Positions 1-64,000 of a stretch of 64,000 nt of DNA are shown here, one piece after another (position 1 is the first letter of the stretch; every line of letters starts with the position of its first letter). The notes under the pieces are model-generated. The model was not told the DNA's origin, searched no databases, and worked only from the letters and a program-made list of their open reading frames with translations. Both the position numbers and the translations under genes were made by a program. The stretch comes from a virus (lineage: Duplodnaviria; Caudoviricetes), in IMG/VR virus record IMGVR_UViG_3300008110_007313. One strand, given 5' to 3'.

Positions 1-200
1 ACATCATTGTGTTCGGCCTGTACCGTAGACACACATTCTCGCCAGCCGTATGCCTGTGTCCATACTGAGCTGTCTAAAATTTTGATCTTGTTTAACACAC
101 TCACTCCTTGTGTTACGGTGCGCGAGCTCATTGAGCACACGTCAGGCTGACCTGAGGCCAACGCCGGCACCATGGTTAAAAGAACTAGTAATTTTTTCAT
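1..200 (-). CDS. hypothetical exported protein, truncated by window edge
   Basis: Manual translation MKKLLVLLTMVPALASGQPDVC...; signal-peptide-like N-terminus; open to position 1. Confidence 0.7.
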   Translation of the reverse strand, partial: MKKLLVLLTMVPALASGQPDVCSMSSRTVTQGVSVLNKIKILDSSVWTQAYGWRECVSTVQAEHND

Positions 201-247
201 TTGAATTCACAAACCTGTTTGGCAAGTTCTTTAATTCGTTCGTTCAT
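197..247 (-). pseudogene. 16-aa remnant MNERIKELAKQVCEFK of a common phage small-protein family
   Basis: Family-typical N-terminus but very short; ATGA overlap with next gene. Confidence 0.4.
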
Positions 248-378
248 AGAAGTCTTTTCCAAGTTTAGCATCTACCATTCTATGACCATGCACATCCGCC
301 CAGAACTGCTAACGCCACATAGGCAGCATGAGCCATGGCCGTGTGCAGTGTTTCAATTGGGTTTGTTGCTTGTGACAT
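231..378 (-). pseudogene. frameshifted or internally deleted hypothetical gene
   Basis: MSQATNPIETLHTAMAHAAYVAL in one frame; FWADVHGHRMVDAKLGKDFYERTN in another; frame switch near 304-310. Confidence 0.55.
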
Positions 379-566
379 TATTCTTCAACTCCGAAATGTT
401 TTAGGATATCAAAAGCATTGTCATCGTCTGCAACAAGGTCAGCACATTCACGAACAATCAACTCGGCATATTTTTCCAAAGCGGCTTCCCATGGGACTCG
501 CTTGGCACCAAGTCCGTATACATCAAGACCGCTTTGTCGTTCAAATTCTCGAAGTAGTTTGTTCAT
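378..566 (-). CDS. hypothetical phage protein (AELIVREC family)
   Basis: 62 aa ORF; LEKYAELIVRECA...KHFGVEE; overlaps neighbours. Confidence 0.8.
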   Translation of the reverse strand: MNKLLREFERQSGLDVYGLGAKRVPWEAALEKYAELIVRECADLVADDDNAFDILKHFGVEE

Positions 567-712
567 TGTATTTCTCGGTTAGGATGTTTTGGATTACGAC
601 GGTATTCGGTCTTGGGACGTTCCACACGACCGCGGAAAGGCAAGTCCTGATCAAACAGAGCACGGTGTCGACGCTCCTTGGGTATTTGTAATCGAAATTG
701 TATAGGTTTCAT
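563..712 (-). CDS. ArfA-like alternative ribosome rescue peptide (49 aa)
   Basis: ALFDQDLPFRGRVERPKTEYRRNPKHPNR resembles E. coli ArfA [31 protein letters not shown]. Confidence 0.55.
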   Translation of the reverse strand: MKPIQFRLQIPKERRHRALFDQDLPFRGRVERPKTEYRRNPKHPNREIQ

Positions 713-924
713 TCTAACTCTCCAGTTACGACATTGACTTTGCCATTGTACACAGCACAAACTATTTCCTGGTTGGCAACTTTGAATGCAGTTTCATTGA
801 AACGGTCAATGTATGCCTGTGCTTCTACGGCAGTGTCAAACTCTTTTTCCAATCTAACTTTGTGCAAATTGGGCCGTCCCAACTCAACAGGGTGAACTTG
901 AACAATATGTTTAAATTTTGCCAT
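709..924 (-). CDS. hypothetical protein
   Basis: 71 aa ORF, SD AAGGA, ATGA coupling. Confidence 0.75.
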   Translation of the reverse strand: MAKFKHIVQVHPVELGRPNLHKVRLEKEFDTAVEAQAYIDRFNETAFKVANQEIVCAVYNGKVNVVTGELE

Positions 925-945
925 TTCGATGATCCTTGCAGTTTA

Positions 946-1182
946 TTAACCCCAATCTTTTTTGTCGCCATTGGCTTCATTGTCGCGATAACCTGCTGTA
1001 TAGGCCGCGAGCTCTGATGGGGTCATCTGCTCCATGTCAATGCGACGACTTCTGTGAGTGTCGCCTGCAAAGTAATGAGGCCAGTAGTCACGACCGTAGT
1101 AGCTGTCTGCTACGCCGCGATCGTATGGACTGCCATGGCGTTGATCATAATGACCAGATTGTGTAGTTGTTTCTGCCAACAT
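946..1182 (-). CDS. hypothetical early protein
   Basis: Start MLAETT after SD, downstream of a sigma70 promoter. Confidence 0.75.
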   Translation of the reverse strand: MLAETTTQSGHYDQRHGSPYDRGVADSYYGRDYWPHYFAGDTHRSRRIDMEQMTPSELAAYTAGYRDNEANGDKKDWG

Positions 1183-1209
1183 TTTGTGTTCCTTTGTGTC
1201 TATGTGAGT

Positions 1210-1238
1210 ATTATAACAAATTGGCAATTTTGAGTCAA
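1210..1238 (-). promoter_or_regulatory. sigma70 early promoter
   Basis: TTGACT-17-TATAAT with TG extension. Confidence 0.85.
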
Positions 1239-1240
1239 CC

Positions 1241-1264
1241 AAAAGAAAAGCCCCTTGCGGGGCT
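1241..1264 (-). terminator. intrinsic terminator
   Basis: AGCCCC-GCAA-GGGGCT then TTTCTTTT. Confidence 0.85.
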
Positions 1265-1285
1265 CTAAAATGTAGTACTTGAGTA

Positions 1286-1561
1286 TTACTTTTTAGATGT
1301 GGTAGCTGTGTAGGCTTTCATGATGCCTTCACCAAATTTGGTGTAGTCAAATTTCATAGCGTCTTGTGTGGCCTTGACCATTTCTGTGGTCAATGTGGTA
1401 AATGTGTCCATGCTCACTTTGGTGGCCTTTTTGGTGTAGTCAGCTTGAGCATCAATGAACTTGATCATTGCGTCTTTGGCTGTTTCATTTTGAACAAAAG
1501 TATTCACGAAAGTCTTTTTACCGGTTTGTACGGTGTCGATGATTGCGTCTGCTGTAAACAT
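1286..1561 (-). CDS. phasin-like (PHA granule-associated) protein
   Basis: 91 aa, amphipathic helical, A/T/K-rich; PhaR-type box upstream. Confidence 0.55.
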   Translation of the reverse strand: MFTADAIIDTVQTGKKTFVNTFVQNETAKDAMIKFIDAQADYTKKATKVSMDTFTTLTTEMVKATQDAMKFDYTKFGEGIMKAYTATTSKK

Positions 1562-1618
1562 GTGTTTCTCCTAATTTAAGCGAGTTTGCTATAGGACCCG
1601 GCCTATCCAGCGTCCTAT
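1562..1618 (-). promoter_or_regulatory. ROSE-like 5' UTR (candidate RNA thermometer)
   Basis: Bulged-G hairpin ATAGGACGCT..CGGGTCCTAT, then CTCGCT able to pair with SD AGGAG. Confidence 0.6.
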
Positions 1619-1623
1619 GTTGT

Positions 1624-1655
1624 ATTATATATGATAATTTTGCTGCATTGCAACA
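1624..1655 (-). promoter_or_regulatory. promoter with overlapping PhaR-type operator
   Basis: TTGCAA-18-TATAAT; TGCAATGCAGCA at 1641-1652 within imperfect palindrome TGTTGCAATGCAGCA. Confidence 0.55.
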
Positions 1656-1736
1656 TATTTTCAGCACTTTAGTGACCATTCACTAATTTTAAATACATTG
1701 GCTGTGTCGATAGTAAATAGTATACAGGAGAACTTT

Positions 1737-2048
1737 ATGCTAAAAGCAATTTTTGATTGGTTTAAAAAACCCAGCCCTGCGGCACAAGCGCCAGCAGTAC
1801 AACCAGAAGCTGTGCCCTACAAAGTAGAAGCACCTGCTCAGGTTGCCCCAGTGATAGAAGCCGCACCTGTTGTGGCCGCACCTGCTGACGTTGGCAAACC
1901 TGCAGATGACCGAGTAGAGGCCACTGCCCGACCTGCTCGCAAGCCCCGAGCCAAGCCAGCGGCAAAACCGGCAGCTGGATCAGCAACAAAACCGGCAGCG
2001 ATCACAGCAGCCAAAAAGCCCCAAGGCCGCAAGCCAGCACAAAAATAA
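1737..2048 (+). CDS. Ala/Pro/Lys-rich protein with histone H1-like tail
   Basis: SD AGGAG; KPRAKPAAKPAA..KPAA..AAKKP. Confidence 0.75.
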   Translation: MLKAIFDWFKKPSPAAQAPAVQPEAVPYKVEAPAQVAPVIEAAPVVAAPADVGKPADDRVEATARPARKPRAKPAAKPAAGSATKPAAITAAKKPQGRKPAQK

Positions 2049-2074
2049 AAAAAGCCCCAGAAGGGGCTTTTTTA
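2047..2074. terminator. bidirectional intrinsic terminator
   Basis: AAAAAAGCCCC-AGAA-GGGGCTTTTTT between convergent genes. Confidence 0.9.
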
Positions 2075-2362
2075 TTAAGTCAACATCCTGACCAAACCCA
2101 CAGTGTCAATAGTGGTCAGCAATAGATAGTTAGCCAGCATGCCAAAACTTCTCCGAGTCCAAGCAGCCCAAGCATAGAGAGCACAGCCAAAGATCCAAAC
2201 AGGATAAAGAGCAAGAAGCGGAGGATTGGGGACTGTGAGCGCCATAGTAATACTGCAACCAATACTGATAGCCCAAGCAAGCAACTCAATAGCAAAGCGA
2301 ATTCTGTTAGACTTAAAGTCATCTCTGATCCAGCTAAATGTGTTAAGCAGTATATCGTTCAT
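2075..2362 (-). CDS. small multi-pass membrane protein
   Basis: 95 aa with about three hydrophobic segments. Confidence 0.75.
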   Translation of the reverse strand: MNDILLNTFSWIRDDFKSNRIRFAIELLAWAISIGCSITMALTVPNPPLLALYPVWIFGCALYAWAAWTRRSFGMLANYLLLTTIDTVGLVRMLT

Positions 2363-3368
2363 AAACCTGTTGACTGGCTAGATTCTTGCCTTTGGCCTCA
2401 CACTCAATATCAAACTTGTCAGCAAAGGACAATGCCCAATCAGTCACAGCATCGTTCCAGTAGAAGTCACTGTGAGCACGGAGCTTTTGCTTTTTATAAC
2501 CTCTACCAAGAAGGGAAGCAAGGTCTGGGCGAACTCGTCGATCATGGTCAACCAAAATATCTTCGCGACTAACTGAGTAATGAAGAACAGGACGAATACC
2601 ACGCCAAGAGTCAATAACCCTTGCAACGCGATCATCTTGTGGGGAGATGTATTCGCCGCTGTTGATCCAATGGTGGTGTATGTCCAGTACGAGAGCCACA
2701 TGCTCAGCCACAAGTAAAGTAGTGTCAAGTCCATTAGATATTTCGTCGTTTTCTATAGTTATGAGATTTCGAGCCTCGGGACTCAATCGCTTGAGTGTTT
2801 GTAAAAACTTAGCAGGGCCGCCTTTGCCTGACAGGTGCACGTTGATACCAAAGCCATGATCATGCCAAGTGCTACCATAGCCCATCCAACGTGCCATGTC
2901 TGCATGGTATTCAAATTCTTCCACGCTACGATCCACAATTTCGTCGCTTTCCGAAGCCAGCACACAAAACTGTCCTGGATGAAAATCCAAACGCACATCC
3001 AGCCTGCGAGCAGTTTCGCCAATGGGTGCAAATATCTTTTCAAGATGACGCTGAATGTCGGACTGTTGCCACCAGGCCTTCCAGTCGCGTTCAGTGTAGC
3101 CTTGTAGCATTTCACTGCCCAGACGCACCATGCGTCGATTTTTAGGTAGTGTAGCCACACGCTCGATCATTTTTACAGCGGCAGCGGCATTGTGATTCAT
3201 GATATCCCACTGTCGCTGTTCGGCTTCGTCGCGATGCTCGCGCAGCCAGCGCATGGTAGTTGAACGCCCGTTAAGGTCCCGATCTTTTGCATTGACTTTC
3301 ATGCCGCCGCATTCGGACGGATCATTAAGCCACTTGCAACAAAAGCCAATTCGAGGATGTGTATTCAT
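2343..3368 (-). CDS. uvsE: UV damage endonuclease (UvsE/UVDE)
   Basis: RIGFCCK, RLDFHPGQFCVLAS, ITIENDE, LDIHHH, AHSD, ECEAKGKNLA motifs. Confidence 0.9.
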   Translation of the reverse strand: MNTHPRIGFCCKWLNDPSECGGMKVNAKDRDLNGRSTTMRWLREHRDEAEQRQWDIMNHNAAAAVKMIERVATLPKNRRMVRLGSEMLQGYTERDWKAWWQQSDIQRHLEKIFAPIGETARRLDVRLDFHPGQFCVLASESDEIVDRSVEEFEYHADMARWMGYGSTWHDHGFGINVHLSGKGGPAKFLQTLKRLSPEARNLITIENDEISNGLDTTLLVAEHVALVLDIHHHWINSGEYISPQDDRVARVIDSWRGIRPVLHYSVSREDILVDHDRRVRPDLASLLGRGYKKQKLRAHSDFYWNDAVTDWALSFADKFDIECEAKGKNLASQQVYERYTA

Positions 3369-3374
3369 GCAGTT

Positions 3375-3403
3375 ATTATACAATAATCTGCATATATTAT
3401 CAA
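3375..3403 (-). promoter_or_regulatory. sigma70 promoter of uvsE (leaderless)
   Basis: TTGATA-17-TATAAT then 6 nt then ATG; no SD. Confidence 0.7.
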
Positions 3404-4320
3404 CCTTGAGATGCCCGAATTAGGTCTAGCGTAACACAATGAAATCCGCCGCCTAGTGTGCGACTGTGGCGTAATTCCAACGGAATCACAGTGAAACCTT
3501 TCTTTTCCAGGGTATTGGCAAGAGATGTCTGTCTTTTATCACATATAACTGTGTTTGGGTCTACTGCAAGCATATTAAGGGCAATCCATTTTGATGCATA
3601 CGGGTACTGATAAAAGTCTTGGGGCACAACCTCATCCACAAAAATCTTCTCCCAATCGCGGAACACGTTTGGGCAGTTGGATTCGTTGACTCTTGATCCA
3701 TTTAATAACACCAACCCTTCTCTCAGCGGAACCACGGTTGAATCAATATGCACGCCAGCATAAAAATTACACAATTCGATTTCTACCGTGGGAAATACAT
3801 CACACAACCATTCGTATGCTGCTCGATTGCCTGAAGCTGATTCTAAGAACAACATCCGGTCTCCCAGACGACAGATATTAGCAGCATCTAGCACCATGCC
3901 TGAATTTCTGGGCATAAAATGATAGTGTTCTACAGCATCCACAATATCGTGATAGCACTGTAGTTCCATGTCTCTACAGGGATACATCATGGCAGGATCT
4001 ACAATGGTGTTGCCGTAGACCAACAGCCGGTCACGAGGGCAATAGTTATACATGCCGTCGTGCACTTGGAAGTTCAGTGGTTCTGGACGCACAACTTCGA
4101 CCCCTAGGCTCGACAGTGTCATTGCCAGTTTGTTGAGATCCTCGTTGGTTTCGTCAATGATGTGTTGTGGCACTGGACCGCTGGGCACAGGCGTTTCAGT
4201 CCAGGTTGTTTTTTGTGATTCTTGAGAAAATACAGGATCCAGCACAGGCCAGTTGGCATGGGAAGCATCACCGACCACAATTTTTTTCAGTGGGCTCCAC
4301 TCGTCGTAGCTAGATATCAT
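3400..4320 (-). CDS. amidinotransferase (glycine/inosamine-phosphate type)
   Basis: SYDEWSPLKKIVVG, CPRD, HID, GGGFHCVTLD (catalytic D/H/C). Confidence 0.9.
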   Translation of the reverse strand: MISSYDEWSPLKKIVVGDASHANWPVLDPVFSQESQKTTWTETPVPSGPVPQHIIDETNEDLNKLAMTLSSLGVEVVRPEPLNFQVHDGMYNYCPRDRLLVYGNTIVDPAMMYPCRDMELQCYHDIVDAVEHYHFMPRNSGMVLDAANICRLGDRMLFLESASGNRAAYEWLCDVFPTVEIELCNFYAGVHIDSTVVPLREGLVLLNGSRVNESNCPNVFRDWEKIFVDEVVPQDFYQYPYASKWIALNMLAVDPNTVICDKRQTSLANTLEKKGFTVIPLELRHSRTLGGGFHCVTLDLIRASQG

Positions 4321-4835
4321 AGGTGTCCTGTAATTTGCAATGTATAACGATCTTCTAAACCGACGTTTGCTGCCATGTGTGGTGTGTTATAAACCCATTC
4401 TACTGTGTCTCCGGCACGCCAGTTTACGTATGGTTTGCCTTCAACTTCTAAATAGTGGCCTGGTTTCCAATCTTCCAGCAACAGCAATGCCCGTCTAATG
4501 GTATGTTCATGACCTTCAAGATCAAACAGTTCAATATAGCGTTTGTAAAGATCACTGTGTACTGGCATCACTGTGCCTGTGGGCATGCGATAAAAAGCAA
4601 GACCAATATTTCGCCAACCTTGCTCGGCATAGATGTTGATGAACTTGCTAGCCCAGTTAGGTAAACGATGTCGCATGTCGCACAAGTCGCCACAGATTTT
4701 ATCGTTGTATCCTTGACTGAGCCATAGGCTCACTGTGTCAGGATCATTGAACGGTTCTTGGATGTAGTCCAGTGTTTTGAACTCATCATCCCAGAACCGG
4801 TCTATGTGATACTTAATGCTTACGGGTGTTGCCAT
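4317..4835 (-). CDS. 2OG-Fe(II) oxygenase / cupin-like protein
   Basis: PVHSD...PHMAAN...RYTLQITG. Confidence 0.7.
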   Translation of the reverse strand: MATPVSIKYHIDRFWDDEFKTLDYIQEPFNDPDTVSLWLSQGYNDKICGDLCDMRHRLPNWASKFINIYAEQGWRNIGLAFYRMPTGTVMPVHSDLYKRYIELFDLEGHEHTIRRALLLLEDWKPGHYLEVEGKPYVNWRAGDTVEWVYNTPHMAANVGLEDRYTLQITGHL

Positions 4836-5997
4836 AGTGAACAACTTTGACTGAGCTGGTTGAAGCCAGTTTGCGCCACGGATCAACAATTACTGATCCT
4901 GGTTTGATATCACAATAGGCCTGTGTGTCTTTTTGTTCACCGGTGTACTCATAAGTGATCTTGCGATTGTGTGCCCACAAATACACAGCAGGTTGGTTGA
5001 CTTCTGTAACCACTTCGTCCTGGTTGTCTGCTAACGGATCGACATACACCACAGGCATGCCTGCTTCTTTGACATAGTGTCCAACCAAGGTAGAGTATGA
5101 ACCAATACAGTATTCAACATCGGGCTTGTAGGCTTTGCCGTGAATCACAATAGGCAGGCCTGTTTTCTTAGCCTCTTCAACCAGGAACAGACCCAAGTTT
5201 TTGGCCTGGATCTCACGAGCATGCATAATTGTGTCAAACAAGTCATAGCCCACTTCATAGTGTTCGGCCAACCAACGCAGGGCAATGGGACCTTGCAGTC
5301 GCATGGTACTGCGAGCCAAGGCGTTGGTAACAACGTCAACGTTGATGTTGCCAATCTTCATGGCAAAGTCTTGAATCATGTTCACAATACCAACCTTAGC
5401 TGAAATGTAGGTGTTGTAGAAGATCTTGATGGCTTCGCATTCGTCCCAGGTACCAATCTCGTAGCGTGGATCGTTGTTCATGATGGTCTTGTACAGTTCA
5501 ATTAACTCACCAGCAACGCCAGTAAGGTCACCATCTTCTGTGCCAATGATAACCATTTCAGGATTGGCCATATCCCACTTCACTGAGCCCATGGCAATCA
5601 AGTACGGGTTGTACAAGAACTGGTGTTTAGGATCTAGCAATGTAATAAATTTGCTACGAGTAGTACCGGGCAATACTGTACTAATCAATACAACCTTTTT
5701 GCTGGACTTGGCGTGCTGATTGACTTTTGTAATAGCGTCAATTACAGCATCGTGGCCAAAGTCTCGAGGCTCCATGTGACTCGATGGCACTGAACCGTCA
5801 TAGCCTTCGGCATGCGGAGTGGGCACTGCAATAAAGATCCAGTCACTTTTGTTCACAAGTTCTTCAATGTCGCAGACTTTTACACTGTCGCTTTGTCGTG
5901 GGTAAATATCGTAACCACGCACTTCGTGCTTTTCTGCCATAACTTCGGCACAATCAAGGCCAAGTTTACCGATACCAATAAAACCAATTTTTTCCAT
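4813..5997 (-). CDS. ugd: UDP-glucose 6-dehydrogenase family with in-frame internal deletion of the catalytic segment
   Basis: GIGKLG, IAVPTP, STVLPGT, NP, KIFYNTYISAK; GGxCxPxD motif missing at RLQGP|IALRWL (5286/5287). Confidence 0.85.
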   Translation of the reverse strand: MEKIGFIGIGKLGLDCAEVMAEKHEVRGYDIYPRQSDSVKVCDIEELVNKSDWIFIAVPTPHAEGYDGSVPSSHMEPRDFGHDAVIDAITKVNQHAKSSKKVVLISTVLPGTTRSKFITLLDPKHQFLYNPYLIAMGSVKWDMANPEMVIIGTEDGDLTGVAGELIELYKTIMNNDPRYEIGTWDECEAIKIFYNTYISAKVGIVNMIQDFAMKIGNINVDVVTNALARSTMRLQGPIALRWLAEHYEVGYDLFDTIMHAREIQAKNLGLFLVEEAKKTGLPIVIHGKAYKPDVEYCIGSYSTLVGHYVKEAGMPVVYVDPLADNQDEVVTEVNQPAVYLWAHNRKITYEYTGEQKDTQAYCDIKPGSVIVDPWRKLASTSSVKVVHYGNTRKH

Positions 5998-6000
5998 ATA

Positions 6001-7263
6001 ATGAGCGTTCCTTTAGATAGATTATACAATCACATAGACAGTCTTTGCGACCATGACGTAATAATTTATCGCTTTTTTCCGCATGGTTCGAAAAAACTCA
6101 GTGATTTAAAAATGTTACAATCATGGAACTGGTTTGAATATATGACTCGACCATTGGCAATATTTCACGATCAGGAGCCGTTAGACTACGATCTCTACAG
6201 CCAACAAGAAGTGTTAGCAACCATTGAGTGTTATGGATTGCCCGCGGTCATGCAGGACATTGCCAAACATACACATTTACGCGGAGTAACCTCGGGGATT
6301 CTGGGAGTGTGTGACAAATCAATCATTGTTCACTCAGAGCAAAACAGTAGTGAAATTCAAAAATATGAACACAATGATTTTGTTGGCGTGTATTGGTGGA
6401 GTCATGCAGCAATTGCAAGAGATTGGTTTAGATATGCCGAGCATGATCCTAACTTAACATTCCGGCACAATCGCAGTCACAAAGATTTCCTGATCTACAA
6501 CCGAGCTTGGCAAGGAACCAGGGAATACAGATTAAAATTTGCTGAACTGTTGGTGCAGGCTGATTTGATAAAAGACTGCAATACAAAATTTTCAGCCACA
6601 GACAACCAACAGTACTACAGTCAACATCAGTTTGTCAACCCACAATTTCAAGTTTCTACGGCTCTAGAAAACTATATTCCTACAAACAACCATGATGCCA
6701 GCGCCAGTGCTGACTATGACAGCAATGACTATCAGACGTCAAACATAGAAGTAGTACTAGAAACACTGTTTGATGACACACGATGGCATCTAACTGAAAA
6801 AAGCCTAAGACCTATTGCTGTTGGCAAGCCATTTTTGTTGATGTCCACACCTGGCAGCTTGAAATATCTTCGCAGTTATGGGTTTGAAACTTTTGCGCCG
6901 CTGATTGATGAAAGCTACGATAGTATCGTTGATCCTGTAGACCGCATGCTCGCAGTGATCAAAGAAATGCAACGTATATCTCAACTGGGTGCCAGTGCAA
7001 AAACAGCATTGTATCAAGAACTCAATAACATCGCTGCAAGAAACAAACAACGTTTTTTCAGCAGAGCTTGGCAAGATCAAATATTTGCTGAGTTGAAAAC
7101 GAATCTAGAAGAAAAAATCAATTACTTGAACAACAACTGTGTTGGTGCAAAGTTTTGGAAGCAGGCTAATCCTGAACCAGCGCAACGATTAGTTGGTATA
7201 AAAACAGCCGTTGGCAACGAAATAGAACAGTTTAGTCAGTGGATGAAGTCAAAAGGCCTTTGA
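6001..7263 (+). CDS. hypothetical protein, glycosyltransferase-like C-terminus
   Basis: Start MSVPLDRLY; VVLETLFDD..TEKSLRPI..KPFL..GFETF. Confidence 0.7.
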   Translation: MSVPLDRLYNHIDSLCDHDVIIYRFFPHGSKKLSDLKMLQSWNWFEYMTRPLAIFHDQEPLDYDLYSQQEVLATIECYGLPAVMQDIAKHTHLRGVTSGILGVCDKSIIVHSEQNSSEIQKYEHNDFVGVYWWSHAAIARDWFRYAEHDPNLTFRHNRSHKDFLIYNRAWQGTREYRLKFAELLVQADLIKDCNTKFSATDNQQYYSQHQFVNPQFQVSTALENYIPTNNHDASASADYDSNDYQTSNIEVVLETLFDDTRWHLTEKSLRPIAVGKPFLLMSTPGSLKYLRSYGFETFAPLIDESYDSIVDPVDRMLAVIKEMQRISQLGASAKTALYQELNNIAARNKQRFFSRAWQDQIFAELKTNLEEKINYLNNNCVGAKFWKQANPEPAQRLVGIKTAVGNEIEQFSQWMKSKGL

Positions 7264-8095
7264 GTCTCTCAAAAACTGCATCGTAGTTGTTGACAGTGTC
7301 CGATGCAAAATCAAAACTCAACATGTTCATCTGTGGGTTTTTGTCACTGATAACATTGAAGGTTTGTGGAAAATCATTGTGTGTGACTTGCTCTAGTTTC
7401 TTAAATTCAAACCGACGTTGTTCTACTAGATCAACTGCACTGCCTTGTGCCAGTACCCAATTACCCAAAACTTCATACTCACTGAACCACTTGACATTGG
7501 CCACATAGTCCCACGGAGTGTATTCAATCATAGCATCCAGTACATTCATGCCATGACGTTGTTCAATAAGGCGTTTTAGATTAGCCCAGTCCTGACTGAA
7601 CACAGGCATCATGTCGCATACAAAACAGTGAGGGGTCTGTCGCTCTAGACCAGTGATTGCTTGGAACCCTTCGTAGTATCCAGGAGCATGTTTTATGTTG
7701 GGCAGGTTCCAGAGTTGCAATCGCCCTTCAACTTGGTACTGATATGGGCTAGTGCAAAAAGTATCTGCATCGTGCAAGAACAATATGTCATGATCCAACA
7801 AGTCAATCATGGCCAGTTTCAAGGCCTGTTGAAACAACCAGGCACCGCGATAGTCGCCGCTAATGTTCCAGTTTTTTACAGTTGGGCGTTGATCAATAAC
7901 TTCTTGGTCAGTGAGATACACAAAGTTTGAAGTATCAATGCCGTATTTGACAAACACAGAATTTAATCGTTGTCCATTCAATGGCGAAACAATGTAGGTC
8001 TGGTCTACAGGCTGTAGATAACGATCAAATTGCAGTGTTAAACAGGCGTTGCCAATACGATGGGCGCCTACTGGCATTATTCGTGCTGTTCTCAC
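7232..8095 (-). CDS. hypothetical protein, possible glycosyltransferase-like (DxD)
   Basis: 287 aa; QQALKL, HDADTF, FSEYEVLG. Confidence 0.6.
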   Translation of the reverse strand: MRTARIMPVGAHRIGNACLTLQFDRYLQPVDQTYIVSPLNGQRLNSVFVKYGIDTSNFVYLTDQEVIDQRPTVKNWNISGDYRGAWLFQQALKLAMIDLLDHDILFLHDADTFCTSPYQYQVEGRLQLWNLPNIKHAPGYYEGFQAITGLERQTPHCFVCDMMPVFSQDWANLKRLIEQRHGMNVLDAMIEYTPWDYVANVKWFSEYEVLGNWVLAQGSAVDLVEQRRFEFKKLEQVTHNDFPQTFNVISDKNPQMNMLSFDFASDTVNNYDAVFERLKGLLTSSTD

Positions 8096-8114
8096 AATGA
8101 TTCCCGGTAAAATC

Positions 8115-8477
8115 TTATTTACCGGGTTGTGTCAGTGTTCCGTCCCAGTCGTCTGCTGGCGGGGTTTCTCGGAATGTTTTAATACGTTCTAAAAGATTGT
8201 CGTAAAAACTGTCAAGCTCGCCAGACCATTTTCCCTTGAGTGTTTCGCCGATGGCCTGCTCGCAGTACTCCCAGTGACGTTGCTTGTAGTGTTTGATTAC
8301 ATTTTCGTGCAGCTCTTTGAGATTTGCTGCCACAGGAAATTCGGTTAGTGGAATGCGCTCAATTAAACAGTAAGCAGTCACCGGCAACATTTCTGGTGGT
8401 CTACGCACAGTGTCTAGTTCCAATACCGTATAGCTGTCAGGTACGTTTTGTGCCACTTCGCCAAATATAATGTGCAT
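8115..8477 (-). CDS. hypothetical protein
   Basis: 120 aa ORF with SD AAGGA. Confidence 0.75.
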   Translation of the reverse strand: MHIIFGEVAQNVPDSYTVLELDTVRRPPEMLPVTAYCLIERIPLTEFPVAANLKELHENVIKHYKQRHWEYCEQAIGETLKGKWSGELDSFYDNLLERIKTFRETPPADDWDGTLTQPGK

Positions 8478-8498
8478 GTTAATTCCTTTTAAATATGT

Positions 8499-9290
8499 AT
8501 GATGAGTTTTGTATTTGATTTAATTTCTGATTTACATGTTGACACATGGGACGAAAACAATTGGGAAGGTATTGCTACCAGCCCAGTTTGTGTGGTGGCA
8601 GGAGATGTCAGCAAAGATCGAGCCCAGGTAGTTGACACACTGCGACGACTGGGTAAAACCTACCAAGCGGTGTTCTACATTGATGGCAACGACGAACATC
8701 AGGCCTATCTTGGTAACCTGGGCTACAGTTATGCTGATCTAGTTGGCAAAATTAACAAAATACCCAATCTAGTCTATCTACAAGACAACGTGGTTGTGAT
8801 AGATGGTGTGGCCATTATTGGTACCAATGGTTGGTGGGGATTTGATTTTGATCTAAGTGTAGACGGTCTTGCTAGTGCAGAATGGTACAAAGAAAAATTT
8901 TCTCTCAGTAACGAAGCCATCAAGGCTATCAGCAAAATGGCTACCAACGATGCTATGTATCTAATCAATTCAGTAAAACGCCTACAAACTCATTTGGACG
9001 TAAACAAAATTGTAATAGTAACTCACACTGTGCCTAACGCTGCATTGATCTCGCATGACATTGATCTAGAAGGCAAGCTCAAGTTTAATACCATGGGCAA
9101 CCGCTACATGGATCAGGTGCTAGATGCAGACACTGAAAACAAAATACATACCTGGTGCTTTGGACACTATCATGGCTCAGTGGATCAGCATAAAAATAAT
9201 ATTCGCTATGTAAACAACTGTAGAGGCAGGGGTGATACACCTTATAAAAAATATGTGTACCACCCTTTGCGTGTGGTTATAGATTATTGA
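8499..9290 (+). CDS. calcineurin-like metallophosphoesterase
   Basis: SDLH, AGD, GNDEH, THT, GHYH motifs. Confidence 0.9.
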   Translation: MMSFVFDLISDLHVDTWDENNWEGIATSPVCVVAGDVSKDRAQVVDTLRRLGKTYQAVFYIDGNDEHQAYLGNLGYSYADLVGKINKIPNLVYLQDNVVVIDGVAIIGTNGWWGFDFDLSVDGLASAEWYKEKFSLSNEAIKAISKMATNDAMYLINSVKRLQTHLDVNKIVIVTHTVPNAALISHDIDLEGKLKFNTMGNRYMDQVLDADTENKIHTWCFGHYHGSVDQHKNNIRYVNNCRGRGDTPYKKYVYHPLRVVIDY

Positions 9291-9595
9291 ACAGTGTCTG
9301 GTTCAAGTTTGATCTGCAATGGATAACTTTGAGCTCGGGCACTTACAGTAACTTCAATACCTTTTTGTTCAGCAATTTCGTAGGGCAACACCGCAACCAC
9401 AGCCGAACCTGCTTCATGAATATCTTCTGTGATGGTAAACGCAGTTTCTTCAGTGTAGTCAAAAAACTCCATTAAACTTTCAATCACAAACTCCATGGTG
9501 GTCTGATTGTCGTTGAGATAGATCACCTTGTACATCGGCGGTTCTTTGATTGATGTATTTGTTTTGACTCGTGATCTGATTTCAGATTGCGACAT
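9284..9595 (-). CDS. clpS: ATP-dependent Clp protease adaptor ClpS
   Basis: PPMYKVIYLNDNQTTMEFV..IHEAGSAVV..YEIAEQK..YPL. Confidence 0.9.
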   Translation of the reverse strand: MSQSEIRSRVKTNTSIKEPPMYKVIYLNDNQTTMEFVIESLMEFFDYTEETAFTITEDIHEAGSAVVAVLPYEIAEQKGIEVTVSARAQSYPLQIKLEPDTVQ

Positions 9596-10271
9596 TTTTT
9601 TCTCCTTTGTTGTAATGTGCATGAATTTGCACAAGGTCTTTGTTGATAAACTTGTTGTATTTGTGCCAGTTTCCTGAGCAATGTATCTGTGATGCCAAGA
9701 AGAATACACCACTACCAGCAGTATAACGGAAAACACCGTCGGGTGTCAACCAGTCCAAAAAGTGTTGCTGATGAACTGGGTCAATTGAATGTTCAAGATC
9801 TTCAGTTTCGCTGATGTTGCAGATCTTGGTTGCAGGATTGGGCGCAGGTGTAGCCCAGTCGTACAGCATTTGACTCAGGTGGTCGTTGCTGTTGGCTTCT
9901 TCTTTGCACAGTATCACATTGAATTCGGGATGCGTATCCAATGCAATAATAACAGTGTAGGTAGGAACATCAAAGTGTTTGCAGTAATCGTCCACATGTG
10001 TGCTGTGGGGCAGACTTTGACGCTGATAGTTGGCCCATATGTTTTCACACCCAGGCAAAAAGTGATGGGTGACTCTTTGTACAATATCCCAGCACTGTTG
10101 ACTTTTTGAAGGTTCAATCAACAGTCTATGATCAATTATGGGTCCTTGGTCCACCATGAGATGATCATCGGTAGTAGCATTCACGTACTTTTCTGTAGAG
10201 AATGTGTTGTAGTATTGTTTGAATAATTCAATCTCATCTGCAGAAATGAGATTGTGTTCGATTTGAGCCAT
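9582..10271 (-). CDS. hypothetical protein, possible 2OG-Fe(II) oxygenase-like
   Basis: HSTHVD..TVIIAL..QIHCS. Confidence 0.55.
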   Translation of the reverse strand: MAQIEHNLISADEIELFKQYYNTFSTEKYVNATTDDHLMVDQGPIIDHRLLIEPSKSQQCWDIVQRVTHHFLPGCENIWANYQRQSLPHSTHVDDYCKHFDVPTYTVIIALDTHPEFNVILCKEEANSNDHLSQMLYDWATPAPNPATKICNISETEDLEHSIDPVHQQHFLDWLTPDGVFRYTAGSGVFFLASQIHCSGNWHKYNKFINKDLVQIHAHYNKGEKNVAI

Positions 10272-10282
10272 GGTGTTCCTAA

Positions 10283-10306
10283 ACAGTGGCAGTTTCCTGC
10301 CACTGT
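10283..10306 (-). terminator. hairpin, probable terminator after hsp20
   Basis: 10-bp perfect stem ACAGTGGCAG/CTGCCACTGT; short U tract. Confidence 0.55.
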
Positions 10307-10319
10307 ATTTACTCTGACA

Positions 10320-10778
10320 TCAAGCAGTGTAGCTGATAGCAATGGTCTTTGGCTTGGCGTCTTCAGGAACTTCACGTGTTAGGTGTATGTTCAAGATGCC
10401 CAGTTCAAGATGCGCATTGCTGATCTCCACGTGGTCAGCTAATTGAAATTCTCTACGAAAACTTCTTTCACTGATGCCTTTGTGCAGATATTTTGCAGTG
10501 GCGTCTTCATTGTCCACAGTTTCGCGGCTGTGTTTGCCTTCGATGATCAAGACTTTTTTGTCCTTGGTCACTGAAAGATTGTCGTGCCCAAAGCCGGCTA
10601 CGGCCACGCTGATCATGTACTCGTCATCATTGATTTGTACAATATCGTAGGGTGGGTAGTTGGTGTTGCCTTGTTGCGCATTCAATCGCATTAGTTCATC
10701 AAACATTGAATCAAAACCGATACCAAATTTGTGAATTGCGGGAATGTCGAAAGAACGAAGGGTGAGAGTTTTTGTCAT
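10320..10778 (-). CDS. hsp20: small heat shock protein Hsp20 (IbpA-like)
   Basis: GIGFD, NYPPYDIV, VAVAGF, YLHKGISERSF, GILNI. Confidence 0.95.
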   Translation of the reverse strand: MTKTLTLRSFDIPAIHKFGIGFDSMFDELMRLNAQQGNTNYPPYDIVQINDDEYMISVAVAGFGHDNLSVTKDKKVLIIEGKHSRETVDNEDATAKYLHKGISERSFRREFQLADHVEISNAHLELGILNIHLTREVPEDAKPKTIAISYTA

Positions 10779-10851
10779 TTGTTTTCTCCTTTATTAAGCA
10801 AGATGACTTTTGAAATGTAGCCCGACCATCGGCACTACAAACATATTTATA
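10779..10851 (-). promoter_or_regulatory. T4-type late promoter plus ROSE-like RNA thermometer
   Basis: TATAAATA (10844-10851); bulged-G hairpin (10816-10839); CTTGCTT-AATA-AAGGAG hairpin hiding SD. Confidence 0.75.
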
Positions 10852-10870
10852 CAGGAAATCTCAACTCTTG

Positions 10871-11089
10871 TCAAGATTTTTCGATATTTTTTATTTCGTA
10901 ATCGCATGCAACCCAGGTCATAGCAAAAAGAGTAAAATGCTCTGGGTGATTTAACCCAAGTCGATATTTTAAGCCTTTGGCAACTTTGGTTGTGTAAGGT
11001 ATCTTGTAGCGGTTGGCCCAGGCGTTAACTGTATCTTTGAGACTATCGAAACTGTCCATGCTTGTGACAATATCAAACTCAATGTACAT
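10871..11089 (-). CDS. hypothetical protein
   Basis: 72 aa ORF coupled to rpsU. Confidence 0.7.
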   Translation of the reverse strand: MYIEFDIVTSMDSFDSLKDTVNAWANRYKIPYTTKVAKGLKYRLGLNHPEHFTLFAMTWVACDYEIKNIEKS

Positions 11090-11313
11090 TAGAACATTTT
11101 TTTGGGCAGTTCTTGTTCACGCAGTTTCTTACGCCAGCGTTGTTTGGCTGCTGACGCTCTGAGTTTGCGTTGAGTTGTGGGTTTGATATAGTGTTCACGA
11201 TCTCGCAGATCATTTAGCATGCCCGAAGCAGCAATTTTCTTTTTGAATTTACGCAAGGCACGATCTACGTTGCCGTCTTGTACCAGTACTGATCTTCCGT
11301 GTAGTTTTTCCAT
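11089..11313 (-). CDS. rpsU: ribosomal protein bS21
   Basis: ALRKFKKK..REHYIKPT..RKL..AAKQRWRKK. Confidence 0.92.
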   Translation of the reverse strand: MEKLHGRSVLVQDGNVDRALRKFKKKIAASGMLNDLRDREHYIKPTTQRKLRASAAKQRWRKKLREQELPKKMF

Positions 11314-11314
11314 G

Positions 11315-12502
11315 TCAGAGTTCTTTTGGACTATTTACCAAAGTTTTGTCAATATCTACGTGTTTAATGCCGTCTGAACGATAACGGCTCAGATTGTACA
11401 TGTGCGGCAGTAACACACGTTCAAGTTCTGAGTGCAGACCACGAGCACCTGTTTTGTTTTTAATGGTACGTTCAGCAATGAGATCCAGACTGTCCTTGGT
11501 AAACTCTAGGTCAACATCATCCTGCTTGAACAACCACTGATACTGACTCACGTAGTTGTGCTTGACTTCTTGCAGAATACGCACAAGATCTGCTTTATCC
11601 AGTTCTTGTAGAGCCACCCAAGTAGGAAAGCGCCCAACAAATTCAGGAATAAGACCAAATCTCACAAGATCATCGGGGGTCGTTTGATCTAGTTGACCCT
11701 TGACATCGTCTGTTATTTTAGCCCCAAATCCAATACTGGTGCCTTTGATGCGATTTTTTACAATGTTGTCTAGTCCCACAAAGGCACCGCCGGCAATGAA
11801 CAAGATGTTGGTGGTGTCGATTTCCACAGTTTCTCCTGTGGGATGTTTGCGTCCGCCTTGTGGAACAATACGACATTTGGTACCTTCTACCAACTTCAGC
11901 AAGGCCTGCTGGACACCTTCGCCTGACACATCGCGAGTGATACTGGCGCTTTCGCTTTTGCGACTGATCTTGTCAATCTCGTCCACAAACACAATACCAC
12001 GCTGTGTTTTTTCAAGGTCAAATCCCGAAGCGGCATACAGCCTTGAGATCAAACTTTCCACATCATCGCCCACATAGCCTGCTTCGGTCAGGCTGGTAGC
12101 ATCAGCAATCACAAAAGGCACATCCAGGTAACGTGCTACTGTGCGGGCCAGCAAGGTCTTGCCTGATCCTGTGGGTCCAAGCATAAGAATGTTGGCTTTT
12201 TCAATTTCGGTATTCTTGTCTTGATTGCCAATGCGTTTATAGTGATTGGCAATGGCCACGCTGAGTACCATCTTGGCCGCATCCTGACCGATCACATACT
12301 GGTCTAGATGGCGACGAATTTCTCTAGGATCAAGGCTGGGACGAGTTTCAGTATTTGTTACCGGCTGGTCTACTAGTAAATTTTGACAGAGGTCCACGCA
12401 CTCATTACAAATTGCAACGCTTTCGCCTACAATTAGTTTAGTCACGTTGTCTTTGTGTTTGCCGCAAAAACTGCAGGTATCAATAGATTTATTTTCGCTC
12501 AT
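11315..12502 (-). CDS. clpX: ATP-dependent Clp protease ATP-binding subunit ClpX
   Basis: CSFCGK Zn domain, GPTGSGKT, DEIDK, RKH loop, IGF loop, GARGL. Confidence 0.97.
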   Translation of the reverse strand: MSENKSIDTCSFCGKHKDNVTKLIVGESVAICNECVDLCQNLLVDQPVTNTETRPSLDPREIRRHLDQYVIGQDAAKMVLSVAIANHYKRIGNQDKNTEIEKANILMLGPTGSGKTLLARTVARYLDVPFVIADATSLTEAGYVGDDVESLISRLYAASGFDLEKTQRGIVFVDEIDKISRKSESASITRDVSGEGVQQALLKLVEGTKCRIVPQGGRKHPTGETVEIDTTNILFIAGGAFVGLDNIVKNRIKGTSIGFGAKITDDVKGQLDQTTPDDLVRFGLIPEFVGRFPTWVALQELDKADLVRILQEVKHNYVSQYQWLFKQDDVDLEFTKDSLDLIAERTIKNKTGARGLHSELERVLLPHMYNLSRYRSDGIKHVDIDKTLVNSPKEL

Positions 12503-13965
12503 GTGTTGGGTTTTGATTCGAGACGTTGTGCTACCTGAATTTGTTCGCTTTCGCTCAACATTTCAGGGTCGTATTCACCTGTTTCAATTTTGCTAATTAG
12601 GTGATCAATATAGGCCATATCGTAAGTATAATTGTCGTTTTGGTTTTTGTCAACCTGTATCCATTGGTTGCCATTGAATTTATGCAATATATTGGGCACA
12701 TAATCGGTGTTGATCCAAGTATCGCCTTTGTTTGGATTAGAAGGGAAAAGAGAACCAAAGCCAAACTGTGGTTTTTGCTCAAGATATTTGATCCATGGCA
12801 ACTCTGTTATTGACCCACGCTCCAGCAAAGAACGCTGATGCTTCAACGTGTCAGTGGGATTTTCTTGTTTCCAACGACTCATTGCCAGTTTCATGTCTGA
12901 ATCTTCTTCGTCATCTATGTTGTATGACAACTCAGGTTCCTCAATCAATGGTTCAGGTTTGTGGACTATGGGCTTGAGATCCTTGAAATGAGCAAATCCC
13001 TGAGTAAGATAAGGATGTTGCTCTAGTATGGATTTTTCTGGTTCTGGTTTGTCAGGCGACGGGAACATCCAGCCGGTGGGATGTGGGTCTTGAATAACTG
13101 GTTTATCTGCAACAGGCTCTACTTCTGGTTCAGGATCTGATTCAGATTTTTGTCCAGGCGCTAGACCAAGACGTTCAAACACTCGCTGTCGTTCCCACTT
13201 TAAACTTTCTGTAGCTGCCAACAGCATCATGATGGCCAAGGGATCAAACACAGCAACAATCACAATGATCACCCAGGTCACTGCTTTTTCCAGCAGATTA
13301 GCATCTGGGTTGTCCCCGTAGATCAACTTGGCAATGTATTTGATAGGGCCTACTTCGGCTTCAACTTTACGTACCTCAGCGGCAATAGGCGCTCGCTCTT
13401 CATTAAGCTGACTAATTGTTTTCTGTTCGGCTGCAATCTCGGATTGAAGTCTAACACGTTCTTTGGCTTGCGTTCTGCGGACCGCCACTGCTTTGTCGGC
13501 ACCCGTTTCCGTAGTACTGCGACCCATAATCTGGTCGACAGCTTCATCCATTTGTTTAAGAGCTTTGCGGTTTGCATCTATATTGTCCTTTGCTGTCTTA
13601 ATCTTTTCGTCGTACACTGCAACCTTGGCCTGCACGTCTCCGCCCACTAGGCTTTGGTCGCTGTGTGCTTTCGACAAGAAACCAAAAATGCCCATTGACG
13701 TGATCAGCATCAGCACAGCCACGGCAGGCACCAAGTAAGCTTTCATCAAGAATCGGCACTGTCGCCAGTATTCGTGCAGCCACAATGTGACCACAACCTT
13801 GCCCACCTCCAATATGCCGCCCATCACAATAATAGGGATTACAGCCGCGGCAAAAATTGCAGTGAGACCTGCAATGCTGTAATAGGCGGCAATGACTGAC
13901 AAACTCAGTGCTACTGCCAGTGTAACGTAGCTGAGAAACATAAGATTATTTATTGGTGGCACCAA
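12499..13965 (-). CDS. membrane-anchored coiled-coil protein
   Basis: N-terminal TM helices, long coiled coil, further TM (VFDPLA). Confidence 0.75.
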   Translation of the reverse strand: MVPPINNLMFLSYVTLAVALSLSVIAAYYSIAGLTAIFAAAVIPIIVMGGILEVGKVVVTLWLHEYWRQCRFLMKAYLVPAVAVLMLITSMGIFGFLSKAHSDQSLVGGDVQAKVAVYDEKIKTAKDNIDANRKALKQMDEAVDQIMGRSTTETGADKAVAVRRTQAKERVRLQSEIAAEQKTISQLNEERAPIAAEVRKVEAEVGPIKYIAKLIYGDNPDANLLEKAVTWVIIVIVAVFDPLAIMMLLAATESLKWERQRVFERLGLAPGQKSESDPEPEVEPVADKPVIQDPHPTGWMFPSPDKPEPEKSILEQHPYLTQGFAHFKDLKPIVHKPEPLIEEPELSYNIDDEEDSDMKLAMSRWKQENPTDTLKHQRSLLERGSITELPWIKYLEQKPQFGFGSLFPSNPNKGDTWINTDYVPNILHKFNGNQWIQVDKNQNDNYTYDMAYIDHLISKIETGEYDPEMLSESEQIQVAQRLESKPNT

Positions 13966-14266
13966 CTACCCTAACGGCTAATTTTACACTGATCCAACTG
14001 GCAAAGCTAGCGTCAGGAACATCAAACCATACATTGATCTTCTTGCGCTCCCAGTTGTTTTCAAGTTTGCGTTTTATACGACTTTGGCCAGACCAATTGC
14101 CGTGGCCAAAAACTCGTTGTGCTTCGCGGATGATAGAGTACCACTGTTTTGCACTCTCTAATTCAACCACGATGCGGCATAGGTGCATAGCGTCGGTCGT
14201 TGTTTTAAGCGGGTCAAGAGACTGCAACGTGCTATTGCTAGCAGAGGTTTCAATATTAACAGACAT
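13946..14266 (-). CDS. hypothetical protein
   Basis: 106 aa, SD AAGGA. Confidence 0.75.
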   Translation of the reverse strand: MSVNIETSASNSTLQSLDPLKTTTDAMHLCRIVVELESAKQWYSIIREAQRVFGHGNWSGQSRIKRKLENNWERKKINVWFDVPDASFASWISVKLAVRVVGATNK

Positions 14267-14462
14267 AAAGTCCTTTCACTGTTGGTTCCTACTGGGCTTA
14301 CACTCGGGTACCAGCCGAGTTTTGACTTGCGTCTAGGACAGTGCCACACCTCGTGGACTTACGCTGAAGAGCCACGGTGCATGTAAGGATCGATTCAAAG
14401 AGCTCACCCCCACAACCGTTCAGCCGCACACCATATCCTGGCCAGGTCCGACACTATGCAAT
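14267..14462 (-). ncRNA. candidate structured 5' leader or ncRNA
   Basis: About 200 nt non-coding stretch with several stems, GAC-GCAA-GTC tetraloop and a possible pseudoknot. Confidence 0.5.
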
Positions 14463-14466
14463 AAAC

Positions 14467-14495
14467 ATTTTACAGAAATAGTCGATGATTGTCAA
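14467..14495 (-). promoter_or_regulatory. sigma70 promoter
   Basis: TTGACA-17-TAAAAT. Confidence 0.85.
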
Positions 14496-15400
14496 GAAAA
14501 TTCTGCAACAATTTGATCTAATTCTTCTATCAAGAAGTGGTCATCGGGATTGTAAGCAACTCCTTGCCAACGCTTGACCTTGATTGGTTCTTCGGGTTTC
14601 CAATCATTATACCAATATTCACCGTTCCAGCCGGCGTGGTATTCATGACCAGTTTGAGTCTCAACGTTGTATTTGCCCTCACGCACAGGTTTGACTTTTG
14701 AAGGGAACCAATCAGTCAATTTGTACTTGATGTCGTCCATGTCGCGGTAGCGTTCGTATCCTGAGCCTTTGCTGGAGCCAGCAATGTAGAACGCATGATC
14801 AGAACCTTTGCCATTGGTATCGCCACCGTAGTTGTCCAGTTCCTGATCATCGTATTCCACGCCAACTACAATTTCGTTTGCGTCAAAATCACAAAGGTTC
14901 AACAACAGTTTTTCGGGGTCAAAAGGTTCTGTGAGTTCAATATCGGCTTCAAAAAAAGTACCCTTGTCGGATGTATAGCCAAAATACACAACAGTGCCAG
15001 GTGGTTGACTGTCAATCCAGACTTCTTCAAATGTGCTGAGTTGCACATCACACCCATCTAGGCCAGACAGATCTCGTTCGTAGACCACAGTACCATTTTC
15101 GTCAAGAACCTGCATGGTGCCTGCGTTACGGTCAACACCACTAACATGTCCAACGTCGTCGCAGTCATAGTATGATCCTGGTTCAAATGGTCGCATGTCT
15201 TCAGGAACATCATCAAACTCATCTCCACCCCAGGCATAGTCGGGTACACTGAGTCTGTGTTCTCTAAAGTAGTCGTAGATTTCACGTGACACCGTGCCCA
15301 TCACATACTCACCACCATAGCCCCACAGTTGGATTTTGTAGGTGCGTGGAGTGAATTTCAAATGTGCAATGAGCTTTTCTTGTTCTTCAATTGTGGCCAT
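14492..15400 (-). CDS. hypothetical acidic protein
   Basis: 302 aa ORF with SD. Confidence 0.8.
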   Translation of the reverse strand: MATIEEQEKLIAHLKFTPRTYKIQLWGYGGEYVMGTVSREIYDYFREHRLSVPDYAWGGDEFDDVPEDMRPFEPGSYYDCDDVGHVSGVDRNAGTMQVLDENGTVVYERDLSGLDGCDVQLSTFEEVWIDSQPPGTVVYFGYTSDKGTFFEADIELTEPFDPEKLLLNLCDFDANEIVVGVEYDDQELDNYGGDTNGKGSDHAFYIAGSSKGSGYERYRDMDDIKYKLTDWFPSKVKPVREGKYNVETQTGHEYHAGWNGEYWYNDWKPEEPIKVKRWQGVAYNPDDHFLIEELDQIVAEFS

Positions 15401-15854
15401 TATCTTTTTCCTTTACAAGTTTGCATACCAGCTGAAACTGTTCGTAGGCGTCACGAACAGCAGGGTGTGTCATGAGTTTATCTGCTTCGGCCTGCATGGC
15501 CTGCACCCCAGCTTCGGCACAGTCGCGCACACTGAGCCCATACAAGGTGCATAGTTCATCGCCCATTTCTTTGGCTAACTTGCGCCATGATTTTTGTTGT
15601 GCTTCTGTGATTGGGGTTTTCTGAGGACGTAGTTCTGCGGCTTTGTTGATAGCACGACAAATAGCATCTTCTGCGTAACGCCCTGCGGCAATCATAGGAG
15701 CAAGTGCTGGGTCAATGTTAAACCTACGACTAATCCCACCAGGATACACCATCACAAGGTGATTGCCTTTGTGAAAACTGTCCATGAGATCACTGTCGTA
15801 TTCTGCCACAGGTCTGTACCTGCGACCTTCTTTAGTGTAGTAAATTTTTTTCAT
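15387..15854 (-). CDS. hypothetical protein
   Basis: Start MKKIYYTK, coupled to upstream stop. Confidence 0.75.
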   Translation of the reverse strand: MKKIYYTKEGRRYRPVAEYDSDLMDSFHKGNHLVMVYPGGISRRFNIDPALAPMIAAGRYAEDAICRAINKAAELRPQKTPITEAQQKSWRKLAKEMGDELCTLYGLSVRDCAEAGVQAMQAEADKLMTHPAVRDAYEQFQLVCKLVKEKDNGHN

Positions 15855-16165
15855 TACAACCATGCATGGCATGACCATGTATTAAGATATCGCATACTGC
15901 CGTTAAATGTACCAAAATGTTTTTTGTGAAAGTTATCATACGCCTTCTGCCATTTCTTTTGAATAGGCTCAGGACTGTGACAAGCAAGATAGTGCAAGCG
16001 ACCAAACTGTCGGAAGACTATCTTCCGGTTGATCCTATATCCTACAGGATACCATTCTACACGGCTCTGCCAGTTGTAGTTGTCAGTGTGACCATACAGT
16101 CTACGCATCTTCATGATGCGTTTGGTATTCATGCTAGAACTAGGACGAAACTTATTTGCGTTCAT
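15854..16165 (-). CDS. hypothetical protein
   Basis: 103 aa ORF, coupled both sides. Confidence 0.65.
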   Translation of the reverse strand: MNANKFRPSSSMNTKRIMKMRRLYGHTDNYNWQSRVEWYPVGYRINRKIVFRQFGRLHYLACHSPEPIQKKWQKAYDNFHKKHFGTFNGSMRYLNTWSCHAWL

Positions 16166-16587
16166 TGGTAGTTCTTGTCCAATTTGGTGTTGGTGAGACC
16201 AGCCAGCATTTGAAATTGATCCCAGGCTTCTTTTACAGCTGGACGAGTTTCTAGTTCTGAATCCGGCAACACAGTTTCCAACCAGATTTCGCGACGGCGT
16301 GGTGGATGAAACCCAAACTTGCGAGGCTGGTGCAGTTTGCCTGATTCCCAGAGTTCAATGCTGACTTCACGAAAACGAGCTTCGTCTGTGTAGCCGTCCC
16401 ATTCAGGAGTACTCCACCCACCACCTAGATTCTGGCCACCACCGTAGCCTTGCCAGATGCTGGTCCATTGTTCGTCAATGCGTGGATCAAAGTCAGTGCG
16501 AGTGATCAACACCAACACATCGCGAATGTCAACTGTGCCGTCCACGATGTCACGCACACATCGACTGTAGCTGAGTCCAATTTTCAT
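16162..16587 (-). CDS. hypothetical protein
   Basis: 141 aa, MKIGLSYSRCVRDIV. Confidence 0.8.
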   Translation of the reverse strand: MKIGLSYSRCVRDIVDGTVDIRDVLVLITRTDFDPRIDEQWTSIWQGYGGGQNLGGGWSTPEWDGYTDEARFREVSIELWESGKLHQPRKFGFHPPRRREIWLETVLPDSELETRPAVKEAWDQFQMLAGLTNTKLDKNYQ

Positions 16588-16589
16588 TG

Positions 16590-16820
16590 TTATTCTCCAA
16601 AATACTTGATCACAGCATCCAGGTGATGGACCATGATTTCGTTTATGCTCACATCTTCAGGGTGCATCCACACGCCGCTAGGATTGGCGTCGGTCCGAGG
16701 ATTCTTTTTCCACTCCTTGAGTTCTTTCTTGAGATAGGTTCTCTGCTCTTTGAGTGTGAGCACAGTGATTCGATCAGCGGCTTCGCCGTCCAGTGTGATA
16801 GGTCCAATTCGTTTGCTCAT
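16590..16820 (-). CDS. hypothetical protein
   Basis: 76 aa, coupled to ligase. Confidence 0.75.
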   Translation of the reverse strand: MSKRIGPITLDGEAADRITVLTLKEQRTYLKKELKEWKKNPRTDANPSGVWMHPEDVSINEIMVHHLDAVIKYFGE

Positions 16821-18187
16821 AATTTTTCTCCTGGTTCAAAGCCACGGAATCGTTTGTGACGGGGGAATCTCAGTGAGTATGTTCCGTCTTGGTTTTGCGT
16901 AACTGCGTCAGCTTCAACTTCACCAATGACGCCAAGTAGGCGATCCCGTGCGGCCCAAAACTCATCACGATCGCTATCGCTATAGCCAGTACCAACATTA
17001 ACCCGAATATTTCTGTCATTGTCAACTCCTTCGTAAATTATAGCACCTAACCGGCCTGCATTGCGACCAGTTCCTTCTTCAAAACCCACAATGGTCAAGT
17101 CCACTGTGATAGTAGGCTTCCATTTCATCCAAGAATCTGAACGCTTGCAGATGTAAGGTGCACCGAGCTCCTTGATCATAATGCCTTCGTAACCTTGTTC
17201 CACACTGGCTTCGGCAAAGCGGCGCATGACGTCATGACCTTCTGCTGTGTCCAAATCCACATTCATGCCGGGCATGATCTGCACACAACCGTCCTCGGGC
17301 AGGGTGGATTTGGCACTTTCAAGCCACTCCAAGCGAGCCTGCTGTTTTACATTCCAGTGTCCTTCTTCCAACGCATCCAAGGGCAAGATATCAAATACAT
17401 GATAAACCATGCCATCTGTCTTGGCATCGCTTTTGCGGTGTGCCTGCTTCATGAGCTTTTGAAAGCTTTCGCCCACAATCTCACCATCCAGCACAAAGTT
17501 GCCGCCGGTGCCACGACCATATTGGAATGCCTTGCGAGCATCTTCTACAGCTTCGGCAATCTGCGGAAAGTTTTCAAAGATCTTGCCGTTGCGACTGTAC
17601 AGTGTGCAAGTGGCACCCTGTACCACAGCAATCACACGCACACCATCCAGTTTGACTTCCAGGCGCTTGATACCTTTGAGCTTTTGCTGTTGATCTGAAC
17701 TGTCCTGTGCTAACTGACAAGTAAACACAGGAATCTTCCAGTCAGTTTTGCCCAGTACTTTGTTCAAGGTCTTTTCTGAGATGCCGCAACGCAGATCTTT
17801 GATGATCACACGACGAGCAAGGCCGTTCCATTCTTCACTGTCGAACTGCTCTGACATTTCCTTGATAGCGTCACGAGCACGACCGCCAGTGATACCACGT
17901 GTTCGCAGATCTTCCAACATGGCCCAAAAACGAGTCCAAGGATTGGCACGACCTTCAAGGCCTTGAGTTTCTGGCACTTGCCGAACCCCAAACACATAGA
18001 ACGGATTGTAAGCCTGGTAACAGTTGAAAAGAAAACACTGGGCGTCTGCTGAACCCAGCTTGGCCGCTATGAGTGCTTTTTCAATTACTGATTCTTTGTG
18101 GAGCCGGCTGTCAGAGCTTTCTAAGTCGCGAATCCAACCTGCGGCCATTGCCCCATCAAACCTTTCGTTGCTGTAATCTACTGTCAT
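16817..18187 (-). CDS. lig: ATP-dependent DNA ligase
   Basis: KLDGVR, SRNG, DGE, VFD, EGIMIK, WMKWK, LRFP motifs. Confidence 0.95.
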   Translation of the reverse strand: MTVDYSNERFDGAMAAGWIRDLESSDSRLHKESVIEKALIAAKLGSADAQCFLFNCYQAYNPFYVFGVRQVPETQGLEGRANPWTRFWAMLEDLRTRGITGGRARDAIKEMSEQFDSEEWNGLARRVIIKDLRCGISEKTLNKVLGKTDWKIPVFTCQLAQDSSDQQQKLKGIKRLEVKLDGVRVIAVVQGATCTLYSRNGKIFENFPQIAEAVEDARKAFQYGRGTGGNFVLDGEIVGESFQKLMKQAHRKSDAKTDGMVYHVFDILPLDALEEGHWNVKQQARLEWLESAKSTLPEDGCVQIMPGMNVDLDTAEGHDVMRRFAEASVEQGYEGIMIKELGAPYICKRSDSWMKWKPTITVDLTIVGFEEGTGRNAGRLGAIIYEGVDNDRNIRVNVGTGYSDSDRDEFWAARDRLLGVIGEVEADAVTQNQDGTYSLRFPRHKRFRGFEPGEKL

Positions 18188-18197
18188 ATTTAAGACC

Positions 18198-18611
18198 TTA
18201 CCATGAGCTATTATAAAACACTTTTAGACCCAAGAACAATTCTGCTCGGGCATTTTTAATAAATTCAAGATCATGATCGTAGTAGTGCTGATCTGAGTCG
18301 TTGCCAAAAAAGAATCCAGCTGTCGAAGGCAGTTGGCGCTTCTTAATTGTGTGCTCTAGCTGATCTAAATCTTCAGCAGTGAGTTCGAGTTCAATGCCGT
18401 TGAAAGTATCATACTCTAAATTTTTTTGTTCTGCGAGCTTTTCCATCCAGCCATGCAGGTTAGGATGTTTACGCCAGTAAGCAATCTCACGTGGCTTGGT
18501 CACTGTGTTGTTTTCGAATTCGCGAGTTGTTTCGTTAAACTCAGCGCCTTCGTAGTATTCCTCTTGTTGACCTGCCCTAGTGGCCACATAAGCATACATG
18601 TCGAGACCCAT
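18198..18611 (-). CDS. conserved phage hypothetical protein
   Basis: MGLDMY..YWRKHPNLHGWM..YNSSW. Confidence 0.85.
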   Translation of the reverse strand: MGLDMYAYVATRAGQQEEYYEGAEFNETTREFENNTVTKPREIAYWRKHPNLHGWMEKLAEQKNLEYDTFNGIELELTAEDLDQLEHTIKKRQLPSTAGFFFGNDSDQHYYDHDLEFIKNARAELFLGLKVFYNSSW

Positions 18612-18769
18612 TATTTTTCTCCTTGTTGATGCCGGTACTCACGCTTGAGCCACCAGCGATATCGTTGAAAGTAAACTTGCATTGGATAGGTAGGCAAACT
18701 ACCTGTCCATTCTTCTATTTCCAAACAGTGGCTATACCACTGTTGTTGCAACCAAGTCCGAAATGTCAT
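18611..18769 (-). CDS. small hypothetical protein (52 aa)
   Basis: Manual translation MTFRTWLQQQWYSHC...; overlaps both neighbours. Confidence 0.7.
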   Translation of the reverse strand: MTFRTWLQQQWYSHCLEIEEWTGSLPTYPMQVYFQRYRWWLKREYRHQQGEK

Positions 18770-19038
18770 GCCGCCTCCAACATGTTAGCAGGCACATTGA
18801 ACACGCCACCGGGGGTGTTGACCAGGATATACTTGATCTTGACTTTGCGTACAGTGCCAACATAGGTCAGACCGTTGCGGTTGCTGGTAAACTTCACAGA
18901 GTCTCCAAGTTGGAATGCTCGTTTGTTTTGTTTGGTCAGTTGCGAACGGGCAAACTTCACAGCATCGATCACACTCGACAACTCAGTGTTGGTCAATTTA
19001 CCAAACATGATAGCAGAATTGATTGCGTTGACGTCCAT
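18766..19038 (-). CDS. hypothetical early protein (SH3-like C-terminus)
   Basis: 90 aa after sigma70 promoter and SD AGGAG. Confidence 0.8.
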   Translation of the reverse strand: MDVNAINSAIMFGKLTNTELSSVIDAVKFARSQLTKQNKRAFQLGDSVKFTSNRNGLTYVGTVRKVKIKYILVNTPGGVFNVPANMLEAA

Positions 19039-19070
19039 TTTGGGCTCCTGTTTTGTTACGCTATGTCATT

Positions 19071-19099
19071 ATTATAGCAAAACGGGAATATTCAGTCAA
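19071..19099 (-). promoter_or_regulatory. sigma70 early promoter
   Basis: TTGACT-17-TATAAT with TG. Confidence 0.85.
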
Positions 19100-19127
19100 C
19101 CGTGCAAAAGTAGTACTAAAGTACTAG

Positions 19128-20708
19128 TTAAATGGGTATTGTTTTGAAAGTAGTGCTGACAACTTCGCCCGATGCATAGCGAACAGACAGCTTATTTGAA
19201 TCACTGATAGGAGGAGATACCAGCGACGAGTATACTCGATATCCGTTGGCGTCAAAGGTGCCCGAACCTGTGGGCCAGGTGCTGGTCCAACTGGTGCTCC
19301 AAGTAAATTCTGTGCTGGGCGGTCCTCTAAAGGTCACAGTTACCGGGGTTCCGTACACAGTTTCGTTCACGCTGTTGAACCATCCGTCCTGTGTTACCGT
19401 AGCAGTCTTTGGATAGTTAGTAGCAACAATTTCTAAATTTATAGAGTCAGACCTGGTAGGGCCACCGGGCTGGCTAGCAGTCATAGTCAATAAAACAACA
19501 CCCAAGTTGGGAATCAGCCATCCTGGTACTTGAATTTGAACGCCGTTGCCATTGTTTAGGTCAATGCCAGGAAGTGTGACATAACTGCCTGCTGAAGTAG
19601 ACAATGTGACTCGAGTGTTTGCGTCTGATGGCTGAACCACAGCATTGATCCAGAACGAAGAATTTTGAATCAACGTAGTCGACACATTGCCGGGCTGTTG
19701 AGTCGATGCCTGTTGCTCATAAACTTGTGCTATTCGTACCACAGCAGGTGCAGACAAGGATGTACTGGTAGAGGTTGGCGGCACCAATGGATTGAGCTGT
19801 TGCGATTCCACCAACTGTCTTGCTTCTGCTACAGTGTACGAAACGCTAAAAGGATTTGATGTGGTTTGATATTTAGGCAACGGTAACGTCACACTGGGTT
19901 GACCCAGATCAGACACTGCACTGGGAGGAGGCAATACACTGGTCTGCAAAATTGGTGTGCCTGTACTGCTCGGCAATCCAGGCCAGTCGTTAGACACACT
20001 GAATCCTCCCACTGGAATTCCAGCTTCGTTGAGTGTTGATTGATTCTTACCTTCACGAATAGCACCTACCACAGCCTGTCCTGCCTGAGTGCTAGTGTTG
20101 GCAATTTTCAACATGTAGTCATACTGCCCGCTGGGTGTGTTATAGTTGCCCACTTGAGCCAAGGTAGACACCAAACTGTAAACTGCTGACGGACTTCCAG
20201 CAGCCTCTGCATCGTAGTTAATGCCAGCAGCGTTTTGAAAATTTGCTTCTGATACGATTCTTTGGCAAACAGCATTGAAATTTTCATTCATTACTGTGGT
20301 CTGAACAGGATAGGTTGCTATCAGCGCAACAATTTCAGCATTGGCAGCTGGAATCAAACCTGTTGTAAAAGCAGTGTCAGCATCAGCATAGGTTCCGGCT
20401 GCAGGACCCGAAGGTATCACAATAGGTCCGCCCACTGGTCCAAATGTGCCTTGCACACAGGCCTTCATGTTATCATACACAGCTTTTAGATTGAGCAAAG
20501 TTATGCTGTTAAGAGCACTGGTAGCTTGATTCAACGCATTAGTAGCTACCGCACCGCTGGCAATGCCAATAATGTCTGTTACAGTAGGGACACCAAAGTC
20601 ACCTGATCCAGTGGCTACATTGGCACGAATGTAGGAATTCACCGCTGTGGGCACAGGCGCAGCTAAATTTTCAATTAAATTTAACCCTTTGAGTGTGTCT
20701 ATGCTCAT
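19128..20708 (-). CDS. putative virion/baseplate-associated protein
   Basis: 526 aa, A/T/G/S-rich, downstream of PAAR. Confidence 0.6.
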   Translation of the reverse strand: MSIDTLKGLNLIENLAAPVPTAVNSYIRANVATGSGDFGVPTVTDIIGIASGAVATNALNQATSALNSITLLNLKAVYDNMKACVQGTFGPVGGPIVIPSGPAAGTYADADTAFTTGLIPAANAEIVALIATYPVQTTVMNENFNAVCQRIVSEANFQNAAGINYDAEAAGSPSAVYSLVSTLAQVGNYNTPSGQYDYMLKIANTSTQAGQAVVGAIREGKNQSTLNEAGIPVGGFSVSNDWPGLPSSTGTPILQTSVLPPPSAVSDLGQPSVTLPLPKYQTTSNPFSVSYTVAEARQLVESQQLNPLVPPTSTSTSLSAPAVVRIAQVYEQQASTQQPGNVSTTLIQNSSFWINAVVQPSDANTRVTLSTSAGSYVTLPGIDLNNGNGVQIQVPGWLIPNLGVVLLTMTASQPGGPTRSDSINLEIVATNYPKTATVTQDGWFNSVNETVYGTPVTVTFRGPPSTEFTWSTSWTSTWPTGSGTFDANGYRVYSSLVSPPISDSNKLSVRYASGEVVSTTFKTIPI

Positions 20709-21865
20709 GACAACACCCTCGCTAGAGTTGCAATGTCAGTGTTGGCAATATTTGGTATCTGACTCATACTGACCGCCAATGCCACGCTGGCCACTGCTTG
20801 ATCTTCTGGAACTATCTTGCTCAATTCATCGCAACCTGTGATGTTGCTGTTGGGACCAACGTCTATAGATCCAATGAATGTTTTGACAATTGAATTGGCT
20901 GTGCCGTCGCTGTTGTATATAGACTGCGGACCGTTGTCTGTGGGCACAGATAGACTCCGCCAACTTTCGCCAAACAACACAGTAGGATTCAGTAGATCAG
21001 CTAGAGTATTGACCCCGGGTGTAGTAACATCCAAAATGTCTAAAATTTCTGCGAGATCAGCGCCGGTTATTTTGAGCATGGCATTGTAGGCTTTTCTTTG
21101 CAGATTATTAAACTGACTGCGAGTCAAATCTAAACTTGACTGACTAGGTGTGCACAATCTTACAATTTCATTTTCAGACATGCCTTGCTCAAACAGCGCC
21201 AAAGTGATCGACGGCAAGGTGCCACGTACTATGTTACCATAAATGCTTATCTGTTGCAAAACACCAGCAGGTGTTCCGATCTCATTAAGTTGTTGAAGAC
21301 TCAACGCATTGCCCATGGCTCTAAGATCTTGTGCAAATGCTGGCATTGCCATGGTCACCTTGGTGATGTCACCAGTGACCAAGTTGTTCATGTTGGTAAA
21401 AGTGGCTGCCATTTTGTTGGCATTGACTGTGCTGTAAATCAGTTGTGTTGTTTGTGATTGATAGCTAGTAGCTGCCGACCAAACTTCTGCAAACTTACTG
21501 ATGTCTCCGTTGCCGAGATATTTGTTGCCGGTGTCTAATACAAATTGAGCAAACCCACCGGTAGTGACAGTAGGTATAGTAGCCACAGTTTGCACGCCAG
21601 TAATGGTATTAGCATAGGCAGTGGGCACACTGGCACCAAGAGCCGGGCAATTTGACGCACCCAGAGTTTTTAACTGAGCAATGGTCGCGTTGGCTAGGCC
21701 ATACGAACCAGCCAAGCTCAAGGTATCTAAAAGAGAATCAATGGCAGGTACTGCGTTGTAGCTGGCCACTGCATTAGACAACGTGGTGCTGACTGCTAGA
21801 CCTGTGTTGGCCAACAATCCTGTCAATGCTATCAACTGCAACGGAGTATACAACCCTGTGGCCAT
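20705..21865 (-). CDS. putative virion/baseplate-associated protein
   Basis: 386 aa directly after PAAR gene. Confidence 0.6.
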   Translation of the reverse strand: MATGLYTPLQLIALTGLLANTGLAVSTTLSNAVASYNAVPAIDSLLDTLSLAGSYGLANATIAQLKTLGASNCPALGASVPTAYANTITGVQTVATIPTVTTGGFAQFVLDTGNKYLGNGDISKFAEVWSAATSYQSQTTQLIYSTVNANKMAATFTNMNNLVTGDITKVTMAMPAFAQDLRAMGNALSLQQLNEIGTPAGVLQQISIYGNIVRGTLPSITLALFEQGMSENEIVRLCTPSQSSLDLTRSQFNNLQRKAYNAMLKITGADLAEILDILDVTTPGVNTLADLLNPTVLFGESWRSLSVPTDNGPQSIYNSDGTANSIVKTFIGSIDVGPNSNITGCDELSKIVPEDQAVASVALAVSMSQIPNIANTDIATLARVLS

Positions 21866-21866
21866 G

Positions 21867-22145
21867 TTATCCTATCCTCACGTTGTCACTGCCGCCTACT
21901 CTTTTATGATCTTTGCAGCTATCGGCATTGCCAGTGACATTGACAGGTTTGTTGCCGGCACGAACGCTGCCAACGCCATTGGCTGTGGTGATACTTTTGT
22001 GATCGTACTGCTTGGCCTTGGCGTGGTCGGCTACCTTGGATCCATTCACGCTGATTGCTTTGTTATTGACTCGCACAGAACTAAAGCCGCTTGTAATAGC
22101 GGCTCCGGCATCATTTGCATCACCTACACGTTGCACTGCGGGCAT
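21867..22145 (-). CDS. PAAR-like spike tip protein (gp5.4-like)
   Basis: RVGD, VRVNNKAI, VRAGNKPV, C/H metal ligands, GSDNVRIG. Confidence 0.85.
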   Translation of the reverse strand: MPAVQRVGDANDAGAAITSGFSSVRVNNKAISVNGSKVADHAKAKQYDHKSITTANGVGSVRAGNKPVNVTGNADSCKDHKRVGGSDNVRIG

Positions 22146-22146
22146 G

Positions 22147-22455
22147 TTATCCTAGGATTAGTTTTTTGTCTGGAACCTTGATCCCAGTGGTGGCTTCAAG
22201 GTATTTCATGCGCACAGAATCATCAGTCGGGGCACACAAAGCTATACTGCCAGTATTTAGCTTGATTTCGGCACTGGGATCAGCGGTAAACAAACTAGGG
22301 ATCAATCCCATTCCCTGTGGCCCAGGTGCAATGCTTACTGGCTCTTCAAGGATGATCCAATCTCCTCCTGACATTTTTACCTTGGCAACTATTTCTTCGC
22401 CAGAGTTCATTTTAAATGTGTATACTTTATCCGTTGTTAGTGCTAGTTGTGTCAT
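22147..22455 (-). CDS. hypothetical protein (Sm-like fold possible)
   Basis: FKMNSGEEIVAK. Confidence 0.75.
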   Translation of the reverse strand: MTQLALTTDKVYTFKMNSGEEIVAKVKMSGGDWIILEEPVSIAPGPQGMGLIPSLFTADPSAEIKLNTGSIALCAPTDDSVRMKYLEATTGIKVPDKKLILG

Positions 22456-22685
22456 TAGACGCTTTCTGTTAGTTTTGCTTTGAGTTCTGTAAATCCGCCA
22501 ATCAGTTCTCCGTCAAGGATGATCTGTGGTACGGTTCTTGCTGTGGGGATTGCTTCTAGCAATTCTTCTTTTGTGTATCCGTCACCAATCTTGCGTTCTT
22601 CAAAAGCAATGCCTTTTTGTTTTAGCAGTGCCTTGGCTTGATCGCAATAGGGACAGTGATATTTGCTCCATACAATAGCTTGCAT
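22455..22685 (-). CDS. grx: glutaredoxin
   Basis: CPYC, TVPQI, GGF. Confidence 0.95.
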   Translation of the reverse strand: MQAIVWSKYHCPYCDQAKALLKQKGIAFEERKIGDGYTKEELLEAIPTARTVPQIILDGELIGGFTELKAKLTESV

Positions 22686-22686
22686 A

Positions 22687-23097
22687 TTATTTTCCTTCAT
22701 TTGATTTATCATAGGTCTTGGCAAAGATGTCTGTTTTGACAACACCATAATCGCCAGGTCCGTGCTTGACAATGTAGTCATTGCCTTTGGTGTATTCTAA
22801 GTTACCCCAACTTGCTCGAACAACACCGTCATGGTCAGCCAACTTAGCAACCTTCATAATTTTCTTTGGCGTAGCTGTGCCATCACCATTGTCATCATAG
22901 TAGGCGTTAAACTTAATAGGGCTCACCGGGTACCGCTCGCCTTTGGGACCAGTGATAATCTTGTGTCCCACTGTGTAATTCACAGGACCTTCTAGTGTGT
23001 CCACAGTGCCATTGTCTGTAGCTGTTTCGTACTTGATAGGTGTGGGATGTTTGTAGGTTTCAAATCCACCCTGGGCAAACCAATTGTCGTCGATCAT
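22687..23097 (-). CDS. PGDYG-motif protein
   Basis: TLEG, GPKGERYPV, GPGDYGVV. Confidence 0.7.
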   Translation of the reverse strand: MIDDNWFAQGGFETYKHPTPIKYETATDNGTVDTLEGPVNYTVGHKIITGPKGERYPVSPIKFNAYYDDNGDGTATPKKIMKVAKLADHDGVVRASWGNLEYTKGNDYIVKHGPGDYGVVKTDIFAKTYDKSNEGK

Positions 23098-24197
23098 AGT
23101 TCAGGTAGTTCCTCGTAGTCAATGCTGTCGCTCATTACACCAATAACATAATTAGTGCTTTCGTTCTCTTGCAGTGCAGTTTGTTTCTTGCTGGTGTCAA
23201 CGTGTTTGTTGAACCAAGGAATAGGTGTGCTCTTGGGTGCAGGTTCCTGATACTTGATACCAATTTCGTGCAAGGCGTTCTTGGCAGTGTAGTCCACAAA
23301 GTCTCTCAAGATGTTGGCATTGAGTCCAATCACAGGACCATGTTTGAACAAATAGTCTGCCCACTCTTTTTCTTCACGAATAACATCCATGTATAACTGA
23401 TACACTTCTGCTTCGCATTCCACTTTGGCGGCGGCAAAGCGTGGATCTTCTTTCACAACTTGATTGATCAAGAATGCAGTCCAGTCCTTGTGCAAGATTT
23501 CGTCTTGCAGGATCAACTGAATGATGTTGCCGTTGCCAATAAAGATTTTGTTTTCTACCATGGCCAATGAAGTAGCAAAGCTAACCATAAAGCGGAATGC
23601 TTCAAGTGCGTAGCTGGCATTTAGTGCCAACCAGATTGATTTAATATGAGCATCATCAGAAACTAAATCAAATCCTAGTTCTTTCTTGCAATTCATTTGA
23701 TGCAAGTCATCATAGTACTTGCCCACACTAGAAGCCATATCAATGATCTCTTTGGTGTCGTGGATTGTATTAAACATGTCCTTGGGCACGTTGTAGATGT
23801 TGCGAATGATGTGGCTGTAGCTACGTGAGTGAATGTTGGTCTCAAAGAATCCCCAGTTGTACATCAGGCTTTCAAGTTCAGGGATTGAGCACACAGGAGT
23901 AAACACCTGTGTAGGACCGCGACCTTGCAAACTGTCCAGCGCGGTTTGACGCAACAGGTTTGATGTAAAGATGTGCTTGACTGTGTCTGACGCATCTTTA
24001 AAGTCTTGGCTGTCTTTGGTTAGTGAAATCTCTTCAGGCACCCAAAAGAAACCACGTGCTTCTTGTTCAAACTTTTGTAGTTTGTTGTACTTGACTTCTT
24101 CAAACCGTTGAATGGTCACAGGGCCTGCAGGATCCAAGAACATCTTGCGGTTGAGATAATCTGTTTTTGTTTTTAAGTTGTATTGTGCTTTGCTCAT
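23094..24197 (-). CDS. nrdB: class Ia ribonucleotide reductase beta subunit
   Basis: FWVPEEI, D84 equivalent, ETNIHSRSY, EAFRF, DEILH, C-terminal Y. Confidence 0.95.
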   Translation of the reverse strand: MSKAQYNLKTKTDYLNRKMFLDPAGPVTIQRFEEVKYNKLQKFEQEARGFFWVPEEISLTKDSQDFKDASDTVKHIFTSNLLRQTALDSLQGRGPTQVFTPVCSIPELESLMYNWGFFETNIHSRSYSHIIRNIYNVPKDMFNTIHDTKEIIDMASSVGKYYDDLHQMNCKKELGFDLVSDDAHIKSIWLALNASYALEAFRFMVSFATSLAMVENKIFIGNGNIIQLILQDEILHKDWTAFLINQVVKEDPRFAAAKVECEAEVYQLYMDVIREEKEWADYLFKHGPVIGLNANILRDFVDYTAKNALHEIGIKYQEPAPKSTPIPWFNKHVDTSKKQTALQENESTNYVIGVMSDSIDYEELPEL

Positions 24198-24198
24198 G

Positions 24199-25131
24199 TT
24201 AATCTTTCAGTGTGTAACTAATCTGCCCACTTCTAATGTTGTGCTGTACAACAAGGTCTCGGTCCGGGCGAACTAAAATTATAGGATCTTCGCCTGGTCC
24301 CCAGTGCCCATCATCAAGGTACAATGTGTCATTGTCTTGTTTCATCCCCATTCTTGGCACAATCAACACACATTGATCTTTCCATGACTGAGTAGAAACT
24401 GTCAGTTCAAAGTGACGTTGTTCAGGATGCCAATGTTGCGCATGATAGCTAGCCACTACTTGACCAGCTTTGACAGCTCGCATGTACGGAATCCATCCCC
24501 AATCGGTTTCCTGCTGGCGCGGGAAGGTAACGATGCCAGGAGTTAAGTTAACTTCTGTCACATTCATTATGTTTCCGCGCATGGTATTAACAACGTGAAT
24601 GAATTTTTGATCAATGTCCACTGCTGGATTGAATCCTCGTGGCTCTGAACAAGGTCTGCATAGTCCTTGAGCAAAGCGTTCAGGAATTGGTATTGCCCAC
24701 AGTTCTAAAAAGTATGTGCTCGGAAGAAACACACGCGAGTTATCTGAAGGCAGACTGTTCCATAAACCTTCCCACCAAAGATTTCCGTTTACTGTTTCAG
24801 TAAACGTAACAGGAGTAGATTCAATGTCCCTGGTGTAACGTTTGTTTACCAGTTCAATTCGATCTTGAAGGCCCAGCCGTTTTATAATCTCACAGCCCAA
24901 GTGGTAGCGATTTACATCACTTTCGAATGCACGTATGTGACGAGCACCATGTTTCAAGGCCATGATTGATAGTAGTCCTGTGCCAAAGCCAATGTCAGTA
25001 CAATCTTGGTCTTTGACATATCTACTGAGTACACGGTCATAGAATTGATTGCGAAGAAAATCGTTGATCATTCCGAGGTTAACTCCATCGTGATTCGTCC
25101 AGTCAATGTGGTTTAAAAAATCCATTACCAA
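24199..25131 (-). CDS. class I SAM methyltransferase, PRMT-like N-terminus
   Basis: MINDFLRNQFY..DIGFGTGLLSIMALKHGA..FE. Confidence 0.75.
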   Translation of the reverse strand: MVMDFLNHIDWTNHDGVNLGMINDFLRNQFYDRVLSRYVKDQDCTDIGFGTGLLSIMALKHGARHIRAFESDVNRYHLGCEIIKRLGLQDRIELVNKRYTRDIESTPVTFTETVNGNLWWEGLWNSLPSDNSRVFLPSTYFLELWAIPIPERFAQGLCRPCSEPRGFNPAVDIDQKFIHVVNTMRGNIMNVTEVNLTPGIVTFPRQQETDWGWIPYMRAVKAGQVVASYHAQHWHPEQRHFELTVSTQSWKDQCVLIVPRMGMKQDNDTLYLDDGHWGPGEDPIILVRPDRDLVVQHNIRSGQISYTLKD

Positions 25132-25316
25132 TGTCTAATAGTATTTGCTATGATAAAAAAACATGTAACCACATGTATTATAACCCAAAAAGTCTTTAAG
25201 AACAAGGCTATTCGGGCTTCTCGAAGAGTTAATATAGGAACATCTGGGCGATCGTGATCTGATTTGCCCATTAGGTGTCCGGTTGCTCGAGCCCATATAC
25301 GTTCGATGCTGTTCAT
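25125..25316 (-). CDS. small membrane protein
   Basis: 63 aa with C-terminal TM. Confidence 0.75.
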   Translation of the reverse strand: MNSIERIWARATGHLMGKSDHDRPDVPILTLREARIALFLKTFWVIIHVVTCFFIIANTIRHW

Positions 25317-27505
25317 AGCTTGCAGCTCTCACAGTCTTCTTGATCATCAAAGTCAATCTCTTCCAACGGTGCGTCTTCTGCTTTTTGTTTTGAACCTGCT
25401 TTGTTGATCAAACTGTAGTAGAACGTTTTCAATCCCCAGTAGTGTGCCTGCATCAAGTTCTTGGCAATCAGGGTTGTGGGAACCTTACGATCTGGGAAGT
25501 GTGCAGGATTGTAGAATGTGTTAGTGCTGATTGACTGATCAATGTAGGCTGCTAACACAGCCGCTGTTTTCAAGTATCCGTCGCAGTCCTTTTGTGCCCA
25601 CATCTGTTGATATCGATTTTTCAACTTGTGATACTCGGGCACAACTTGTGTAAGACTGCCTGCTTTAGATTCTTTTACTGAAATCAAGCTCATGGGCATT
25701 TCAATACCGTTGGTTGAGTTAATAACCACTGAGCTGGACTCTACTGGGGCAATAGCCATCAGCGTGGCGTTGCGAACACCATGTCCACGCATTTGAGCAC
25801 GTAGACCTTCCCAGTTTAGTTCAGGTGTAAAGTCAGCTAACTCGTTAACACCTTGTGCTCTGCGCTCCCAAGGAAATATACCCTGGCCATAGAATGTGCG
25901 ATCACTATCTTTGCAACGTCCACGTTCCTTGGCCAGCTCAACTGTGGATTCTGTGAGATAGTAAGCTTGATGTTCCATCCAGGATTTGACTTCAGCTAAG
26001 GCATCTTTCTCGCCATAATTAAATCCGCGCTTGGCGTGCCAGTAAGCAAGATTCGTAACACCGATACCGAGCGGCTGGATCTCGTCGTTGGATAACTTGC
26101 TTTGAATTGAGAGGAAGTCCTGATAGTCAAGGATATTACACAGACTCCTCTGCAGAATCCTACAAGCCCGGCGCATGTCCTCTGGATTACGGAATGCTCC
26201 CCAGTTAATGGACCCAAGTGTACACAGCGCGATGCGACCTTGATCATCGTCCAGTCGTTTGAAAGGTTTTGTAGGAAGGAGAATTTCACAGCAAAGGTTA
26301 CTCTGGTAAATGGTATGATACTCAGGATCAAAAGGACCTTGATTCATCACGTTGTCTATGAATACCAAATAGATACGTCCTGTGTCAGTGCGTTCTTTGA
26401 GAATACCGCCTTTGAATACTTCTTCAGCTGACATGGTTTTCTTGCGTAGGTCTTTTCTCTTTTCATAGGCAACATATAGTTCTTCAAAGCGAGTTGTGTT
26501 CTTGTAAAATGCTTCATATAAGTCTGGCACTTCATTGGGGTCAAAGAACGTTATGTTTTCTTTGTTCTTGAATCGTCTCCAGAAGAAAGCTGACAGCACA
26601 ACCCCATAATCCATATGACGGACTCGGGTTTCTTCTGTTCCTTGGTTGTTCTTAAGGACAATAAGATCATCAAACTGATGATGCCAAATAGGATAAAAAA
26701 CAGTAGCACTTGCATTACGAATACCTCCTTGAGCACGTTTGCTAGCATACTTGGCCATCATTTCGCCACTAGCAAAAATACTATCGAGATCATCGTCACT
26801 GCGGATAAGAACGCAAGAGCTAAACTGCTTAGTAGGAGTGCCCAGTCCAGCAAGGACAGGCGTTGCAAGAGTAAAGAGACCGTCTGATGCCGCATTGTAG
26901 TATTCTTTGATATAGCGCATACGAGCTGAGTTCGGTTCTTCTTTATGAAATACAGTAGCGGCCGCCACCATGTAACGAACTTGAGGAGTTTCATAAATTT
27001 CCTTTGTTGAACGATTCTTGACCAGATACTTTTCAATCAGTTGTTCAATGGCCGCATAGCTGTACTGTTCGTCTTTGACATGATCAATCATGTCATTCAT
27101 ACGGCTCCAATCGGCCTCATCGTACCATTCTAGGAGCTCGGGAGTGTACAGGCCTGTGGCCACATTACGCTTCACAATCTCATACAAGTGGGGAGGCTCG
27201 TAGCTGCCGTAAACGTCTTTGCGCAACATACTGAGACGTTGTTTCCCTGCTACATATTGGTAATTGGTGTGCCCTACATCTGGATTGGATTCTACGTCAA
27301 TGAGATCCACAATAGCACGTAAGGTAATCTCGTCAATTTCTTTGGTGGTAATACCATCATAAAAATGCAACTGAGCTTTAATCTCTACCATGCTTTGACT
27401 TACGTCAGCAATGCCCGAGCATATTTTAGCAATCTGCGTTTGCCACTTTTCCAAGGCCAAGGGCTCACGCTGGCCACTACGTTTAACGACGGTAATGTTT
27501 TTCAT
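25313..27505 (-). CDS. nrdA: class Ia ribonucleotide reductase alpha subunit with ~41-codon in-frame deletion
   Basis: ATP cone, FSSC, SNLCCE, ALCTL, YY, C-terminal CxxC; gap at KRA|QGGIR (26731/26732). Confidence 0.92.
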   Translation of the reverse strand: MKNITVVKRSGQREPLALEKWQTQIAKICSGIADVSQSMVEIKAQLHFYDGITTKEIDEITLRAIVDLIDVESNPDVGHTNYQYVAGKQRLSMLRKDVYGSYEPPHLYEIVKRNVATGLYTPELLEWYDEADWSRMNDMIDHVKDEQYSYAAIEQLIEKYLVKNRSTKEIYETPQVRYMVAAATVFHKEEPNSARMRYIKEYYNAASDGLFTLATPVLAGLGTPTKQFSSCVLIRSDDDLDSIFASGEMMAKYASKRAQGGIRNASATVFYPIWHHQFDDLIVLKNNQGTEETRVRHMDYGVVLSAFFWRRFKNKENITFFDPNEVPDLYEAFYKNTTRFEELYVAYEKRKDLRKKTMSAEEVFKGGILKERTDTGRIYLVFIDNVMNQGPFDPEYHTIYQSNLCCEILLPTKPFKRLDDDQGRIALCTLGSINWGAFRNPEDMRRACRILQRSLCNILDYQDFLSIQSKLSNDEIQPLGIGVTNLAYWHAKRGFNYGEKDALAEVKSWMEHQAYYLTESTVELAKERGRCKDSDRTFYGQGIFPWERRAQGVNELADFTPELNWEGLRAQMRGHGVRNATLMAIAPVESSSVVINSTNGIEMPMSLISVKESKAGSLTQVVPEYHKLKNRYQQMWAQKDCDGYLKTAAVLAAYIDQSISTNTFYNPAHFPDRKVPTTLIAKNLMQAHYWGLKTFYYSLINKAGSKQKAEDAPLEEIDFDDQEDCESCKL

Positions 27506-27511
27506 TATATG

Positions 27512-27937
27512 TTACTTTATTTCTATTTTTATTTGTTGCTGACTGATGCAGTGTTGAGTTTTTTTGGAACTCAGGTTGATATTTACGATTTGATCTCGAT
27601 CCCAATTCAATATATATTTTCCTTGGTCAAATAGGACTAAATTGTCACTACCCATTTCGATCATTTCAGCGTCTTGCATGTCTGCGCGATCTAACAGAAC
27701 TATAGTATACATGATTCCTAGCCCGCGAGCAAGTCCACAGTAAATGTTGTCATCCAATAACTGCCATGGGTCAGGCCAACTATTTCGTTCATCCCAGTGT
27801 AAATGATAAGGAGTCCAAGGTGTGTCAAACCACCATGCATTGATGGTCTGCAGAGCCAATTCAGGCTCTAATACCAAACACTGTCGGCGAAGATTGGACC
27901 AACTTTCAAGTCGGTCCGCAAAGGTGCGTGGCCACAT
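27512..27937 (-). CDS. hypothetical protein
   Basis: 141 aa; WPDPWQLL..YC. Confidence 0.75.
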   Translation of the reverse strand: MWPRTFADRLESWSNLRRQCLVLEPELALQTINAWWFDTPWTPYHLHWDERNSWPDPWQLLDDNIYCGLARGLGIMYTIVLLDRADMQDAEMIEMGSDNLVLFDQGKYILNWDRDQIVNINLSSKKTQHCISQQQIKIEIK

Positions 27938-29736
27938 TAGGCTAAATGAGTGATACTGTAGTCTATAGTACCGGCAGAACCGGTGGAAGATGAGCTATAC
28001 GCCACTGTGATATCTCCGCCTGGAGCAGCTTCAGTGGCGGTTAATGTAACACCAGTAGATGCGTTTTCTGTATAGCTGTCGGTGTAAGAGAATGACCCAG
28101 TGGCCGCGCTGACTGCGGTCAGCGTTCCGGTGCGTACTGTGGTTCCACGAATGATAGTATAATCCATCTTGAATGCCTTAAACACCGCGGTGTCTATCAA
28201 AAACAACGGACCTGAATTGTTGTCGCTGATGATAGAGTGTACACCTGTGGTGCGGGTGTACTTACCTAGCTGCATCTCAGTGGCTATAGTATCGTCACTG
28301 ACTCCACTTACTGTAAAAGAAACCCCACGTATGTTCATGCCCAACGCAATGCTGGTTGAATCGTTTAATGCAATACGTGGATATGTAGCACTTTCTGACG
28401 TGGTGCGCTCGAACATGTCACCGACGCTGATATTGTTGTTGGCATCAATGTCTATTACAGGAGTTTGTGCAACTGTGTTGATGTGATTACCAACGTTTAA
28501 AAATGTGTTGTAACCAGTGGCATTGAGTTTGACTCCTTGAATCACAATGCCTTCAGCATAGACATTGTCAAATATGTTATTCAGAATTCTAAATCCAATA
28601 GGACCGCCGTCTACTGGAGTCAAGCTACCTAGAACAATGCCCTGAGTAAGTGAATCAAAATAGCTGTTGCTCACTGTCACTGCCTGTACCTGTTGGTCTG
28701 TGTTGAAACCATAGGTACAGCCTGAAAACTTGCAGTCATCAAAAATCACCTGACGAGTTATCAACGCCGAGGTGCTGGCAAATTTCACTGCCGACAAGTC
28801 ATCAAAGGTGGTGTTGCCATCGTTGGTGGTAAACGGTCCATCAAACGTACACTCTTTGAAACTGATTTGTTCAGCTCTTTCTACCAACAAAATGTTATGA
28901 CTGCGAGCAGAGTCATTGCCAAAGTTGACTGTTTTCCAGGCCATACTTTGTACTTCTACATTTTCAGGACGTGTGGCGCTGTTGCTGAGAATATTGCTGC
29001 CAGTCTGTTGCAAACTGTCAGCGGTACGTACCACATACTCGGGCAAATCTTCTTCTACCCAGTAAGTGGTATTTGTTGGCAGAATAGCAGCACCAATGCT
29101 GTCCTCAACAGGTACAGCACTCAGCGAGCGATAGTAACGATCGTTGGTGGCATAATAGACCAGTACTCCTTGGGCATAAGGGGTGAAAGAAACCCAAGGA
29201 TTAGACTGAAACAAAATAATACTAGAGTCTGATCCTTCGCCATATAGTCTGGCATGCGGGGGTATTAAAATTGTGTCAGTGATCAAATAAGTGCCAGCTG
29301 GGAAAAACAAACTGCGACGAATTTGAGGGTTGTTTTGTCGGCAATACAACTGAAACAGTGCACGATTGATTGCCGCTGTGTCATCAGTTACACCATCGCC
29401 TGTGGCACCAAAATCTTTGACACTGGCAAACTGATCCAACCAATTCTGTAGACTCTGAGTTACAGGACTACCTGAAGTAGCACCTGTTTGTACTGCATAA
29501 CCTGTGGCTTCTAGACCACTGTAGGTGTAAGCACCGCTCAACGCTAATACGTCTGAAAATTCTGTGAGGATTTCAGTGTTGCCTACTACTGGAGCACCTT
29601 CGGCTAATTCTCCGTTGCCGATGAAAAGTCTGCGCTGATCTACTGCCCAGCCAAATTCAGCGCCGGCTAGCGGCTGGGGAAGGTCATCTAATATGCCCTT
29701 GCGTTGGGTAATGCGTGAAATCTGTAAAATAGCCAC
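27937..29736 (-). CDS. virion protein: Mtd N-terminal domain plus pectin-lyase-like beta helix
   Basis: QISRITQRKG..LAGAEFGWAVDQRRLFIGNG; VKDFGATGDGVTDDTAAI; GTG start. Confidence 0.8.
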   Translation of the reverse strand: MAILQISRITQRKGILDDLPQPLAGAEFGWAVDQRRLFIGNGELAEGAPVVGNTEILTEFSDVLALSGAYTYSGLEATGYAVQTGATSGSPVTQSLQNWLDQFASVKDFGATGDGVTDDTAAINRALFQLYCRQNNPQIRRSLFFPAGTYLITDTILIPPHARLYGEGSDSSIILFQSNPWVSFTPYAQGVLVYYATNDRYYRSLSAVPVEDSIGAAILPTNTTYWVEEDLPEYVVRTADSLQQTGSNILSNSATRPENVEVQSMAWKTVNFGNDSARSHNILLVERAEQISFKECTFDGPFTTNDGNTTFDDLSAVKFASTSALITRQVIFDDCKFSGCTYGFNTDQQVQAVTVSNSYFDSLTQGIVLGSLTPVDGGPIGFRILNNIFDNVYAEGIVIQGVKLNATGYNTFLNVGNHINTVAQTPVIDIDANNNISVGDMFERTTSESATYPRIALNDSTSIALGMNIRGVSFTVSGVSDDTIATEMQLGKYTRTTGVHSIISDNNSGPLFLIDTAVFKAFKMDYTIIRGTTVRTGTLTAVSAATGSFSYTDSYTENASTGVTLTATEAAPGGDITVAYSSSSTGSAGTIDYSITHLA

Positions 29737-29755
29737 AGTGATAATCCTTGATCTA

Positions 29756-30481
29756 TCACATATTTAGCAAATAGTACTGTTCAACTCTGCGCCACCATTC
29801 TGAACGATATTTTTCAAATTCTGCGCCTTCTAACACAAACTCTTGATACTGCGGTTTTCCCACAATGTTGTGGTCCTTGTCAAGATCTGGTTTGACGCAC
29901 ATTAAAACTACGCCTTTTTTGATACGTGTACCATGTAGTTCGTTGTGCGCTTCTGCATAGGCTGCCAACTGCATGAAATAATCTTCAATCCATTCTCGCC
30001 GTTTGGGCTTGTTGGTCTGTTTGTAGTCTAAAATACTTTCGTCATTTAGATGTATACCTGCACCGTCTGTGGTACCTGCGTAAATTCCCGGGAAATACAA
30101 CGGAACTTCAATGCCCCAAAATTCATTAACATTTATCAATCCTTTGTTGACAACTTCTTCGGCCATGACATGACTGGGCCAACTAAAGGGATTTGATCCA
30201 CGCGGAGGCATGGCACCGTCTTTGATGTACTTTTCTAGATAGGTGTGCATGCGTGTGCCACGGTTGGCAGCTTCGGTGGTAATTTGCTGTGCCTTTTCGT
30301 AGCCTACACTTTTACGCCAACGCTCTAGAATTTGTTTCTTTTCTTCAGACTTGGTTTTGTCTAGTATGGTGGTCACTGAGGGCAGATTTTTGCCATCTGG
30401 TGTGGCATAAAAACGTTTGCCTTCAACAACGACTCGTGGAATGGGTTTGTAGTCAAATTTAGGATTGTACATTGGGAACAA
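29756..30481 (-). CDS. PD-(D/E)xK exonuclease (MGME1/Cas4-like fold)
   Basis: PSVTTIL, RGTRMH, AGTTD, ILDYKQT, QLAAYA. Confidence 0.85.
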   Translation of the reverse strand: MFPMYNPKFDYKPIPRVVVEGKRFYATPDGKNLPSVTTILDKTKSEEKKQILERWRKSVGYEKAQQITTEAANRGTRMHTYLEKYIKDGAMPPRGSNPFSWPSHVMAEEVVNKGLINVNEFWGIEVPLYFPGIYAGTTDGAGIHLNDESILDYKQTNKPKRREWIEDYFMQLAAYAEAHNELHGTRIKKGVVLMCVKPDLDKDHNIVGKPQYQEFVLEGAEFEKYRSEWWRRVEQYYLLNM

Positions 30482-31841
30482 AAATCATGGATTGGTGTAA
30501 ACTAACGCCTGTGTCAATTTTATTGCAAATTGTTGCAAACTGTTCTTGATCAGATTCATTTAGTACATTATACAATCTTTGATTGTACTTTGTAAAGTCC
30601 ATTTTTGTTTTTTGATCAAAATATGCGGTATGATTAAGATATTTTTTCCAGAGTTGATCATTGTCAGGTGCTGTATCTAGTTCGCCAATGGTAGTCACAA
30701 TAAAATTATAAATGCCGCGCATTTGATCTGGCCATTGTTTGAAAATTCTATGATCTAAACACTGTTGTAGCTTTTTGGCCAATTCAGGTCTATACCGTTG
30801 TGGCAGGGCCTGTACATCAAGATGTTCAGTCTGATCTACTAAATTGGCAGCATAATTATGAAATACAAAACCACGCTGTTCGTACCAGTTGCACCAGTAA
30901 TTCAACCAGTCATCAATGTAGAATATGTTGTTGAGACTAAACACAGGACTCACTGCACATTTCCAAATGGGACGCATTACCTTGCGACCCTTTACAATGG
31001 TCATTTGATTTTTGTAACTGATCAAGGTATCTAGATTTCGTTCAATTTTTTCAAATCGTGCAGGCCAACGAATGTAGCTGTAGTTTTCTCCCACCGAGTC
31101 TATGCTGAGCAGAATATCCACACTTTTGAAACGGCTTAACAATTCCATTAGTTCATCTCTGGGGTTCACTGTCATGGCAGTAGTCAGTCTGAGATTGATT
31201 TTTTCAGCGATGCCTTGCTCGCACATCCAACTCAATAACTTGGTCATGCCCGGCTGAATCAGTGTTTCGCCACCAATGAAATGCACAAAAAAATGTTGAT
31301 ACCTGTTGTGTTTTTGCATGATAGCATTGGTTATAAAATCCCAATGCTGCTCGCTGTCGCTGATGTCAGTTTCAAAAAATTCATTGACTACGTTGTTGGT
31401 AATTCTAGCAAAGGTACTGCTTTCAAAAGGACTACAACTACGACAACTGAGATTACACAAATTACTGAATTTGATTCTAACTTCGAACTCTGCTACCTGT
31501 TTGCTCTTGATAAAATGTCCCAGCCGATCCTGCGGCATTTCAACAAAGCTGCGCAGTCGTTCACTTTGTCCACCATTGGTTTCTTCTTTAAGACAGTGCC
31601 TGCAAGCATCGGGCCATTGACCCTGTGCTTGTTGTTGCTTAATTTCAACAAAAGGATCTGAACCTTTGCTGGGCACAAACAATGCCGCATCTAGATTGCA
31701 ACAGCAGGTCTGAAATATTTGATTTTTTGAAAACTCGCTGTGACGAATGTCAAGTGTGACATAGGGTGCTGGGCACAGTGCAGGATGTTCTTGCGCCCAG
31801 GCCATGCGTTTGTGCAAGGCCTGTTGAATGATATCACTCAT
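30459..31841 (-). CDS. radical SAM protein with N-terminal Cys-rich (twitch-like) domain
   Basis: CNLSCRSC, FIGGETL. Confidence 0.9.
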   Translation of the reverse strand: MSDIIQQALHKRMAWAQEHPALCPAPYVTLDIRHSEFSKNQIFQTCCCNLDAALFVPSKGSDPFVEIKQQQAQGQWPDACRHCLKEETNGGQSERLRSFVEMPQDRLGHFIKSKQVAEFEVRIKFSNLCNLSCRSCSPFESSTFARITNNVVNEFFETDISDSEQHWDFITNAIMQKHNRYQHFFVHFIGGETLIQPGMTKLLSWMCEQGIAEKINLRLTTAMTVNPRDELMELLSRFKSVDILLSIDSVGENYSYIRWPARFEKIERNLDTLISYKNQMTIVKGRKVMRPIWKCAVSPVFSLNNIFYIDDWLNYWCNWYEQRGFVFHNYAANLVDQTEHLDVQALPQRYRPELAKKLQQCLDHRIFKQWPDQMRGIYNFIVTTIGELDTAPDNDQLWKKYLNHTAYFDQKTKMDFTKYNQRLYNVLNESDQEQFATICNKIDTGVSLHQSMIFVPNVQS

Positions 31842-32158
31842 ACCCTAAAACTTTCCCCACAACCGCAGCGGTCACGCTCATTGGGATTTCGAAATTCAAA
31901 TCCTTCGTTCAGTCCGTTGCGCACAAAATCAATTTCTGTGCCTTGTACATAAGCACAACTTTTTGGATCTATAAAAACTTTGCAGTCAAGACATTCAACA
32001 CACTGATCTTCAGGCGCTGGAGAATCCACATACTCTAGCACATAGGCCAGTCCTGAGCACCCAGTGGTTTTTACACCAATCCGAACACCAACTCCGTGTC
32101 CTCTTCGGTTCAATGTTTGTTGTATCTTACGAGCAGCTAAGGGAGTTATTGTTATCAT
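31838..32158 (-). CDS. iscA: Fe-S cluster A-type carrier IscA
   Basis: TTGCSGLAY, CGCGESF. Confidence 0.95.
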   Translation of the reverse strand: MITITPLAARKIQQTLNRRGHGVGVRIGVKTTGCSGLAYVLEYVDSPAPEDQCVECLDCKVFIDPKSCAYVQGTEIDFVRNGLNEGFEFRNPNERDRCGCGESFRV

Positions 32159-33146
32159 CTTTTGTACACCATCTTTTGCACACTGTCGGTTGCTTGTCAG
32201 TATTCCAAGATTCAACCAAGCGGTCAAACCAGGCAATAGCCGACTCTACCCCCACTGTAGGGCCATGGTTGCCATGTACATACTCACGTAATTCTGTGTT
32301 CCAGACCTGTAGAGCATTATGGTTGTGATACTGTTGAGGGTTGTGCCCTGTCCAACAACAGGGATACACATATCCATCAGATGCCACATAAACACTGCGT
32401 TCACGCACAGCCCAACAGTCAATGTTCACTTTTTTGCTGTCTGTGTATTTTGGCATTTCAGTAACCACTTTGACAATTTGATCTTGTATAAATTGATCGT
32501 TGACTTGGTCAGGATATTGCCAGTCAGTTCGTATTGAAAAAATTTTGTTTCCTTTGCGATCGTAACTGGGACCGTTGTTTCGATCTGTTTCGCGTTCTTC
32601 TAGCCACATAAATCCTAGGTCCTTGGCCATTTGATACATTTCAGGTAATTGTGGTCGATTGTGATCAAACACATTGGCCATCCATATTGCCTGACCGCCT
32701 GCATCAATAAAAGTTTTAGCATTGCGTATCACGTTTTCAAACACAGTGTCTTGACGATATAAACTGTGAGTGTCTGACAGACCATCAATGCCAAATATAC
32801 CAAATACTCTGAGCTTGGCCAATCCTCTCCAGAATTCTTTGTCTCGGGCGCCACCGTTGGTGTGCACTCTTATGCTCATGTCCGGGTTGGCCTGTCTCAT
32901 GTAGGCAATGATATCCAGGGTTTCTGGATTCATTATTGCGTCGCCAAAGTTACCATTGATGATAGCAATGTGAACCCTACTGAGTCGGGTCAGCGAAAAT
33001 ATTTTTTTAAAATCTTCAAGGCTGAGATTGGTCTCAGTGTATCCCATGTTATAAGGATATCCTAAAAAATTTCTAGGACAGAAAGAGCATCTAGCGTTAC
33101 AAAGTGAGCTTAACTCTAGATGCAAATGATTGATTTCATATTGCAT
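32127..33146 (-). CDS. radical SAM / SPASM-twitch protein
   Basis: CNARCSFC, HTNGG, DGYVYPCC, CKRWC. Confidence 0.9.
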   Translation of the reverse strand: MQYEINHLHLELSSLCNARCSFCPRNFLGYPYNMGYTETNLSLEDFKKIFSLTRLSRVHIAIINGNFGDAIMNPETLDIIAYMRQANPDMSIRVHTNGGARDKEFWRGLAKLRVFGIFGIDGLSDTHSLYRQDTVFENVIRNAKTFIDAGGQAIWMANVFDHNRPQLPEMYQMAKDLGFMWLEERETDRNNGPSYDRKGNKIFSIRTDWQYPDQVNDQFIQDQIVKVVTEMPKYTDSKKVNIDCWAVRERSVYVASDGYVYPCCWTGHNPQQYHNHNALQVWNTELREYVHGNHGPTVGVESAIAWFDRLVESWNTDKQPTVCKRWCTKDDNNNSLSCS

Positions 33147-33156
33147 CCCATACTTA

Positions 33157-33546
33157 TCAAGCCAGTTTGGCCTGTGCTCGTTGTTTGTAGTTTTCTACTG
33201 CCGCTTTGATGGCATCTTCTGCAAGTATTGAACAGTGAATTTTAACAGGGGGGAGGGCAAGCTCATCAGCAATCTCGCTATTTTTAATCGCTGCCGCTTC
33301 GTCAAGTGTGCGTCCTTTGACCCATTCAGTAACCAGCGAACTCGACGCAATCGCTGAGCCACAACCATACGTTTTAAATCTTGCATCTGTGATTACTCCG
33401 TCTTTTACTTTTATTTGTAACTTCATCACATCACCGCAGGCAGGTGCTCCTACCATGCCAGTACCTACGTCTTCGTCGCTCTTGTCAAACGATCCCACAT
33501 TGCGTGGATTTTCGTAATGGTCTACAACTTGATTGGAATATGCCAT
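33157..33546 (-). CDS. iscU: Fe-S scaffold IscU
   Basis: DHYENPRN, GAPACGD, GCGSAIAS, LPPVKIHC. Confidence 0.97.
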   Translation of the reverse strand: MAYSNQVVDHYENPRNVGSFDKSDEDVGTGMVGAPACGDVMKLQIKVKDGVITDARFKTYGCGSAIASSSLVTEWVKGRTLDEAAAIKNSEIADELALPPVKIHCSILAEDAIKAAVENYKQRAQAKLA

Positions 33547-33558
33547 ATAGAATTCTGA

Positions 33559-33978
33559 TCAATCAAAAGTTTGGCTAAACAATCTACCACGATATCTAAA
33601 AGTCACTGTTTCGCCTCGTTGTGTCACAACAGGTACAGACTCACACACAGTTCGGTGACTGATTCCGCCAGGATGAGAGTCTCCACGACCGGCTTGATAC
33701 CCTACTACCCCGCCTACCACAGTGGCTATATCGCGTCCAGAGCCGCCGCCAATCTGGTTGCCAATTGCGGCACCAGCAATGGCTCCCAACACACCACCTG
33801 CGGCATTGCCCGATGAGTATGGAGTTTGCACAGCAATCTCGCGGCATTGTTGTTGATATGTAGTGATCATGCGTGGTTCAACACGCACAATTTCTGCGGT
33901 ACCATAACTGTTGTATTGGGCCATGGCCAATGGGGCAGCGGCTGCAAATAGAGTAAACAAAATTGCCAAACGGGTCAT
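33559..33978 (-). CDS. glycine-zipper exported protein (YcfJ-like)
   Basis: Signal peptide; GGVLGAIAGAAIGNQIGGGSGR. Confidence 0.85.
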   Translation of the reverse strand: MTRLAILFTLFAAAAPLAMAQYNSYGTAEIVRVEPRMITTYQQQCREIAVQTPYSSGNAAGGVLGAIAGAAIGNQIGGGSGRDIATVVGGVVGYQAGRGDSHPGGISHRTVCESVPVVTQRGETVTFRYRGRLFSQTFD

Positions 33979-34004
33979 ACAGTTCTCCAGAAGTTAGTGT
34001 ACAT

Positions 34005-34033
34005 ACTATACACTATTTAACATTTTGTGTCAA
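34005..34033 (-). promoter_or_regulatory. sigma70 promoter
   Basis: TTGACA-17-TATAGT. Confidence 0.75.
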
Positions 34034-34052
34034 CGTTAGTTGACCAATTTGA

Positions 34053-34412
34053 TTAGACGCTGCGGTCTCGATTCATTGCCGATTTGGCCGCACTGGCCAC
34101 AATGTCCTGTGCCTTGTTTACAGGCATTGTAACAGGTTCAGGTTGTCCAGCGCCTTTGAATATAATTTCATCAGAATTGGGCTGCATTGGTTCTAGTACT
34201 GAACTCAATGGAGGCTGTCCAACAATTTCTTCTATGTTATAAGGAGTTATGTTAATGTCTAAACTTTGTGCCAAGCTAATAAAAGCGTCTTTGCTGATTT
34301 GTCCACGAGAGTTGGTGTCCCTGGCACGACCGGCCAGGAACTGTACCAGACCCAATAATTCATCTGGTCGCGGTGTGCTGGCCTCAGCACCGGCAAACTC
34401 TCTAAGTCGCAT
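34053..34412 (-). CDS. hypothetical protein, probable internal head protein
   Basis: MRLREF N-terminus; within virion cluster. Confidence 0.7.
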   Translation of the reverse strand: MRLREFAGAEASTPRPDELLGLVQFLAGRARDTNSRGQISKDAFISLAQSLDINITPYNIEEIVGQPPLSSVLEPMQPNSDEIIFKGAGQPEPVTMPVNKAQDIVASAAKSAMNRDRSV

Positions 34413-35311
34413 TATCGTTTGGCTCGGCCCAGCGCAGCTGGTGCAGGTTCCATACCTGGTTCAGCCATGGCAGGATCTACAGGCATTTCGGCGCCCATGT
34501 CAGCACCAGCAGCGGCAGCCATGTCTCCTGCGGCAGCGCCCATGTCAGCACCAGCAGCGGCCATATCAGCACCGGCTGGTGGCATAGCAGCAGGTTGGCC
34601 AGTTACAACACCAAGGGCAGAATCAAGCTGTTGCTTGGCACCTTGGATGTTCTGCAACAGACCTGTGAGAGCGGCTGTGGCATCTTGATTAAACTGTGTG
34701 GCTTGGTCTATGCCAACTTGATTCTTGATCGAGTCAACCAGAGCTGGTAGTTCTTTGAACTGTAGTTCGCTTACATCTTCGACCATGCTTTGCATCTTGT
34801 CGACCATGTCTTGAGCAGCCAACACAACTTGAGCCTGTTGAATTTCGCTTTCGTTCAAACGGCGTGCCATTTTGCGGAAACGGCTTTCGGCCTGCATCAT
34901 TGCAGCACCGGCCACTAACTTTTGTTCTTCAGGATTCAATGTTTGGCCAGCTTGACTCTTCTTAAGAGCTGCTGCCAACTTAGGATCTTTAGCAATAGCA
35001 CCTTGCACCGCAGGTTTTTGTGCGGCTCCTGGCGTTGTTCCTGTTGCCGGCGCTGGAGTTGTTTGTGTTTGTTGCTGTGCTACCAAAGCCTGCTCAAGCA
35101 TGACCAGCTTGAGATATCCAGGATTTTTCTCACTGTGATGACGAGCGGTGCCCGAACGATGTTCAGCTAGCAGCCCACGAACACGAGTCAGTAGATGCTG
35201 TGTTTGACGACGGTTTAGGTTGTCAAACTGAATGGTAGAGCCAAAATAACTTTCGAATACTTTAGCAATTTGTTTTGTTGGCTGTGGTGCGGCCAGTTCG
35301 TGCAGTTTCAT
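34412..35311 (-). CDS. hypothetical protein, probable internal head protein
   Basis: MKLHEL start; internal LxE sites; AAGADM repeats. Confidence 0.7.
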   Translation of the reverse strand: MKLHELAAPQPTKQIAKVFESYFGSTIQFDNLNRRQTQHLLTRVRGLLAEHRSGTARHHSEKNPGYLKLVMLEQALVAQQQTQTTPAPATGTTPGAAQKPAVQGAIAKDPKLAAALKKSQAGQTLNPEEQKLVAGAAMMQAESRFRKMARRLNESEIQQAQVVLAAQDMVDKMQSMVEDVSELQFKELPALVDSIKNQVGIDQATQFNQDATAALTGLLQNIQGAKQQLDSALGVVTGQPAAMPPAGADMAAAGADMGAAAGDMAAAAGADMGAEMPVDPAMAEPGMEPAPAALGRAKR

Positions 35312-35759
35312 TTGCAAATCCTTTTAGTTGCCAATATTTAGCCGAATTTAAACATTTTTCTAATTCAGAATCTAGCATATTGAAGTAATCAATTTTGCGT
35401 TGAATCTTGGTGTTTACAGACTCTGCAAAGTCTGCGTTTCGGCTATGATTAGCTAGTTGTTGTCGGCAGTGAATATCCGCTGCCAAACTCTGACGTTTGT
35501 TGTCCAATATTTGTATGTTACGGGCTAGTGCATATCTTTGTAGTCGATCCGCTACGCACCAACTCATAGCCACACGTTTGCTGCCAAAAACTACAGTTTC
35601 GTTGTTTTTGACTTGAACAACAACATGTTCTTTTTTAGGTATGATTCTGTATTTGCCAAAAGCTGTGTAGCCGCCTGAACCGTCAGGTACAATCAGTTTG
35701 TCTTGCAACTGTTTGATTTCACGATCAGCAAACTTTTCTAGCTTTTGTGTACGATTCAT
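35262..35759 (-). CDS. hypothetical protein
   Basis: Start MNRTQKLEK. Confidence 0.7.
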   Translation of the reverse strand: MNRTQKLEKFADREIKQLQDKLIVPDGSGGYTAFGKYRIIPKKEHVVVQVKNNETVVFGSKRVAMSWCVADRLQRYALARNIQILDNKRQSLAADIHCRQQLANHSRNADFAESVNTKIQRKIDYFNMLDSELEKCLNSAKYWQLKGFANETARTGRTTANKTNC

Positions 35760-36019
35760 ACTATTACATAAGTTGTGATTAACCAGGCCACAGTAGCAGT
35801 CAATGCACCGATGATACCTATGCCCCAACCAATGAGCTGATTGTTTCTTTTTTCTGACATCTCATGTATGGCATTTTTGATAGCCTCAACAGACTGAGAT
35901 AAATTCTCAATCTTTTCGTCTAGAGTTTCCAGTTTGGTTTCTAGCAAACGGTAACGTTCAGCGCACAGTTCAACGTGCGCTTCTAGACTTTTCTTTTCAA
36001 TGTCAGTGGTATCAGGCAT
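35756..36019 (-). CDS. coiled-coil protein with C-terminal TM (holin/XhlA-like possible)
   Basis: 87 aa; LEAHVELCAERY, coiled coil, TM. Confidence 0.65.
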   Translation of the reverse strand: MPDTTDIEKKSLEAHVELCAERYRLLETKLETLDEKIENLSQSVEAIKNAIHEMSEKRNNQLIGWGIGIIGALTATVAWLITTYVIV

Positions 36020-36455
36020 ATGGTCCGTCCAATGCTTTATTTATGGGCTCAAACCAAATGTTTGTATCAGGTCCTGAAGTTATCAACACTGTGTTAGACG
36101 TCTTGGTTTCTTTGAGTCCTGTGATCATTGGCACATTGTCACACTCATTGATCAACGAATCAAAATCGTTTTCCTGTCCACTTAAACTATAGACCAAGGG
36201 CTGATCAACTTCAAACTCAAAATGCCAAACACCATTGTTGCACTGTGCTGGTGCAATGTCAACTGGCTGTGTTCGCAAACTTATCAATTGATTGATAGTT
36301 TCCCAGTTACGTTGTTGATTACGGCTGAAATTCCAAGACGCTTGATCAGTCACTGGTTGACCCGCCTTGTCTTTAAACGGCATGCTAGAAGTTCTATAAT
36401 GACCAGTGACACCTGTTGGACTGCAATCAAACAAGGTCTTACATAATATTTTCAT
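36012..36455 (-). CDS. hypothetical protein
   Basis: 147 aa preceded by TAAATA. Confidence 0.75.
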   Translation of the reverse strand: MKILCKTLFDCSPTGVTGHYRTSSMPFKDKAGQPVTDQASWNFSRNQQRNWETINQLISLRTQPVDIAPAQCNNGVWHFEFEVDQPLVYSLSGQENDFDSLINECDNVPMITGLKETKTSNTVLITSGPDTNIWFEPINKALDGPYA

Positions 36456-36480
36456 TCTACAGGTATTTAACGGCCAACAA

Positions 36481-36510
36481 AAAACCCAGGATATTTCTAA
36501 CCTGGGTTTT
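36481..36510 (-). terminator. intrinsic terminator
   Basis: AAAACCCAGG/CCTGGGTTTT stem. Confidence 0.8.
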
Positions 36511-36529
36511 GTTGTTAATCAGTGATTGA

Positions 36530-36931
36530 TTAGGTCGATAGCTTGAAGCCAACGCTTGTGCAGCTATCTAACTGATAACCTGTGTAGGTAATGTTAGCAG
36601 CAGCCAAGAACACAGCGGCGCTGGTGTTAGTTGTAGCATTAGCAAAAGCGCCGGTTGGGTATGTAGCGAAGCTCAATACTGTACCGTCAACTTGATACAT
36701 AGCGATTGTAGCAGTTTGTTGGATAGCGTTGATAACGTTAGCAACATACTCTTGCACGCCTTGTTGTGACACAACAGTAGTGTTAGCAACAGCGCGGAAG
36801 AAGTCCAGTTTAGGACCAGCAGGTTGAACTGGAGTAGCAGCGGTAGATGCAGAAGCAGCTACAGGACCGTTTTGTACGTCAAGTGCAAATACTGGTTGTA
36901 CGTCACCATTTACAGGGGTAATATAAGCCAT
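36530..36931 (-). CDS. probable virion structural protein
   Basis: A/T/V-rich 133 aa; TAAATA late promoter, strong SD, own terminator. Confidence 0.7.
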   Translation of the reverse strand: MAYITPVNGDVQPVFALDVQNGPVAASASTAATPVQPAGPKLDFFRAVANTTVVSQQGVQEYVANVINAIQQTATIAMYQVDGTVLSFATYPTGAFANATTNTSAAVFLAAANITYTGYQLDSCTSVGFKLST

Positions 36932-36994
36932 TTTAATTTTCCTTTAAGTTTGTGGTCTCGGTGGACCTGCTTTTATTTAGCCTTTTGGCAAAAA

Positions 36995-38884
36995 TCAAGC
37001 ACCTTGAGGGTTATTTCTCTGTCGATTTTGAGCAGCAAAAGCATTGGGATCAAAGCGATTTACTGCCTTAGCATAGCCTGCAGGAGTGGCCATTACCCAG
37101 CCTTCTTGCCCGGGATGCTCTAGATCTGCTTGACGCAAGATGTCCATCTTTAAATCGTGCAACAATAAGAATGCAGTAAATGCCGCTGCCAATGCAGGTG
37201 TATTTGAGCTAGGACTTTCTAAGTATTCTACAATGTTGCGGAACTTACTGGGTGTTACTTTGCGTTGCAACCATTCGCCGAACTCGGGCAATAGTGTATT
37301 AGGATTCAATGGAGTACCAACCTTGGTGTTGATATAGTCCACACATAACTTGGCAAGGTCAGTGATCCGGTGTGCTCGTAGTTCTGTAGGATTAAACAGA
37401 GTAGAGATGGCAGCACCATCTGTGCGAATCAACTGTTTGAGTTGTTTTACTTTGGCAGGTTCCGCAGACAGTGCCGAGGGCGTCGCAGGACGCTCTAACA
37501 TCAAGCCCGGAACTTCGTTAAATGCTACACCTTTGAGAGGCTGACGTGCATCTCCTGCATCCGAGTACATGCTATGTACAGCGATACCAATATCACTGTT
37601 TCCAATGCGTTGCCCTAAGTTACTTCGAGCTGGAATTTTATACTCAATAGTGTTAGGTTGAAACACATAATTGCCTGCGATTTCTGGGGGTGTGTTTGCG
37701 TACAGCAAATCACCTTTGACATAGCCACGGAAGTTGGGAGGTAAACTAGCTTCTAGTACAGGGAACAACTTTGTGTACAAGTTAATAATGCCAGTGCGAT
37801 CGCCTTTTCTGGTGTTTTGAATCTGTGCCATCATTTGAGGACTAGTAGCAAGGCCATCGTAGCCCTTGGCTTCAAATCCTGATCCGTCAGTTAACACAAA
37901 CTCGCCTGTGGAGGGTTTACGACCCCAGATTATAGCAGGCATACCGTCCCATTTGGCAGTGGTGGTTTTTGCAGGTGATTCAGTGGCATGCTTGACAATT
38001 TCTAGTGCTCGCTGAATGCCAGCTGTGCCTTCTCGAAATACCCAGTCTTCAAGATGTTCAATGCCCTTGGCACGGCCACCTACACTGGCCTGTTCAGCTT
38101 CCAGTATGGGTTGCATGCCTTGATTTACAATACGATCCCGCAGGCGTCCCAGGAATCCAGCATCGCTTTCCCGCACAGATGTTTGAGGTTCTTTGAGACC
38201 TTGTTTGGCCAAATAGTCGCGGAAATCTCGAAGCATAGCATCACTGTCGGGGTTGTTGGCCAAGGCAGCGTAAATGCTTTCCACACTCTTGAGATTGTTT
38301 CTGTTGTAACCTCGCCCTAGAACCCATTGAGCAAATTGATCAGGATTTGTGCTGATCACTTCATTGGTTGTTCGATTGAGTACGCCGTTACTGCCTACTT
38401 TGAGTCCATGATGTTTGGCCATGCTGGACCATAGCACAGCACGGTTCATGCCTTTGTATTCGGTATTGTCTGCGCCACCGTAGTAGAACTGTCCCCAATC
38501 CAAGTCGGGGAAGAACATAAAATCTGTTTGAACAAAACCACGATCTGGATCACCAGCAATGGGAGTTCGAAAATGCACTTCTCCTGCCTTGCGAACATAT
38601 TCGCGAGGATCTTGTCCTTGACTTTGCACAAACTGTGTGAGCGTGGCAGCAAGTTGATCCTTGGTAATTTTGTTGGCATCCACACCAAGGTCGAGATCGC
38701 CCGAAGTAGGCTTGCGCCCGGTTGATCCTAGTTGACGTTCTTCAGGAAACTTTAAACCTGTGACTTGTTCAACCCAGGCAATGGTTGCAGGTACGTCAGC
38801 TTGGTTGATGCGTTGTGTCAGCGGCTCACCGTCTTTGCTCTTGAATACGTTACCACCTTCCAACAAAGTTTTCAATAACTTCAT
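36995..38884 (-). CDS. Pol-beta-type nucleotidyltransferase fused to RNA-ligase-like adenylation domain
   Basis: LGSTGRKPTSGDLDL and VQTDF; KWDG, KGDLLY, EGWV, KAVNR. Confidence 0.7.
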   Translation of the reverse strand: MKLLKTLLEGGNVFKSKDGEPLTQRINQADVPATIAWVEQVTGLKFPEERQLGSTGRKPTSGDLDLGVDANKITKDQLAATLTQFVQSQGQDPREYVRKAGEVHFRTPIAGDPDRGFVQTDFMFFPDLDWGQFYYGGADNTEYKGMNRAVLWSSMAKHHGLKVGSNGVLNRTTNEVISTNPDQFAQWVLGRGYNRNNLKSVESIYAALANNPDSDAMLRDFRDYLAKQGLKEPQTSVRESDAGFLGRLRDRIVNQGMQPILEAEQASVGGRAKGIEHLEDWVFREGTAGIQRALEIVKHATESPAKTTTAKWDGMPAIIWGRKPSTGEFVLTDGSGFEAKGYDGLATSPQMMAQIQNTRKGDRTGIINLYTKLFPVLEASLPPNFRGYVKGDLLYANTPPEIAGNYVFQPNTIEYKIPARSNLGQRIGNSDIGIAVHSMYSDAGDARQPLKGVAFNEVPGLMLERPATPSALSAEPAKVKQLKQLIRTDGAAISTLFNPTELRAHRITDLAKLCVDYINTKVGTPLNPNTLLPEFGEWLQRKVTPSKFRNIVEYLESPSSNTPALAAAFTAFLLLHDLKMDILRQADLEHPGQEGWVMATPAGYAKAVNRFDPNAFAAQNRQRNNPQGA

Positions 38885-39615
38885 GGCTTGCCACCTGCCT
38901 GCTGTTGTAAACTCTGCATGGCTTGAGCATGCACAGGATCTTTGGCATTAAAGGGTTGTCCATTTACCAGCCAATTTCCACGTGTGTCTTGCGTGAGTTT
39001 TATCTGCCCTTTTTGTTGTGTTTGGCCGCCACTGCTACGGGGATCAAACTGTGAAATCTGTTTAGCAGGAGCAATGCCATCTCGAACAATGTCAGTCCAG
39101 GCAGCAGCCAGTTGTGGGGTGTTGTTGCCAGGCTTGACTGTGGCGTTCATTACAGCGTCAATGCCTTTGTCAATGGCTTCTTTTGCTGCATCGGCAGCCC
39201 CTTTAACTGTGGGGTCATCGCCTACTGAATTAGGCAAGCCAGCATAATCTGCGTTGGGCCCAATGGAATTGTTGACCAAAGTCACCAGCTGCGGTTTGAT
39301 TGCGTTAAAGCTGGCTGGGCTCATTGCACTGAGATTGGTAGTTGGATTACCAGCTGCATCCTTGGTCCTGCTCATGAACTCTTGCACAGCTTGAGCCCAA
39401 GCAGCTTGTAGTTGTGTGGCCAGTGGCCCTACCAGTGCTTGATTGGCCTTGAAGGCTGCCATCCTAGAATTGGCGCCAGAGCCAGCTGGATCAAAAGCAG
39501 GGCTACCGGTTTGGCTCTGTACAAACTTGTTGAATCCAGCCTTGGCAATGCCACTGGCTAGTGCACCAACAATTTCGTTAACTCTTTTTGGCTGAGTTAT
39601 TTCAAAGATTTGCAT
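38881..39615 (-). CDS. hypothetical protein, probable internal head protein
   Basis: MQIFEI N-terminus. Confidence 0.7.
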   Translation of the reverse strand: MQIFEITQPKRVNEIVGALASGIAKAGFNKFVQSQTGSPAFDPAGSGANSRMAAFKANQALVGPLATQLQAAWAQAVQEFMSRTKDAAGNPTTNLSAMSPASFNAIKPQLVTLVNNSIGPNADYAGLPNSVGDDPTVKGAADAAKEAIDKGIDAVMNATVKPGNNTPQLAAAWTDIVRDGIAPAKQISQFDPRSSGGQTQQKGQIKLTQDTRGNWLVNGQPFNAKDPVHAQAMQSLQQQAGGKP

Positions 39616-39862
39616 CTGTTTTCCTTACGCTGCGATTGAATTTGCCAGCATCTTTTGTTCTTATTGCATTTAACAATTTTCTTGTGAGATTTTCTGCTTG
39701 GTCAGCAGGAAACTCAGCTTCTATTTGTTCTACTAAGCGAATAGCAGAAGCGATCACGTTGCTGGCACGATTTTCAATGATCAAGCGACGATCGCGCTGA
39801 GCATATTTTTTGTCGTACAAGCCATCTAATTCTTCTAAGATGCTGCGAGTTTTTTTCTGCAT
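39602..39862 (-). CDS. hypothetical protein
   Basis: 86 aa; MQKKTRSILEEL; TAAATA upstream. Confidence 0.8.
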   Translation of the reverse strand: MQKKTRSILEELDGLYDKKYAQRDRRLIIENRASNVIASAIRLVEQIEAEFPADQAENLTRKLLNAIRTKDAGKFNRSVRKTDANL

Positions 39863-39938
39863 TGTTTAGGACCTTTGGATTATTTAGCGGGTTTCCAGTT
39901 CTAATAAATATCTAAATGCGTATCGCAAAGGAAAACTT

Positions 39939-41810
39939 ATGACCAGTCAGATCAACCCAACAGCAATCAATGATCAATATCCTGTGGCTGCCCAGCCCAA
40001 CAATACCCAAGGATTCAGAGATAATTTCGCCGGCACTAAAACTAATTTTGAATATGCCGCAGAAGAAATCACAGAGCTTCAAACCAAATCAATTTTAAAC
40101 GCTGCCTTGGACAATGGATCTTCTCTGAGTACACAAAACAACATGTTGGGTGCGCCTTTGATTGGCGCTAAGATACGTAATTTTAGTGCTGATTCAGTGA
40201 ACATTGCAACCACTTCGGGCCCAATTATATTAGATTATAGTCAAGGACATTATCAGCGTATTGCAACCACAGGCAACATTAACTTAGGCTTTAGTAACTT
40301 TGCGCCTTCAGGTAGTTTTAGCAGCATACGAGTACAGGTCATTGTTGATGCTGTTGGCCGTACCATGGCTCTTAGCCCTTACGTAACGCTAGGCACAGAC
40401 GGCATTCAGGGCTATGCCAGTGGTACTATTACTTTTGCCGAAGCAGGCACTTATCAATTTGGGTTTACAACATCTGACTCAGGCGCCACTATCACAATTC
40501 AGGATTTAAATCGCCCATTGAGTGATTACACCAATCCTGTGACAATTGCCAGCACCGAGCCTAGTATCAGCATTACCTCAGGTGCGCTGGTAGTTGCTGG
40601 CGGTGTTGGCGTTGCTGGTAATCTTTATGTGGACGGCAACATTGTTGGAAACTTTGTAGCCACCACTCAAACATTTGCCGGTAACTTAACTGGTGGAAAT
40701 CTATTGACCAGTGGCATAATGAGTGCCACAGGCAATGTCTCTGGCGGTAACATTAGAACCACAGGGCAAGTTTCAGCCACAGGCAACGTTACTGGAGCTT
40801 ATATCATCGGTGATGGTAGTCAATTGACCAATATCACTGTGTCCGGTGGATCAGCCATTGTCAACGGAACCAGTAATGTAAGAGCAATTGCCAACAGTAA
40901 TATCACTATTGGAATTGGCGGATCAAACGTTGCTGTATGGGCCAACACAGGTGGTTTTGTAACTGGTTTAATCAGCGCCACAGGTAACATCACTGGCGGC
41001 AACCTTAGGACTGCTGGACAAGTTTCAGCCACAGGCAACATCACTGGCGGTAACATTCTAGCAGGTTCGGGAGTTGGAGTTGGCGGCGATGTTGGAGTTG
41101 GCGGCATTATATTTGCAAATGGCAACATCAACACCAACACCTCATTCAACGCTGTTGGCAATATTGTTGGTTCTTATTTCATTGGCAACGGAGCATTTTT
41201 ATCAGGCCTGTCTAGTACTTCAAGAATCACAGCAGGTACCACAGAATTGGGCGTTTCTACCCCAAGTGGTAATATTCAGGCAACCGTTGGAGGCACAGCA
41301 AACATAGCCGTAATTTCCACGCAAGGTATAGATATCACTGGAAACGTAACAGCCTCTGCTAACTTAGAAGGTGTTGGTGTCAGTGTCACTGGCAACGTCA
41401 CTGGTGGCAATCTACGCAGCAACGGTTTGATCAGTGCTGCTGGTAACATCACTGGCGGTAACATTGCAGGTACTGGCAATGTATCGTTGGTTGGCAACGT
41501 GATTGCTGGAAACTTGACCACTGGTGCACAAATGGTTGCACTTGGCAACGTCACTGGCGGTAACATTGTTACCAACGGTCAGGTGCGCTCTTTCAACGGT
41601 ACTGCTGTTTCAGCAGGAGGCACAGCTGGAGCAGGATACGTATTTTCAACTACTGCAAACTTTGGTGTATTCTTTGGATCAGGTGCACCAACATTGGCCG
41701 CAGCCAAAGGATCATTGTACCTACGCAGTGACGGTACTACCACCAACGATCGCATGTACGTAAACACCAATGGCTCTACTACCTGGACCGCAGTAATTAC
41801 TGCAAGTTAA
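39939..41810 (+). CDS. tail-fibre/baseplate-type repeat protein
   Basis: YPVAAQPNNTQGFRDNF N-terminus; many GN(I/V)TGGN(I/L) repeats; C-terminal GSLYLRSDG module. Confidence 0.8.
   Translation: MTSQINPTAINDQYPVAAQPNNTQGFRDNFAGTKTNFEYAAEEITELQTKSILNAALDNGSSLSTQNNMLGAPLIGAKIRNFSADSVNIATTSGPIILDYSQGHYQRIATTGNINLGFSNFAPSGSFSSIRVQVIVDAVGRTMALSPYVTLGTDGIQGYASGTITFAEAGTYQFGFTTSDSGATITIQDLNRPLSDYTNPVTIASTEPSISITSGALVVAGGVGVAGNLYVDGNIVGNFVATTQTFAGNLTGGNLLTSGIMSATGNVSGGNIRTTGQVSATGNVTGAYIIGDGSQLTNITVSGGSAIVNGTSNVRAIANSNITIGIGGSNVAVWANTGGFVTGLISATGNITGGNLRTAGQVSATGNITGGNILAGSGVGVGGDVGVGGIIFANGNINTNTSFNAVGNIVGSYFIGNGAFLSGLSSTSRITAGTTELGVSTPSGNIQATVGGTANIAVISTQGIDITGNVTASANLEGVGVSVTGNVTGGNLRSNGLISAAGNITGGNIAGTGNVSLVGNVIAGNLTTGAQMVALGNVTGGNIVTNGQVRSFNGTAVSAGGTAGAGYVFSTTANFGVFFGSGAPTLAAAKGSLYLRSDGTTTNDRMYVNTNGSTTWTAVITAS
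40660..41570 (+). repeat. degenerate coding repeats GGCAAC(A/G)TCACTGGCGG(T/C)AAC
   Basis: About seven to eight imperfect copies encoding GNITGGN; irregular spacing. Confidence 0.75.
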
Positions 41811-42987
41811 TCAATTCCCAAAATTCAGGGAAAGTACTAGCTAGATCTTGTTGTCGCAACAGATCTAGCTTTTTTGTTGACTCAAGAAATTTGTCCCACT
41901 GCTGTGGCTGATTTTCCAAAGGCATGTCCATGAAATCCATGATGCTAGTGATTTGCCAGTTGGGCTGTTGTGATTCAAGTTGACTACGTATTGTTTGTTT
42001 GACTGTGTCTGGCAGTGCTCGAACATTGAGATAGTGTGGATGATGCACCATGTTAAAAAACACAGGAATTTCTCGATCGCAGAAATACTGTTGTATTTGC
42101 ATCACGTATAAAATGTTCAAAGCACACACTGTAACACAGATGTGCATTTTAATGTTGGGGCTGGTTCTGACCAACTGTCGATAACGCAATACGTTCTTTT
42201 CAACTGTGCTCCACGTTTCACCATATCGAATATAATCAAAGTGTGGTCCAATACCATCTATGCTAATATCAATGTTTACTGATTTAAACTGTTTGATGAT
42301 ATCAATGTACTCAGGATTCCAAATGGTACCATTGGTATTGATATGCAACCCTTGATCTCGGCATCGACCGCTGTCAACACTCTGTTGCAAAATATGAAAT
42401 ACTTTGTCCAACAACATAGGCTCAGCACCGTAGATGTCATAGTACTCTACATCAGTGAACCAGGTTGCTAGATCTGTCCATAGCTGTGTGTTTTCGTCGC
42501 TGTAGCTGCTGCGAATTCTGCCCCAGGAAGCTAGATATTTCTTATAGTCTGGTTCCCATTTTTGAGCTTCAATTTCCCAGTAGTCGCGATACCATTTGCT
42601 AGAAACCTCAGGCCAGCATGTTCTGCAGGCTAAATTGCAGGTGTTACCAGGTTTAAGGTCCACCAGTTGTGGCTTGTGACCTGTGATCACTAGATCTTTA
42701 AATTGTTCATTGGCCACTTGTCTGCGGCTGCTTCTTCCTGCTGCTTCTTCATTCCAGCAAGCACTGCAATTTGGATGTTGGATCCCTTGTTCTAGATCTC
42801 GCTTTATCTCATAGCGTGTAGAACTGTTCCAAGCCTGTTCCATAGTATGTGTATCAAGAAAAATTTCCTGACCTTCTGGGTCTCGTAGATAAGTTTGACT
42901 GTGACAACACAGCAGGCACCGTCCTGAATTGTGTAATGCAATCCCAGAATCTGCCCAAACACAATATAAACCTTTGTCTTTTTCCAT
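41797..42987 (-). CDS. radical SAM protein with N-terminal twitch-like domain
   Basis: CNLACRTC, GAEPML, NTNGT. Confidence 0.9.
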   Translation of the reverse strand: MEKDKGLYCVWADSGIALHNSGRCLLCCHSQTYLRDPEGQEIFLDTHTMEQAWNSSTRYEIKRDLEQGIQHPNCSACWNEEAAGRSSRRQVANEQFKDLVITGHKPQLVDLKPGNTCNLACRTCWPEVSSKWYRDYWEIEAQKWEPDYKKYLASWGRIRSSYSDENTQLWTDLATWFTDVEYYDIYGAEPMLLDKVFHILQQSVDSGRCRDQGLHINTNGTIWNPEYIDIIKQFKSVNIDISIDGIGPHFDYIRYGETWSTVEKNVLRYRQLVRTSPNIKMHICVTVCALNILYVMQIQQYFCDREIPVFFNMVHHPHYLNVRALPDTVKQTIRSQLESQQPNWQITSIMDFMDMPLENQPQQWDKFLESTKKLDLLRQQDLASTFPEFWELINLQ

Positions 42988-43012
42988 GATGTCCTTTGAT
43001 TAAACCTTAAAT

Positions 43013-43672
43013 ATGTATGATATGTCAGAACTTACTACAATTTTTACTCCCATTAGATATCTGGTCAGCAAACTGCATTTAAAAATGCCCTGGACCTACG
43101 AAGAAGTCGTTGCTGAACTTGAAACAGAAGATTGGAAGCCGCATGGAGAAGTTGCTCCTGTAGGGCACAATCCATGGCCTGGAATGCGTTACAAAGTTCT
43201 ACGCCCTCGTGAAGAAAACAAAAAGCTAGTAGCAATCAGCAGATATTTTAACAGTCTCAAATTCAAACAACAAGTAGTTGACTGGATGTATGACAATTAT
43301 CCAGGCACCGACGTGGCCTGGGGCATGGACCGTGACACCATGTTTCGACAAAGTCAAACGCACATTGAGTTTACTCGTGACATGCCAGGCTTTGTCAACG
43401 CACTACACACAGACTATCGCAAACTGATTGCCACTGGCATGGTCTACTTCAGCAATCACGACACTGAAGATCTCAGCAGTTATTTCTACAAATCAGAAAA
43501 CCGAGATGAACCTGTGCGTATGACCACTGAGTTTGGCGACGGTTGGTGGCACCAAAATGGTAATTACACCTGGCACGAAGGATGGAATCGTACTGATCAG
43601 GTGCGCTACAGTGGACTTCTAGGGCTTACTATATACACCAGCGACGCACCTGTTTGGCCAGGGCAGAATTAA
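43013..43672 (+). CDS. 2OG-Fe(II) oxygenase-like protein
   Basis: LHTD..WHEG..R. Confidence 0.55.
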   Translation: MYDMSELTTIFTPIRYLVSKLHLKMPWTYEEVVAELETEDWKPHGEVAPVGHNPWPGMRYKVLRPREENKKLVAISRYFNSLKFKQQVVDWMYDNYPGTDVAWGMDRDTMFRQSQTHIEFTRDMPGFVNALHTDYRKLIATGMVYFSNHDTEDLSSYFYKSENRDEPVRMTTEFGDGWWHQNGNYTWHEGWNRTDQVRYSGLLGLTIYTSDAPVWPGQN

Positions 43673-45123
43673 CCTGTTTTTATCTGTCCCAGTAACTGTT
43701 TGAGTTTGGCTGTTTGTACATCAGCGGTTACTTTAGGAACGTCACTTGAGTGAACCATTGGTTTTTCCCATGCGTGTGTGCCTGTGGGTTTCTCCCACTT
43801 AGTTGGCGAATCTTCCGATGGCGCTACTGTGCTTTTGGCCTTGATTGAATCCATGATACTGGGCTTTACTCCACCACGGAAATTGTCTTGTTCGTCGCCG
43901 CCTGCATCGGTAATACGCATAGTGTTAATATCGTATTCAAGATCGATTTTCTGTCCTACACCTGTTGAACTACGACTTTTCATACATTGAATCTGATACT
44001 TGCCTCGCTCTTTCATAGCCCGGCTCGTGAAAATACCAAATACATTGTCCGCTGTATTGATCTTACTAATACCACCACTAATATGACTGTGATCAAATTC
44101 AATCTCCTCCACAGCTGATCGATTCAATTGCGATGCGGTCACAAGCAATATGCCCAGTTCTTTGGCCAAGTTACGCAGTTCTTCACTCACATACTTGTCT
44201 TTGACAAACAGATCGTTGGGACTGACTTTGGCGCTGACAGGCATCAACAAGTCCAAATAGTCAACCATCATGAAGTCAACTCGGTGTCCTGTTTTGATTT
44301 GATATTCTTTTAAGAATGCACGAATGTCATTGATGTTGCTTTGTGCTGGCAATGCTTTGACTTGATAGCTACCTGCCTTCTTGCCTACCATTTTGACTTT
44401 AAGGGCTGCTGTTGATTTGTCTCGACGAATATCTTTAGTTGACATATCTGTCAACATAGCTGCCGTACGCAGACCAGTGAGTTCCTCACTGAGTTCTAGC
44501 GAAACATAAACACCATGCAAGCCCTGTTGTACCCAGTTCAGTGCAATGTTCATCATCACAAGACTCTTGCCTGATCCTGAGCCACCTGCAAAGATGTTGA
44601 GTTCGCCGCGACTAAACCCACCATACAGCAGTCTATCCACTTGTGGCCAACCTGTTGATACTTGTCCGCCTGCATCAAAGTACTTGGTAAACATACCCTC
44701 AGGATCGGCCCAAAAATCTGTGCCAAGATCCTTGGTTAAAGAAATTTGTACTGCATCTTTAATCAATTTTTCTACAGGCTCAAACTCACCTTTTTCCAAC
44801 AGATCTGCACTTTTAAGAATTGCACGTTCAAGTTCTTGGCGCTTGGTAAACGCTTCAAACTCAGTCATAAACCAATCATAGTGTCCTTCATTCAAGTCAG
44901 GCACTGATTGTAATTTAATTCCTGTGGCCGCTGTGATCTGTGCACGATCAGGCAACGTGCTGTATTTGGCACTGTGTTCTTTGATAAACTCCGCTGCTCG
45001 GCGTATGCTTTTATCAAAGTTGTCTGGGTTATAAATGTTCTGCACACGCACATAGCTCTGTGCATCTTCCAACATCATTTCCAGGAACAGGCGCTGTACG
45101 TCAACTCCGTAGTCTTTTAACAA
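43669..45123 (-). CDS. replicative DnaB/gp41-type helicase
   Basis: GGSGSGKS, SLELS, VDYLDL, ASQLNR, KSRS. Confidence 0.95.
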   Translation of the reverse strand: MLKDYGVDVQRLFLEMMLEDAQSYVRVQNIYNPDNFDKSIRRAAEFIKEHSAKYSTLPDRAQITAATGIKLQSVPDLNEGHYDWFMTEFEAFTKRQELERAILKSADLLEKGEFEPVEKLIKDAVQISLTKDLGTDFWADPEGMFTKYFDAGGQVSTGWPQVDRLLYGGFSRGELNIFAGGSGSGKSLVMMNIALNWVQQGLHGVYVSLELSEELTGLRTAAMLTDMSTKDIRRDKSTAALKVKMVGKKAGSYQVKALPAQSNINDIRAFLKEYQIKTGHRVDFMMVDYLDLLMPVSAKVSPNDLFVKDKYVSEELRNLAKELGILLVTASQLNRSAVEEIEFDHSHISGGISKINTADNVFGIFTSRAMKERGKYQIQCMKSRSSTGVGQKIDLEYDINTMRITDAGGDEQDNFRGGVKPSIMDSIKAKSTVAPSEDSPTKWEKPTGTHAWEKPMVHSSDVPKVTADVQTAKLKQLLGQIKTG

Positions 45124-46084
45124 GTTGTTTCTTCCTTAATTCTATTTTGATTCTGCTGGTTTCTCTAGCTTGAAGTATAGTTAGCAAAGTTCCAAGTCGT
45201 CCATACTTCTTTACTGCATCATTTACATCTTTGCAATCTTCCCAGTTGGGTATGCTTACTGCCCAGCCCAGTTCTACGGCGCGGTCAATCAAGTCCAACC
45301 CTGCTTGGTCTTGGTCGGGCACCACAGTGATTTCTCGTCCTAGACCACGGATCATTCTAGCCTGTGCATCACTGATTTCATTGTGCATGACTGCTAGGCC
45401 GCCAATACTGAGTGCATCAAATATGCCTTCGGTCACAATCACATGTTGCCAGTCTGGATGCTGTAAGTCAGTGCCGAACACATACCCTGGCTGCACATCA
45501 GAAATAAATTTAGGAATCTTGTTGTCAATAAATCTTGAAGTGTAGCCTACAATTTTGTTTTCGTGTGTGAACGGCACAATTACACAAGGTCTGGTCCAGT
45601 GAACTCCATCGGTGCGGATAGGAGTCATCATGGGAAAGTCTTCAGGTACACGTCGATCACGAATGTAGTCCCAGTACCTAGGATGTTCCTGTGTGATCAA
45701 TTCACTGCCCGGTGGCAGCTCACGTTCTTCAAAATCAATGCCTTGTAATACACTGAACACACGTTGTCGGTCTTCTACAATGCCGTAGATACTACGATGG
45801 CGTAAACTTTCCAAGTTAGCCAGTTCAATATCTCGTTCAGGCACACCCAGCCAACTCAAGAGCCTACGGGCCTTGAAGCTCACAGAGCGGCCAAGGATAA
45901 AGCTGGCGGTGTAGCCGCAATTGAAACAGTGATAGCTCCAGCCTTGTTCGTTTGTTTTGATTCCGCCTCGTTGACGTCGGTCTGGGCTGTTGCCGTTGTG
46001 ATGACAACATGGAGCGTTGAAACTGACCCACCCACTGGGACTGGCTTTGCGTTTTGCAGGTAGGTATTGAACAATATCAAGCAT
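45101..46084 (-). CDS. DNA primase (gp61/DnaG-like)
   Basis: Zn domain CC..HCFNC; TOPRIM EGIFD, DQD, KDVND. Confidence 0.92.
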   Translation of the reverse strand: MLDIVQYLPAKRKASPSGWVSFNAPCCHHNGNSPDRRQRGGIKTNEQGWSYHCFNCGYTASFILGRSVSFKARRLLSWLGVPERDIELANLESLRHRSIYGIVEDRQRVFSVLQGIDFEERELPPGSELITQEHPRYWDYIRDRRVPEDFPMMTPIRTDGVHWTRPCVIVPFTHENKIVGYTSRFIDNKIPKFISDVQPGYVFGTDLQHPDWQHVIVTEGIFDALSIGGLAVMHNEISDAQARMIRGLGREITVVPDQDQAGLDLIDRAVELGWAVSIPNWEDCKDVNDAVKKYGRLGTLLTILQARETSRIKIELRKKQLVKRLRS

Positions 46085-46108
46085 CTGCTTATTATAGCAG
46101 AGTTTGTA

Positions 46109-47179
46109 TCAACGGTACATCAAATTGGTCACTGTACCATTGTTAATGATAACATTGGCCATGAGCGTGTTACCAAAAGTAATAGGCAGATATCCAGAGC
46201 CGCCATCGATCACAGTTATTGGCCCACAGGTGCCATCGCTGGCCAAACTAGCCACAGCCCGTGCGCCGGCACCGTTGCCTACAATAACAACATTGGGCGG
46301 AGCAACATAGTTGCTGCCTGGGTTGTTGAGAGTAATTCCTGTGACTACTCCGTTGACCACTGTGGCACTGGCCTGCGCACCCCATCCCTGACTTTGGTTA
46401 AACGACAAACGAAGCAAGGGGTGGAACCCTGCTACATTAAGATAGACTGTACTGGTCTCGTCAAAATACTGTGTAGAATCTGTAACGTTGTACCAGGGCG
46501 ACTCGTAGTCTTCGGCTGCTTGCGCTTTGATTGTTCCTGTGAAATGGGTGAGTTCCATTTTAAACGTGGTCAAACTAGCACCCAAGGTAGGTATATGACT
46601 GCTGTAAAACTCAGTCTGTTGCAAATAATTCAATGGTTGCGGAGTCAGTGCCCAGTCTGGCCAACCCGAAGGTGGATTTGCTGGCCAGGAAGTAGGACCA
46701 TAGATAGTGGGTATGGTCAAATTTACACTGTCTTGAAACTGCGGAAACACTGAGTCCACAATGTTGGCATCGCCGCGGGCACCTGAATTGTCATCTACAA
46801 ACACAGCCTGTACATAGTTTCCAGCTGATCGTTGGATGCTGTAACTGGCCGGTTGTGCCAGCAGGTTAATAGTATCGGTAGTGTTTAACACTACTTTGAC
46901 ACGTCCAGTGCTGGCACTGAGTACTTCCATGTCCTTGGACAGCAACAGTTCATTGCCGTTTTGACCGATTAGACGGAATACAAAATTGCTGCCAGTGATG
47001 TTTACTGGCTTTTGATCTTGATTGATGAATTCAAACAAAAGCACGTTGTCCACGCCCTTGTTTATGGTTAAATATTTTGCGTACACTGGGTCATACCTCA
47101 CAGTAAAGTAACCACCACTGGTGTCAACTAACAAAACTCTGGTTATCTGCTGGTATAAGTAAACGGTGGTTGAATACAT
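46109..47179 (-). CDS. probable virion structural protein
   Basis: Start MYSTTVYLY; C-terminal GVVTGITLNNPGSNY / ITVIDGGSGY repeats. Confidence 0.7.
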   Translation of the reverse strand: MYSTTVYLYQQITRVLLVDTSGGYFTVRYDPVYAKYLTINKGVDNVLLFEFINQDQKPVNITGSNFVFRLIGQNGNELLLSKDMEVLSASTGRVKVVLNTTDTINLLAQPASYSIQRSAGNYVQAVFVDDNSGARGDANIVDSVFPQFQDSVNLTIPTIYGPTSWPANPPSGWPDWALTPQPLNYLQQTEFYSSHIPTLGASLTTFKMELTHFTGTIKAQAAEDYESPWYNVTDSTQYFDETSTVYLNVAGFHPLLRLSFNQSQGWGAQASATVVNGVVTGITLNNPGSNYVAPPNVVIVGNGAGARAVASLASDGTCGPITVIDGGSGYLPITFGNTLMANVIINNGTVTNLMYR

Positions 47180-47200
47180 GGTGATCCTCAAATAATATTT

Positions 47201-47578
47201 ATGGGCAGTGATATCTTTGCAAAATTGGCTGAAAAATACCCTTTCATAACGCTGTGCGTCTATGCTAACAACGAATACGTAGGGGTAGTACAAAACAGAG
47301 ACGACTCTGTTACAACAATCTACGACTTTGGGGCTATTGTTAGCCAGCAAGACAAGATGATGTTTCTAGATTTAGCTACTACTTGGTGGTGGGAAAGCAA
47401 TCGTAGTATACCCATAAACATATTCTTACGCGGAGATTGGGACAGATTCCGACATACCCTACGCACATTCAGTAACAAAGATTTAGAAATTATTCACGGA
47501 CCTGTTTGCAGTCTCAGCGATATTACCCGTAAAAAGGTCAAACGCAAGAGTATTACCCTGGTCAAACGTCTTGGTTGA
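47201..47578 (+). CDS. conserved hypothetical protein
   Basis: EKYPFIT..WWWESNRSIPINIFL. Confidence 0.8.
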   Translation: MGSDIFAKLAEKYPFITLCVYANNEYVGVVQNRDDSVTTIYDFGAIVSQQDKMMFLDLATTWWWESNRSIPINIFLRGDWDRFRHTLRTFSNKDLEIIHGPVCSLSDITRKKVKRKSITLVKRLG

Positions 47579-48122
47579 GAAGATTCATATGCAGTGCTAC
47601 CAAGGCTGCGTAACTGATCGCATGTGCCTTTTTGAATGTGTATCCCCGACTAGTATCTCCATCCCACACTGACGCAAACACTTCTGCCCAGGGTTGCCGT
47701 TGTAGGTGTGCTTTACCTGGACGAATAATTGATATAAAAGCAGCCAGTCTTGGTATGCTGTCTGGCTTCATTTCTTTTAACAAATCATAGTAATTGCCCA
47801 CGTGCGCCAACTGGCCGACCCAGTGCGCATCAGTCCACAGTCGACTCCAAGGAGGAGTTGCTGCCAACATAGCTTCATAGTGTTCAGGACTCTGAATCAA
47901 GCTGTACACACTCATGTTCAGGAAGTCCAGCTTGAAGTAGCCACGTTGTTCTGCTGTTTCATAATCAATGGCCGCACACTGGTTCACCGGATCTTGCGGA
48001 ATGTCAGTGACATACACTCCCGAATTGTGCCGTCGCCCATCGCTTTGTCGTGCGGCTGTGTGCTGAATCAAATTCAGCACAGCATTTCGGTCAGCAAAGT
48101 CCAAGTCAATATCTGCGCTCAT
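47562..48122 (-). CDS. minimal DNA polymerase III alpha (DnaE) palm-like protein
   Basis: DIDLDF, HNSGVYV, FKLDFL, IRPG, FKKAHAISYA in 186 aa. Confidence 0.85.
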   Translation of the reverse strand: MSADIDLDFADRNAVLNLIQHTAARQSDGRRHNSGVYVTDIPQDPVNQCAAIDYETAEQRGYFKLDFLNMSVYSLIQSPEHYEAMLAATPPWSRLWTDAHWVGQLAHVGNYYDLLKEMKPDSIPRLAAFISIIRPGKAHLQRQPWAEVFASVWDGDTSRGYTFKKAHAISYAALVALHMNLLNQDV

Positions 48123-48466
48123 TTTGTATCACACAATGCCATGGCTATCTTTAGTGCATCTTCGGCTCGATCACGTGCCAGCAAAGCATCTGCTACCGTG
48201 GGGTGTGTTCGAGCTAACGCTTGCATACGCTCTTCCTCGACCATTTTAGTTTGTGCCCATTGTATAATTTCTCTAGTCTCGTTGTCTAGCTCAATTTGCG
48301 GATAACTAGATGTCATGGGCAACCATGAGCTGCCATCATACACTTCAATATTGTTACCGTTGTACCGTACCATGCCGGCACTGGGTCGACTCATGTCTAC
48401 GTAAGGTGAATTGTACACATTGCCTGCAATGTGTATTCCTTGTCCGCCTGTGATATTTCTAATCAT
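48119..48466 (-). CDS. hypothetical protein
   Basis: 115 aa, coupled. Confidence 0.75.
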   Translation of the reverse strand: MIRNITGGQGIHIAGNVYNSPYVDMSRPSAGMVRYNGNNIEVYDGSSWLPMTSSYPQIELDNETREIIQWAQTKMVEEERMQALARTHPTVADALLARDRAEDALKIAMALCDTK

Positions 48467-48467
48467 A

Positions 48468-49154
48468 TTACCATCCTGCTTGAGTTAGTATTTCTTGAGC
48501 ATACAGTTTATCTTTGGGGTGCTCTTTGAATTTCTTTTGCCATACATCAGAATTGATATAGGGCCATACTATTGCCAGTTGTTCTGTGTTGAGCTCACCT
48601 AGAAATTTCTGACCAGACTCAGAATTATAAATGGCCCACGGACTGACACGACCGCTTGTTATTGCATAACATATAGCATTGGAATTGCCATAACGCAAAC
48701 AGTCATGTGCTGGATGCCCTGTTTTCTCGTTCCAGTCCATGCTGTATTCTATTGATCTAGCTAGCGCATCGTCCACTGCTTCAGTTGGCAAGTAATACTG
48801 AAGATACTCTGTGTAGATCTGATCGCTGCACCAGCGGTCAATCTTTTTGTTTTGTTTTAATAACCAGTCCATAAAACGCGGCGGGTTGATTACTCGTGTA
48901 TCTACACAGTAGCGTCCAAATTTTACAAAGGCCTTGTAATAAGCACTGTCAGCAAAGTCATCGAATGTCTTGGCTGCCGAAGGTTGTAGTGTACGATAAA
49001 ATAGTAAAAATGCATGGAGGCCTAATTGAACTCCACGCTCGCTCTTTTCTAATCTACGTCTCTTGCGTTCACACATGTGCACCAGTACACTGCTTTCGCG
49101 TACAAATGTCTTGTTACAAAACTCGCAGACAAATTTATTTTGTGTCTGTTCCAT
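48468..49154 (-). CDS. Zn-finger-containing hypothetical protein
   Basis: CEFC-x12-HMC. Confidence 0.75.
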   Translation of the reverse strand: MEQTQNKFVCEFCNKTFVRESSVLVHMCERKRRRLEKSERGVQLGLHAFLLFYRTLQPSAAKTFDDFADSAYYKAFVKFGRYCVDTRVINPPRFMDWLLKQNKKIDRWCSDQIYTEYLQYYLPTEAVDDALARSIEYSMDWNEKTGHPAHDCLRYGNSNAICYAITSGRVSPWAIYNSESGQKFLGELNTEQLAIVWPYINSDVWQKKFKEHPKDKLYAQEILTQAGW

Positions 49155-49584
49155 GCTTGCGCAAATACTCATCTAATTCTTTTTTGGTTGTAATGGTAGC
49201 CAATAGATCTAGTTCGTCACTTTTGTAATTCGGGAATAGTTCAGCCAGTTGTTTACGAACAGCACCACTACCTTCTTTCTTTTTAGGCGAGATCCAATTG
49301 TGTTTGAACGCACCCATGTCAGGACTCACTGTGGTGGCCATGAGCCATTGCAATTTTTTATGGCGTGTGGAGTTGAAACTAAAAAAGTGTTTGTTCAGTC
49401 TTTCGTTGGTTGAAATCACATAGAACTCCTGTAAGTCACGCGATCCTTCCACGCAACTTCCCCAACGGATCATCAGGAACGGAGCAAACTTTTTGCGTTC
49501 TTCATCTGTAAGCTCGTCGTAGAAGTCTCGATTCTTGCGATCAAATTGTCGCATCTCGTTGGCAATGTTTAGTTTGTCACTCAT
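49135..49584 (-). CDS. hypothetical protein, possible clamp-loader small subunit (gp62-like)
   Basis: APFLMIRW..N..HF..; position in replication cluster. Confidence 0.45.
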   Translation of the reverse strand: MSDKLNIANEMRQFDRKNRDFYDELTDEERKKFAPFLMIRWGSCVEGSRDLQEFYVISTNERLNKHFFSFNSTRHKKLQWLMATTVSPDMGAFKHNWISPKKKEGSGAVRKQLAELFPNYKSDELDLLATITTKKELDEYLRKHGTDTK

Positions 49585-49826
49585 GGGGTTTTCTTTAAAT
49601 TATACAACACAAACAACTGATCCAGCAACTCACGCATAGCCGGATCTGTTTCGCACATGGTCAGAACATGGTTTATTTCGCTGCGATATCCTCGCATGGC
49701 TAGGCCTGAATCGTTGTTGTCGGCCCACCCTACCATTCGTCGCTTGGTTTCGCCAAACTTACGAGCATAGATTCGATTGTCCACTCGCTCGTAGATGTAA
49801 GTTGCACCAGGAGTTAGATTGCCCAT
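49581..49826 (-). CDS. hypothetical protein
   Basis: 81 aa; PGATYIYER. Confidence 0.75.
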   Translation of the reverse strand: MGNLTPGATYIYERVDNRIYARKFGETKRRMVGWADNNDSGLAMRGYRSEINHVLTMCETDPAMRELLDQLFVLYNLKKTP

Positions 49827-50161
49827 TAGTGATTCCGTTTGCCATCAAACACACAGTTGAATATCAAGTTCTGTTCGCCGTCGTTGATTACTCTATGAAA
49901 TGCGCCATCGGGAATCAGGATAATGTCGCCGGCATTGACTCTGAACTTTTGTTCATTTACTATCATCATACCTGTGCCTTTTACAAAGAAGTAAACTTCT
50001 TCTTGTCCCTCATGACTATGGCCACGTGTGGCCTGTCCTCGATACAGTTTGGTTGAACTCAGCACAAGATTGTTCAAGGTCTTGTTGTCTTTCAACAAGT
50101 AGGTTTCGTTGTCTTTGACTATTTCTCCACCAACGTCGTTCACAGTATATTTCAAGTTCAT
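49826..50161 (-). CDS. cupin domain protein
   Basis: HSHEGQEEVY..GD..IP..FH. Confidence 0.9.
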   Translation of the reverse strand: MNLKYTVNDVGGEIVKDNETYLLKDNKTLNNLVLSSTKLYRGQATRGHSHEGQEEVYFFVKGTGMMIVNEQKFRVNAGDIILIPDGAFHRVINDGEQNLIFNCVFDGKRNH

Positions 50162-50165
50162 AAGA

Positions 50166-50666
50166 TCACCATGCTTTGTTGTAGTCTACAATTTCGCAGT
50201 TGCGACTGACGTCTTTGACAAAGTAAACGCATTCAGGATTGTCGCCGTCAGTAATTGGCACCGCTAACAATTGTCCATTTTTTAACTTTGGTGCATACCA
50301 AGACACTTCGTGATAGACATCTAAGATTTCAATGTCAGGAAAACTAGGTCTAAAACTACTAAGTGGGTTGAATTGGAATACCTTGAACCCACGGTCATTG
50401 ATTGAAGTTAATGGTAACACTTCAAGATCACCCATGTCGGGTTCTCCTATCAGGACCTGCCAGTCCATGGGCATACGAATAGTATGTTCTCCAATGCGTA
50501 ACACCAGAGCTGGCGAATTAAAACTTTCTAAAAATATTAGAGGAATAAAATAATAGTCTGGTTCAGCAGGATTAGAGTTGTCTAATATGCTGAAACGCAT
50601 GTCGTCTATTTCTTCAGGAAGATGATCTAGATCGTAGGTTTGATTGTCAAGTGTAAGAATTCTCAT
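50166..50666 (-). CDS. conserved hypothetical protein
   Basis: 166 aa upstream-linked to UvsW region; leaderless promoter. Confidence 0.8.
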   Translation of the reverse strand: MRILTLDNQTYDLDHLPEEIDDMRFSILDNSNPAEPDYYFIPLIFLESFNSPALVLRIGEHTIRMPMDWQVLIGEPDMGDLEVLPLTSINDRGFKVFQFNPLSSFRPSFPDIEILDVYHEVSWYAPKLKNGQLLAVPITDGDNPECVYFVKDVSRNCEIVDYNKAW

Positions 50667-50672
50667 ATCATT

Positions 50673-50701
50673 ATTTTACAGGTTCCTATACATAAAGTCA
50701 A
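50673..50701 (-). promoter_or_regulatory. sigma70 promoter (leaderless)
   Basis: TTGACT-17-TAAAAT, 6 nt, ATG. Confidence 0.75.
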
Positions 50702-50715
50702 CTATATAGTATAGT

Positions 50716-51483
50716 ATGATTACCAAAACATCAATTTATTATCAAGAAGATCTTGCACCAGCATTTGAATTGTCACCGTTTTTATCGCATGGCACCTGCA
50801 CAGTATGCAACAAAAACACAGAGTTTGCAATTGACTCTGATTATCCTGACTTGTTTATGACCTACCGGGAAAGTGCTAGATGTGTGCAATGCAATCTAAT
50901 AGCCAGACAACGTGTGGTCATGACTGCTGTAAAACTTTTTGCTCAGCCTGGAAATGTTGTTTACTTACAAGAACAAGTGACCAGCAGCTATGAATGGGCG
51001 GTAAAAAATCTCACTGAGTGTACTGTAATTGGCAGCGAGTATGTGCCCAATGGCGGTCCGCCTGACATACGCCACGAGAATGTCGAAAGTTTGTCATTTG
51101 CTGATGCTAGCACGGATATTATTGTGAGTCAAGATGTATTCGAACATGTGGCCAATCCCTGGCAAGGGTTTGCTGAATGTTATAGAGTGCTTATTCCTGG
51201 TGGCCGTATGTTTATGACCATTCCCTTTGCCGGCGATCCTGCTCATCTTACTGTTGATCGTGTGAAACAAGGACTACCTGATCGTTATCACGGCAATCCA
51301 CTCAACGACCAAGGTAGTCTAGTGTATTCAGATTTTGGCTGGGATCTAGTGAGACGACTAAAAAAAATCGGCTTTGCAGTAGAAATGTCTGTGTATCGTT
51401 GTAGTGAACTGGGCTGGGCTAGTCCTATACTGCTGTTCGAGTTGATCAAGCCAGTTTCATCCAATCCAGTCGTTCCTGTGTGA
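50716..51483 (+). CDS. class I SAM methyltransferase (type 11-like) with Zn ribbon
   Basis: CxxC pairs; DIIVSQDVFEHV..RVLIPGG..TIP. Confidence 0.85.
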   Translation: MITKTSIYYQEDLAPAFELSPFLSHGTCTVCNKNTEFAIDSDYPDLFMTYRESARCVQCNLIARQRVVMTAVKLFAQPGNVVYLQEQVTSSYEWAVKNLTECTVIGSEYVPNGGPPDIRHENVESLSFADASTDIIVSQDVFEHVANPWQGFAECYRVLIPGGRMFMTIPFAGDPAHLTVDRVKQGLPDRYHGNPLNDQGSLVYSDFGWDLVRRLKKIGFAVEMSVYRCSELGWASPILLFELIKPVSSNPVVPV

Positions 51484-52915
51484 AAGGATAATTGGCTTCT
51501 TTGTAGTAGGCTTTGCGCTTGGTCAAGTGGCGTTTAGCAAACTTGCAAGTGCTAGTTACATCCCAGATCTCCACATGATCTTTATCTTCCGCCTTACGTA
51601 TGCCACGGCCAATCGACTGAATGACTCTAGTAAAACTCTTACCAGACTCAACCATAACCAAATTAAAAATACGGGGGATGTTAATACCAACAGCAGCCAC
51701 CCCATATGTTGCCACAATGATTTTATCTGTTGCTTCAGCCACTTCATCATATTCGCTTTGTCTATCTTTGGATTTTGTTGCGCCCGACACAAACACCGCC
51801 CGGTCCCCTAGTCTTTCAACCAAGGCATGTCCAGCAGCCACACGATCCACCAGCACCAAGGTATTGCCTGTTTCGTTTACTTGACGGACCAATGCCGCTA
51901 TAGCATCCAGTCGGCCTGACTCTTCCAGCAAATACTTTAGTTCTTTTTGATAGTCTGCAAACTCCACATGATCCATTAGTTGCACAATGTTGACGTGACA
52001 CTGCGCTAACACTCCTTGCTGTTGTAATTCGTTGGCCGACAGTCTACCTATCACAGGACCCAAGCTAACCAACAGTGCTTGGCTTTCGAACTTTTCTTTT
52101 GGCACAGTACCTGTTAAACCCCAACGAATTGGCACTTGCGCCATTACACTGGTCAGCAGGGTTTTTAATGCATCTGCTTTGGCCATGTGTACTTCATCTA
52201 CCATGACACATACCACACCCTCAATAAAATCCTGTATGGTGCAATCGCCTACACCGGCTTTGGTGTTCTTCAACAGCACATTGAGACTTTGCCAGGTACA
52301 TATGGTATGTGTACGACCCCACTCTTTGCGATCACCAAAATATACACCAACATCCAGGCCCAAGTTTACATAATCCCGTTCAGTCTGGCGCACAAGATCT
52401 TTGTTGGGCACAATAACAATTGATCTACCATGTGCTTCCACTGCGGCACTCAGCGTAGCAGTCATAATTGTTTTGCCGGCGCCTGTGGCCACTTCTTGTA
52501 TGCACTGCGGATTTTGTAGGAAGTTATTGATGATTTCAACTTGATAATCACGCAACATCACAGGCTGCCCCTCAGCAGGATGTCCTTTGGGCCAGGTCTT
52601 GTGAGCCCAGGTAAGCTCTTCCACTACATTAAAATCAAATGTATTAGAATATGTACGTTGGTCATCTAGCTCGATATCGTAGTCGTACTGTTCTAAAATA
52701 GGAATGATTTCGGGCAGTAAGTTTGTGTATGTAGATCCACCTAGTTGGAAGTAACTGACTTTGCCGTCCCATCGTCCTAGGCGTACTGCTGGAAGATACC
52801 TTGCATAAGGCACATCATATTTGAAGGTGTTTACTAATTTCTTACGACAGTCTAGATCCAGACCTTCAATCTTGATGTTGACTTCGTCACGTATTTGTAT
52901 TGTGCATTGTTTCAT
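51446..52915 (-). CDS. uvsW: UvsW-like SF2 DNA helicase
   Basis: LRDYQ, ATGAGKT, DEVH, TGT, QSIGRGIR. Confidence 0.93.
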   Translation of the reverse strand: MKQCTIQIRDEVNIKIEGLDLDCRKKLVNTFKYDVPYARYLPAVRLGRWDGKVSYFQLGGSTYTNLLPEIIPILEQYDYDIELDDQRTYSNTFDFNVVEELTWAHKTWPKGHPAEGQPVMLRDYQVEIINNFLQNPQCIQEVATGAGKTIMTATLSAAVEAHGRSIVIVPNKDLVRQTERDYVNLGLDVGVYFGDRKEWGRTHTICTWQSLNVLLKNTKAGVGDCTIQDFIEGVVCVMVDEVHMAKADALKTLLTSVMAQVPIRWGLTGTVPKEKFESQALLVSLGPVIGRLSANELQQQGVLAQCHVNIVQLMDHVEFADYQKELKYLLEESGRLDAIAALVRQVNETGNTLVLVDRVAAGHALVERLGDRAVFVSGATKSKDRQSEYDEVAEATDKIIVATYGVAAVGINIPRIFNLVMVESGKSFTRVIQSIGRGIRKAEDKDHVEIWDVTSTCKFAKRHLTKRKAYYKEANYPFTQERLDWMKLA

Positions 52916-53775
52916 TCTAATGTTACTTTTGTTACATGCTGGCGCTGGGCAATTTCGGCTAGTAAGGTACTGCGTGACACCGTCTCGACCAGCTGGGCAA
53001 GAGGGAAACGCAATGGTAGTGCTCTTGTATTATACACGTTTTCTATGCCACGAGCAAGGAAAAATTCTTGGTGTTCCTGTATGTATTTTGCCATGCTGGG
53101 TGTTTTAGACTCTAGGTCTTGATTGTAAAATGCCACATTGAAATCGGCACTGTAGTGATCAAATGGACGGAACGCATCGTCGCCAATGTATTGGTCATTG
53201 TCGTGCGCAAGGTCTTCTACAGTCTTGCCTATCTCAGCATAGTTCAAATACACAGTGCCAAATCGTATTTTCATTGTGCCATGTTGTCGTTGTAGCACAG
53301 GATCCAATTGTTGTGTCTTGGGCATGCCGTACCAGGTACACACAAACCTATGTGGGTTAGTACCCAGTACACTTTCACATCTATGCACTGCTATGTTTAA
53401 AGAAGCCAAGGCCTCACGAACTGGCACTGGCGCACGATGCCAGAATCTTGTGTTTTGTTGATCTAACAGTCCGTGATACTGCTCAAAGATATTGTGCAGA
53501 TAGTTCAAACAATTTTGATCAAATGTAAATGGATGCCGTATGATGTACTCATAGGAGTTTATGGTTTCAATGCATTGTTTAATCATGTCAATAGCACGGG
53601 CAGTTTCCTCTGCAGGAGTGCCGAATCCATAAAATCTATCTGGATGATCTAGAGGCCACGCATCGCGCTGACTCATACGTTCTAGCCATAGCTCAGTTAT
53701 GGGATTGGCTAGCAGTTGGAATCGTAGTGTTAAAGGGGAGTCATGGCCTAACTCAATAAGCAAGTGTTGAGGCAT
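52912..53775 (-). CDS. hypothetical protein
   Basis: Start MPQHLL; LN..VHRCE, YAEIGKT. Confidence 0.75.
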   Translation of the reverse strand: MPQHLLIELGHDSPLTLRFQLLANPITELWLERMSQRDAWPLDHPDRFYGFGTPAEETARAIDMIKQCIETINSYEYIIRHPFTFDQNCLNYLHNIFEQYHGLLDQQNTRFWHRAPVPVREALASLNIAVHRCESVLGTNPHRFVCTWYGMPKTQQLDPVLQRQHGTMKIRFGTVYLNYAEIGKTVEDLAHDNDQYIGDDAFRPFDHYSADFNVAFYNQDLESKTPSMAKYIQEHQEFFLARGIENVYNTRALPLRFPLAQLVETVSRSTLLAEIAQRQHVTKVTLE

Positions 53776-53780
53776 ATACA

Positions 53781-53809
53781 AGTATATAGCACAATACAAT
53801 TGAAGTCAA
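53781..53809 (-). promoter_or_regulatory. sigma70 promoter (leaderless)
   Basis: TTGACT-17-TATACT, 5 nt, ATG. Confidence 0.7.
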
Positions 53810-53840
53810 AAAAGCAGGTACCTTTTTAGGGGTACCTGCT
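53808..53840 (-). terminator. intrinsic terminator
   Basis: AGCAGGTACC/GGTACCTGCT stem then T tract. Confidence 0.9.
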
Positions 53841-53893
53841 GTAAAGCCTGGGCCGGAGCCAACCGTATAGTGCCCAGGAAAAAAGGAAATGAA

Positions 53894-53998
53894 CTACCTC
53901 ACCACTACCACTTGAAAACCTTGTTGCTGTTGTTCGTCTGCTTCATCTTTGGTATCCACAGCAAACAAAAACAACTCACCATCATAAATTTTGTACAT
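53894..53998 (-). CDS. 34-aa peptide
   Basis: MYKIYDGELFLFAVDTKDEADEQQQQGFQVVVVR; SD AAGGA. Confidence 0.65.
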   Translation of the reverse strand: MYKIYDGELFLFAVDTKDEADEQQQQGFQVVVVR

Positions 53999-54006
53999 AG
54001 TGTTCC

Positions 54007-54159
54007 TTAAAAAATAGCATTTGCGGCTGCCGCGGCATTCCAGGCGCTGAACACAATGTTCATCCAGCCCAACCCGTTGTGACCTGCTTCAAAATCTCGT
54101 TTGGCCCATTTAAGCATGAGCCAGGCAAGAAAAATATTTAAAATAGTCCAACCACTCAT
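54007..54159 (-). CDS. 50-aa membrane peptide
   Basis: MSGWTILNIFLAWLML...; ATGA coupling. Confidence 0.65.
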   Translation of the reverse strand: MSGWTILNIFLAWLMLKWAKRDFEAGHNGLGWMNIVFSAWNAAAAANAIF

Positions 54160-54263
54160 GCTATCACCGCAATCAAAAATATAAACAAAGCCACAACAGG
54201 GTGTCCAAACAACAAGGCCATCATGGCAAGTATAGTGCCAAAGAAAGCCTTGTCGGAGCCCAT
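54156..54263 (-). CDS. 35-aa membrane peptide
   Basis: MGSDKAFFGTILAMMALLFGHPVVALFIFLIAVIA; TAATG coupling. Confidence 0.65.
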   Translation of the reverse strand: MGSDKAFFGTILAMMALLFGHPVVALFIFLIAVIA

Positions 54264-55285
54264 TAAGCTGCCTTCATGCAAGTTGTCTCTGACATGCGCT
54301 TCCAGTTGTTAGGGAAGCTCTTGCGCAGGTCTGCAATCTTGAGCGCCATGCGCAAGGATACCTCACGCAACCGATCTTTGTTGGCATGCATAAAGTCAAT
54401 AATGTCGTCTTGTGCATACTCGTTAAAGTCGTAGTCGGCAAACAACACACCGTCTTTGGCAATCTGTTTGATACGCAAGAGCTTGTCACGCATGGTGTCC
54501 AAGGTCAAGTCCAGATAGTGGCAACGACTTTGCAAGGCGTCCAAGTGGTCACGCAATTTTTGCGACTTCATCTTGTCGAACTTCAAGTTAGTGATGAAGA
54601 TAACGCTACCTTTGAACTCAAAGCGGTCTGGGATACCCTCACGGCGCAGGGCACTGCTCTCTGACAACCAGCTAATAGTACGCTTCTTACCTGAGTCCAA
54701 GGCACCCTTGAGCAAGTTAAGAGCAACGTCATCCAACAAGATGCTGTCACAGTCGTCAAACACAACCACACAATTGGCGTCACTGTACTTGTACAGAGTC
54801 TGGTACAGACCAATGGGGGTTGCTGAGCCTTTGACTACCTCAGCACGGAGGCGCTTGCCTGCCAGCTTGTCAAACATTGTGGCCTTGTCAATTTCTTGCT
54901 CAACGCCAAAGCTCTTGCCCACGCCAGGAGGGCCGCTCACAATCATAGCACGGATGTCACCACTCACTGTGGCCTTTGTCATCTCGTGCAGGATGTCAAA
55001 ACGCTCACGGATACGATCCATGGCCTCGTCGTCTGTCTCGACTACTGTGGGCTTCTCAAAATGTACTGTATTGTCTTGCATGGCATCTCCTGTTACATAT
55101 TCAAAATCTTGGATGGAATCTACTTTGATACGCACGGTATCTGGGCAGTTGGGGAAGTTACCATCATTCTTGACAGTAACATAATTGCCTTTGGCGCCTG
55201 AGGCATAGCCTGACACCAAAGTAAAAGCAATATTGCGGACGGGCTTGTTACGATACTTACCCTTAATGATACGAATGGCACTCAT
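54263..55285 (-). CDS. early AAA+ ATPase
   Basis: GPPGVGKS, FDDCD, FITN, SR. Confidence 0.9.
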   Translation of the reverse strand: MSAIRIIKGKYRNKPVRNIAFTLVSGYASGAKGNYVTVKNDGNFPNCPDTVRIKVDSIQDFEYVTGDAMQDNTVHFEKPTVVETDDEAMDRIRERFDILHEMTKATVSGDIRAMIVSGPPGVGKSFGVEQEIDKATMFDKLAGKRLRAEVVKGSATPIGLYQTLYKYSDANCVVVFDDCDSILLDDVALNLLKGALDSGKKRTISWLSESSALRREGIPDRFEFKGSVIFITNLKFDKMKSQKLRDHLDALQSRCHYLDLTLDTMRDKLLRIKQIAKDGVLFADYDFNEYAQDDIIDFMHANKDRLREVSLRMALKIADLRKSFPNNWKRMSETTCMKAA

Positions 55286-55315
55286 GGTTGGCTCCTTGTT
55301 GTGCGTTAAAATTAA

Positions 55316-55344
55316 ATTATAGCAGATGTTGAATTAAGCGTCAA
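55316..55344 (-). promoter_or_regulatory. sigma70 early promoter
   Basis: TTGACG-17-TATAAT with TG. Confidence 0.8.
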
Positions 55345-55735
55345 CCTTGACAGCCTCAATTCCAAACTGTTCGAGCAACACGGCTCGGCAGGCATCTACG
55401 GTGCGTTTAGTTACCACTACCTTGCCGCCCATGAATCCCACATAGAGATTTCGGTGTGTTACAAACTTGATCTCACCATCGGCACCTGTGTGCTTTTGAC
55501 GAGCGGCAGGTTTGGCTGTCGCTGTCTTGGCAGGTGCCTTTGCAGGCTTTTCTGCTTTGGCAGGCACTGCCGCAGGCACTGGTGCTACCAGCTTAGGTGC
55601 GGCATTGACAGACCCATGCTTCTTGTCATACTTGGCAATCTGCTCTGGAGTCATGCCCCAAGTGGCTAACAGACGTTTGACTTCTGTACCGGGCAGTTGA
55701 TTCCAGTGGATGATTTTGTCGGTCCAGTTCTGCAT
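55334..55735 (-). CDS. hypothetical early protein with AKP-rich linker
   Basis: 133 aa after promoter and SD AAGGAG. Confidence 0.8.
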   Translation of the reverse strand: MQNWTDKIIHWNQLPGTEVKRLLATWGMTPEQIAKYDKKHGSVNAAPKLVAPVPAAVPAKAEKPAKAPAKTATAKPAARQKHTGADGEIKFVTHRNLYVGFMGGKVVVTKRTVDACRAVLLEQFGIEAVKVDA

Positions 55736-55763
55736 TGTGGCTCCTTTTAGTTACTATACAAGT

Positions 55764-55792
55764 ATTATAACAAATTGGCAATTATTGGTCAA
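55764..55792 (-). promoter_or_regulatory. sigma70 early promoter
   Basis: TTGACC-17-TATAAT with TG. Confidence 0.85.
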
Positions 55793-55797
55793 CCGTT

Positions 55798-55977
55798 TTA
55801 CGCAGAAGCAAACAACTTGCCCATTTCGCGGAAAACTACACGGCTTGCACGAAGCTGGTCAAATGTGAGATCGTCCTCACCGCTGTCTTGCATCTGTTGC
55901 AGGGTTTCCAGCAGTCCGGGCAAGGCCCAATCTTTTTGGTATTGCTGGACAACTTGCATGGCTTGTTCGAAGTTCAT
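55798..55977 (-). CDS. hypothetical early protein (59 aa)
   Basis: MNFEQAMQVVQQYQKDW...; SD AAGGAG. Confidence 0.8.
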   Translation of the reverse strand: MNFEQAMQVVQQYQKDWALPGLLETLQQMQDSGEDDLTFDQLRASRVVFREMGKLFASA

Positions 55978-56008
55978 TTGTGGCTCCTTTGTTTCTTACT
56001 ATGCTTAT

Positions 56009-56037
56009 ATTATAGCAAAATGGGAATATTCGGTCAA
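56009..56037 (-). promoter_or_regulatory. sigma70 early promoter
   Basis: TTGACC-17-TATAAT with TG. Confidence 0.85.
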
Positions 56038-56043
56038 CCAGCT

Positions 56044-56070
56044 AAAACTGCTGAAATTTTCAGCAGTTTT
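56044..56070. terminator. perfect 13-bp inverted repeat (terminator or operator)
   Basis: AAAACTGCTGAAA-T-TTTCAGCAGTTTT. Confidence 0.6.
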
Positions 56071-56089
56071 TGTGGTATTTTTGCAACAT

Positions 56090-56299
56090 TTAGCCGTTGC
56101 GACGGGCTAACAGACGTACAAAGTCTTGTTGCAATTCTGCAACATCTTCGTTTGACACATAGAAGTCAGTGGTAGGATCGTAGTACTCGCCTGCTTTGGG
56201 ATCGTAGTACAGAACCTGACCGTTGGGGTAGTGGAAAGGACCTTCTAAGCCCTTGCGTGGACCGTATTCCTTGTTGTGCTTGAAAACGATGTAGCTCAT
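56090..56299 (-). CDS. hypothetical early protein
   Basis: GLEGPF..G.VLYYDPKAGEYYDPTTDFY. Confidence 0.85.
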   Translation of the reverse strand: MSYIVFKHNKEYGPRKGLEGPFHYPNGQVLYYDPKAGEYYDPTTDFYVSNEDVAELQQDFVRLLARRNG

Positions 56300-56325
56300 G
56301 GTGGCTCCTTTGTTGCTATGTTGTT

Positions 56326-56354
56326 ATTATAGCAAATTGGGTATTTTGGGTCAA
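56326..56354 (-). promoter_or_regulatory. sigma70 early promoter
   Basis: TTGACC-17-TATAAT with TG. Confidence 0.85.
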
Positions 56355-56358
56355 CCTT

Positions 56359-57099
56359 TTATTGCCACAGATCTTGTACTACTTTTTCGTTAATTTCGTG
56401 CGGTTTTGGGTGCCCGTGAAAAACTAATACTGAAGTACGCGGGTCAATGTTGATGCCTGCGCCCGGTATCTTGTGACGACGCCGAGGAAAATCATACCCG
56501 CCGTCCACACACTGCCAGCGCCAACTTTGAAACTGCCAGTCTGGCATGAGTCTGTAGCGGTTAACTCCCAGTTGATGTTGTATGTAATCTTGATCACCTG
56601 GGTAGCGGCGCATAGTGGTAGCCAAGTCTTTGGTGTTGAATTCGTCCCATAACCAGCTTACATTGGGCACATTAAACCACATCACACTGCTGTTAAGTCC
56701 TTGTTTGGTTGGCGTTTGCAAATAACGAAAATCTCTAATAGCCCAGAGATAATTGAGATCTAATTTTGTGATCCAATCAATTTCACGCACAATCACAGTG
56801 TCAAGATCAAAGTACAGTAAATTGCCATTGAACAAATCTCGGTTGAACAACTGTAGCTTGTACCACCACGATTTCTTGGGCCCTGATACTCCGGGCCATT
56901 CTTCCAGGCAGTGCTTGACCATGTGCGGCGGAACTGATCTATGATGTTCAGTATACACATGTAATCTAATACCGCCAGGACGCACACGCTCCAACATGTT
57001 GTGCAGTTTTTCAACATACTGCCAATCATATCCTGTGCCGTGTATCACACAAGCACAGTCAATTATGTCGTCAGTGCGCTCTCTAATCTTTTTAACCAT
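56359..57099 (-). CDS. GT-A glycosyltransferase-like protein
   Basis: WWYKLQLF, YFDLDTVI, NSSVM, GDQD, VFHG.PKPH. Confidence 0.8.
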   Translation of the reverse strand: MVKKIRERTDDIIDCACVIHGTGYDWQYVEKLHNMLERVRPGGIRLHVYTEHHRSVPPHMVKHCLEEWPGVSGPKKSWWYKLQLFNRDLFNGNLLYFDLDTVIVREIDWITKLDLNYLWAIRDFRYLQTPTKQGLNSSVMWFNVPNVSWLWDEFNTKDLATTMRRYPGDQDYIQHQLGVNRYRLMPDWQFQSWRWQCVDGGYDFPRRRHKIPGAGINIDPRTSVLVFHGHPKPHEINEKVVQDLWQ

Positions 57100-57914
57100 A
57101 GGCCTCTTTCTATTTCTTCCACAGTGTATTCAGTGTGACATATTTCAGTCAGCCACTGATCACGATCCACTGTGTAGGGCTGTTCAATATTGTCCAGGCT
57201 CACGCCCACTGGATAAGCCAAACTGGTACTGTCGACCACGGGACGAACTCCAGCAATAGCGGCTTGTACGCCAGGTCCTGAATTGTAATTGACCACAGCA
57301 TGACAATCAAAATGCATGTCAAAGCTGTCATAGGTATTTGCAATCTTTTGCGGATGTTCTATGTTCACACCTGGTGGTAATGGGAACAAAGGTGTACGAC
57401 AACGTGGGTGCGGTCTTATTAAGATAGGACGATCTGTGTGGGTGCGCAATTTGGTTAGGGTATTGCGCACCCATTCAGTCATGTTGGTAATGTGTTCAAC
57501 CTGCAGGCTGCGAGCATGCTGCATGGCCAAGATCACATGCGGCCGGGGTTTTATTTTTTGTGCCAGACTGATCTTTAATCGTTGCGGTCTGCCCCAGTCT
57601 AGATTTTCTGTGTGCCCATAATAACCCTGTGCAGTGATATTGTTCACTGCAATTTTCCAAGTGTTGCCACGATACAGTGCGCCAATTTCCACAATGATTA
57701 CAGGTTTGTTTTCCCTGCGGTAGTGTTCGTATACTTCACGATTTTTGCTCATGCGTCCGTGGAACAACGCCGACCAAATAATGACTGCGTCACTGTGCAT
57801 GCTATTTTCTTGTGTTTGAATTCCACGTGCCTGTAGACTGTCTAACACAGCACTCATGACTGGTCCAGAATTAAGAGCACACTGCAAAGGAAAATAGGCT
57901 ATGTTTTTGATCAT
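57063..57914 (-). CDS. KpsS/capsule-modification-like GT-B protein
   Basis: IRPHPR, NYNSGPGVQAAIAGV. Confidence 0.65.
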   Translation of the reverse strand: MIKNIAYFPLQCALNSGPVMSAVLDSLQARGIQTQENSMHSDAVIIWSALFHGRMSKNREVYEHYRRENKPVIIVEIGALYRGNTWKIAVNNITAQGYYGHTENLDWGRPQRLKISLAQKIKPRPHVILAMQHARSLQVEHITNMTEWVRNTLTKLRTHTDRPILIRPHPRCRTPLFPLPPGVNIEHPQKIANTYDSFDMHFDCHAVVNYNSGPGVQAAIAGVRPVVDSTSLAYPVGVSLDNIEQPYTVDRDQWLTEICHTEYTVEEIERGLWLKRLESALTT

Positions 57915-57925
57915 AAGTATCAACA

Positions 57926-58720
57926 ATGAAATACACAGTAGTTACCACATTTAATGCAGCCGGCTACGAGAAGTATGGACGCAGAATGATCCAGACCTTT
58001 TTGCAAACCTGGCCAACCACAGTAGAATTACAGGTCTACGCCGAAGGCTGCACAGTCACAGAGTCTGCGCCCAATTTGCGAGTGTTTGATCTAGAAGCTG
58101 CCAGTGCTGAATTAGTGGCATTCAAGACTCGTTGGCGTGGTGTGCCCAAGGCCAATGGCGATGTGTCAGCAGATCCTGTGCGTGCCAAAAGAAAAGATTC
58201 AGGCAAAGGATTTAAATGGGACGCTGTGCGTTTTGCACACAAGGTCTATGCTATATTTGCCGCTGCTCGAACCACACACGACTGGTTGATTTGGATGGAT
58301 GCGGACATGGTATGTCACAGCAACATCACTGAACAGCGCATTGCACAACTGTGTCCAGATGATCGTGAACTTTGCTTTTTGGGGCGACGTGGCAAATTCA
58401 GCGAGTGCGGGCTGTATGCTATCAATCTTGCCAGTCAGAATGGGCAGCGTTTTGTGCAACGTTTTCAAGAAGCCTACGATCATGACAGAATATTCTACTA
58501 TGCAGAATGGCACGACAGTTATGTATTTGACGAAATAAGAAAAATAGTGGCTTGTGCTGAATTAGATTGGAGCAGCCATTTGATCACAGGCGAAGGCCAT
58601 CCCTTGATCAATTCAGAGTGGGGTGCTTACTTGGACCATTTAAAAGGTGCTAGAAAAAACACAGGGCGCAGCCTGGCCACTGATTTAAAAGTGCAACGTC
58701 AAGAACAATATTGGTCATGA
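57926..58720 (+). CDS. GT-A glycosyltransferase-like protein
   Basis: VTTF, AVRFAHKV, WMDAD, EWHDSYVFD, HLKG. Confidence 0.75.
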   Translation: MKYTVVTTFNAAGYEKYGRRMIQTFLQTWPTTVELQVYAEGCTVTESAPNLRVFDLEAASAELVAFKTRWRGVPKANGDVSADPVRAKRKDSGKGFKWDAVRFAHKVYAIFAAARTTHDWLIWMDADMVCHSNITEQRIAQLCPDDRELCFLGRRGKFSECGLYAINLASQNGQRFVQRFQEAYDHDRIFYYAEWHDSYVFDEIRKIVACAELDWSSHLITGEGHPLINSEWGAYLDHLKGARKNTGRSLATDLKVQRQEQYWS

Positions 58721-59499
58721 TATTTCTCAATAAAAACAGCAACGACGAATATGTAGAAATGTTTGCCCGCGGCTGTGGTGCCAAGCCTACTGCACTGGAA
58801 ACCTGGCGCTACGAAGATAGCACAGATCCTTTGCTGATTCGTGGCATAATGAAGCACAAAATAATCAAACGCTGTTGGACAGATCGCAGAGAATTTCTGT
58901 ACATGGATTCTGGATACTTTGGCAACAGAGTCAGCAGACAAAATCCCAACGGTTGGAAACTGTGGCATAGAATTGTGCCCAACAATTTGCAACACGGAGA
59001 TATTGTTGCTCGACCTGCTGATCGCTGGGAACAGCATGGGATTGAACTCAAGCCCTGGCAGTCAGGGCGTAAAATATTGATTGCAGCGCCAGACGAAAAG
59101 CCCTGCAAGTTTTATGGAATAGAACTAGAAGAGTGGCTAGCAAACACAGTGGCCGCCATCAAGCGCCACACAGACCGTCCTGTGGAAATACGTCAGCGCA
59201 CAAAAAATCGACAGGCCAGAGTGGCCAATGCATTTGAACATGCACTAGCAGATGTACACGCTGTAGTCACATTCAACAGCATAGCAGCCACAGAAGCCAT
59301 AATACAAGGTGTTCCTGCATTTGTGTTGGCACCCAGTAATGCTGCCCTGCCTGTGGCCAGCACAGATTTAAGCACAATAGATAACCCACGACTAGCAGAT
59401 AGATCAACAGTTGAGGCCTGGGCACATCATTTGGCTTATGGACAGTTTCATATTAGCGAGCTCCAATCCGGGCTTGCAAAGGAGATATTAAATGTATGA
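58717..59499 (+). CDS. KpsS/capsule-modification-like protein
   Basis: YMDSGYFG, VTFNSIAATEAIIQGVP, HLAYGQF. Confidence 0.65.
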   Translation: MIFLNKNSNDEYVEMFARGCGAKPTALETWRYEDSTDPLLIRGIMKHKIIKRCWTDRREFLYMDSGYFGNRVSRQNPNGWKLWHRIVPNNLQHGDIVARPADRWEQHGIELKPWQSGRKILIAAPDEKPCKFYGIELEEWLANTVAAIKRHTDRPVEIRQRTKNRQARVANAFEHALADVHAVVTFNSIAATEAIIQGVPAFVLAPSNAALPVASTDLSTIDNPRLADRSTVEAWAHHLAYGQFHISELQSGLAKEILNV

Positions 59500-60139
59500 A
59501 TTTCAAGGTTGGTGGTTTCCAGACATGGAAGACCATTTCCCAAAAATGATCAACAAAAGCATCAGCAAAGGTGGTCCTGCTGAATATCAATATCAGGTAC
59601 GCGACCGTAGCTTGCGCTATGTTAAAAACAATCGCGTGGCCCTGGACATTGGCGCCAACGTAGGCTTGTGGAGCCGCAGCCTGGTCAAACACTTTGATCA
59701 AGTCATAGCCTTTGAACCTGTGGCTATGTTTCGGGACTGCTTGAGCAAAAACGTTGTAGCAGAGAACCTGACTGTGCGCACAGAAGCACTAGGCGATCGC
59801 GACCAACAAGTCACAATGGTGCTAACTGAAGGCAACACAGGACACACTCACATTGATCCCAATGCACAAGGCGGCGAAACCACTGTGATACGCCTGGATA
59901 ACTTGAAGTTAGAAAAAGTGGACTACATCAAAATTGACTGCGAAGGTTACGAGTATCGTGTGTTGTATGGTGCGCAGGACACAATTCGTCGTTGCAGACC
60001 CATTGTTGTTGTGGAACAAAAGCCGCACGAAATGTATACCAAGGACTACGGACAACACGCTGCCATAGGCTTGTTGCAAGACTGGGGCATGGTTCGACTG
60101 GATCAAGTAAAAGATGATTGGATCATGGGATGGCAATAA
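59492..60139 (+). CDS. FkbM-family methyltransferase
   Basis: LDIGANVG, FEP, KIDCEGYE. Confidence 0.92.
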   Translation: MYEFQGWWFPDMEDHFPKMINKSISKGGPAEYQYQVRDRSLRYVKNNRVALDIGANVGLWSRSLVKHFDQVIAFEPVAMFRDCLSKNVVAENLTVRTEALGDRDQQVTMVLTEGNTGHTHIDPNAQGGETTVIRLDNLKLEKVDYIKIDCEGYEYRVLYGAQDTIRRCRPIVVVEQKPHEMYTKDYGQHAAIGLLQDWGMVRLDQVKDDWIMGWQ

Positions 60140-60690
60140 TAGATCAAGCATACCAGCAACAGCTGGATCAACTGCACAAAGGTGGCAAGTTCGACAATGG
60201 CTACAAAAGCTATCCTATTGTCAAAGACTTTTTAACACAATATCAACCCACCAGCTTGCTGGATTTTGGCTGCGGACAAGGTGGCTTGATTCGTGCCATA
60301 CAAGAACAACATCCTAGCATATTCTGTGAAGGCTATGATCCGGGCAATCATCAGTTCCGTCAGTTGCCCAAACGCAGTTATGACGCTGTGATTAGCACAG
60401 ATGCAATAGAGCACATTGAACCTGCGTACTTGGACGAAACACTACGCATCATTGACAGCAAAATTCAACGCTGTGGCTGTTTTAGAATTGCCTGCTATCC
60501 TGCCAAGAAAAACTTGCCGGATGGGCGTAATGCACATTTGATTGTAGAACTTCCTGAATGGTGGCGTGACAAAATATTGTCTACAATGAATGTGGATATT
60601 GTGTGGGAAAAGATCAAAGTAGTAGACAAAACTGCAACGTGGCCGCACGTGAAAGGCCACAACTATGATGTAATTGTTCAGCGCAAGTAA
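60130..60690 (+). CDS. class I SAM methyltransferase
   Basis: LLDFGCGQG, GYDP, STDAIEHI, AHLIV. Confidence 0.88.
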   Translation: MAIIDQAYQQQLDQLHKGGKFDNGYKSYPIVKDFLTQYQPTSLLDFGCGQGGLIRAIQEQHPSIFCEGYDPGNHQFRQLPKRSYDAVISTDAIEHIEPAYLDETLRIIDSKIQRCGCFRIACYPAKKNLPDGRNAHLIVELPEWWRDKILSTMNVDIVWEKIKVVDKTATWPHVKGHNYDVIVQRK

Positions 60691-61607
60691 GGCAAGAACT
60701 TTTGATAGATGCGCCCTTCTCTCGCATCTTGATCACTCCAGTGTGCAGCCGCTAGGTCATTGATCCATTGGCTGCGATCAAACTGTTGTGGTTGTTCGAT
60801 TCGAGTGATATCTTTGTTGGCCACTGCCCAACTCACACAGCTGGAATCATCAGCAAACACAGGAACTCCAGAACATGCTGCTGCCACGCTGGCGCTGCTG
60901 TTGAAAAACACTGCGGCATGAGCATTTGCTAGATTGTCCAACAGTGTGCTGGTTCTTGGGTCAACTACTGTAATGCCAAGATTCACATGGTGTCGTGATT
61001 GATACTTCACAAAGTCTCTAGCTTCATAAGAACCCGGATGTGGTCTGATCAATATTGGCCTTTTGCTGTATTGGCGTATTTGCCCAATTTTTTGTTCCAG
61101 CCAAACCAAAGGATCCAGTGTTTTCATTGCGAATCCGCCATCTCGTTGCATGCACACCAGCACATGCCCACGTTTGCTACCGGTATAGGGCAAGAGATCC
61201 ACATTCAGGCTGGCACGTATTTCGTTCCATTTGTCCGGCGTGCTGTTGCGATTGGCATATTCTGCTTTGTCGTAGAACGGTCCGCCGAGACTGTATCGCA
61301 AATAGGTGCCAGTGTTGTCCAGGTACTTGAAACAGCTGGCATCTATGCACATGGTGTGGCTGCCACGACGAGCCTGTTCAGCAATGATTTGTTTGCGCAA
61401 GGTAATGTTGGGTCCACCAGTATTGGTTGTTGCCCAACCCAGGATCACTGCCAGTTTAGCAGGGCGATATTGACAGTCCCATTCCACACGCACAGGATCG
61501 CCTGACTGTTTTACACCTTCAGCAAAGCTCTCCAAACACTGTATCTTCCTGGCATGCTTGCGAGGGTTAGCTACAGAACTAACATACACTACAACATCAT
61601 TGGCCAT
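60678..61607 (-). CDS. KpsS/capsule-modification-like protein
   Basis: IRPHPG, FFNSSASVAAACSGVP. Confidence 0.65.
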   Translation of the reverse strand: MANDVVVYVSSVANPRKHARKIQCLESFAEGVKQSGDPVRVEWDCQYRPAKLAVILGWATTNTGGPNITLRKQIIAEQARRGSHTMCIDASCFKYLDNTGTYLRYSLGGPFYDKAEYANRNSTPDKWNEIRASLNVDLLPYTGSKRGHVLVCMQRDGGFAMKTLDPLVWLEQKIGQIRQYSKRPILIRPHPGSYEARDFVKYQSRHHVNLGITVVDPRTSTLLDNLANAHAAVFFNSSASVAAACSGVPVFADDSSCVSWAVANKDITRIEQPQQFDRSQWINDLAAAHWSDQDAREGRIYQKFLPYLR

Positions 61608-62571
61608 TGAGAATCCGCCATGCTGTGCCATCACGCATTTCGGGTTCTGTAAACTGACAATAGGCCAGGTGTGCAGCCCAAAGATTTACTTCGTCCAAAG
61701 TTGGAATGTATGGCTTTTCTATTTCTGACAATTGTTTACTGCACAACGGAGCGGCTGCATTGGGTCCCAGTGTAATAGCAGGTTTGCCCAGCAACAGTGC
61801 TTCAGTGGCCGCAATACTTGAAAATGTAACCAAACAATGTACGTCCTGCTCTAACGCCATGGCCATAGTATCGGTGCTCTGTCGCACACTACGGCTTTGC
61901 TTTTCACGCACAACAATAGGACGATCAGTATGTTTTTTAATTTCTGCTTGTGTGTCTATTAACCACTGCTCAAGATTGATGTTGTAGAGATTCAGCAACT
62001 TTTGACTAGGCGGGGCTAGCAGAATGTTGGTGCCTCGACGAAACTTGATGGGTTGTACGCCAGTGGCTTCTAGTCTGTCCCTGGGCCTATCAATAATAGG
62101 GCCAAAATACTGTACATCGTTTTTGGTAATACGGTGAAAGGTTTTCTTTTTTCCGTTGCCAAAATAGCCTGTGTCCATGTAGTAGAAGTCCCGACCACTG
62201 GTACGGCATGCAGCTATCTCTTTGCGCTTGGTAATACCGCGCAGTATCACAGGAGTCATTGCTTGTTCTTCTCGACTCCAGGTACTGATGCGGCCACCAG
62301 ACCCTTGAATAAAACTTTGTAAGATAGGATCGTACATGTGACCTTTTTCTGAAAATTTAAAATCTTTGCCATCGCTAGCAACTGCGGCACAAGCCCCGGT
62401 ATTGAGTGCAGCTATTCTAGCGGCAATGTCTTCTACACTTTGTCCGTAGTACTCACCAGAAGGGTCCACTCTGTATTTTAATATGTCACGGAAGATAGCG
62501 GCTATCTCGGGTGTTACCATGTCTAGTTCATGGCGGGTCAAGGGCACTAGATCATCGTTTTCTTCACTCAT
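61597..62571 (-). CDS. KpsS/capsule-modification-like protein
   Basis: YMDTGYFG, VTFSSIAATEALLLGKP, HLAYCQF. Confidence 0.65.
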   Translation of the reverse strand: MSEENDDLVPLTRHELDMVTPEIAAIFRDILKYRVDPSGEYYGQSVEDIAARIAALNTGACAAVASDGKDFKFSEKGHMYDPILQSFIQGSGGRISTWSREEQAMTPVILRGITKRKEIAACRTSGRDFYYMDTGYFGNGKKKTFHRITKNDVQYFGPIIDRPRDRLEATGVQPIKFRRGTNILLAPPSQKLLNLYNINLEQWLIDTQAEIKKHTDRPIVVREKQSRSVRQSTDTMAMALEQDVHCLVTFSSIAATEALLLGKPAITLGPNAAAPLCSKQLSEIEKPYIPTLDEVNLWAAHLAYCQFTEPEMRDGTAWRILNGQ

Positions 62572-63248
62572 AATCTTTGCTGGCAATATTCAGTAAGTAT
62601 TCGTTCTCTGTGCCACTCGTTGCCTTGTGGAGTATCAGCAAACTCCTGAAAGCATGGCGTGCCAAGTGTGTAGTGCAGTAACTTGGCGTCGGCATTTGGC
62701 CCGTATTCATCAGGCAACCAGTTCCATTCAGGTGGGAGTTCGCCCACACGCTCATCATCCAGCCAAGTAAACCTGTGTAGTTCAGCACCGGTTGCTTTTT
62801 GCACAAACTCGGGAGTGAGTTTGCGATTGGGAAAACTGTTGCAGTTCCAGAGTATGACACTTGACCAGTTCTTGCGTGGATAATCTTCGTTCTTGGACCC
62901 TAGATACTTCTCAGTCATTCGAGTTTTGTAGTCATGCTTGACCACCATGACATCATTATAGGGATTTTGCAAGTCCCATAATTCAGCAATGTCCCCACGT
63001 ACAATCATGTCGCCGTCTATAAAGATAGCCCATCCTGTGTACTCCATCAAGTGAGGCACCAAGAAACGTGTGTAGATAAAATGATTTGAGCCGTCTGTGT
63101 GCGTTTCTGAATAGTCCCGAAACAGATTAAGTGCCACAGGCACAATAGCAACAGGTCTAGAACTGTTGCGAATGATTGAATTCACACAGGTATGATATGC
63201 TATGGCTTCTCTAGGATCATATCCTACAAATACAGGAATAGCTTTCAT
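62568..63248 (-). CDS. GT8-like glycosyltransferase
   Basis: VGYDPRE, TRFLVP, FIDGDM, RKNWSS, HYTLGTP. Confidence 0.85.
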   Translation of the reverse strand: MKAIPVFVGYDPREAIAYHTCVNSIIRNSSRPVAIVPVALNLFRDYSETHTDGSNHFIYTRFLVPHLMEYTGWAIFIDGDMIVRGDIAELWDLQNPYNDVMVVKHDYKTRMTEKYLGSKNEDYPRKNWSSVILWNCNSFPNRKLTPEFVQKATGAELHRFTWLDDERVGELPPEWNWLPDEYGPNADAKLLHYTLGTPCFQEFADTPQGNEWHRERILTEYCQQRL

Positions 63249-64000
63249 TTACGCTCAATGTCCTCTTCCACACAATCTTCGCCGTACTGAATTTCAATTA
63301 ACTTGAGTGGTTGATTGGTTTCATTGCACAACTGATGCCACTCACCAAGTTTGATCCAGGTGTGTTGGTGTCGCGCTGGACTAGCCATCAAGTCATAATC
63401 AGTGCTGTGTGGATCCACTGTGTATACTGTGGCTTCACCTTCAGCAACAAACCAAAACTCTGCACGTTTTTCGTGCCGTTGCATGCTCAAGCATGTCTTG
63501 GGATTTACTGTGAGTTCTTTGAGTTTGGTGTTGGCACCCACTTCGTGTAACACTCGATAGTAACCCCAAGTGCGTTCAGTGCGCGGTTTCTTCCAGTCCT
63601 CAAGAATCCAGCTGGAGCTGTTCTTCTTGTCATGTCCCCCAACACCAAACACAAACTCAACGTCGGGCACTGACATTTCAGGAATGTTTTCCTGTGTGCG
63701 ATCTCCGCCGTTGGCAAAAATGATTTCAGCATTGGGATGTCGTGCTTTTACCATACGGATAGCATCACAACTGGACCCATCGTCGTCGTTGTAAACCACA
63801 ACTTCGTCAACCACTGCAAGATTGCCAACAATGGCCATGCGCTCTTGCAAAGGCATGAAAGGCCTACCTTTTTTACGGGTAAGCCATTCATCAGAGTTAA
63901 GTCCTACTATCAGTCTATCACCCAGTGTTCGGGCAGCTTTGAAATAGGCAATGTGTCCAGAGTGCAGGGGATCAAATCCCCCAGTAACTATAACAATTTT
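63245..64000 (-). CDS. cytidylyltransferase (HxGH) fused to mannose-6-phosphate isomerase-type cupin; 5' end beyond window
   Basis: TGGFDPLHSGH, GLNSD, ANGGDR; ERTWGYY, SMQRH..RAEFW, IEIQYG. Confidence 0.9.
   Translation of the reverse strand, partial: KIVIVTGGFDPLHSGHIAYFKAARTLGDRLIVGLNSDEWLTRKKGRPFMPLQERMAIVGNLAVVDEVVVYNDDDGSSCDAIRMVKARHPNAEIIFANGGDRTQENIPEMSVPDVEFVFGVGGHDKKNSSSWILEDWKKPRTERTWGYYRVLHEVGANTKLKELTVNPKTCLSMQRHEKRAEFWFVAEGEATVYTVDPHSTDYDLMASPARHQHTWIKLGEWHQLCNETNQPLKLIEIQYGEDCVEEDIERK

Follow-up and report, generated by a model that had tools for sequence, protein, structure and literature searches.

A short phage gene remotely homologous to ArfA that may encode an unregulated ribosome rescue factor

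The window analysed here, a 64,000-nucleotide stretch of DNA from a large freshwater phage whose ribonucleotide reductase is closest to those of Xanthomonas and Ralstonia phages (53-56%), contains a very small gene that raises a question: does its product rescue stalled ribosomes in the manner of the bacterial factor ArfA? A first-pass annotation had described positions 563-712 as coding for a 49-amino-acid basic peptide, and this was borne out. On the minus strand, 49 codons run from ATG to TGA, and the product, P0001, has 14 lysines and arginines and six aspartates and glutamates.

563-712, minus strand: ArfA-like gene P0001, 49 amino acids, with its own TGA stop and no hydrophobic tail (from the open reading frame, selection and homology)
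575-658, minus strand: conserved core, residues 19-46, with Leu19, Pro25-Phe26, Arg-Val-Glu, Tyr37-x-Arg39 and Lys42-His43 (from column conservation and alignments)

P0001 is a real gene under selection. Gene callers predicted it in four independent assemblies, and at least 21 contigs carry a call for the identical protein. Across 18 in-register phage copies, differences at the first, second and third codon positions numbered 1273, 1115 and 3083, the third varying about 2.6 times as much as the first or second, and pN/pS was 0.25 for the whole gene and 0.19 for the core, indicating purifying selection. The P0001 frame had a stop in none of the 18 copies, while each other frame had stops in 8-18 of them. 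A 118-codon plus-strand ORF at 335-691 overlaps P0001 and is longer, but its frame is broken within 129 nt in 8 of the 18 homologous loci; together with purifying selection on the minus frame, this rules it out as the true gene and makes it exceedingly improbable that P0001 is spurious.

To relate P0001 to ArfA, we relied on family profiles. By itself, the peptide matched nothing in Pfam ArfA (PF03889), NCBIfam or the PDB (phmmer for the latter two); it missed the PF03889 gathering cut-off of 25.5 bits, and its best direct matches were DUF7230 (E = 0.01, below cut-off) and phrog_6310 (E = 2e-4). We used 66 close homologues and 150 more distant representatives. Weak PF03889 matches occurred in only two of the 66 close and nine of 149 wide family members, and in none of five related phage genomes. 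JGI names 11 of the 66 close homologues ArfA, and the three distant representatives examined have phage genes around them, for example T4-like gp59/gp32 or phage endonuclease I. A profile of the 66 homologues, searched against 177,635 PDB sequences, matched only E. coli ArfA (E = 7e-4), as did the 149-member profile (E = 3e-3); up to E = 10, these PDB searches returned only E. coli ArfA chains, with no match to BrfA, a Bacillus subtilis rescue factor. With hhalign, the probability of the match to ArfA was 88% for the close profile and 72% for the wide one.

Because short basic peptides match one another easily, we ran HMM controls. On an HMM built only from ArfAs that contain the loop described below, P0001 scored 8.8 bits, compared to a maximum of 7.8 in 2000 shuffles; reversed family members and 845 other small ORFs stayed below 4.4 bits (ORF maximum, 4.3), and about half of the family scored above the best natural decoy. 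In the reverse test, E. coli ArfA scored 19.8 bits on the family HMM, compared to a maximum of 11.6 in 1890 shuffles. The ArfA of Pseudoalteromonas phage J2-1, the best cultured-phage match to P0001 (51% over 37 residues) and the owner of the same loop-less spacer, exceeds both cut-offs: 41.3 bits against 25.5 for Pfam ArfA and 28.6 against 27 for DUF7230. Based on the profile matches, the controls and the J2-1 bridge, remote homology to ArfA is well supported at the level of family profiles, with a significant alignment that spans only 22-28 residues (some 25 alignable columns). In the kind of HMM check suggested by the first-pass annotation, the peptide thus came out as ArfA-like with family profiles and reciprocal HMMs, which beat their controls, but not as a strict PF03889 member, as P0001 itself falls below that cut-off.

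Structure prediction added little. The nearest ESM Atlas clusters were unnamed or contained 10% DUF7230 or 23% ArfA members (scores 0.92-0.93), and serve as a lead only. AlphaFold2 modelled the free peptide as extended, with one short helix at residues 17-20 and a pTM of 0.28, and Foldseek found no match to this model in the PDB; the peptide would be expected to fold on the ribosome. A predicted complex between the family alignment and residues 120-345 of E. coli RF2, used as a stand-in and modelled without the ribosome, scored 0.01. ArfA meets RF2 only on the ribosome, and we gave this score no weight for or against the homology.

Which parts of ArfA does P0001 retain? Phe26 and Arg29-Val30-Glu31 align with ArfA in every method, Phe26 being equivalent to ArfA Phe25 and the triplet to the strand at residues 28-30. 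Tyr37 and Arg39 align with E. coli ArfA Tyr39 and Arg41, and Lys42-His43 with Lys44-His45. Conservation in the wide family is 95% for Phe26, 88% for Tyr37, 100% for Arg39, 99% for Lys42 and 88% for His43, and of these, Phe26, Arg39, Lys42 and His43 match positions that are functional in ArfA structures (PMC5378476, PMC8012679, PMC6881298). Judged by alignment, P0001 keeps the residues of the RF2-pairing strand and of the Lys-His channel motif, and 7 of the 15 residues in its channel segment are basic. The pattern L..D..FR.RVE..K...Y.R..KH.NR, quoted earlier as ArfA-like, fits neither P0001 nor E. coli ArfA as a whole; its parts FR.RVE..K and Y.R..KH.NR fit both.

Among the closest known systems is E. 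coli ArfA (YhdL; PF03889; PDB 5U4I, 5MDV, 5H5U and 5MGP). Both proteins have the Phe-Arg-x-Arg-Val-Glu strand, the Tyr-x-Arg-x-x-Lys-His segment, a short helix before the channel segment and a basic C-terminal half, and the size of P0001 is near that of active truncated ArfA. P0001 differs in its sub-threshold Pfam score, a loop shorter by three residues, an insertion before Phe26 and unrelated residues 1-17. It also has a normal stop, lacks the hydrophobic tail and the RNase III or terminator hairpin, is phage-borne and is known from sequence.

The N-terminal half is where the correspondence fades. Residues 1-17 could not be aligned with the ArfA N-terminal minidomain, the folding of which opens RF2, and the segment before Phe26 is longer by as many as two residues, according to the register chosen. 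In the pairwise alignment, Ala18 falls on E. coli ArfA Ala18; in family members that start NPYAKAL, Leu19 falls on E. coli Leu20 and Asp21 on Asp22, with a two-residue insertion before Phe26. Since the register is ambiguous between the pairwise and bridging alignments, we set Ala18 aside and did not count it as conserved; its column is alanine in only 36% of the wide family. The family has near-fixed residues of its own, Arg14, His16 and Pro25, which ArfA lacks.

We estimate at roughly 55% the probability that P0001 is an unregulated RF2-dependent ribosome rescue factor. In this scheme, P0001 would be a small unstructured peptide of the ArfA superfamily, made early in infection without tmRNA control. 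We infer its early production, its binding to the ribosome, its recruitment and activation of RF2, and the origin of the broken mRNA. Its basic C-terminal half, with Lys-His, would enter the mRNA channel left empty when a host 70S ribosome stalls on a truncated mRNA. Phe26 and the short strand that follows would pair with host RF2, at its domain 2 and Trp switch loop, and open it; the nascent chain would be released without a stop codon, and the ribosome would become available again for phage translation. One point against the rescue reading is that ArfA and BrfA each fit the RF2 of their own species.

A second possibility, unlikely but the strongest competitor, is that P0001 plugs the channel without causing release. 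It would fill the empty mRNA channel and might hold RF2 closed, as ArfA(A18T) does, thereby blocking host tmRNA-SmpB or ArfB or parking ribosomes, so that the outcome would be host takeover rather than rescue. The channel-binding half is indeed the best conserved part of the peptide, while the activating N-terminal minidomain and Ala18 could not be placed with confidence, and ArfA carrying A18T still binds RF2 but loses release. Most homologues also lie directly behind a strong host-type promoter, as takeover genes do. However, Phe26 and the hydrophobic residues before it are almost invariant, and in ArfA these contact Trp319 in the open state. In viral ArfAs that have the loop, too, the first residue corresponds to about residue 10-12 of E. 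coli, and the N terminus with which BrfA activates RF2 is unrelated. BrfA (PMC6881298) shares with P0001 a Phe, which in BrfA stacks against the switch Trp of RF2, together with an added short strand and Lys-His; it is a release-factor-dependent rescue factor, with which Francisella ArfT is grouped, and shows that RF2 can be opened by another N terminus, although BrfA, unlike what is predicted for P0001, is made from non-stop mRNA.

The first-pass annotation overlooked one real difference from ArfA, the loss of three residues of the KKGKGS loop. The spacer from Phe to Tyr is 10 residues in P0001 and 13 in E. coli ArfA, and the GKG turn is gone, whereas the loop is nearly invariant in the other ArfAs aligned. 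Among 205 family members measured, the spacer was 10 residues in 185, 11 in 19 and 12 in one, and GKG or GRG occurred anywhere in only 2 of 216. Because the spacer is fixed at 10-11 in 204 of the 205, loss of the loop appears to have been selected.

The same constancy is an argument for a changed specificity, which we consider quite unlikely. Loss of the loop, at the A-site end, would permit several mRNA bases past the P site, or use of both RF1 and RF2, as with ArfT, and the targets would be ribosomes stalled mid-message, for example by tRNA cleavage. Consistent with this, the ArfA C-terminal loop limits the overhang to about three bases. That the deleted residues gauge mRNA length is, however, our inference; the Lys-His motif binds inside the channel, where it would still clash with a full-length mRNA, and Phe26 is the residue that favors RF2 over RF1.

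The loop-less C-terminal half also occurs in DUF7230 (PF23876), phrog_6310, phrog_2701 and phrog_18092, all small phage proteins. Weak matches to this group were found in 50 of 66 close and 65 of 149 wide family members; for P0001, the DUF7230 match reached 16.4 bits against a cut-off of 27 and covered only residues 28-47. As these families, to which no function is assigned, provide the best direct matches, the part significantly alignable with ArfA is short, and the near-invariant Arg14, His16 and Pro25 are missing from ArfA, P0001 could have no role on the ribosome and instead be a DUF7230-like basic protein that binds other RNA or DNA, its likeness to ArfA reflecting remote ancestry with a changed function or convergence of short basic motifs. 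We regard this as very unlikely: P0001 outscores composition-matched shuffles, reversed sequences and natural basic ORFs, J2-1 joins DUF7230 to ArfA above both cut-offs, and the conserved positions include the ribosome and RF2 contacts of ArfA.

We then considered the C terminus, whose lack of a tail the first-pass annotation had singled out. The tail is absent, as claimed: P0001 ends 12 residues past Tyr37, compared to 33 past the equivalent Tyr39 in E. coli ArfA, and its end is polar. This is the rule among phage ArfA-like genes, with a median of 13 residues after the Tyr both in 55 distinct loop-containing viral ArfAs and in the P0001 family. In the cultured phages Arash, pf16, XM05, Bambus, Kabachok, Cr30, CRP-212 and RsoM2USA, ArfA ends right past the core. 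A sample of 400 bacterial genomes gave six ArfA matches, five with tails of 18-47 residues and one with seven. Because short ends are common in cultured and annotated phage ArfAs, we ruled out the missing tail as a distinguishing feature of P0001. The bacterial ArfA with seven residues after the Tyr sits at the contig start of its assembly and may be prophage DNA.

Control of E. coli arfA depends on a 3′ hairpin and an unstable hydrophobic tail. For the P0001 gene, 3′ hairpin folding gave z scores of +0.2 and +0.5, compared to -4.5 for E. coli arfA. Among homologues, the median z was -0.35 and only 1 of 34 fell below -3, with E. coli at -6.8 in this comparison. E. coli ArfA retains activity when truncated at Asn47, and P0001 runs four residues past the equivalent of Asn47. 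With its own stop and no hairpin, P0001 should be made whole whenever the gene is transcribed. The proposal that it escapes non-stop/tmRNA control thus gains support from three sequence features: its stop codon, the missing 3′ hairpin and a C terminus that lies shortly after Asn47, the limit for activity. A few viral ArfAs, RXM g10 and two others, have a hydrophobic tail like that of bacterial ArfA, and tmRNA-type control may exist there.

If P0001 escapes this control, when would it be made? The gene is predicted, from the following features, to lie inside an early-type operon.

1247-1266, minus strand: intrinsic-terminator-like hairpin that sets the operon apart from upstream transcription
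1210-1238, minus strand: near-consensus sigma-70 promoter, TTGACT-17-TATAAT with an upstream TG (11/12), heading the predicted operon; a consensus match only, in a region where the total count of sigma-70 consensus matches is not above that in shuffles
946-1182, minus strand: first gene of the predicted operon, 78 amino acids, no assigned function (gene call)
720-723, minus strand: GGAG Shine-Dalgarno-like site, 7 nt before the P0001 ATG and inside the upstream gene
709-924, minus strand: upstream gene, 71 amino acids, no assigned function; its stop overlaps the P0001 start (ATGA)
378-566, minus strand: downstream gene, 62 amino acids, no assigned function; its start overlaps the P0001 stop (ATGA)

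The 62-amino-acid downstream gene contains the blocks YAELIVREC and HFGVEE, the sole such copy in the window, and in its tail a GGAG precedes the TAATG by which it overlaps the next ORF (280-378). Elsewhere in the window, a hairpin at 2048-2073, flanked by A and T runs and placed between two convergent genes, is likely a bidirectional terminator.

Promoters in the wider family point the same way. In 23 of 30 distinct homologous loci, which are related to one another, a -10 hexamer ends 5-10 nt before the ATG, compared to 18 of 374 for other ORFs there, a background that takes in non-genes. These 23 loci usually have a -35 box about 17 nt upstream and lack a Shine-Dalgarno site. The arrangement suggests early transcription by the host polymerase and a leader of 0-3 nt, that is, a nearly leaderless mRNA. 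The copy in the window is an exception to the near-ATG -10 box, with apparently coupled translation inside an operon that has the same promoter type.

We next asked what phage and host P0001 serves. Pfam confirmed bS21, ClpS and IscU in the window; a clpX-like ORF at 11315-12502 is named from motifs only.

11089-11313, minus strand: phage ribosomal protein bS21 (rpsU), Pfam PF01165, 62 bits; in a separate operon
33157-33546, minus strand: phage IscU (Pfam), 81-87% identical to Burkholderiales/Comamonadaceae IscU among the matches listed

The first-pass annotation had taken rpsU and clpX as fitting company for a rescue factor. Both were located, clpX by its motifs, but at a distance of over 10 kb and in a different transcription unit. 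The peptide cluster of P0001 occurs on contigs of up to 229 kb, and close homologues are present in one copy each in five viral contigs of 210-349 kb, all five of which carry bS21. This co-occurrence reflects shared descent within one phage clade, and we ruled it out as independent support. Host-type housekeeping genes lie at 9284-12502 and 31838-33546 (ClpS, Hsp20, bS21, the ClpX-like ATPase, IscU and a probable IscA), related contigs have two ClpP genes past the left edge of the window, and no tRNA or tmRNA was found in the 64-kb window.

One gene, IscU, hints that the host family is likely Comamonadaceae, many of which were among the matches listed by a scan seeded with the phage sequence. 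In 301 Comamonadaceae genomes, we found neither a PF03889 match nor a relative of the wide family profile, and the lack of ArfA agrees with a survey in which arfA was present in only 37 of 1000 Betaproteobacteria (PMC11633108). Close-family patterns found no relative in 185,579 bacterial and archaeal genomes. Since the five large relatives yielded no release factor gene, the partner RF2 would be the host's. Val198, Phe217, Phe221 and Trp319 are all kept in the RF2 of five candidate hosts. As these residues are common among RF2s, the host RF2 data show compatibility rather than partnership.

Translation genes are familiar phage cargo: phages carry tRNAs, tmRNA, SmpB, release factors and peptidyl-tRNA hydrolases (PMC7162821, PMC7824862). 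Two papers (PMC8953757, PMC12753301), GenBank records and, for members of the P0001 family, JGI already use the name ArfA for phage genes, in all cases from similarity. Annotated examples are J2-1 ATN93434 (51 amino acids), Citromicrobium phage RXM g10 (PMC8953757), pelagiphage HTVC027P gp30, reported to be expressed early and late (PMC12753301), and the 39-amino-acid ArfAs of Brevundimonas phages Bambus and Kabachok. Those of J2-1, Bambus and Kabachok are short like P0001 and end right past the core; these and the RXM protein pass the Pfam ArfA cut-off, unlike P0001. All but J2-1 keep the GKG loop, and RXM ArfA has a hydrophobic tail. The R-x-H-x-x-L-F ... L-P-F signature of the P0001 subfamily occurs in none of these annotated phage ArfAs. 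The literature searched yielded no functional test of a phage ArfA and nothing relevant on DUF7230, KKGKGS or phage ArfA homologues.

Our searches also brought up several ArfA-like genes outside the P0001 family. Salmonella phage Arash gp99c (417-641 of its locus) bears the annotation ribosomal protein L2 but is clearly an ArfA (67.8 bits with Pfam), and RsoM2USA, pf16, Cr30 and CRP-212 have short ArfA-like ORFs with the GKG loop that are unannotated in GenBank. In six viral proteins of 98-142 amino acids, the ArfA-like core continues into a C-terminal domain of some 55 residues, conserved and basic, that ends GGGY. The name ArfA also occurs 18 times in an enterococcal phage paper (PMC10680825). 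An unrelated anti-restriction protein bears the same name and is probably what is meant there, a clash of names. ArfA-like genes occur at six loci in phages of Alphaproteobacteria, despite the finding of arfA in none of 2376 alphaproteobacterial genomes (PMC11633108). The ArfA family may be commoner in phages than in cells.

Where would the broken mRNA come from? It could arise from phage-driven decay of host mRNA or from host nuclease defenses. That P0001 acts against mRNA-cleaving anti-phage toxins, as the first-pass annotation proposed, is plausible by analogy with phage translation-repair genes (PMC7824862) but speculative. A broader version, which we consider doubtful, is that loss of the loop in a multi-lineage family known to date only from phages lets peptides of the P0001 type release or capture ribosomes that ArfA and tmRNA cannot, as a general counter to translation-shutoff defenses. 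The targets would then be ribosomes stalled with mRNA in the A site, as after anti-phage cleavage of tRNA or mRNA, and the peptide would be produced within minutes of infection, from an mRNA with almost no leader, in hosts without ArfA.

Short phage ArfAs are common and already named in databases, and P0001 has no unique feature among them. To that picture this analysis adds a loop loss that is fixed across the family, a link to DUF7230 by way of J2-1, a putative early promoter that leaves almost no leader, and a likely host in which ArfA seems to be missing. Going by its sequence, P0001 probably works like ArfA. As a rescue factor, it would keep ribosomes cycling while mRNAs are cut during infection and would provide a rescue route of the ArfA type in a host family that seemingly has none.

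Follow-up and report, generated by a model that had tools for sequence, protein, structure and literature searches.

A small phasin-like gene behind a candidate PhaR-type operator and a ROSE-like leader in an uncultured freshwater jumbo phage

A 91-aa gene of an uncultured large phage from freshwater (lake water) appears to be linked to the carbon-storage state of the host, as judged from comparison with published operators and with homologous phage and bacterial loci. Our best reading, to which we assign an even chance when all of its parts are taken together, is that this is a stand-alone early gene of a T4-like jumbo phage, that it encodes a phasin-like amphipathic protein, and that it would be repressed by the PhaR of the host and gated by a ROSE-like leader. 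That is, the phage would probably read the PHB reserve of its host. The preliminary description of this DNA had proposed a phasin-like gene under a host PhaR-type operator. The operator part of this proposal is well supported, based on three published motifs, the conservation of the palindrome, its presence before bacterial phasin genes and the fact that no phage PhaR was found, while the phasin part is reduced to resemblance only. The earlier observation is confirmed in this form: the case for the operator is stronger than first stated, and that for a phasin is weaker. The ROSE-like leader, a second palindrome and the PAKK tail of the neighbouring gene product are additions to the preliminary description.

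The window, i.e., the whole 64,000-nucleotide (64 kb) stretch of DNA that was analyzed, also encodes a ribonucleotide reductase, ClpX, a DNA ligase, UvdE, a DnaB-like helicase and a tailspike. No near-identical DNA was found in cultured phages and there is no close cultured relative; by helicase similarity, the nearest cultured phages are Pseudomonas jumbo phages of the PA5oct type (46.5% identity), followed by Agrobacterium Atu_ph07. The features of the locus on which the following analysis is based are:

1247-1266, minus strand: intrinsic terminator-like hairpin and T-run 3' of the coding sequence (8-pair stem with 5 G-C pairs, loop of 4, T tail)
1286-1561, minus strand: coding sequence of the 91-aa protein P0001, stop codon included (ATG start; amphipathic, all-helical product)
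1567-1572, minus strand: Shine-Dalgarno (SD) sequence AGGAGA, a strong SD
1567-1584, minus strand: leader hairpin II of the MFE fold, in which the anti-SD CUCGCU, with a bulged G, pairs with the SD AGGAG
1591-1618, minus strand: leader hairpin I, a stem-loop of 11 pairs located at the predicted mRNA 5' end or adjacent to it
1624-1629, minus strand: predicted -10 hexamer TATAAT (TATAAT or TACAAT is kept in homologous loci)
1640-1656, no strand assigned: PhaR/PhbF-type palindrome, the candidate operator (core TGCTGC-ATT-GCAACA on the plus strand, 1641-1655)
1648-1653, minus strand: predicted -35 hexamer TTGCAA, inside the left arm of the palindrome
1669-1686, no strand assigned: second palindrome, TTAGTGA-N4-TCACTAA, perfect, between the divergent genes and ~15 bp upstream of the PhaR-type box
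1737-2048, plus strand: divergent neighbour of 103 aa (N-terminal amphipathic helix, APYKVE motif, basic AKP/PAKK-type tail)

The 91-aa gene is predicted to be monocistronic, with its own sigma70-type promoter (TTGCAA-N18-TATAAT), its strong SD and its own terminator. The family of its product comprises more than 1356 clusters at 90% identity in metagenomes, and our comparison was based on 80 homologous IMG/VR loci (on contigs of up to 364 kb), which provided 63 distinct upstream regions and encode proteins with identity down to 60%. A single RNA run contained only low-depth, 151-nt contigs of relatives, from which neither the expression level nor the start site could be read.

As the preliminary description had reported, TGCAATGCAGCA is found at 1641-1652 on the minus strand, where it overlaps the predicted -35, and the Bradyrhizobium consensus that it had given, TGCRNYGCASMA, is exactly the PhaR consensus published by Nishihata et al. 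for Bradyrhizobium diazoefficiens based on DNase footprints and GLAM2 (PMC6201568). The 12-mer pattern alone is not significant (one occurrence in the window vs. 1.73 expected, and at least one in 77 of 100 shuffles). It sits within a 15-17 bp palindrome, TGNTGC-N3-GCANCA, which covers the predicted -35 and the spacer of the 91-aa gene, and the sole exact match of TGNTGCNNNGCANCA in the 64 kb is the one at 1641-1655. The candidate operator agrees with the Bradyrhizobium consensus at 12 of 12 positions and, on the plus strand, with the footprinted PhbF motif of Herbaspirillum seropedicae, TG[N]TGC[N]3GCAA (PMC3206438), at 13 of 13 positions. Agreement with the palindromic Ralstonia motif, YTKNTGCRNYGCANMAR, extends to 16 of 17 positions, with three mismatches being allowed by the source paper (PMC12849132). 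In the circuit to which the latter motif belongs, phaP is repressed by PhaR until nascent PHB granules sequester PhaR (PMC12849132).

The box that the preliminary description had singled out is retained upstream of most phage homologues. TGC-N3-GC[A/C] occurs at -125 to -60 in 45 of the 63 distinct regions (~70%), on the core promoter, and the Herbaspirillum form of the motif in 39 of the 63, in a constant position relative to the ATG (-88 to -94); the flanks of the homologous loci contain six matches to the latter form in 441 kb. When the regions are aligned on the palindrome, the arms (TGTTGC / GCAACAT) are information-rich and the three central bases are free. The left arm serves as the -35 in most loci. 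L014, L030, L031 and L049 differ in having TTGACT as a -35 of its own, with the palindrome located in the spacer and running into TATAAT. A palindrome that shifts relative to the promoter elements, yet always overlaps them, behaves as would be expected of an operator. Among the distinct homologous promoters, ~17% are box-less and ~10% carry a TGC-N4-GCA variant. In each of three full relatives (300-364 kb), the only exact match on the two strands is the one at this gene, and a looser 15-mer gave one further exact site, in G002. The palindrome is therefore unique or nearly so in each phage genome searched, which rules it out as a phage promoter-class motif (e.g., MotA-box-like). As a separate observation, the N3 palindrome is replaced in L009, L017, L021, L047, L076 and L077 by TGC-N4-GCA forms further upstream, e.g., TGCTGCGACCGCACA. 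These forms are reminiscent of the CTGC-N3/4-GCAG sites reported for the PhaR of Rhodobacter and may mark a different host clade.

The same palindrome is also present in bacteria. The exact phage consensus, ATGTTGC-N3-GCAACAT, was scanned against one genome per prokaryotic species and matched at least 120 loci. Among the 120 matches listed, 92 ORFs were found just downstream, 12 of which belong to Phasin_2 (best E-value 1e-29), making this by far the commonest downstream family among the matches listed, at roughly 100 times the expectation from gene frequency. Beta-, alpha- and gammaproteobacteria are all represented among the bacterial Phasin_2 loci behind the palindrome. Those from Burkholderiales have a two-box layout like that of R. 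eutropha, in which one box precedes the -35 and the start site carries the exact palindrome; in a lake betaproteobacterium (L109), the palindrome lies over the -35, like in the phage. The GC content of the palindrome-bearing bacterial loci carried no informative host signal. A side observation concerns the phasin promoters of L166, L164, L091 and L113, where TTGCTGCAGCGCAACAAAA precedes the -35 and an exact ATGTTGCAGTGCAACAT follows just after TATACT in a fixed layout; this two-box layout of the Burkholderiales phasin promoters could be a ready-made search pattern for the PhaR regulon.

PhaR is encoded in all five palindrome-bearing Burkholderiales genomes tested. On the phage side, no PHB_acc_N domain was found in five related phage genomes, four of which are at least 95% complete, and no PhaR-like sequence was matched by tblastn in the 64-kb window. 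A host PhaR-type repressor is therefore the most economical reader of the palindrome, and we consider it the likeliest one from the comparisons described above. The operator half of the PhaR hypothesis is, by these comparisons, well supported. Specifically, the phage locus is like the PhaR/PhbF/AniA-phaP circuit (PMC12849132; PMC3206438; PMC6201568) in that a palindromic TGC-N3-GCA with the same flanks lies over a sigma70 -35/-10 in front of a gene for a small amphipathic helical protein, and in that the identical 17-mer precedes real bacterial phasin genes. It is unlike that circuit in being part of a lytic-type jumbo phage that encodes no PhaR, in having one box where Burkholderiales phaP promoters have two or three, and in that Phasin_2 membership is not demonstrable for the regulated protein; binding of PhaR at the phage locus is a prediction from the sequence of the box.

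Downstream of the promoter, the leader RNA is a covarying two-hairpin, ROSE-like structure that masks the SD. The CUCGCU of hairpin II contains the U(U/C)GCU motif of ROSE elements, defined together with the short two-hairpin ibpA thermometers of Pseudomonas (PMC3669281), and the AUG is free. Across 60 distinct leaders, hairpin II is paired in 95.6% of cells, with C-G/U-G alternation and one compensatory pair, and the C/U alternation among relatives is exactly what the ROSE motif permits. Hairpin I shows two-sided changes, for instance at columns 26/34 (GC 23, CG 14, AU 13) and columns 20/39 (AU 33, GC 15). Taking all 16 pairs of the leader in the 60 leaders, 91.7% of cells are paired vs. 83.1% in shuffles and 31-60% in slid controls, and there are 82 cells with double changes vs. 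24.8 expected from the shuffles. The Rfam model ROSE_3 (RF02523) matches over its full length (model positions 1-69; 24.1 bits, E-value 0.006), at a score below the gathering score of 43. According to a thermodynamic estimate, the SD would be paired to 97% at 5 °C vs. 79% at 37 °C, its unpaired fraction rising from 3% to 21%, from which we infer that the leader may be thermosensing. Scans with ROSE_3 returned nothing usable in 151 sampled Gammaproteobacteria or in five genomes each of phages and Burkholderiales; the controls were also without a match, which makes these scans uninformative.

The phage leader resembles the Pseudomonas ibpA thermometers (PMC3669281; ROSE_3, RF02523) in length (~56-60 nt), in the succession of hairpins I and II, in the pairing of the SD with U(U/C)GCU, in the bulged G and the free AUG, and in the compensatory G-C/C-G pairs of its hairpin I. 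It differs from them in preceding a gene that is not an sHsp gene, and in following a sigma70-type promoter with an operator rather than a sigma32 promoter.

The amphipathic ORF of the preliminary description, at 1286-1561 on the minus strand, is real. Its AF2 model (pLDDT 85.5) is all-helical, with a short helix (residues 2-22) followed by a 64-residue helix (residues 26-89), and its mean hydrophobic moment of 0.297 is at the level of phasins (0.302 for 12 real phasins vs. 0.190 ± 0.035 for shuffles, 1 of 500 of which reached the observed value). By model and hydrophobic moment, P0001 is thus a small amphipathic alpha-helical protein of the phasin-like kind. The phasin fold or family that had been suggested was not recovered by profile searches or Foldseek, given scores below the Pfam cut-off, a similar result for the reversed control and structural matches to generic helices only. 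Specifically, P0001 itself has no match to Phasin_2 (PF09361) at E ≤ 10, and a six-frame search of three full phage records with the Phasin_2 HMM was also without a match. No Pfam family other than Phasin_2 recurs among the relatives; it is matched by 22 of 116 (11 of 44 plus 11 of 72; best E-value 1.2e-4), and these weak matches share one register, with phage residues ~12-72 on profile positions ~33-95; the cut-off of 24.9 bits is reached by no relative, the best score among relatives scanned singly being 20 bits. An HMM built from the 12 bacterial phasins gave the family a median of 8.2 bits, vs. 4.8 for reversed and 1.2 for shuffled sequences. In hhalign, the family aligned to the 12 real phasins with a P-value of 0.0065 (Prob 5.8%), and the reversed family with a P-value of 0.011, so that the signal may be largely, or even only, one of amphipathic-helix composition and character.

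The nearest named clusters in the Atlas (language-model) search are Phasin_2, PHB_acc and PHA_synth_III_E, each of which comprises granule proteins, with scores of 0.84-0.87 that serve as leads only, and the lead to PHB_acc was not borne out when the family was aligned to PhaR by hhalign (P-value 0.29). Nothing meaningful was found for P0001 in PHROGs, NCBIfam or PDB sequences, and tblastn against 50,697 phage records gave a chance-level match only. Fold searches (Foldseek against PDB, ESM Atlas shapes, VIA wide) returned generic long helices and coiled coils, with Z-scores of up to 8.3 that amount to noise for helical models. The family is otherwise purely viral. P0001 is like members of Phasin_2 (PF09361), e.g., PhaP1 of R. 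eutropha, in being small, all-helical, equally amphipathic and preceded by a PhaR-type box, and unlike the Burkholderiales PhaP1 in having about half the length and in that all of its scores are below the curated cut-off. P0001 therefore seems phasin-like in make-up and context, with membership in Phasin_2 being unproven.

A few additional observations on this family are worth recording. Many of its members are labelled 'ATP phosphoribosyltransferase' by JGI, a label to which sequence, Pfam and fold give no support and which looks like a spread annotation error. In the search of representatives, one relative of 161 aa (P0131) is a tandem duplication of the 90-aa domain; that is, the module can be repeated head to tail. 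Only one longer fused form of the family was found, which is a probable artefact, and among the representatives the long matches P0170 and P0190 are repeat artefacts and P0177 is a chimera.

The divergent neighbour of the 91-aa gene has no Pfam, PHROG or Atlas family. Most homologous loci share its architecture, although some relatives have a TM helix in place of the N-terminus. Its lysine-rich tail and hydrophobic or amphipathic N-terminus correspond to the architecture of the granule-nucleoid tethers PhaM and PhaF, whose tails define the PAKKA/AAKP type (reviewed in PMC9049629). The neighbour is like PhaM of R. eutropha and PhaF of P. putida in combining such an N-terminus with a PAKK/AKP, histone-like tail, and unlike both in being much shorter (~100 aa), in carrying the APYKVE motif and in lacking a Pfam or PHROG match; the likeness is one of architecture only. 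The APYKVE motif looks invariant, and some relatives insert a cysteine motif, CGCGRS..G.CVGLHKLT..EW.

Between the two divergent genes, the second palindrome occurs once in the window vs. 0.12 expected. Most homologous loci retain it, and those full phage genomes that carry it have their only exact copy at this locus. It was matched in 11 of 401 Burkholderiales genomes, no more than a reversed-pattern control, and a common Burkholderiales factor is therefore not indicated as its reader.

Taken together, our best reading would work as follows. Because no PhaR was found in the phages searched, the host PhaR would be the protein that occupies the palindrome, where it would block RNA polymerase as long as the cell offers no free PHB surface. 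Once PHB granules are being built, they would draw PhaR onto themselves and the 91-aa gene would be transcribed, with translation being further gated by melting of the SD hairpin in response to temperature or another destabilising cue. The 91-aa product would then act at the granule surface in a phasin-like manner, and may work with the divergent neighbour, whose membrane- or granule-type N-terminus and PAKK tail recall PhaM and PhaF. Candidate gains for the phage would be the mobilisation of carbon, the displacement of host granule proteins or the titration of PhaR. A bolder version, possible and put forward here tentatively, is that a widespread group of freshwater jumbo phages carry their own PHB-granule module, that is, a phasin mimic under PhaR control and ROSE gating plus a divergent PhaM/PhaF-like tether, with which the virus senses the build-up of the storage polymer and remodels or taps the granules.

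The main rival to repression by PhaR is that the palindrome is a real operator read by another dimeric regulator, either of the phage or a non-PhaR regulator of the host, and that the protein is an abundant early helical factor unrelated to PHB granules (e.g., a host-takeover, chaperone-like or nucleoid-associated protein). Such a scenario would fit a protein that stays short of Phasin_2 membership, and the second palindrome at 1669-1686 shows that the intergenic region is read by at least one factor not yet named; in addition, PhaR and PHB are assumed for the host, the TGC-N3-GCA core is short and box-less relatives exist. However, the extended palindrome is that of the operators of bona fide bacterial phasin genes, where it is enriched ~100-fold, and it fits three experimentally derived PhaR motifs. 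Its uniqueness or near-uniqueness per genome argues against a phage promoter class, and all the recurrent protein-family signals point to PHB-granule proteins. We thus consider this alternative rather unlikely.

It is also conceivable, and in our view improbable, that the 91-aa gene mainly encodes a stress-controlled, chaperone-like protein and is regulated chiefly through the ROSE-like leader, in the manner of small heat-shock genes, with the PhaR-like box being secondary or vestigial. The leader is indeed more conserved than the operator and is retained in box-less loci, ROSE elements classically control sHsp genes (PMC3669281), and IbpA itself is a granule protein with phasin-like behaviour (PMC10646324). 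Against this, the ROSE_3 score is below threshold and the predicted melting is gradual, there is no match to alpha-crystallin or another chaperone family, and the operator arms are clearly constrained in most loci. The latter constraint bears as well on the idea that the match is a relic or a coincidence, with the left arm kept as the -35, the rest kept by shared ancestry and no repressor acting, to which the chance frequency of the 12-mer in the window and the relatedness by descent of the homologous loci would be agreeable. Yet the right arm, located in an otherwise unconstrained spacer, is no less conserved than the left one, in contrast to the variable centre. The palindrome also keeps its overlap with the promoter in loci that have TTGACT as a separate -35, and the loci diverge down to 60% protein identity, all of which make a relic or coincidence very improbable. 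Hence, we favor control by the host PhaR, at the even chance given above for the complete reading.

Phages are known to carry metabolic genes; to our knowledge, few phages read a specific metabolic sensor of the host through the sensor's own operator. A full-text search of the literature found no paper on phage phasins or on PhaR-controlled phage genes. If PhaR controls the 91-aa gene, infection would be tuned to the carbon-storage state of the host in lakes, where the family is very common (more than 1300 clusters at 90% identity), and, if the granule-module reading is true, it would be the first demonstrated case of a virus gene under a host storage-polymer sensor. With PhaR in control, the promoter region would also join a PHB-responsive operator to an RNA thermometer in one compact, natural unit, the protein would be a minimal candidate (90 residues) for granule binding, which is of interest for PHA biotechnology, and the locus would help to place the hosts of uncultured jumbo phages, a large group, among the PhaR- and PHB-positive proteobacteria.

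Finally, a 78-aa ORF lies at 946-1182 on the minus strand; its product is rich in Tyr, Asp, Arg and Gly and without a family match. It is preceded by a promoter at 1238-1210, TTGACT-17-TATAAT with TG, that is, with a near-consensus extended -10.
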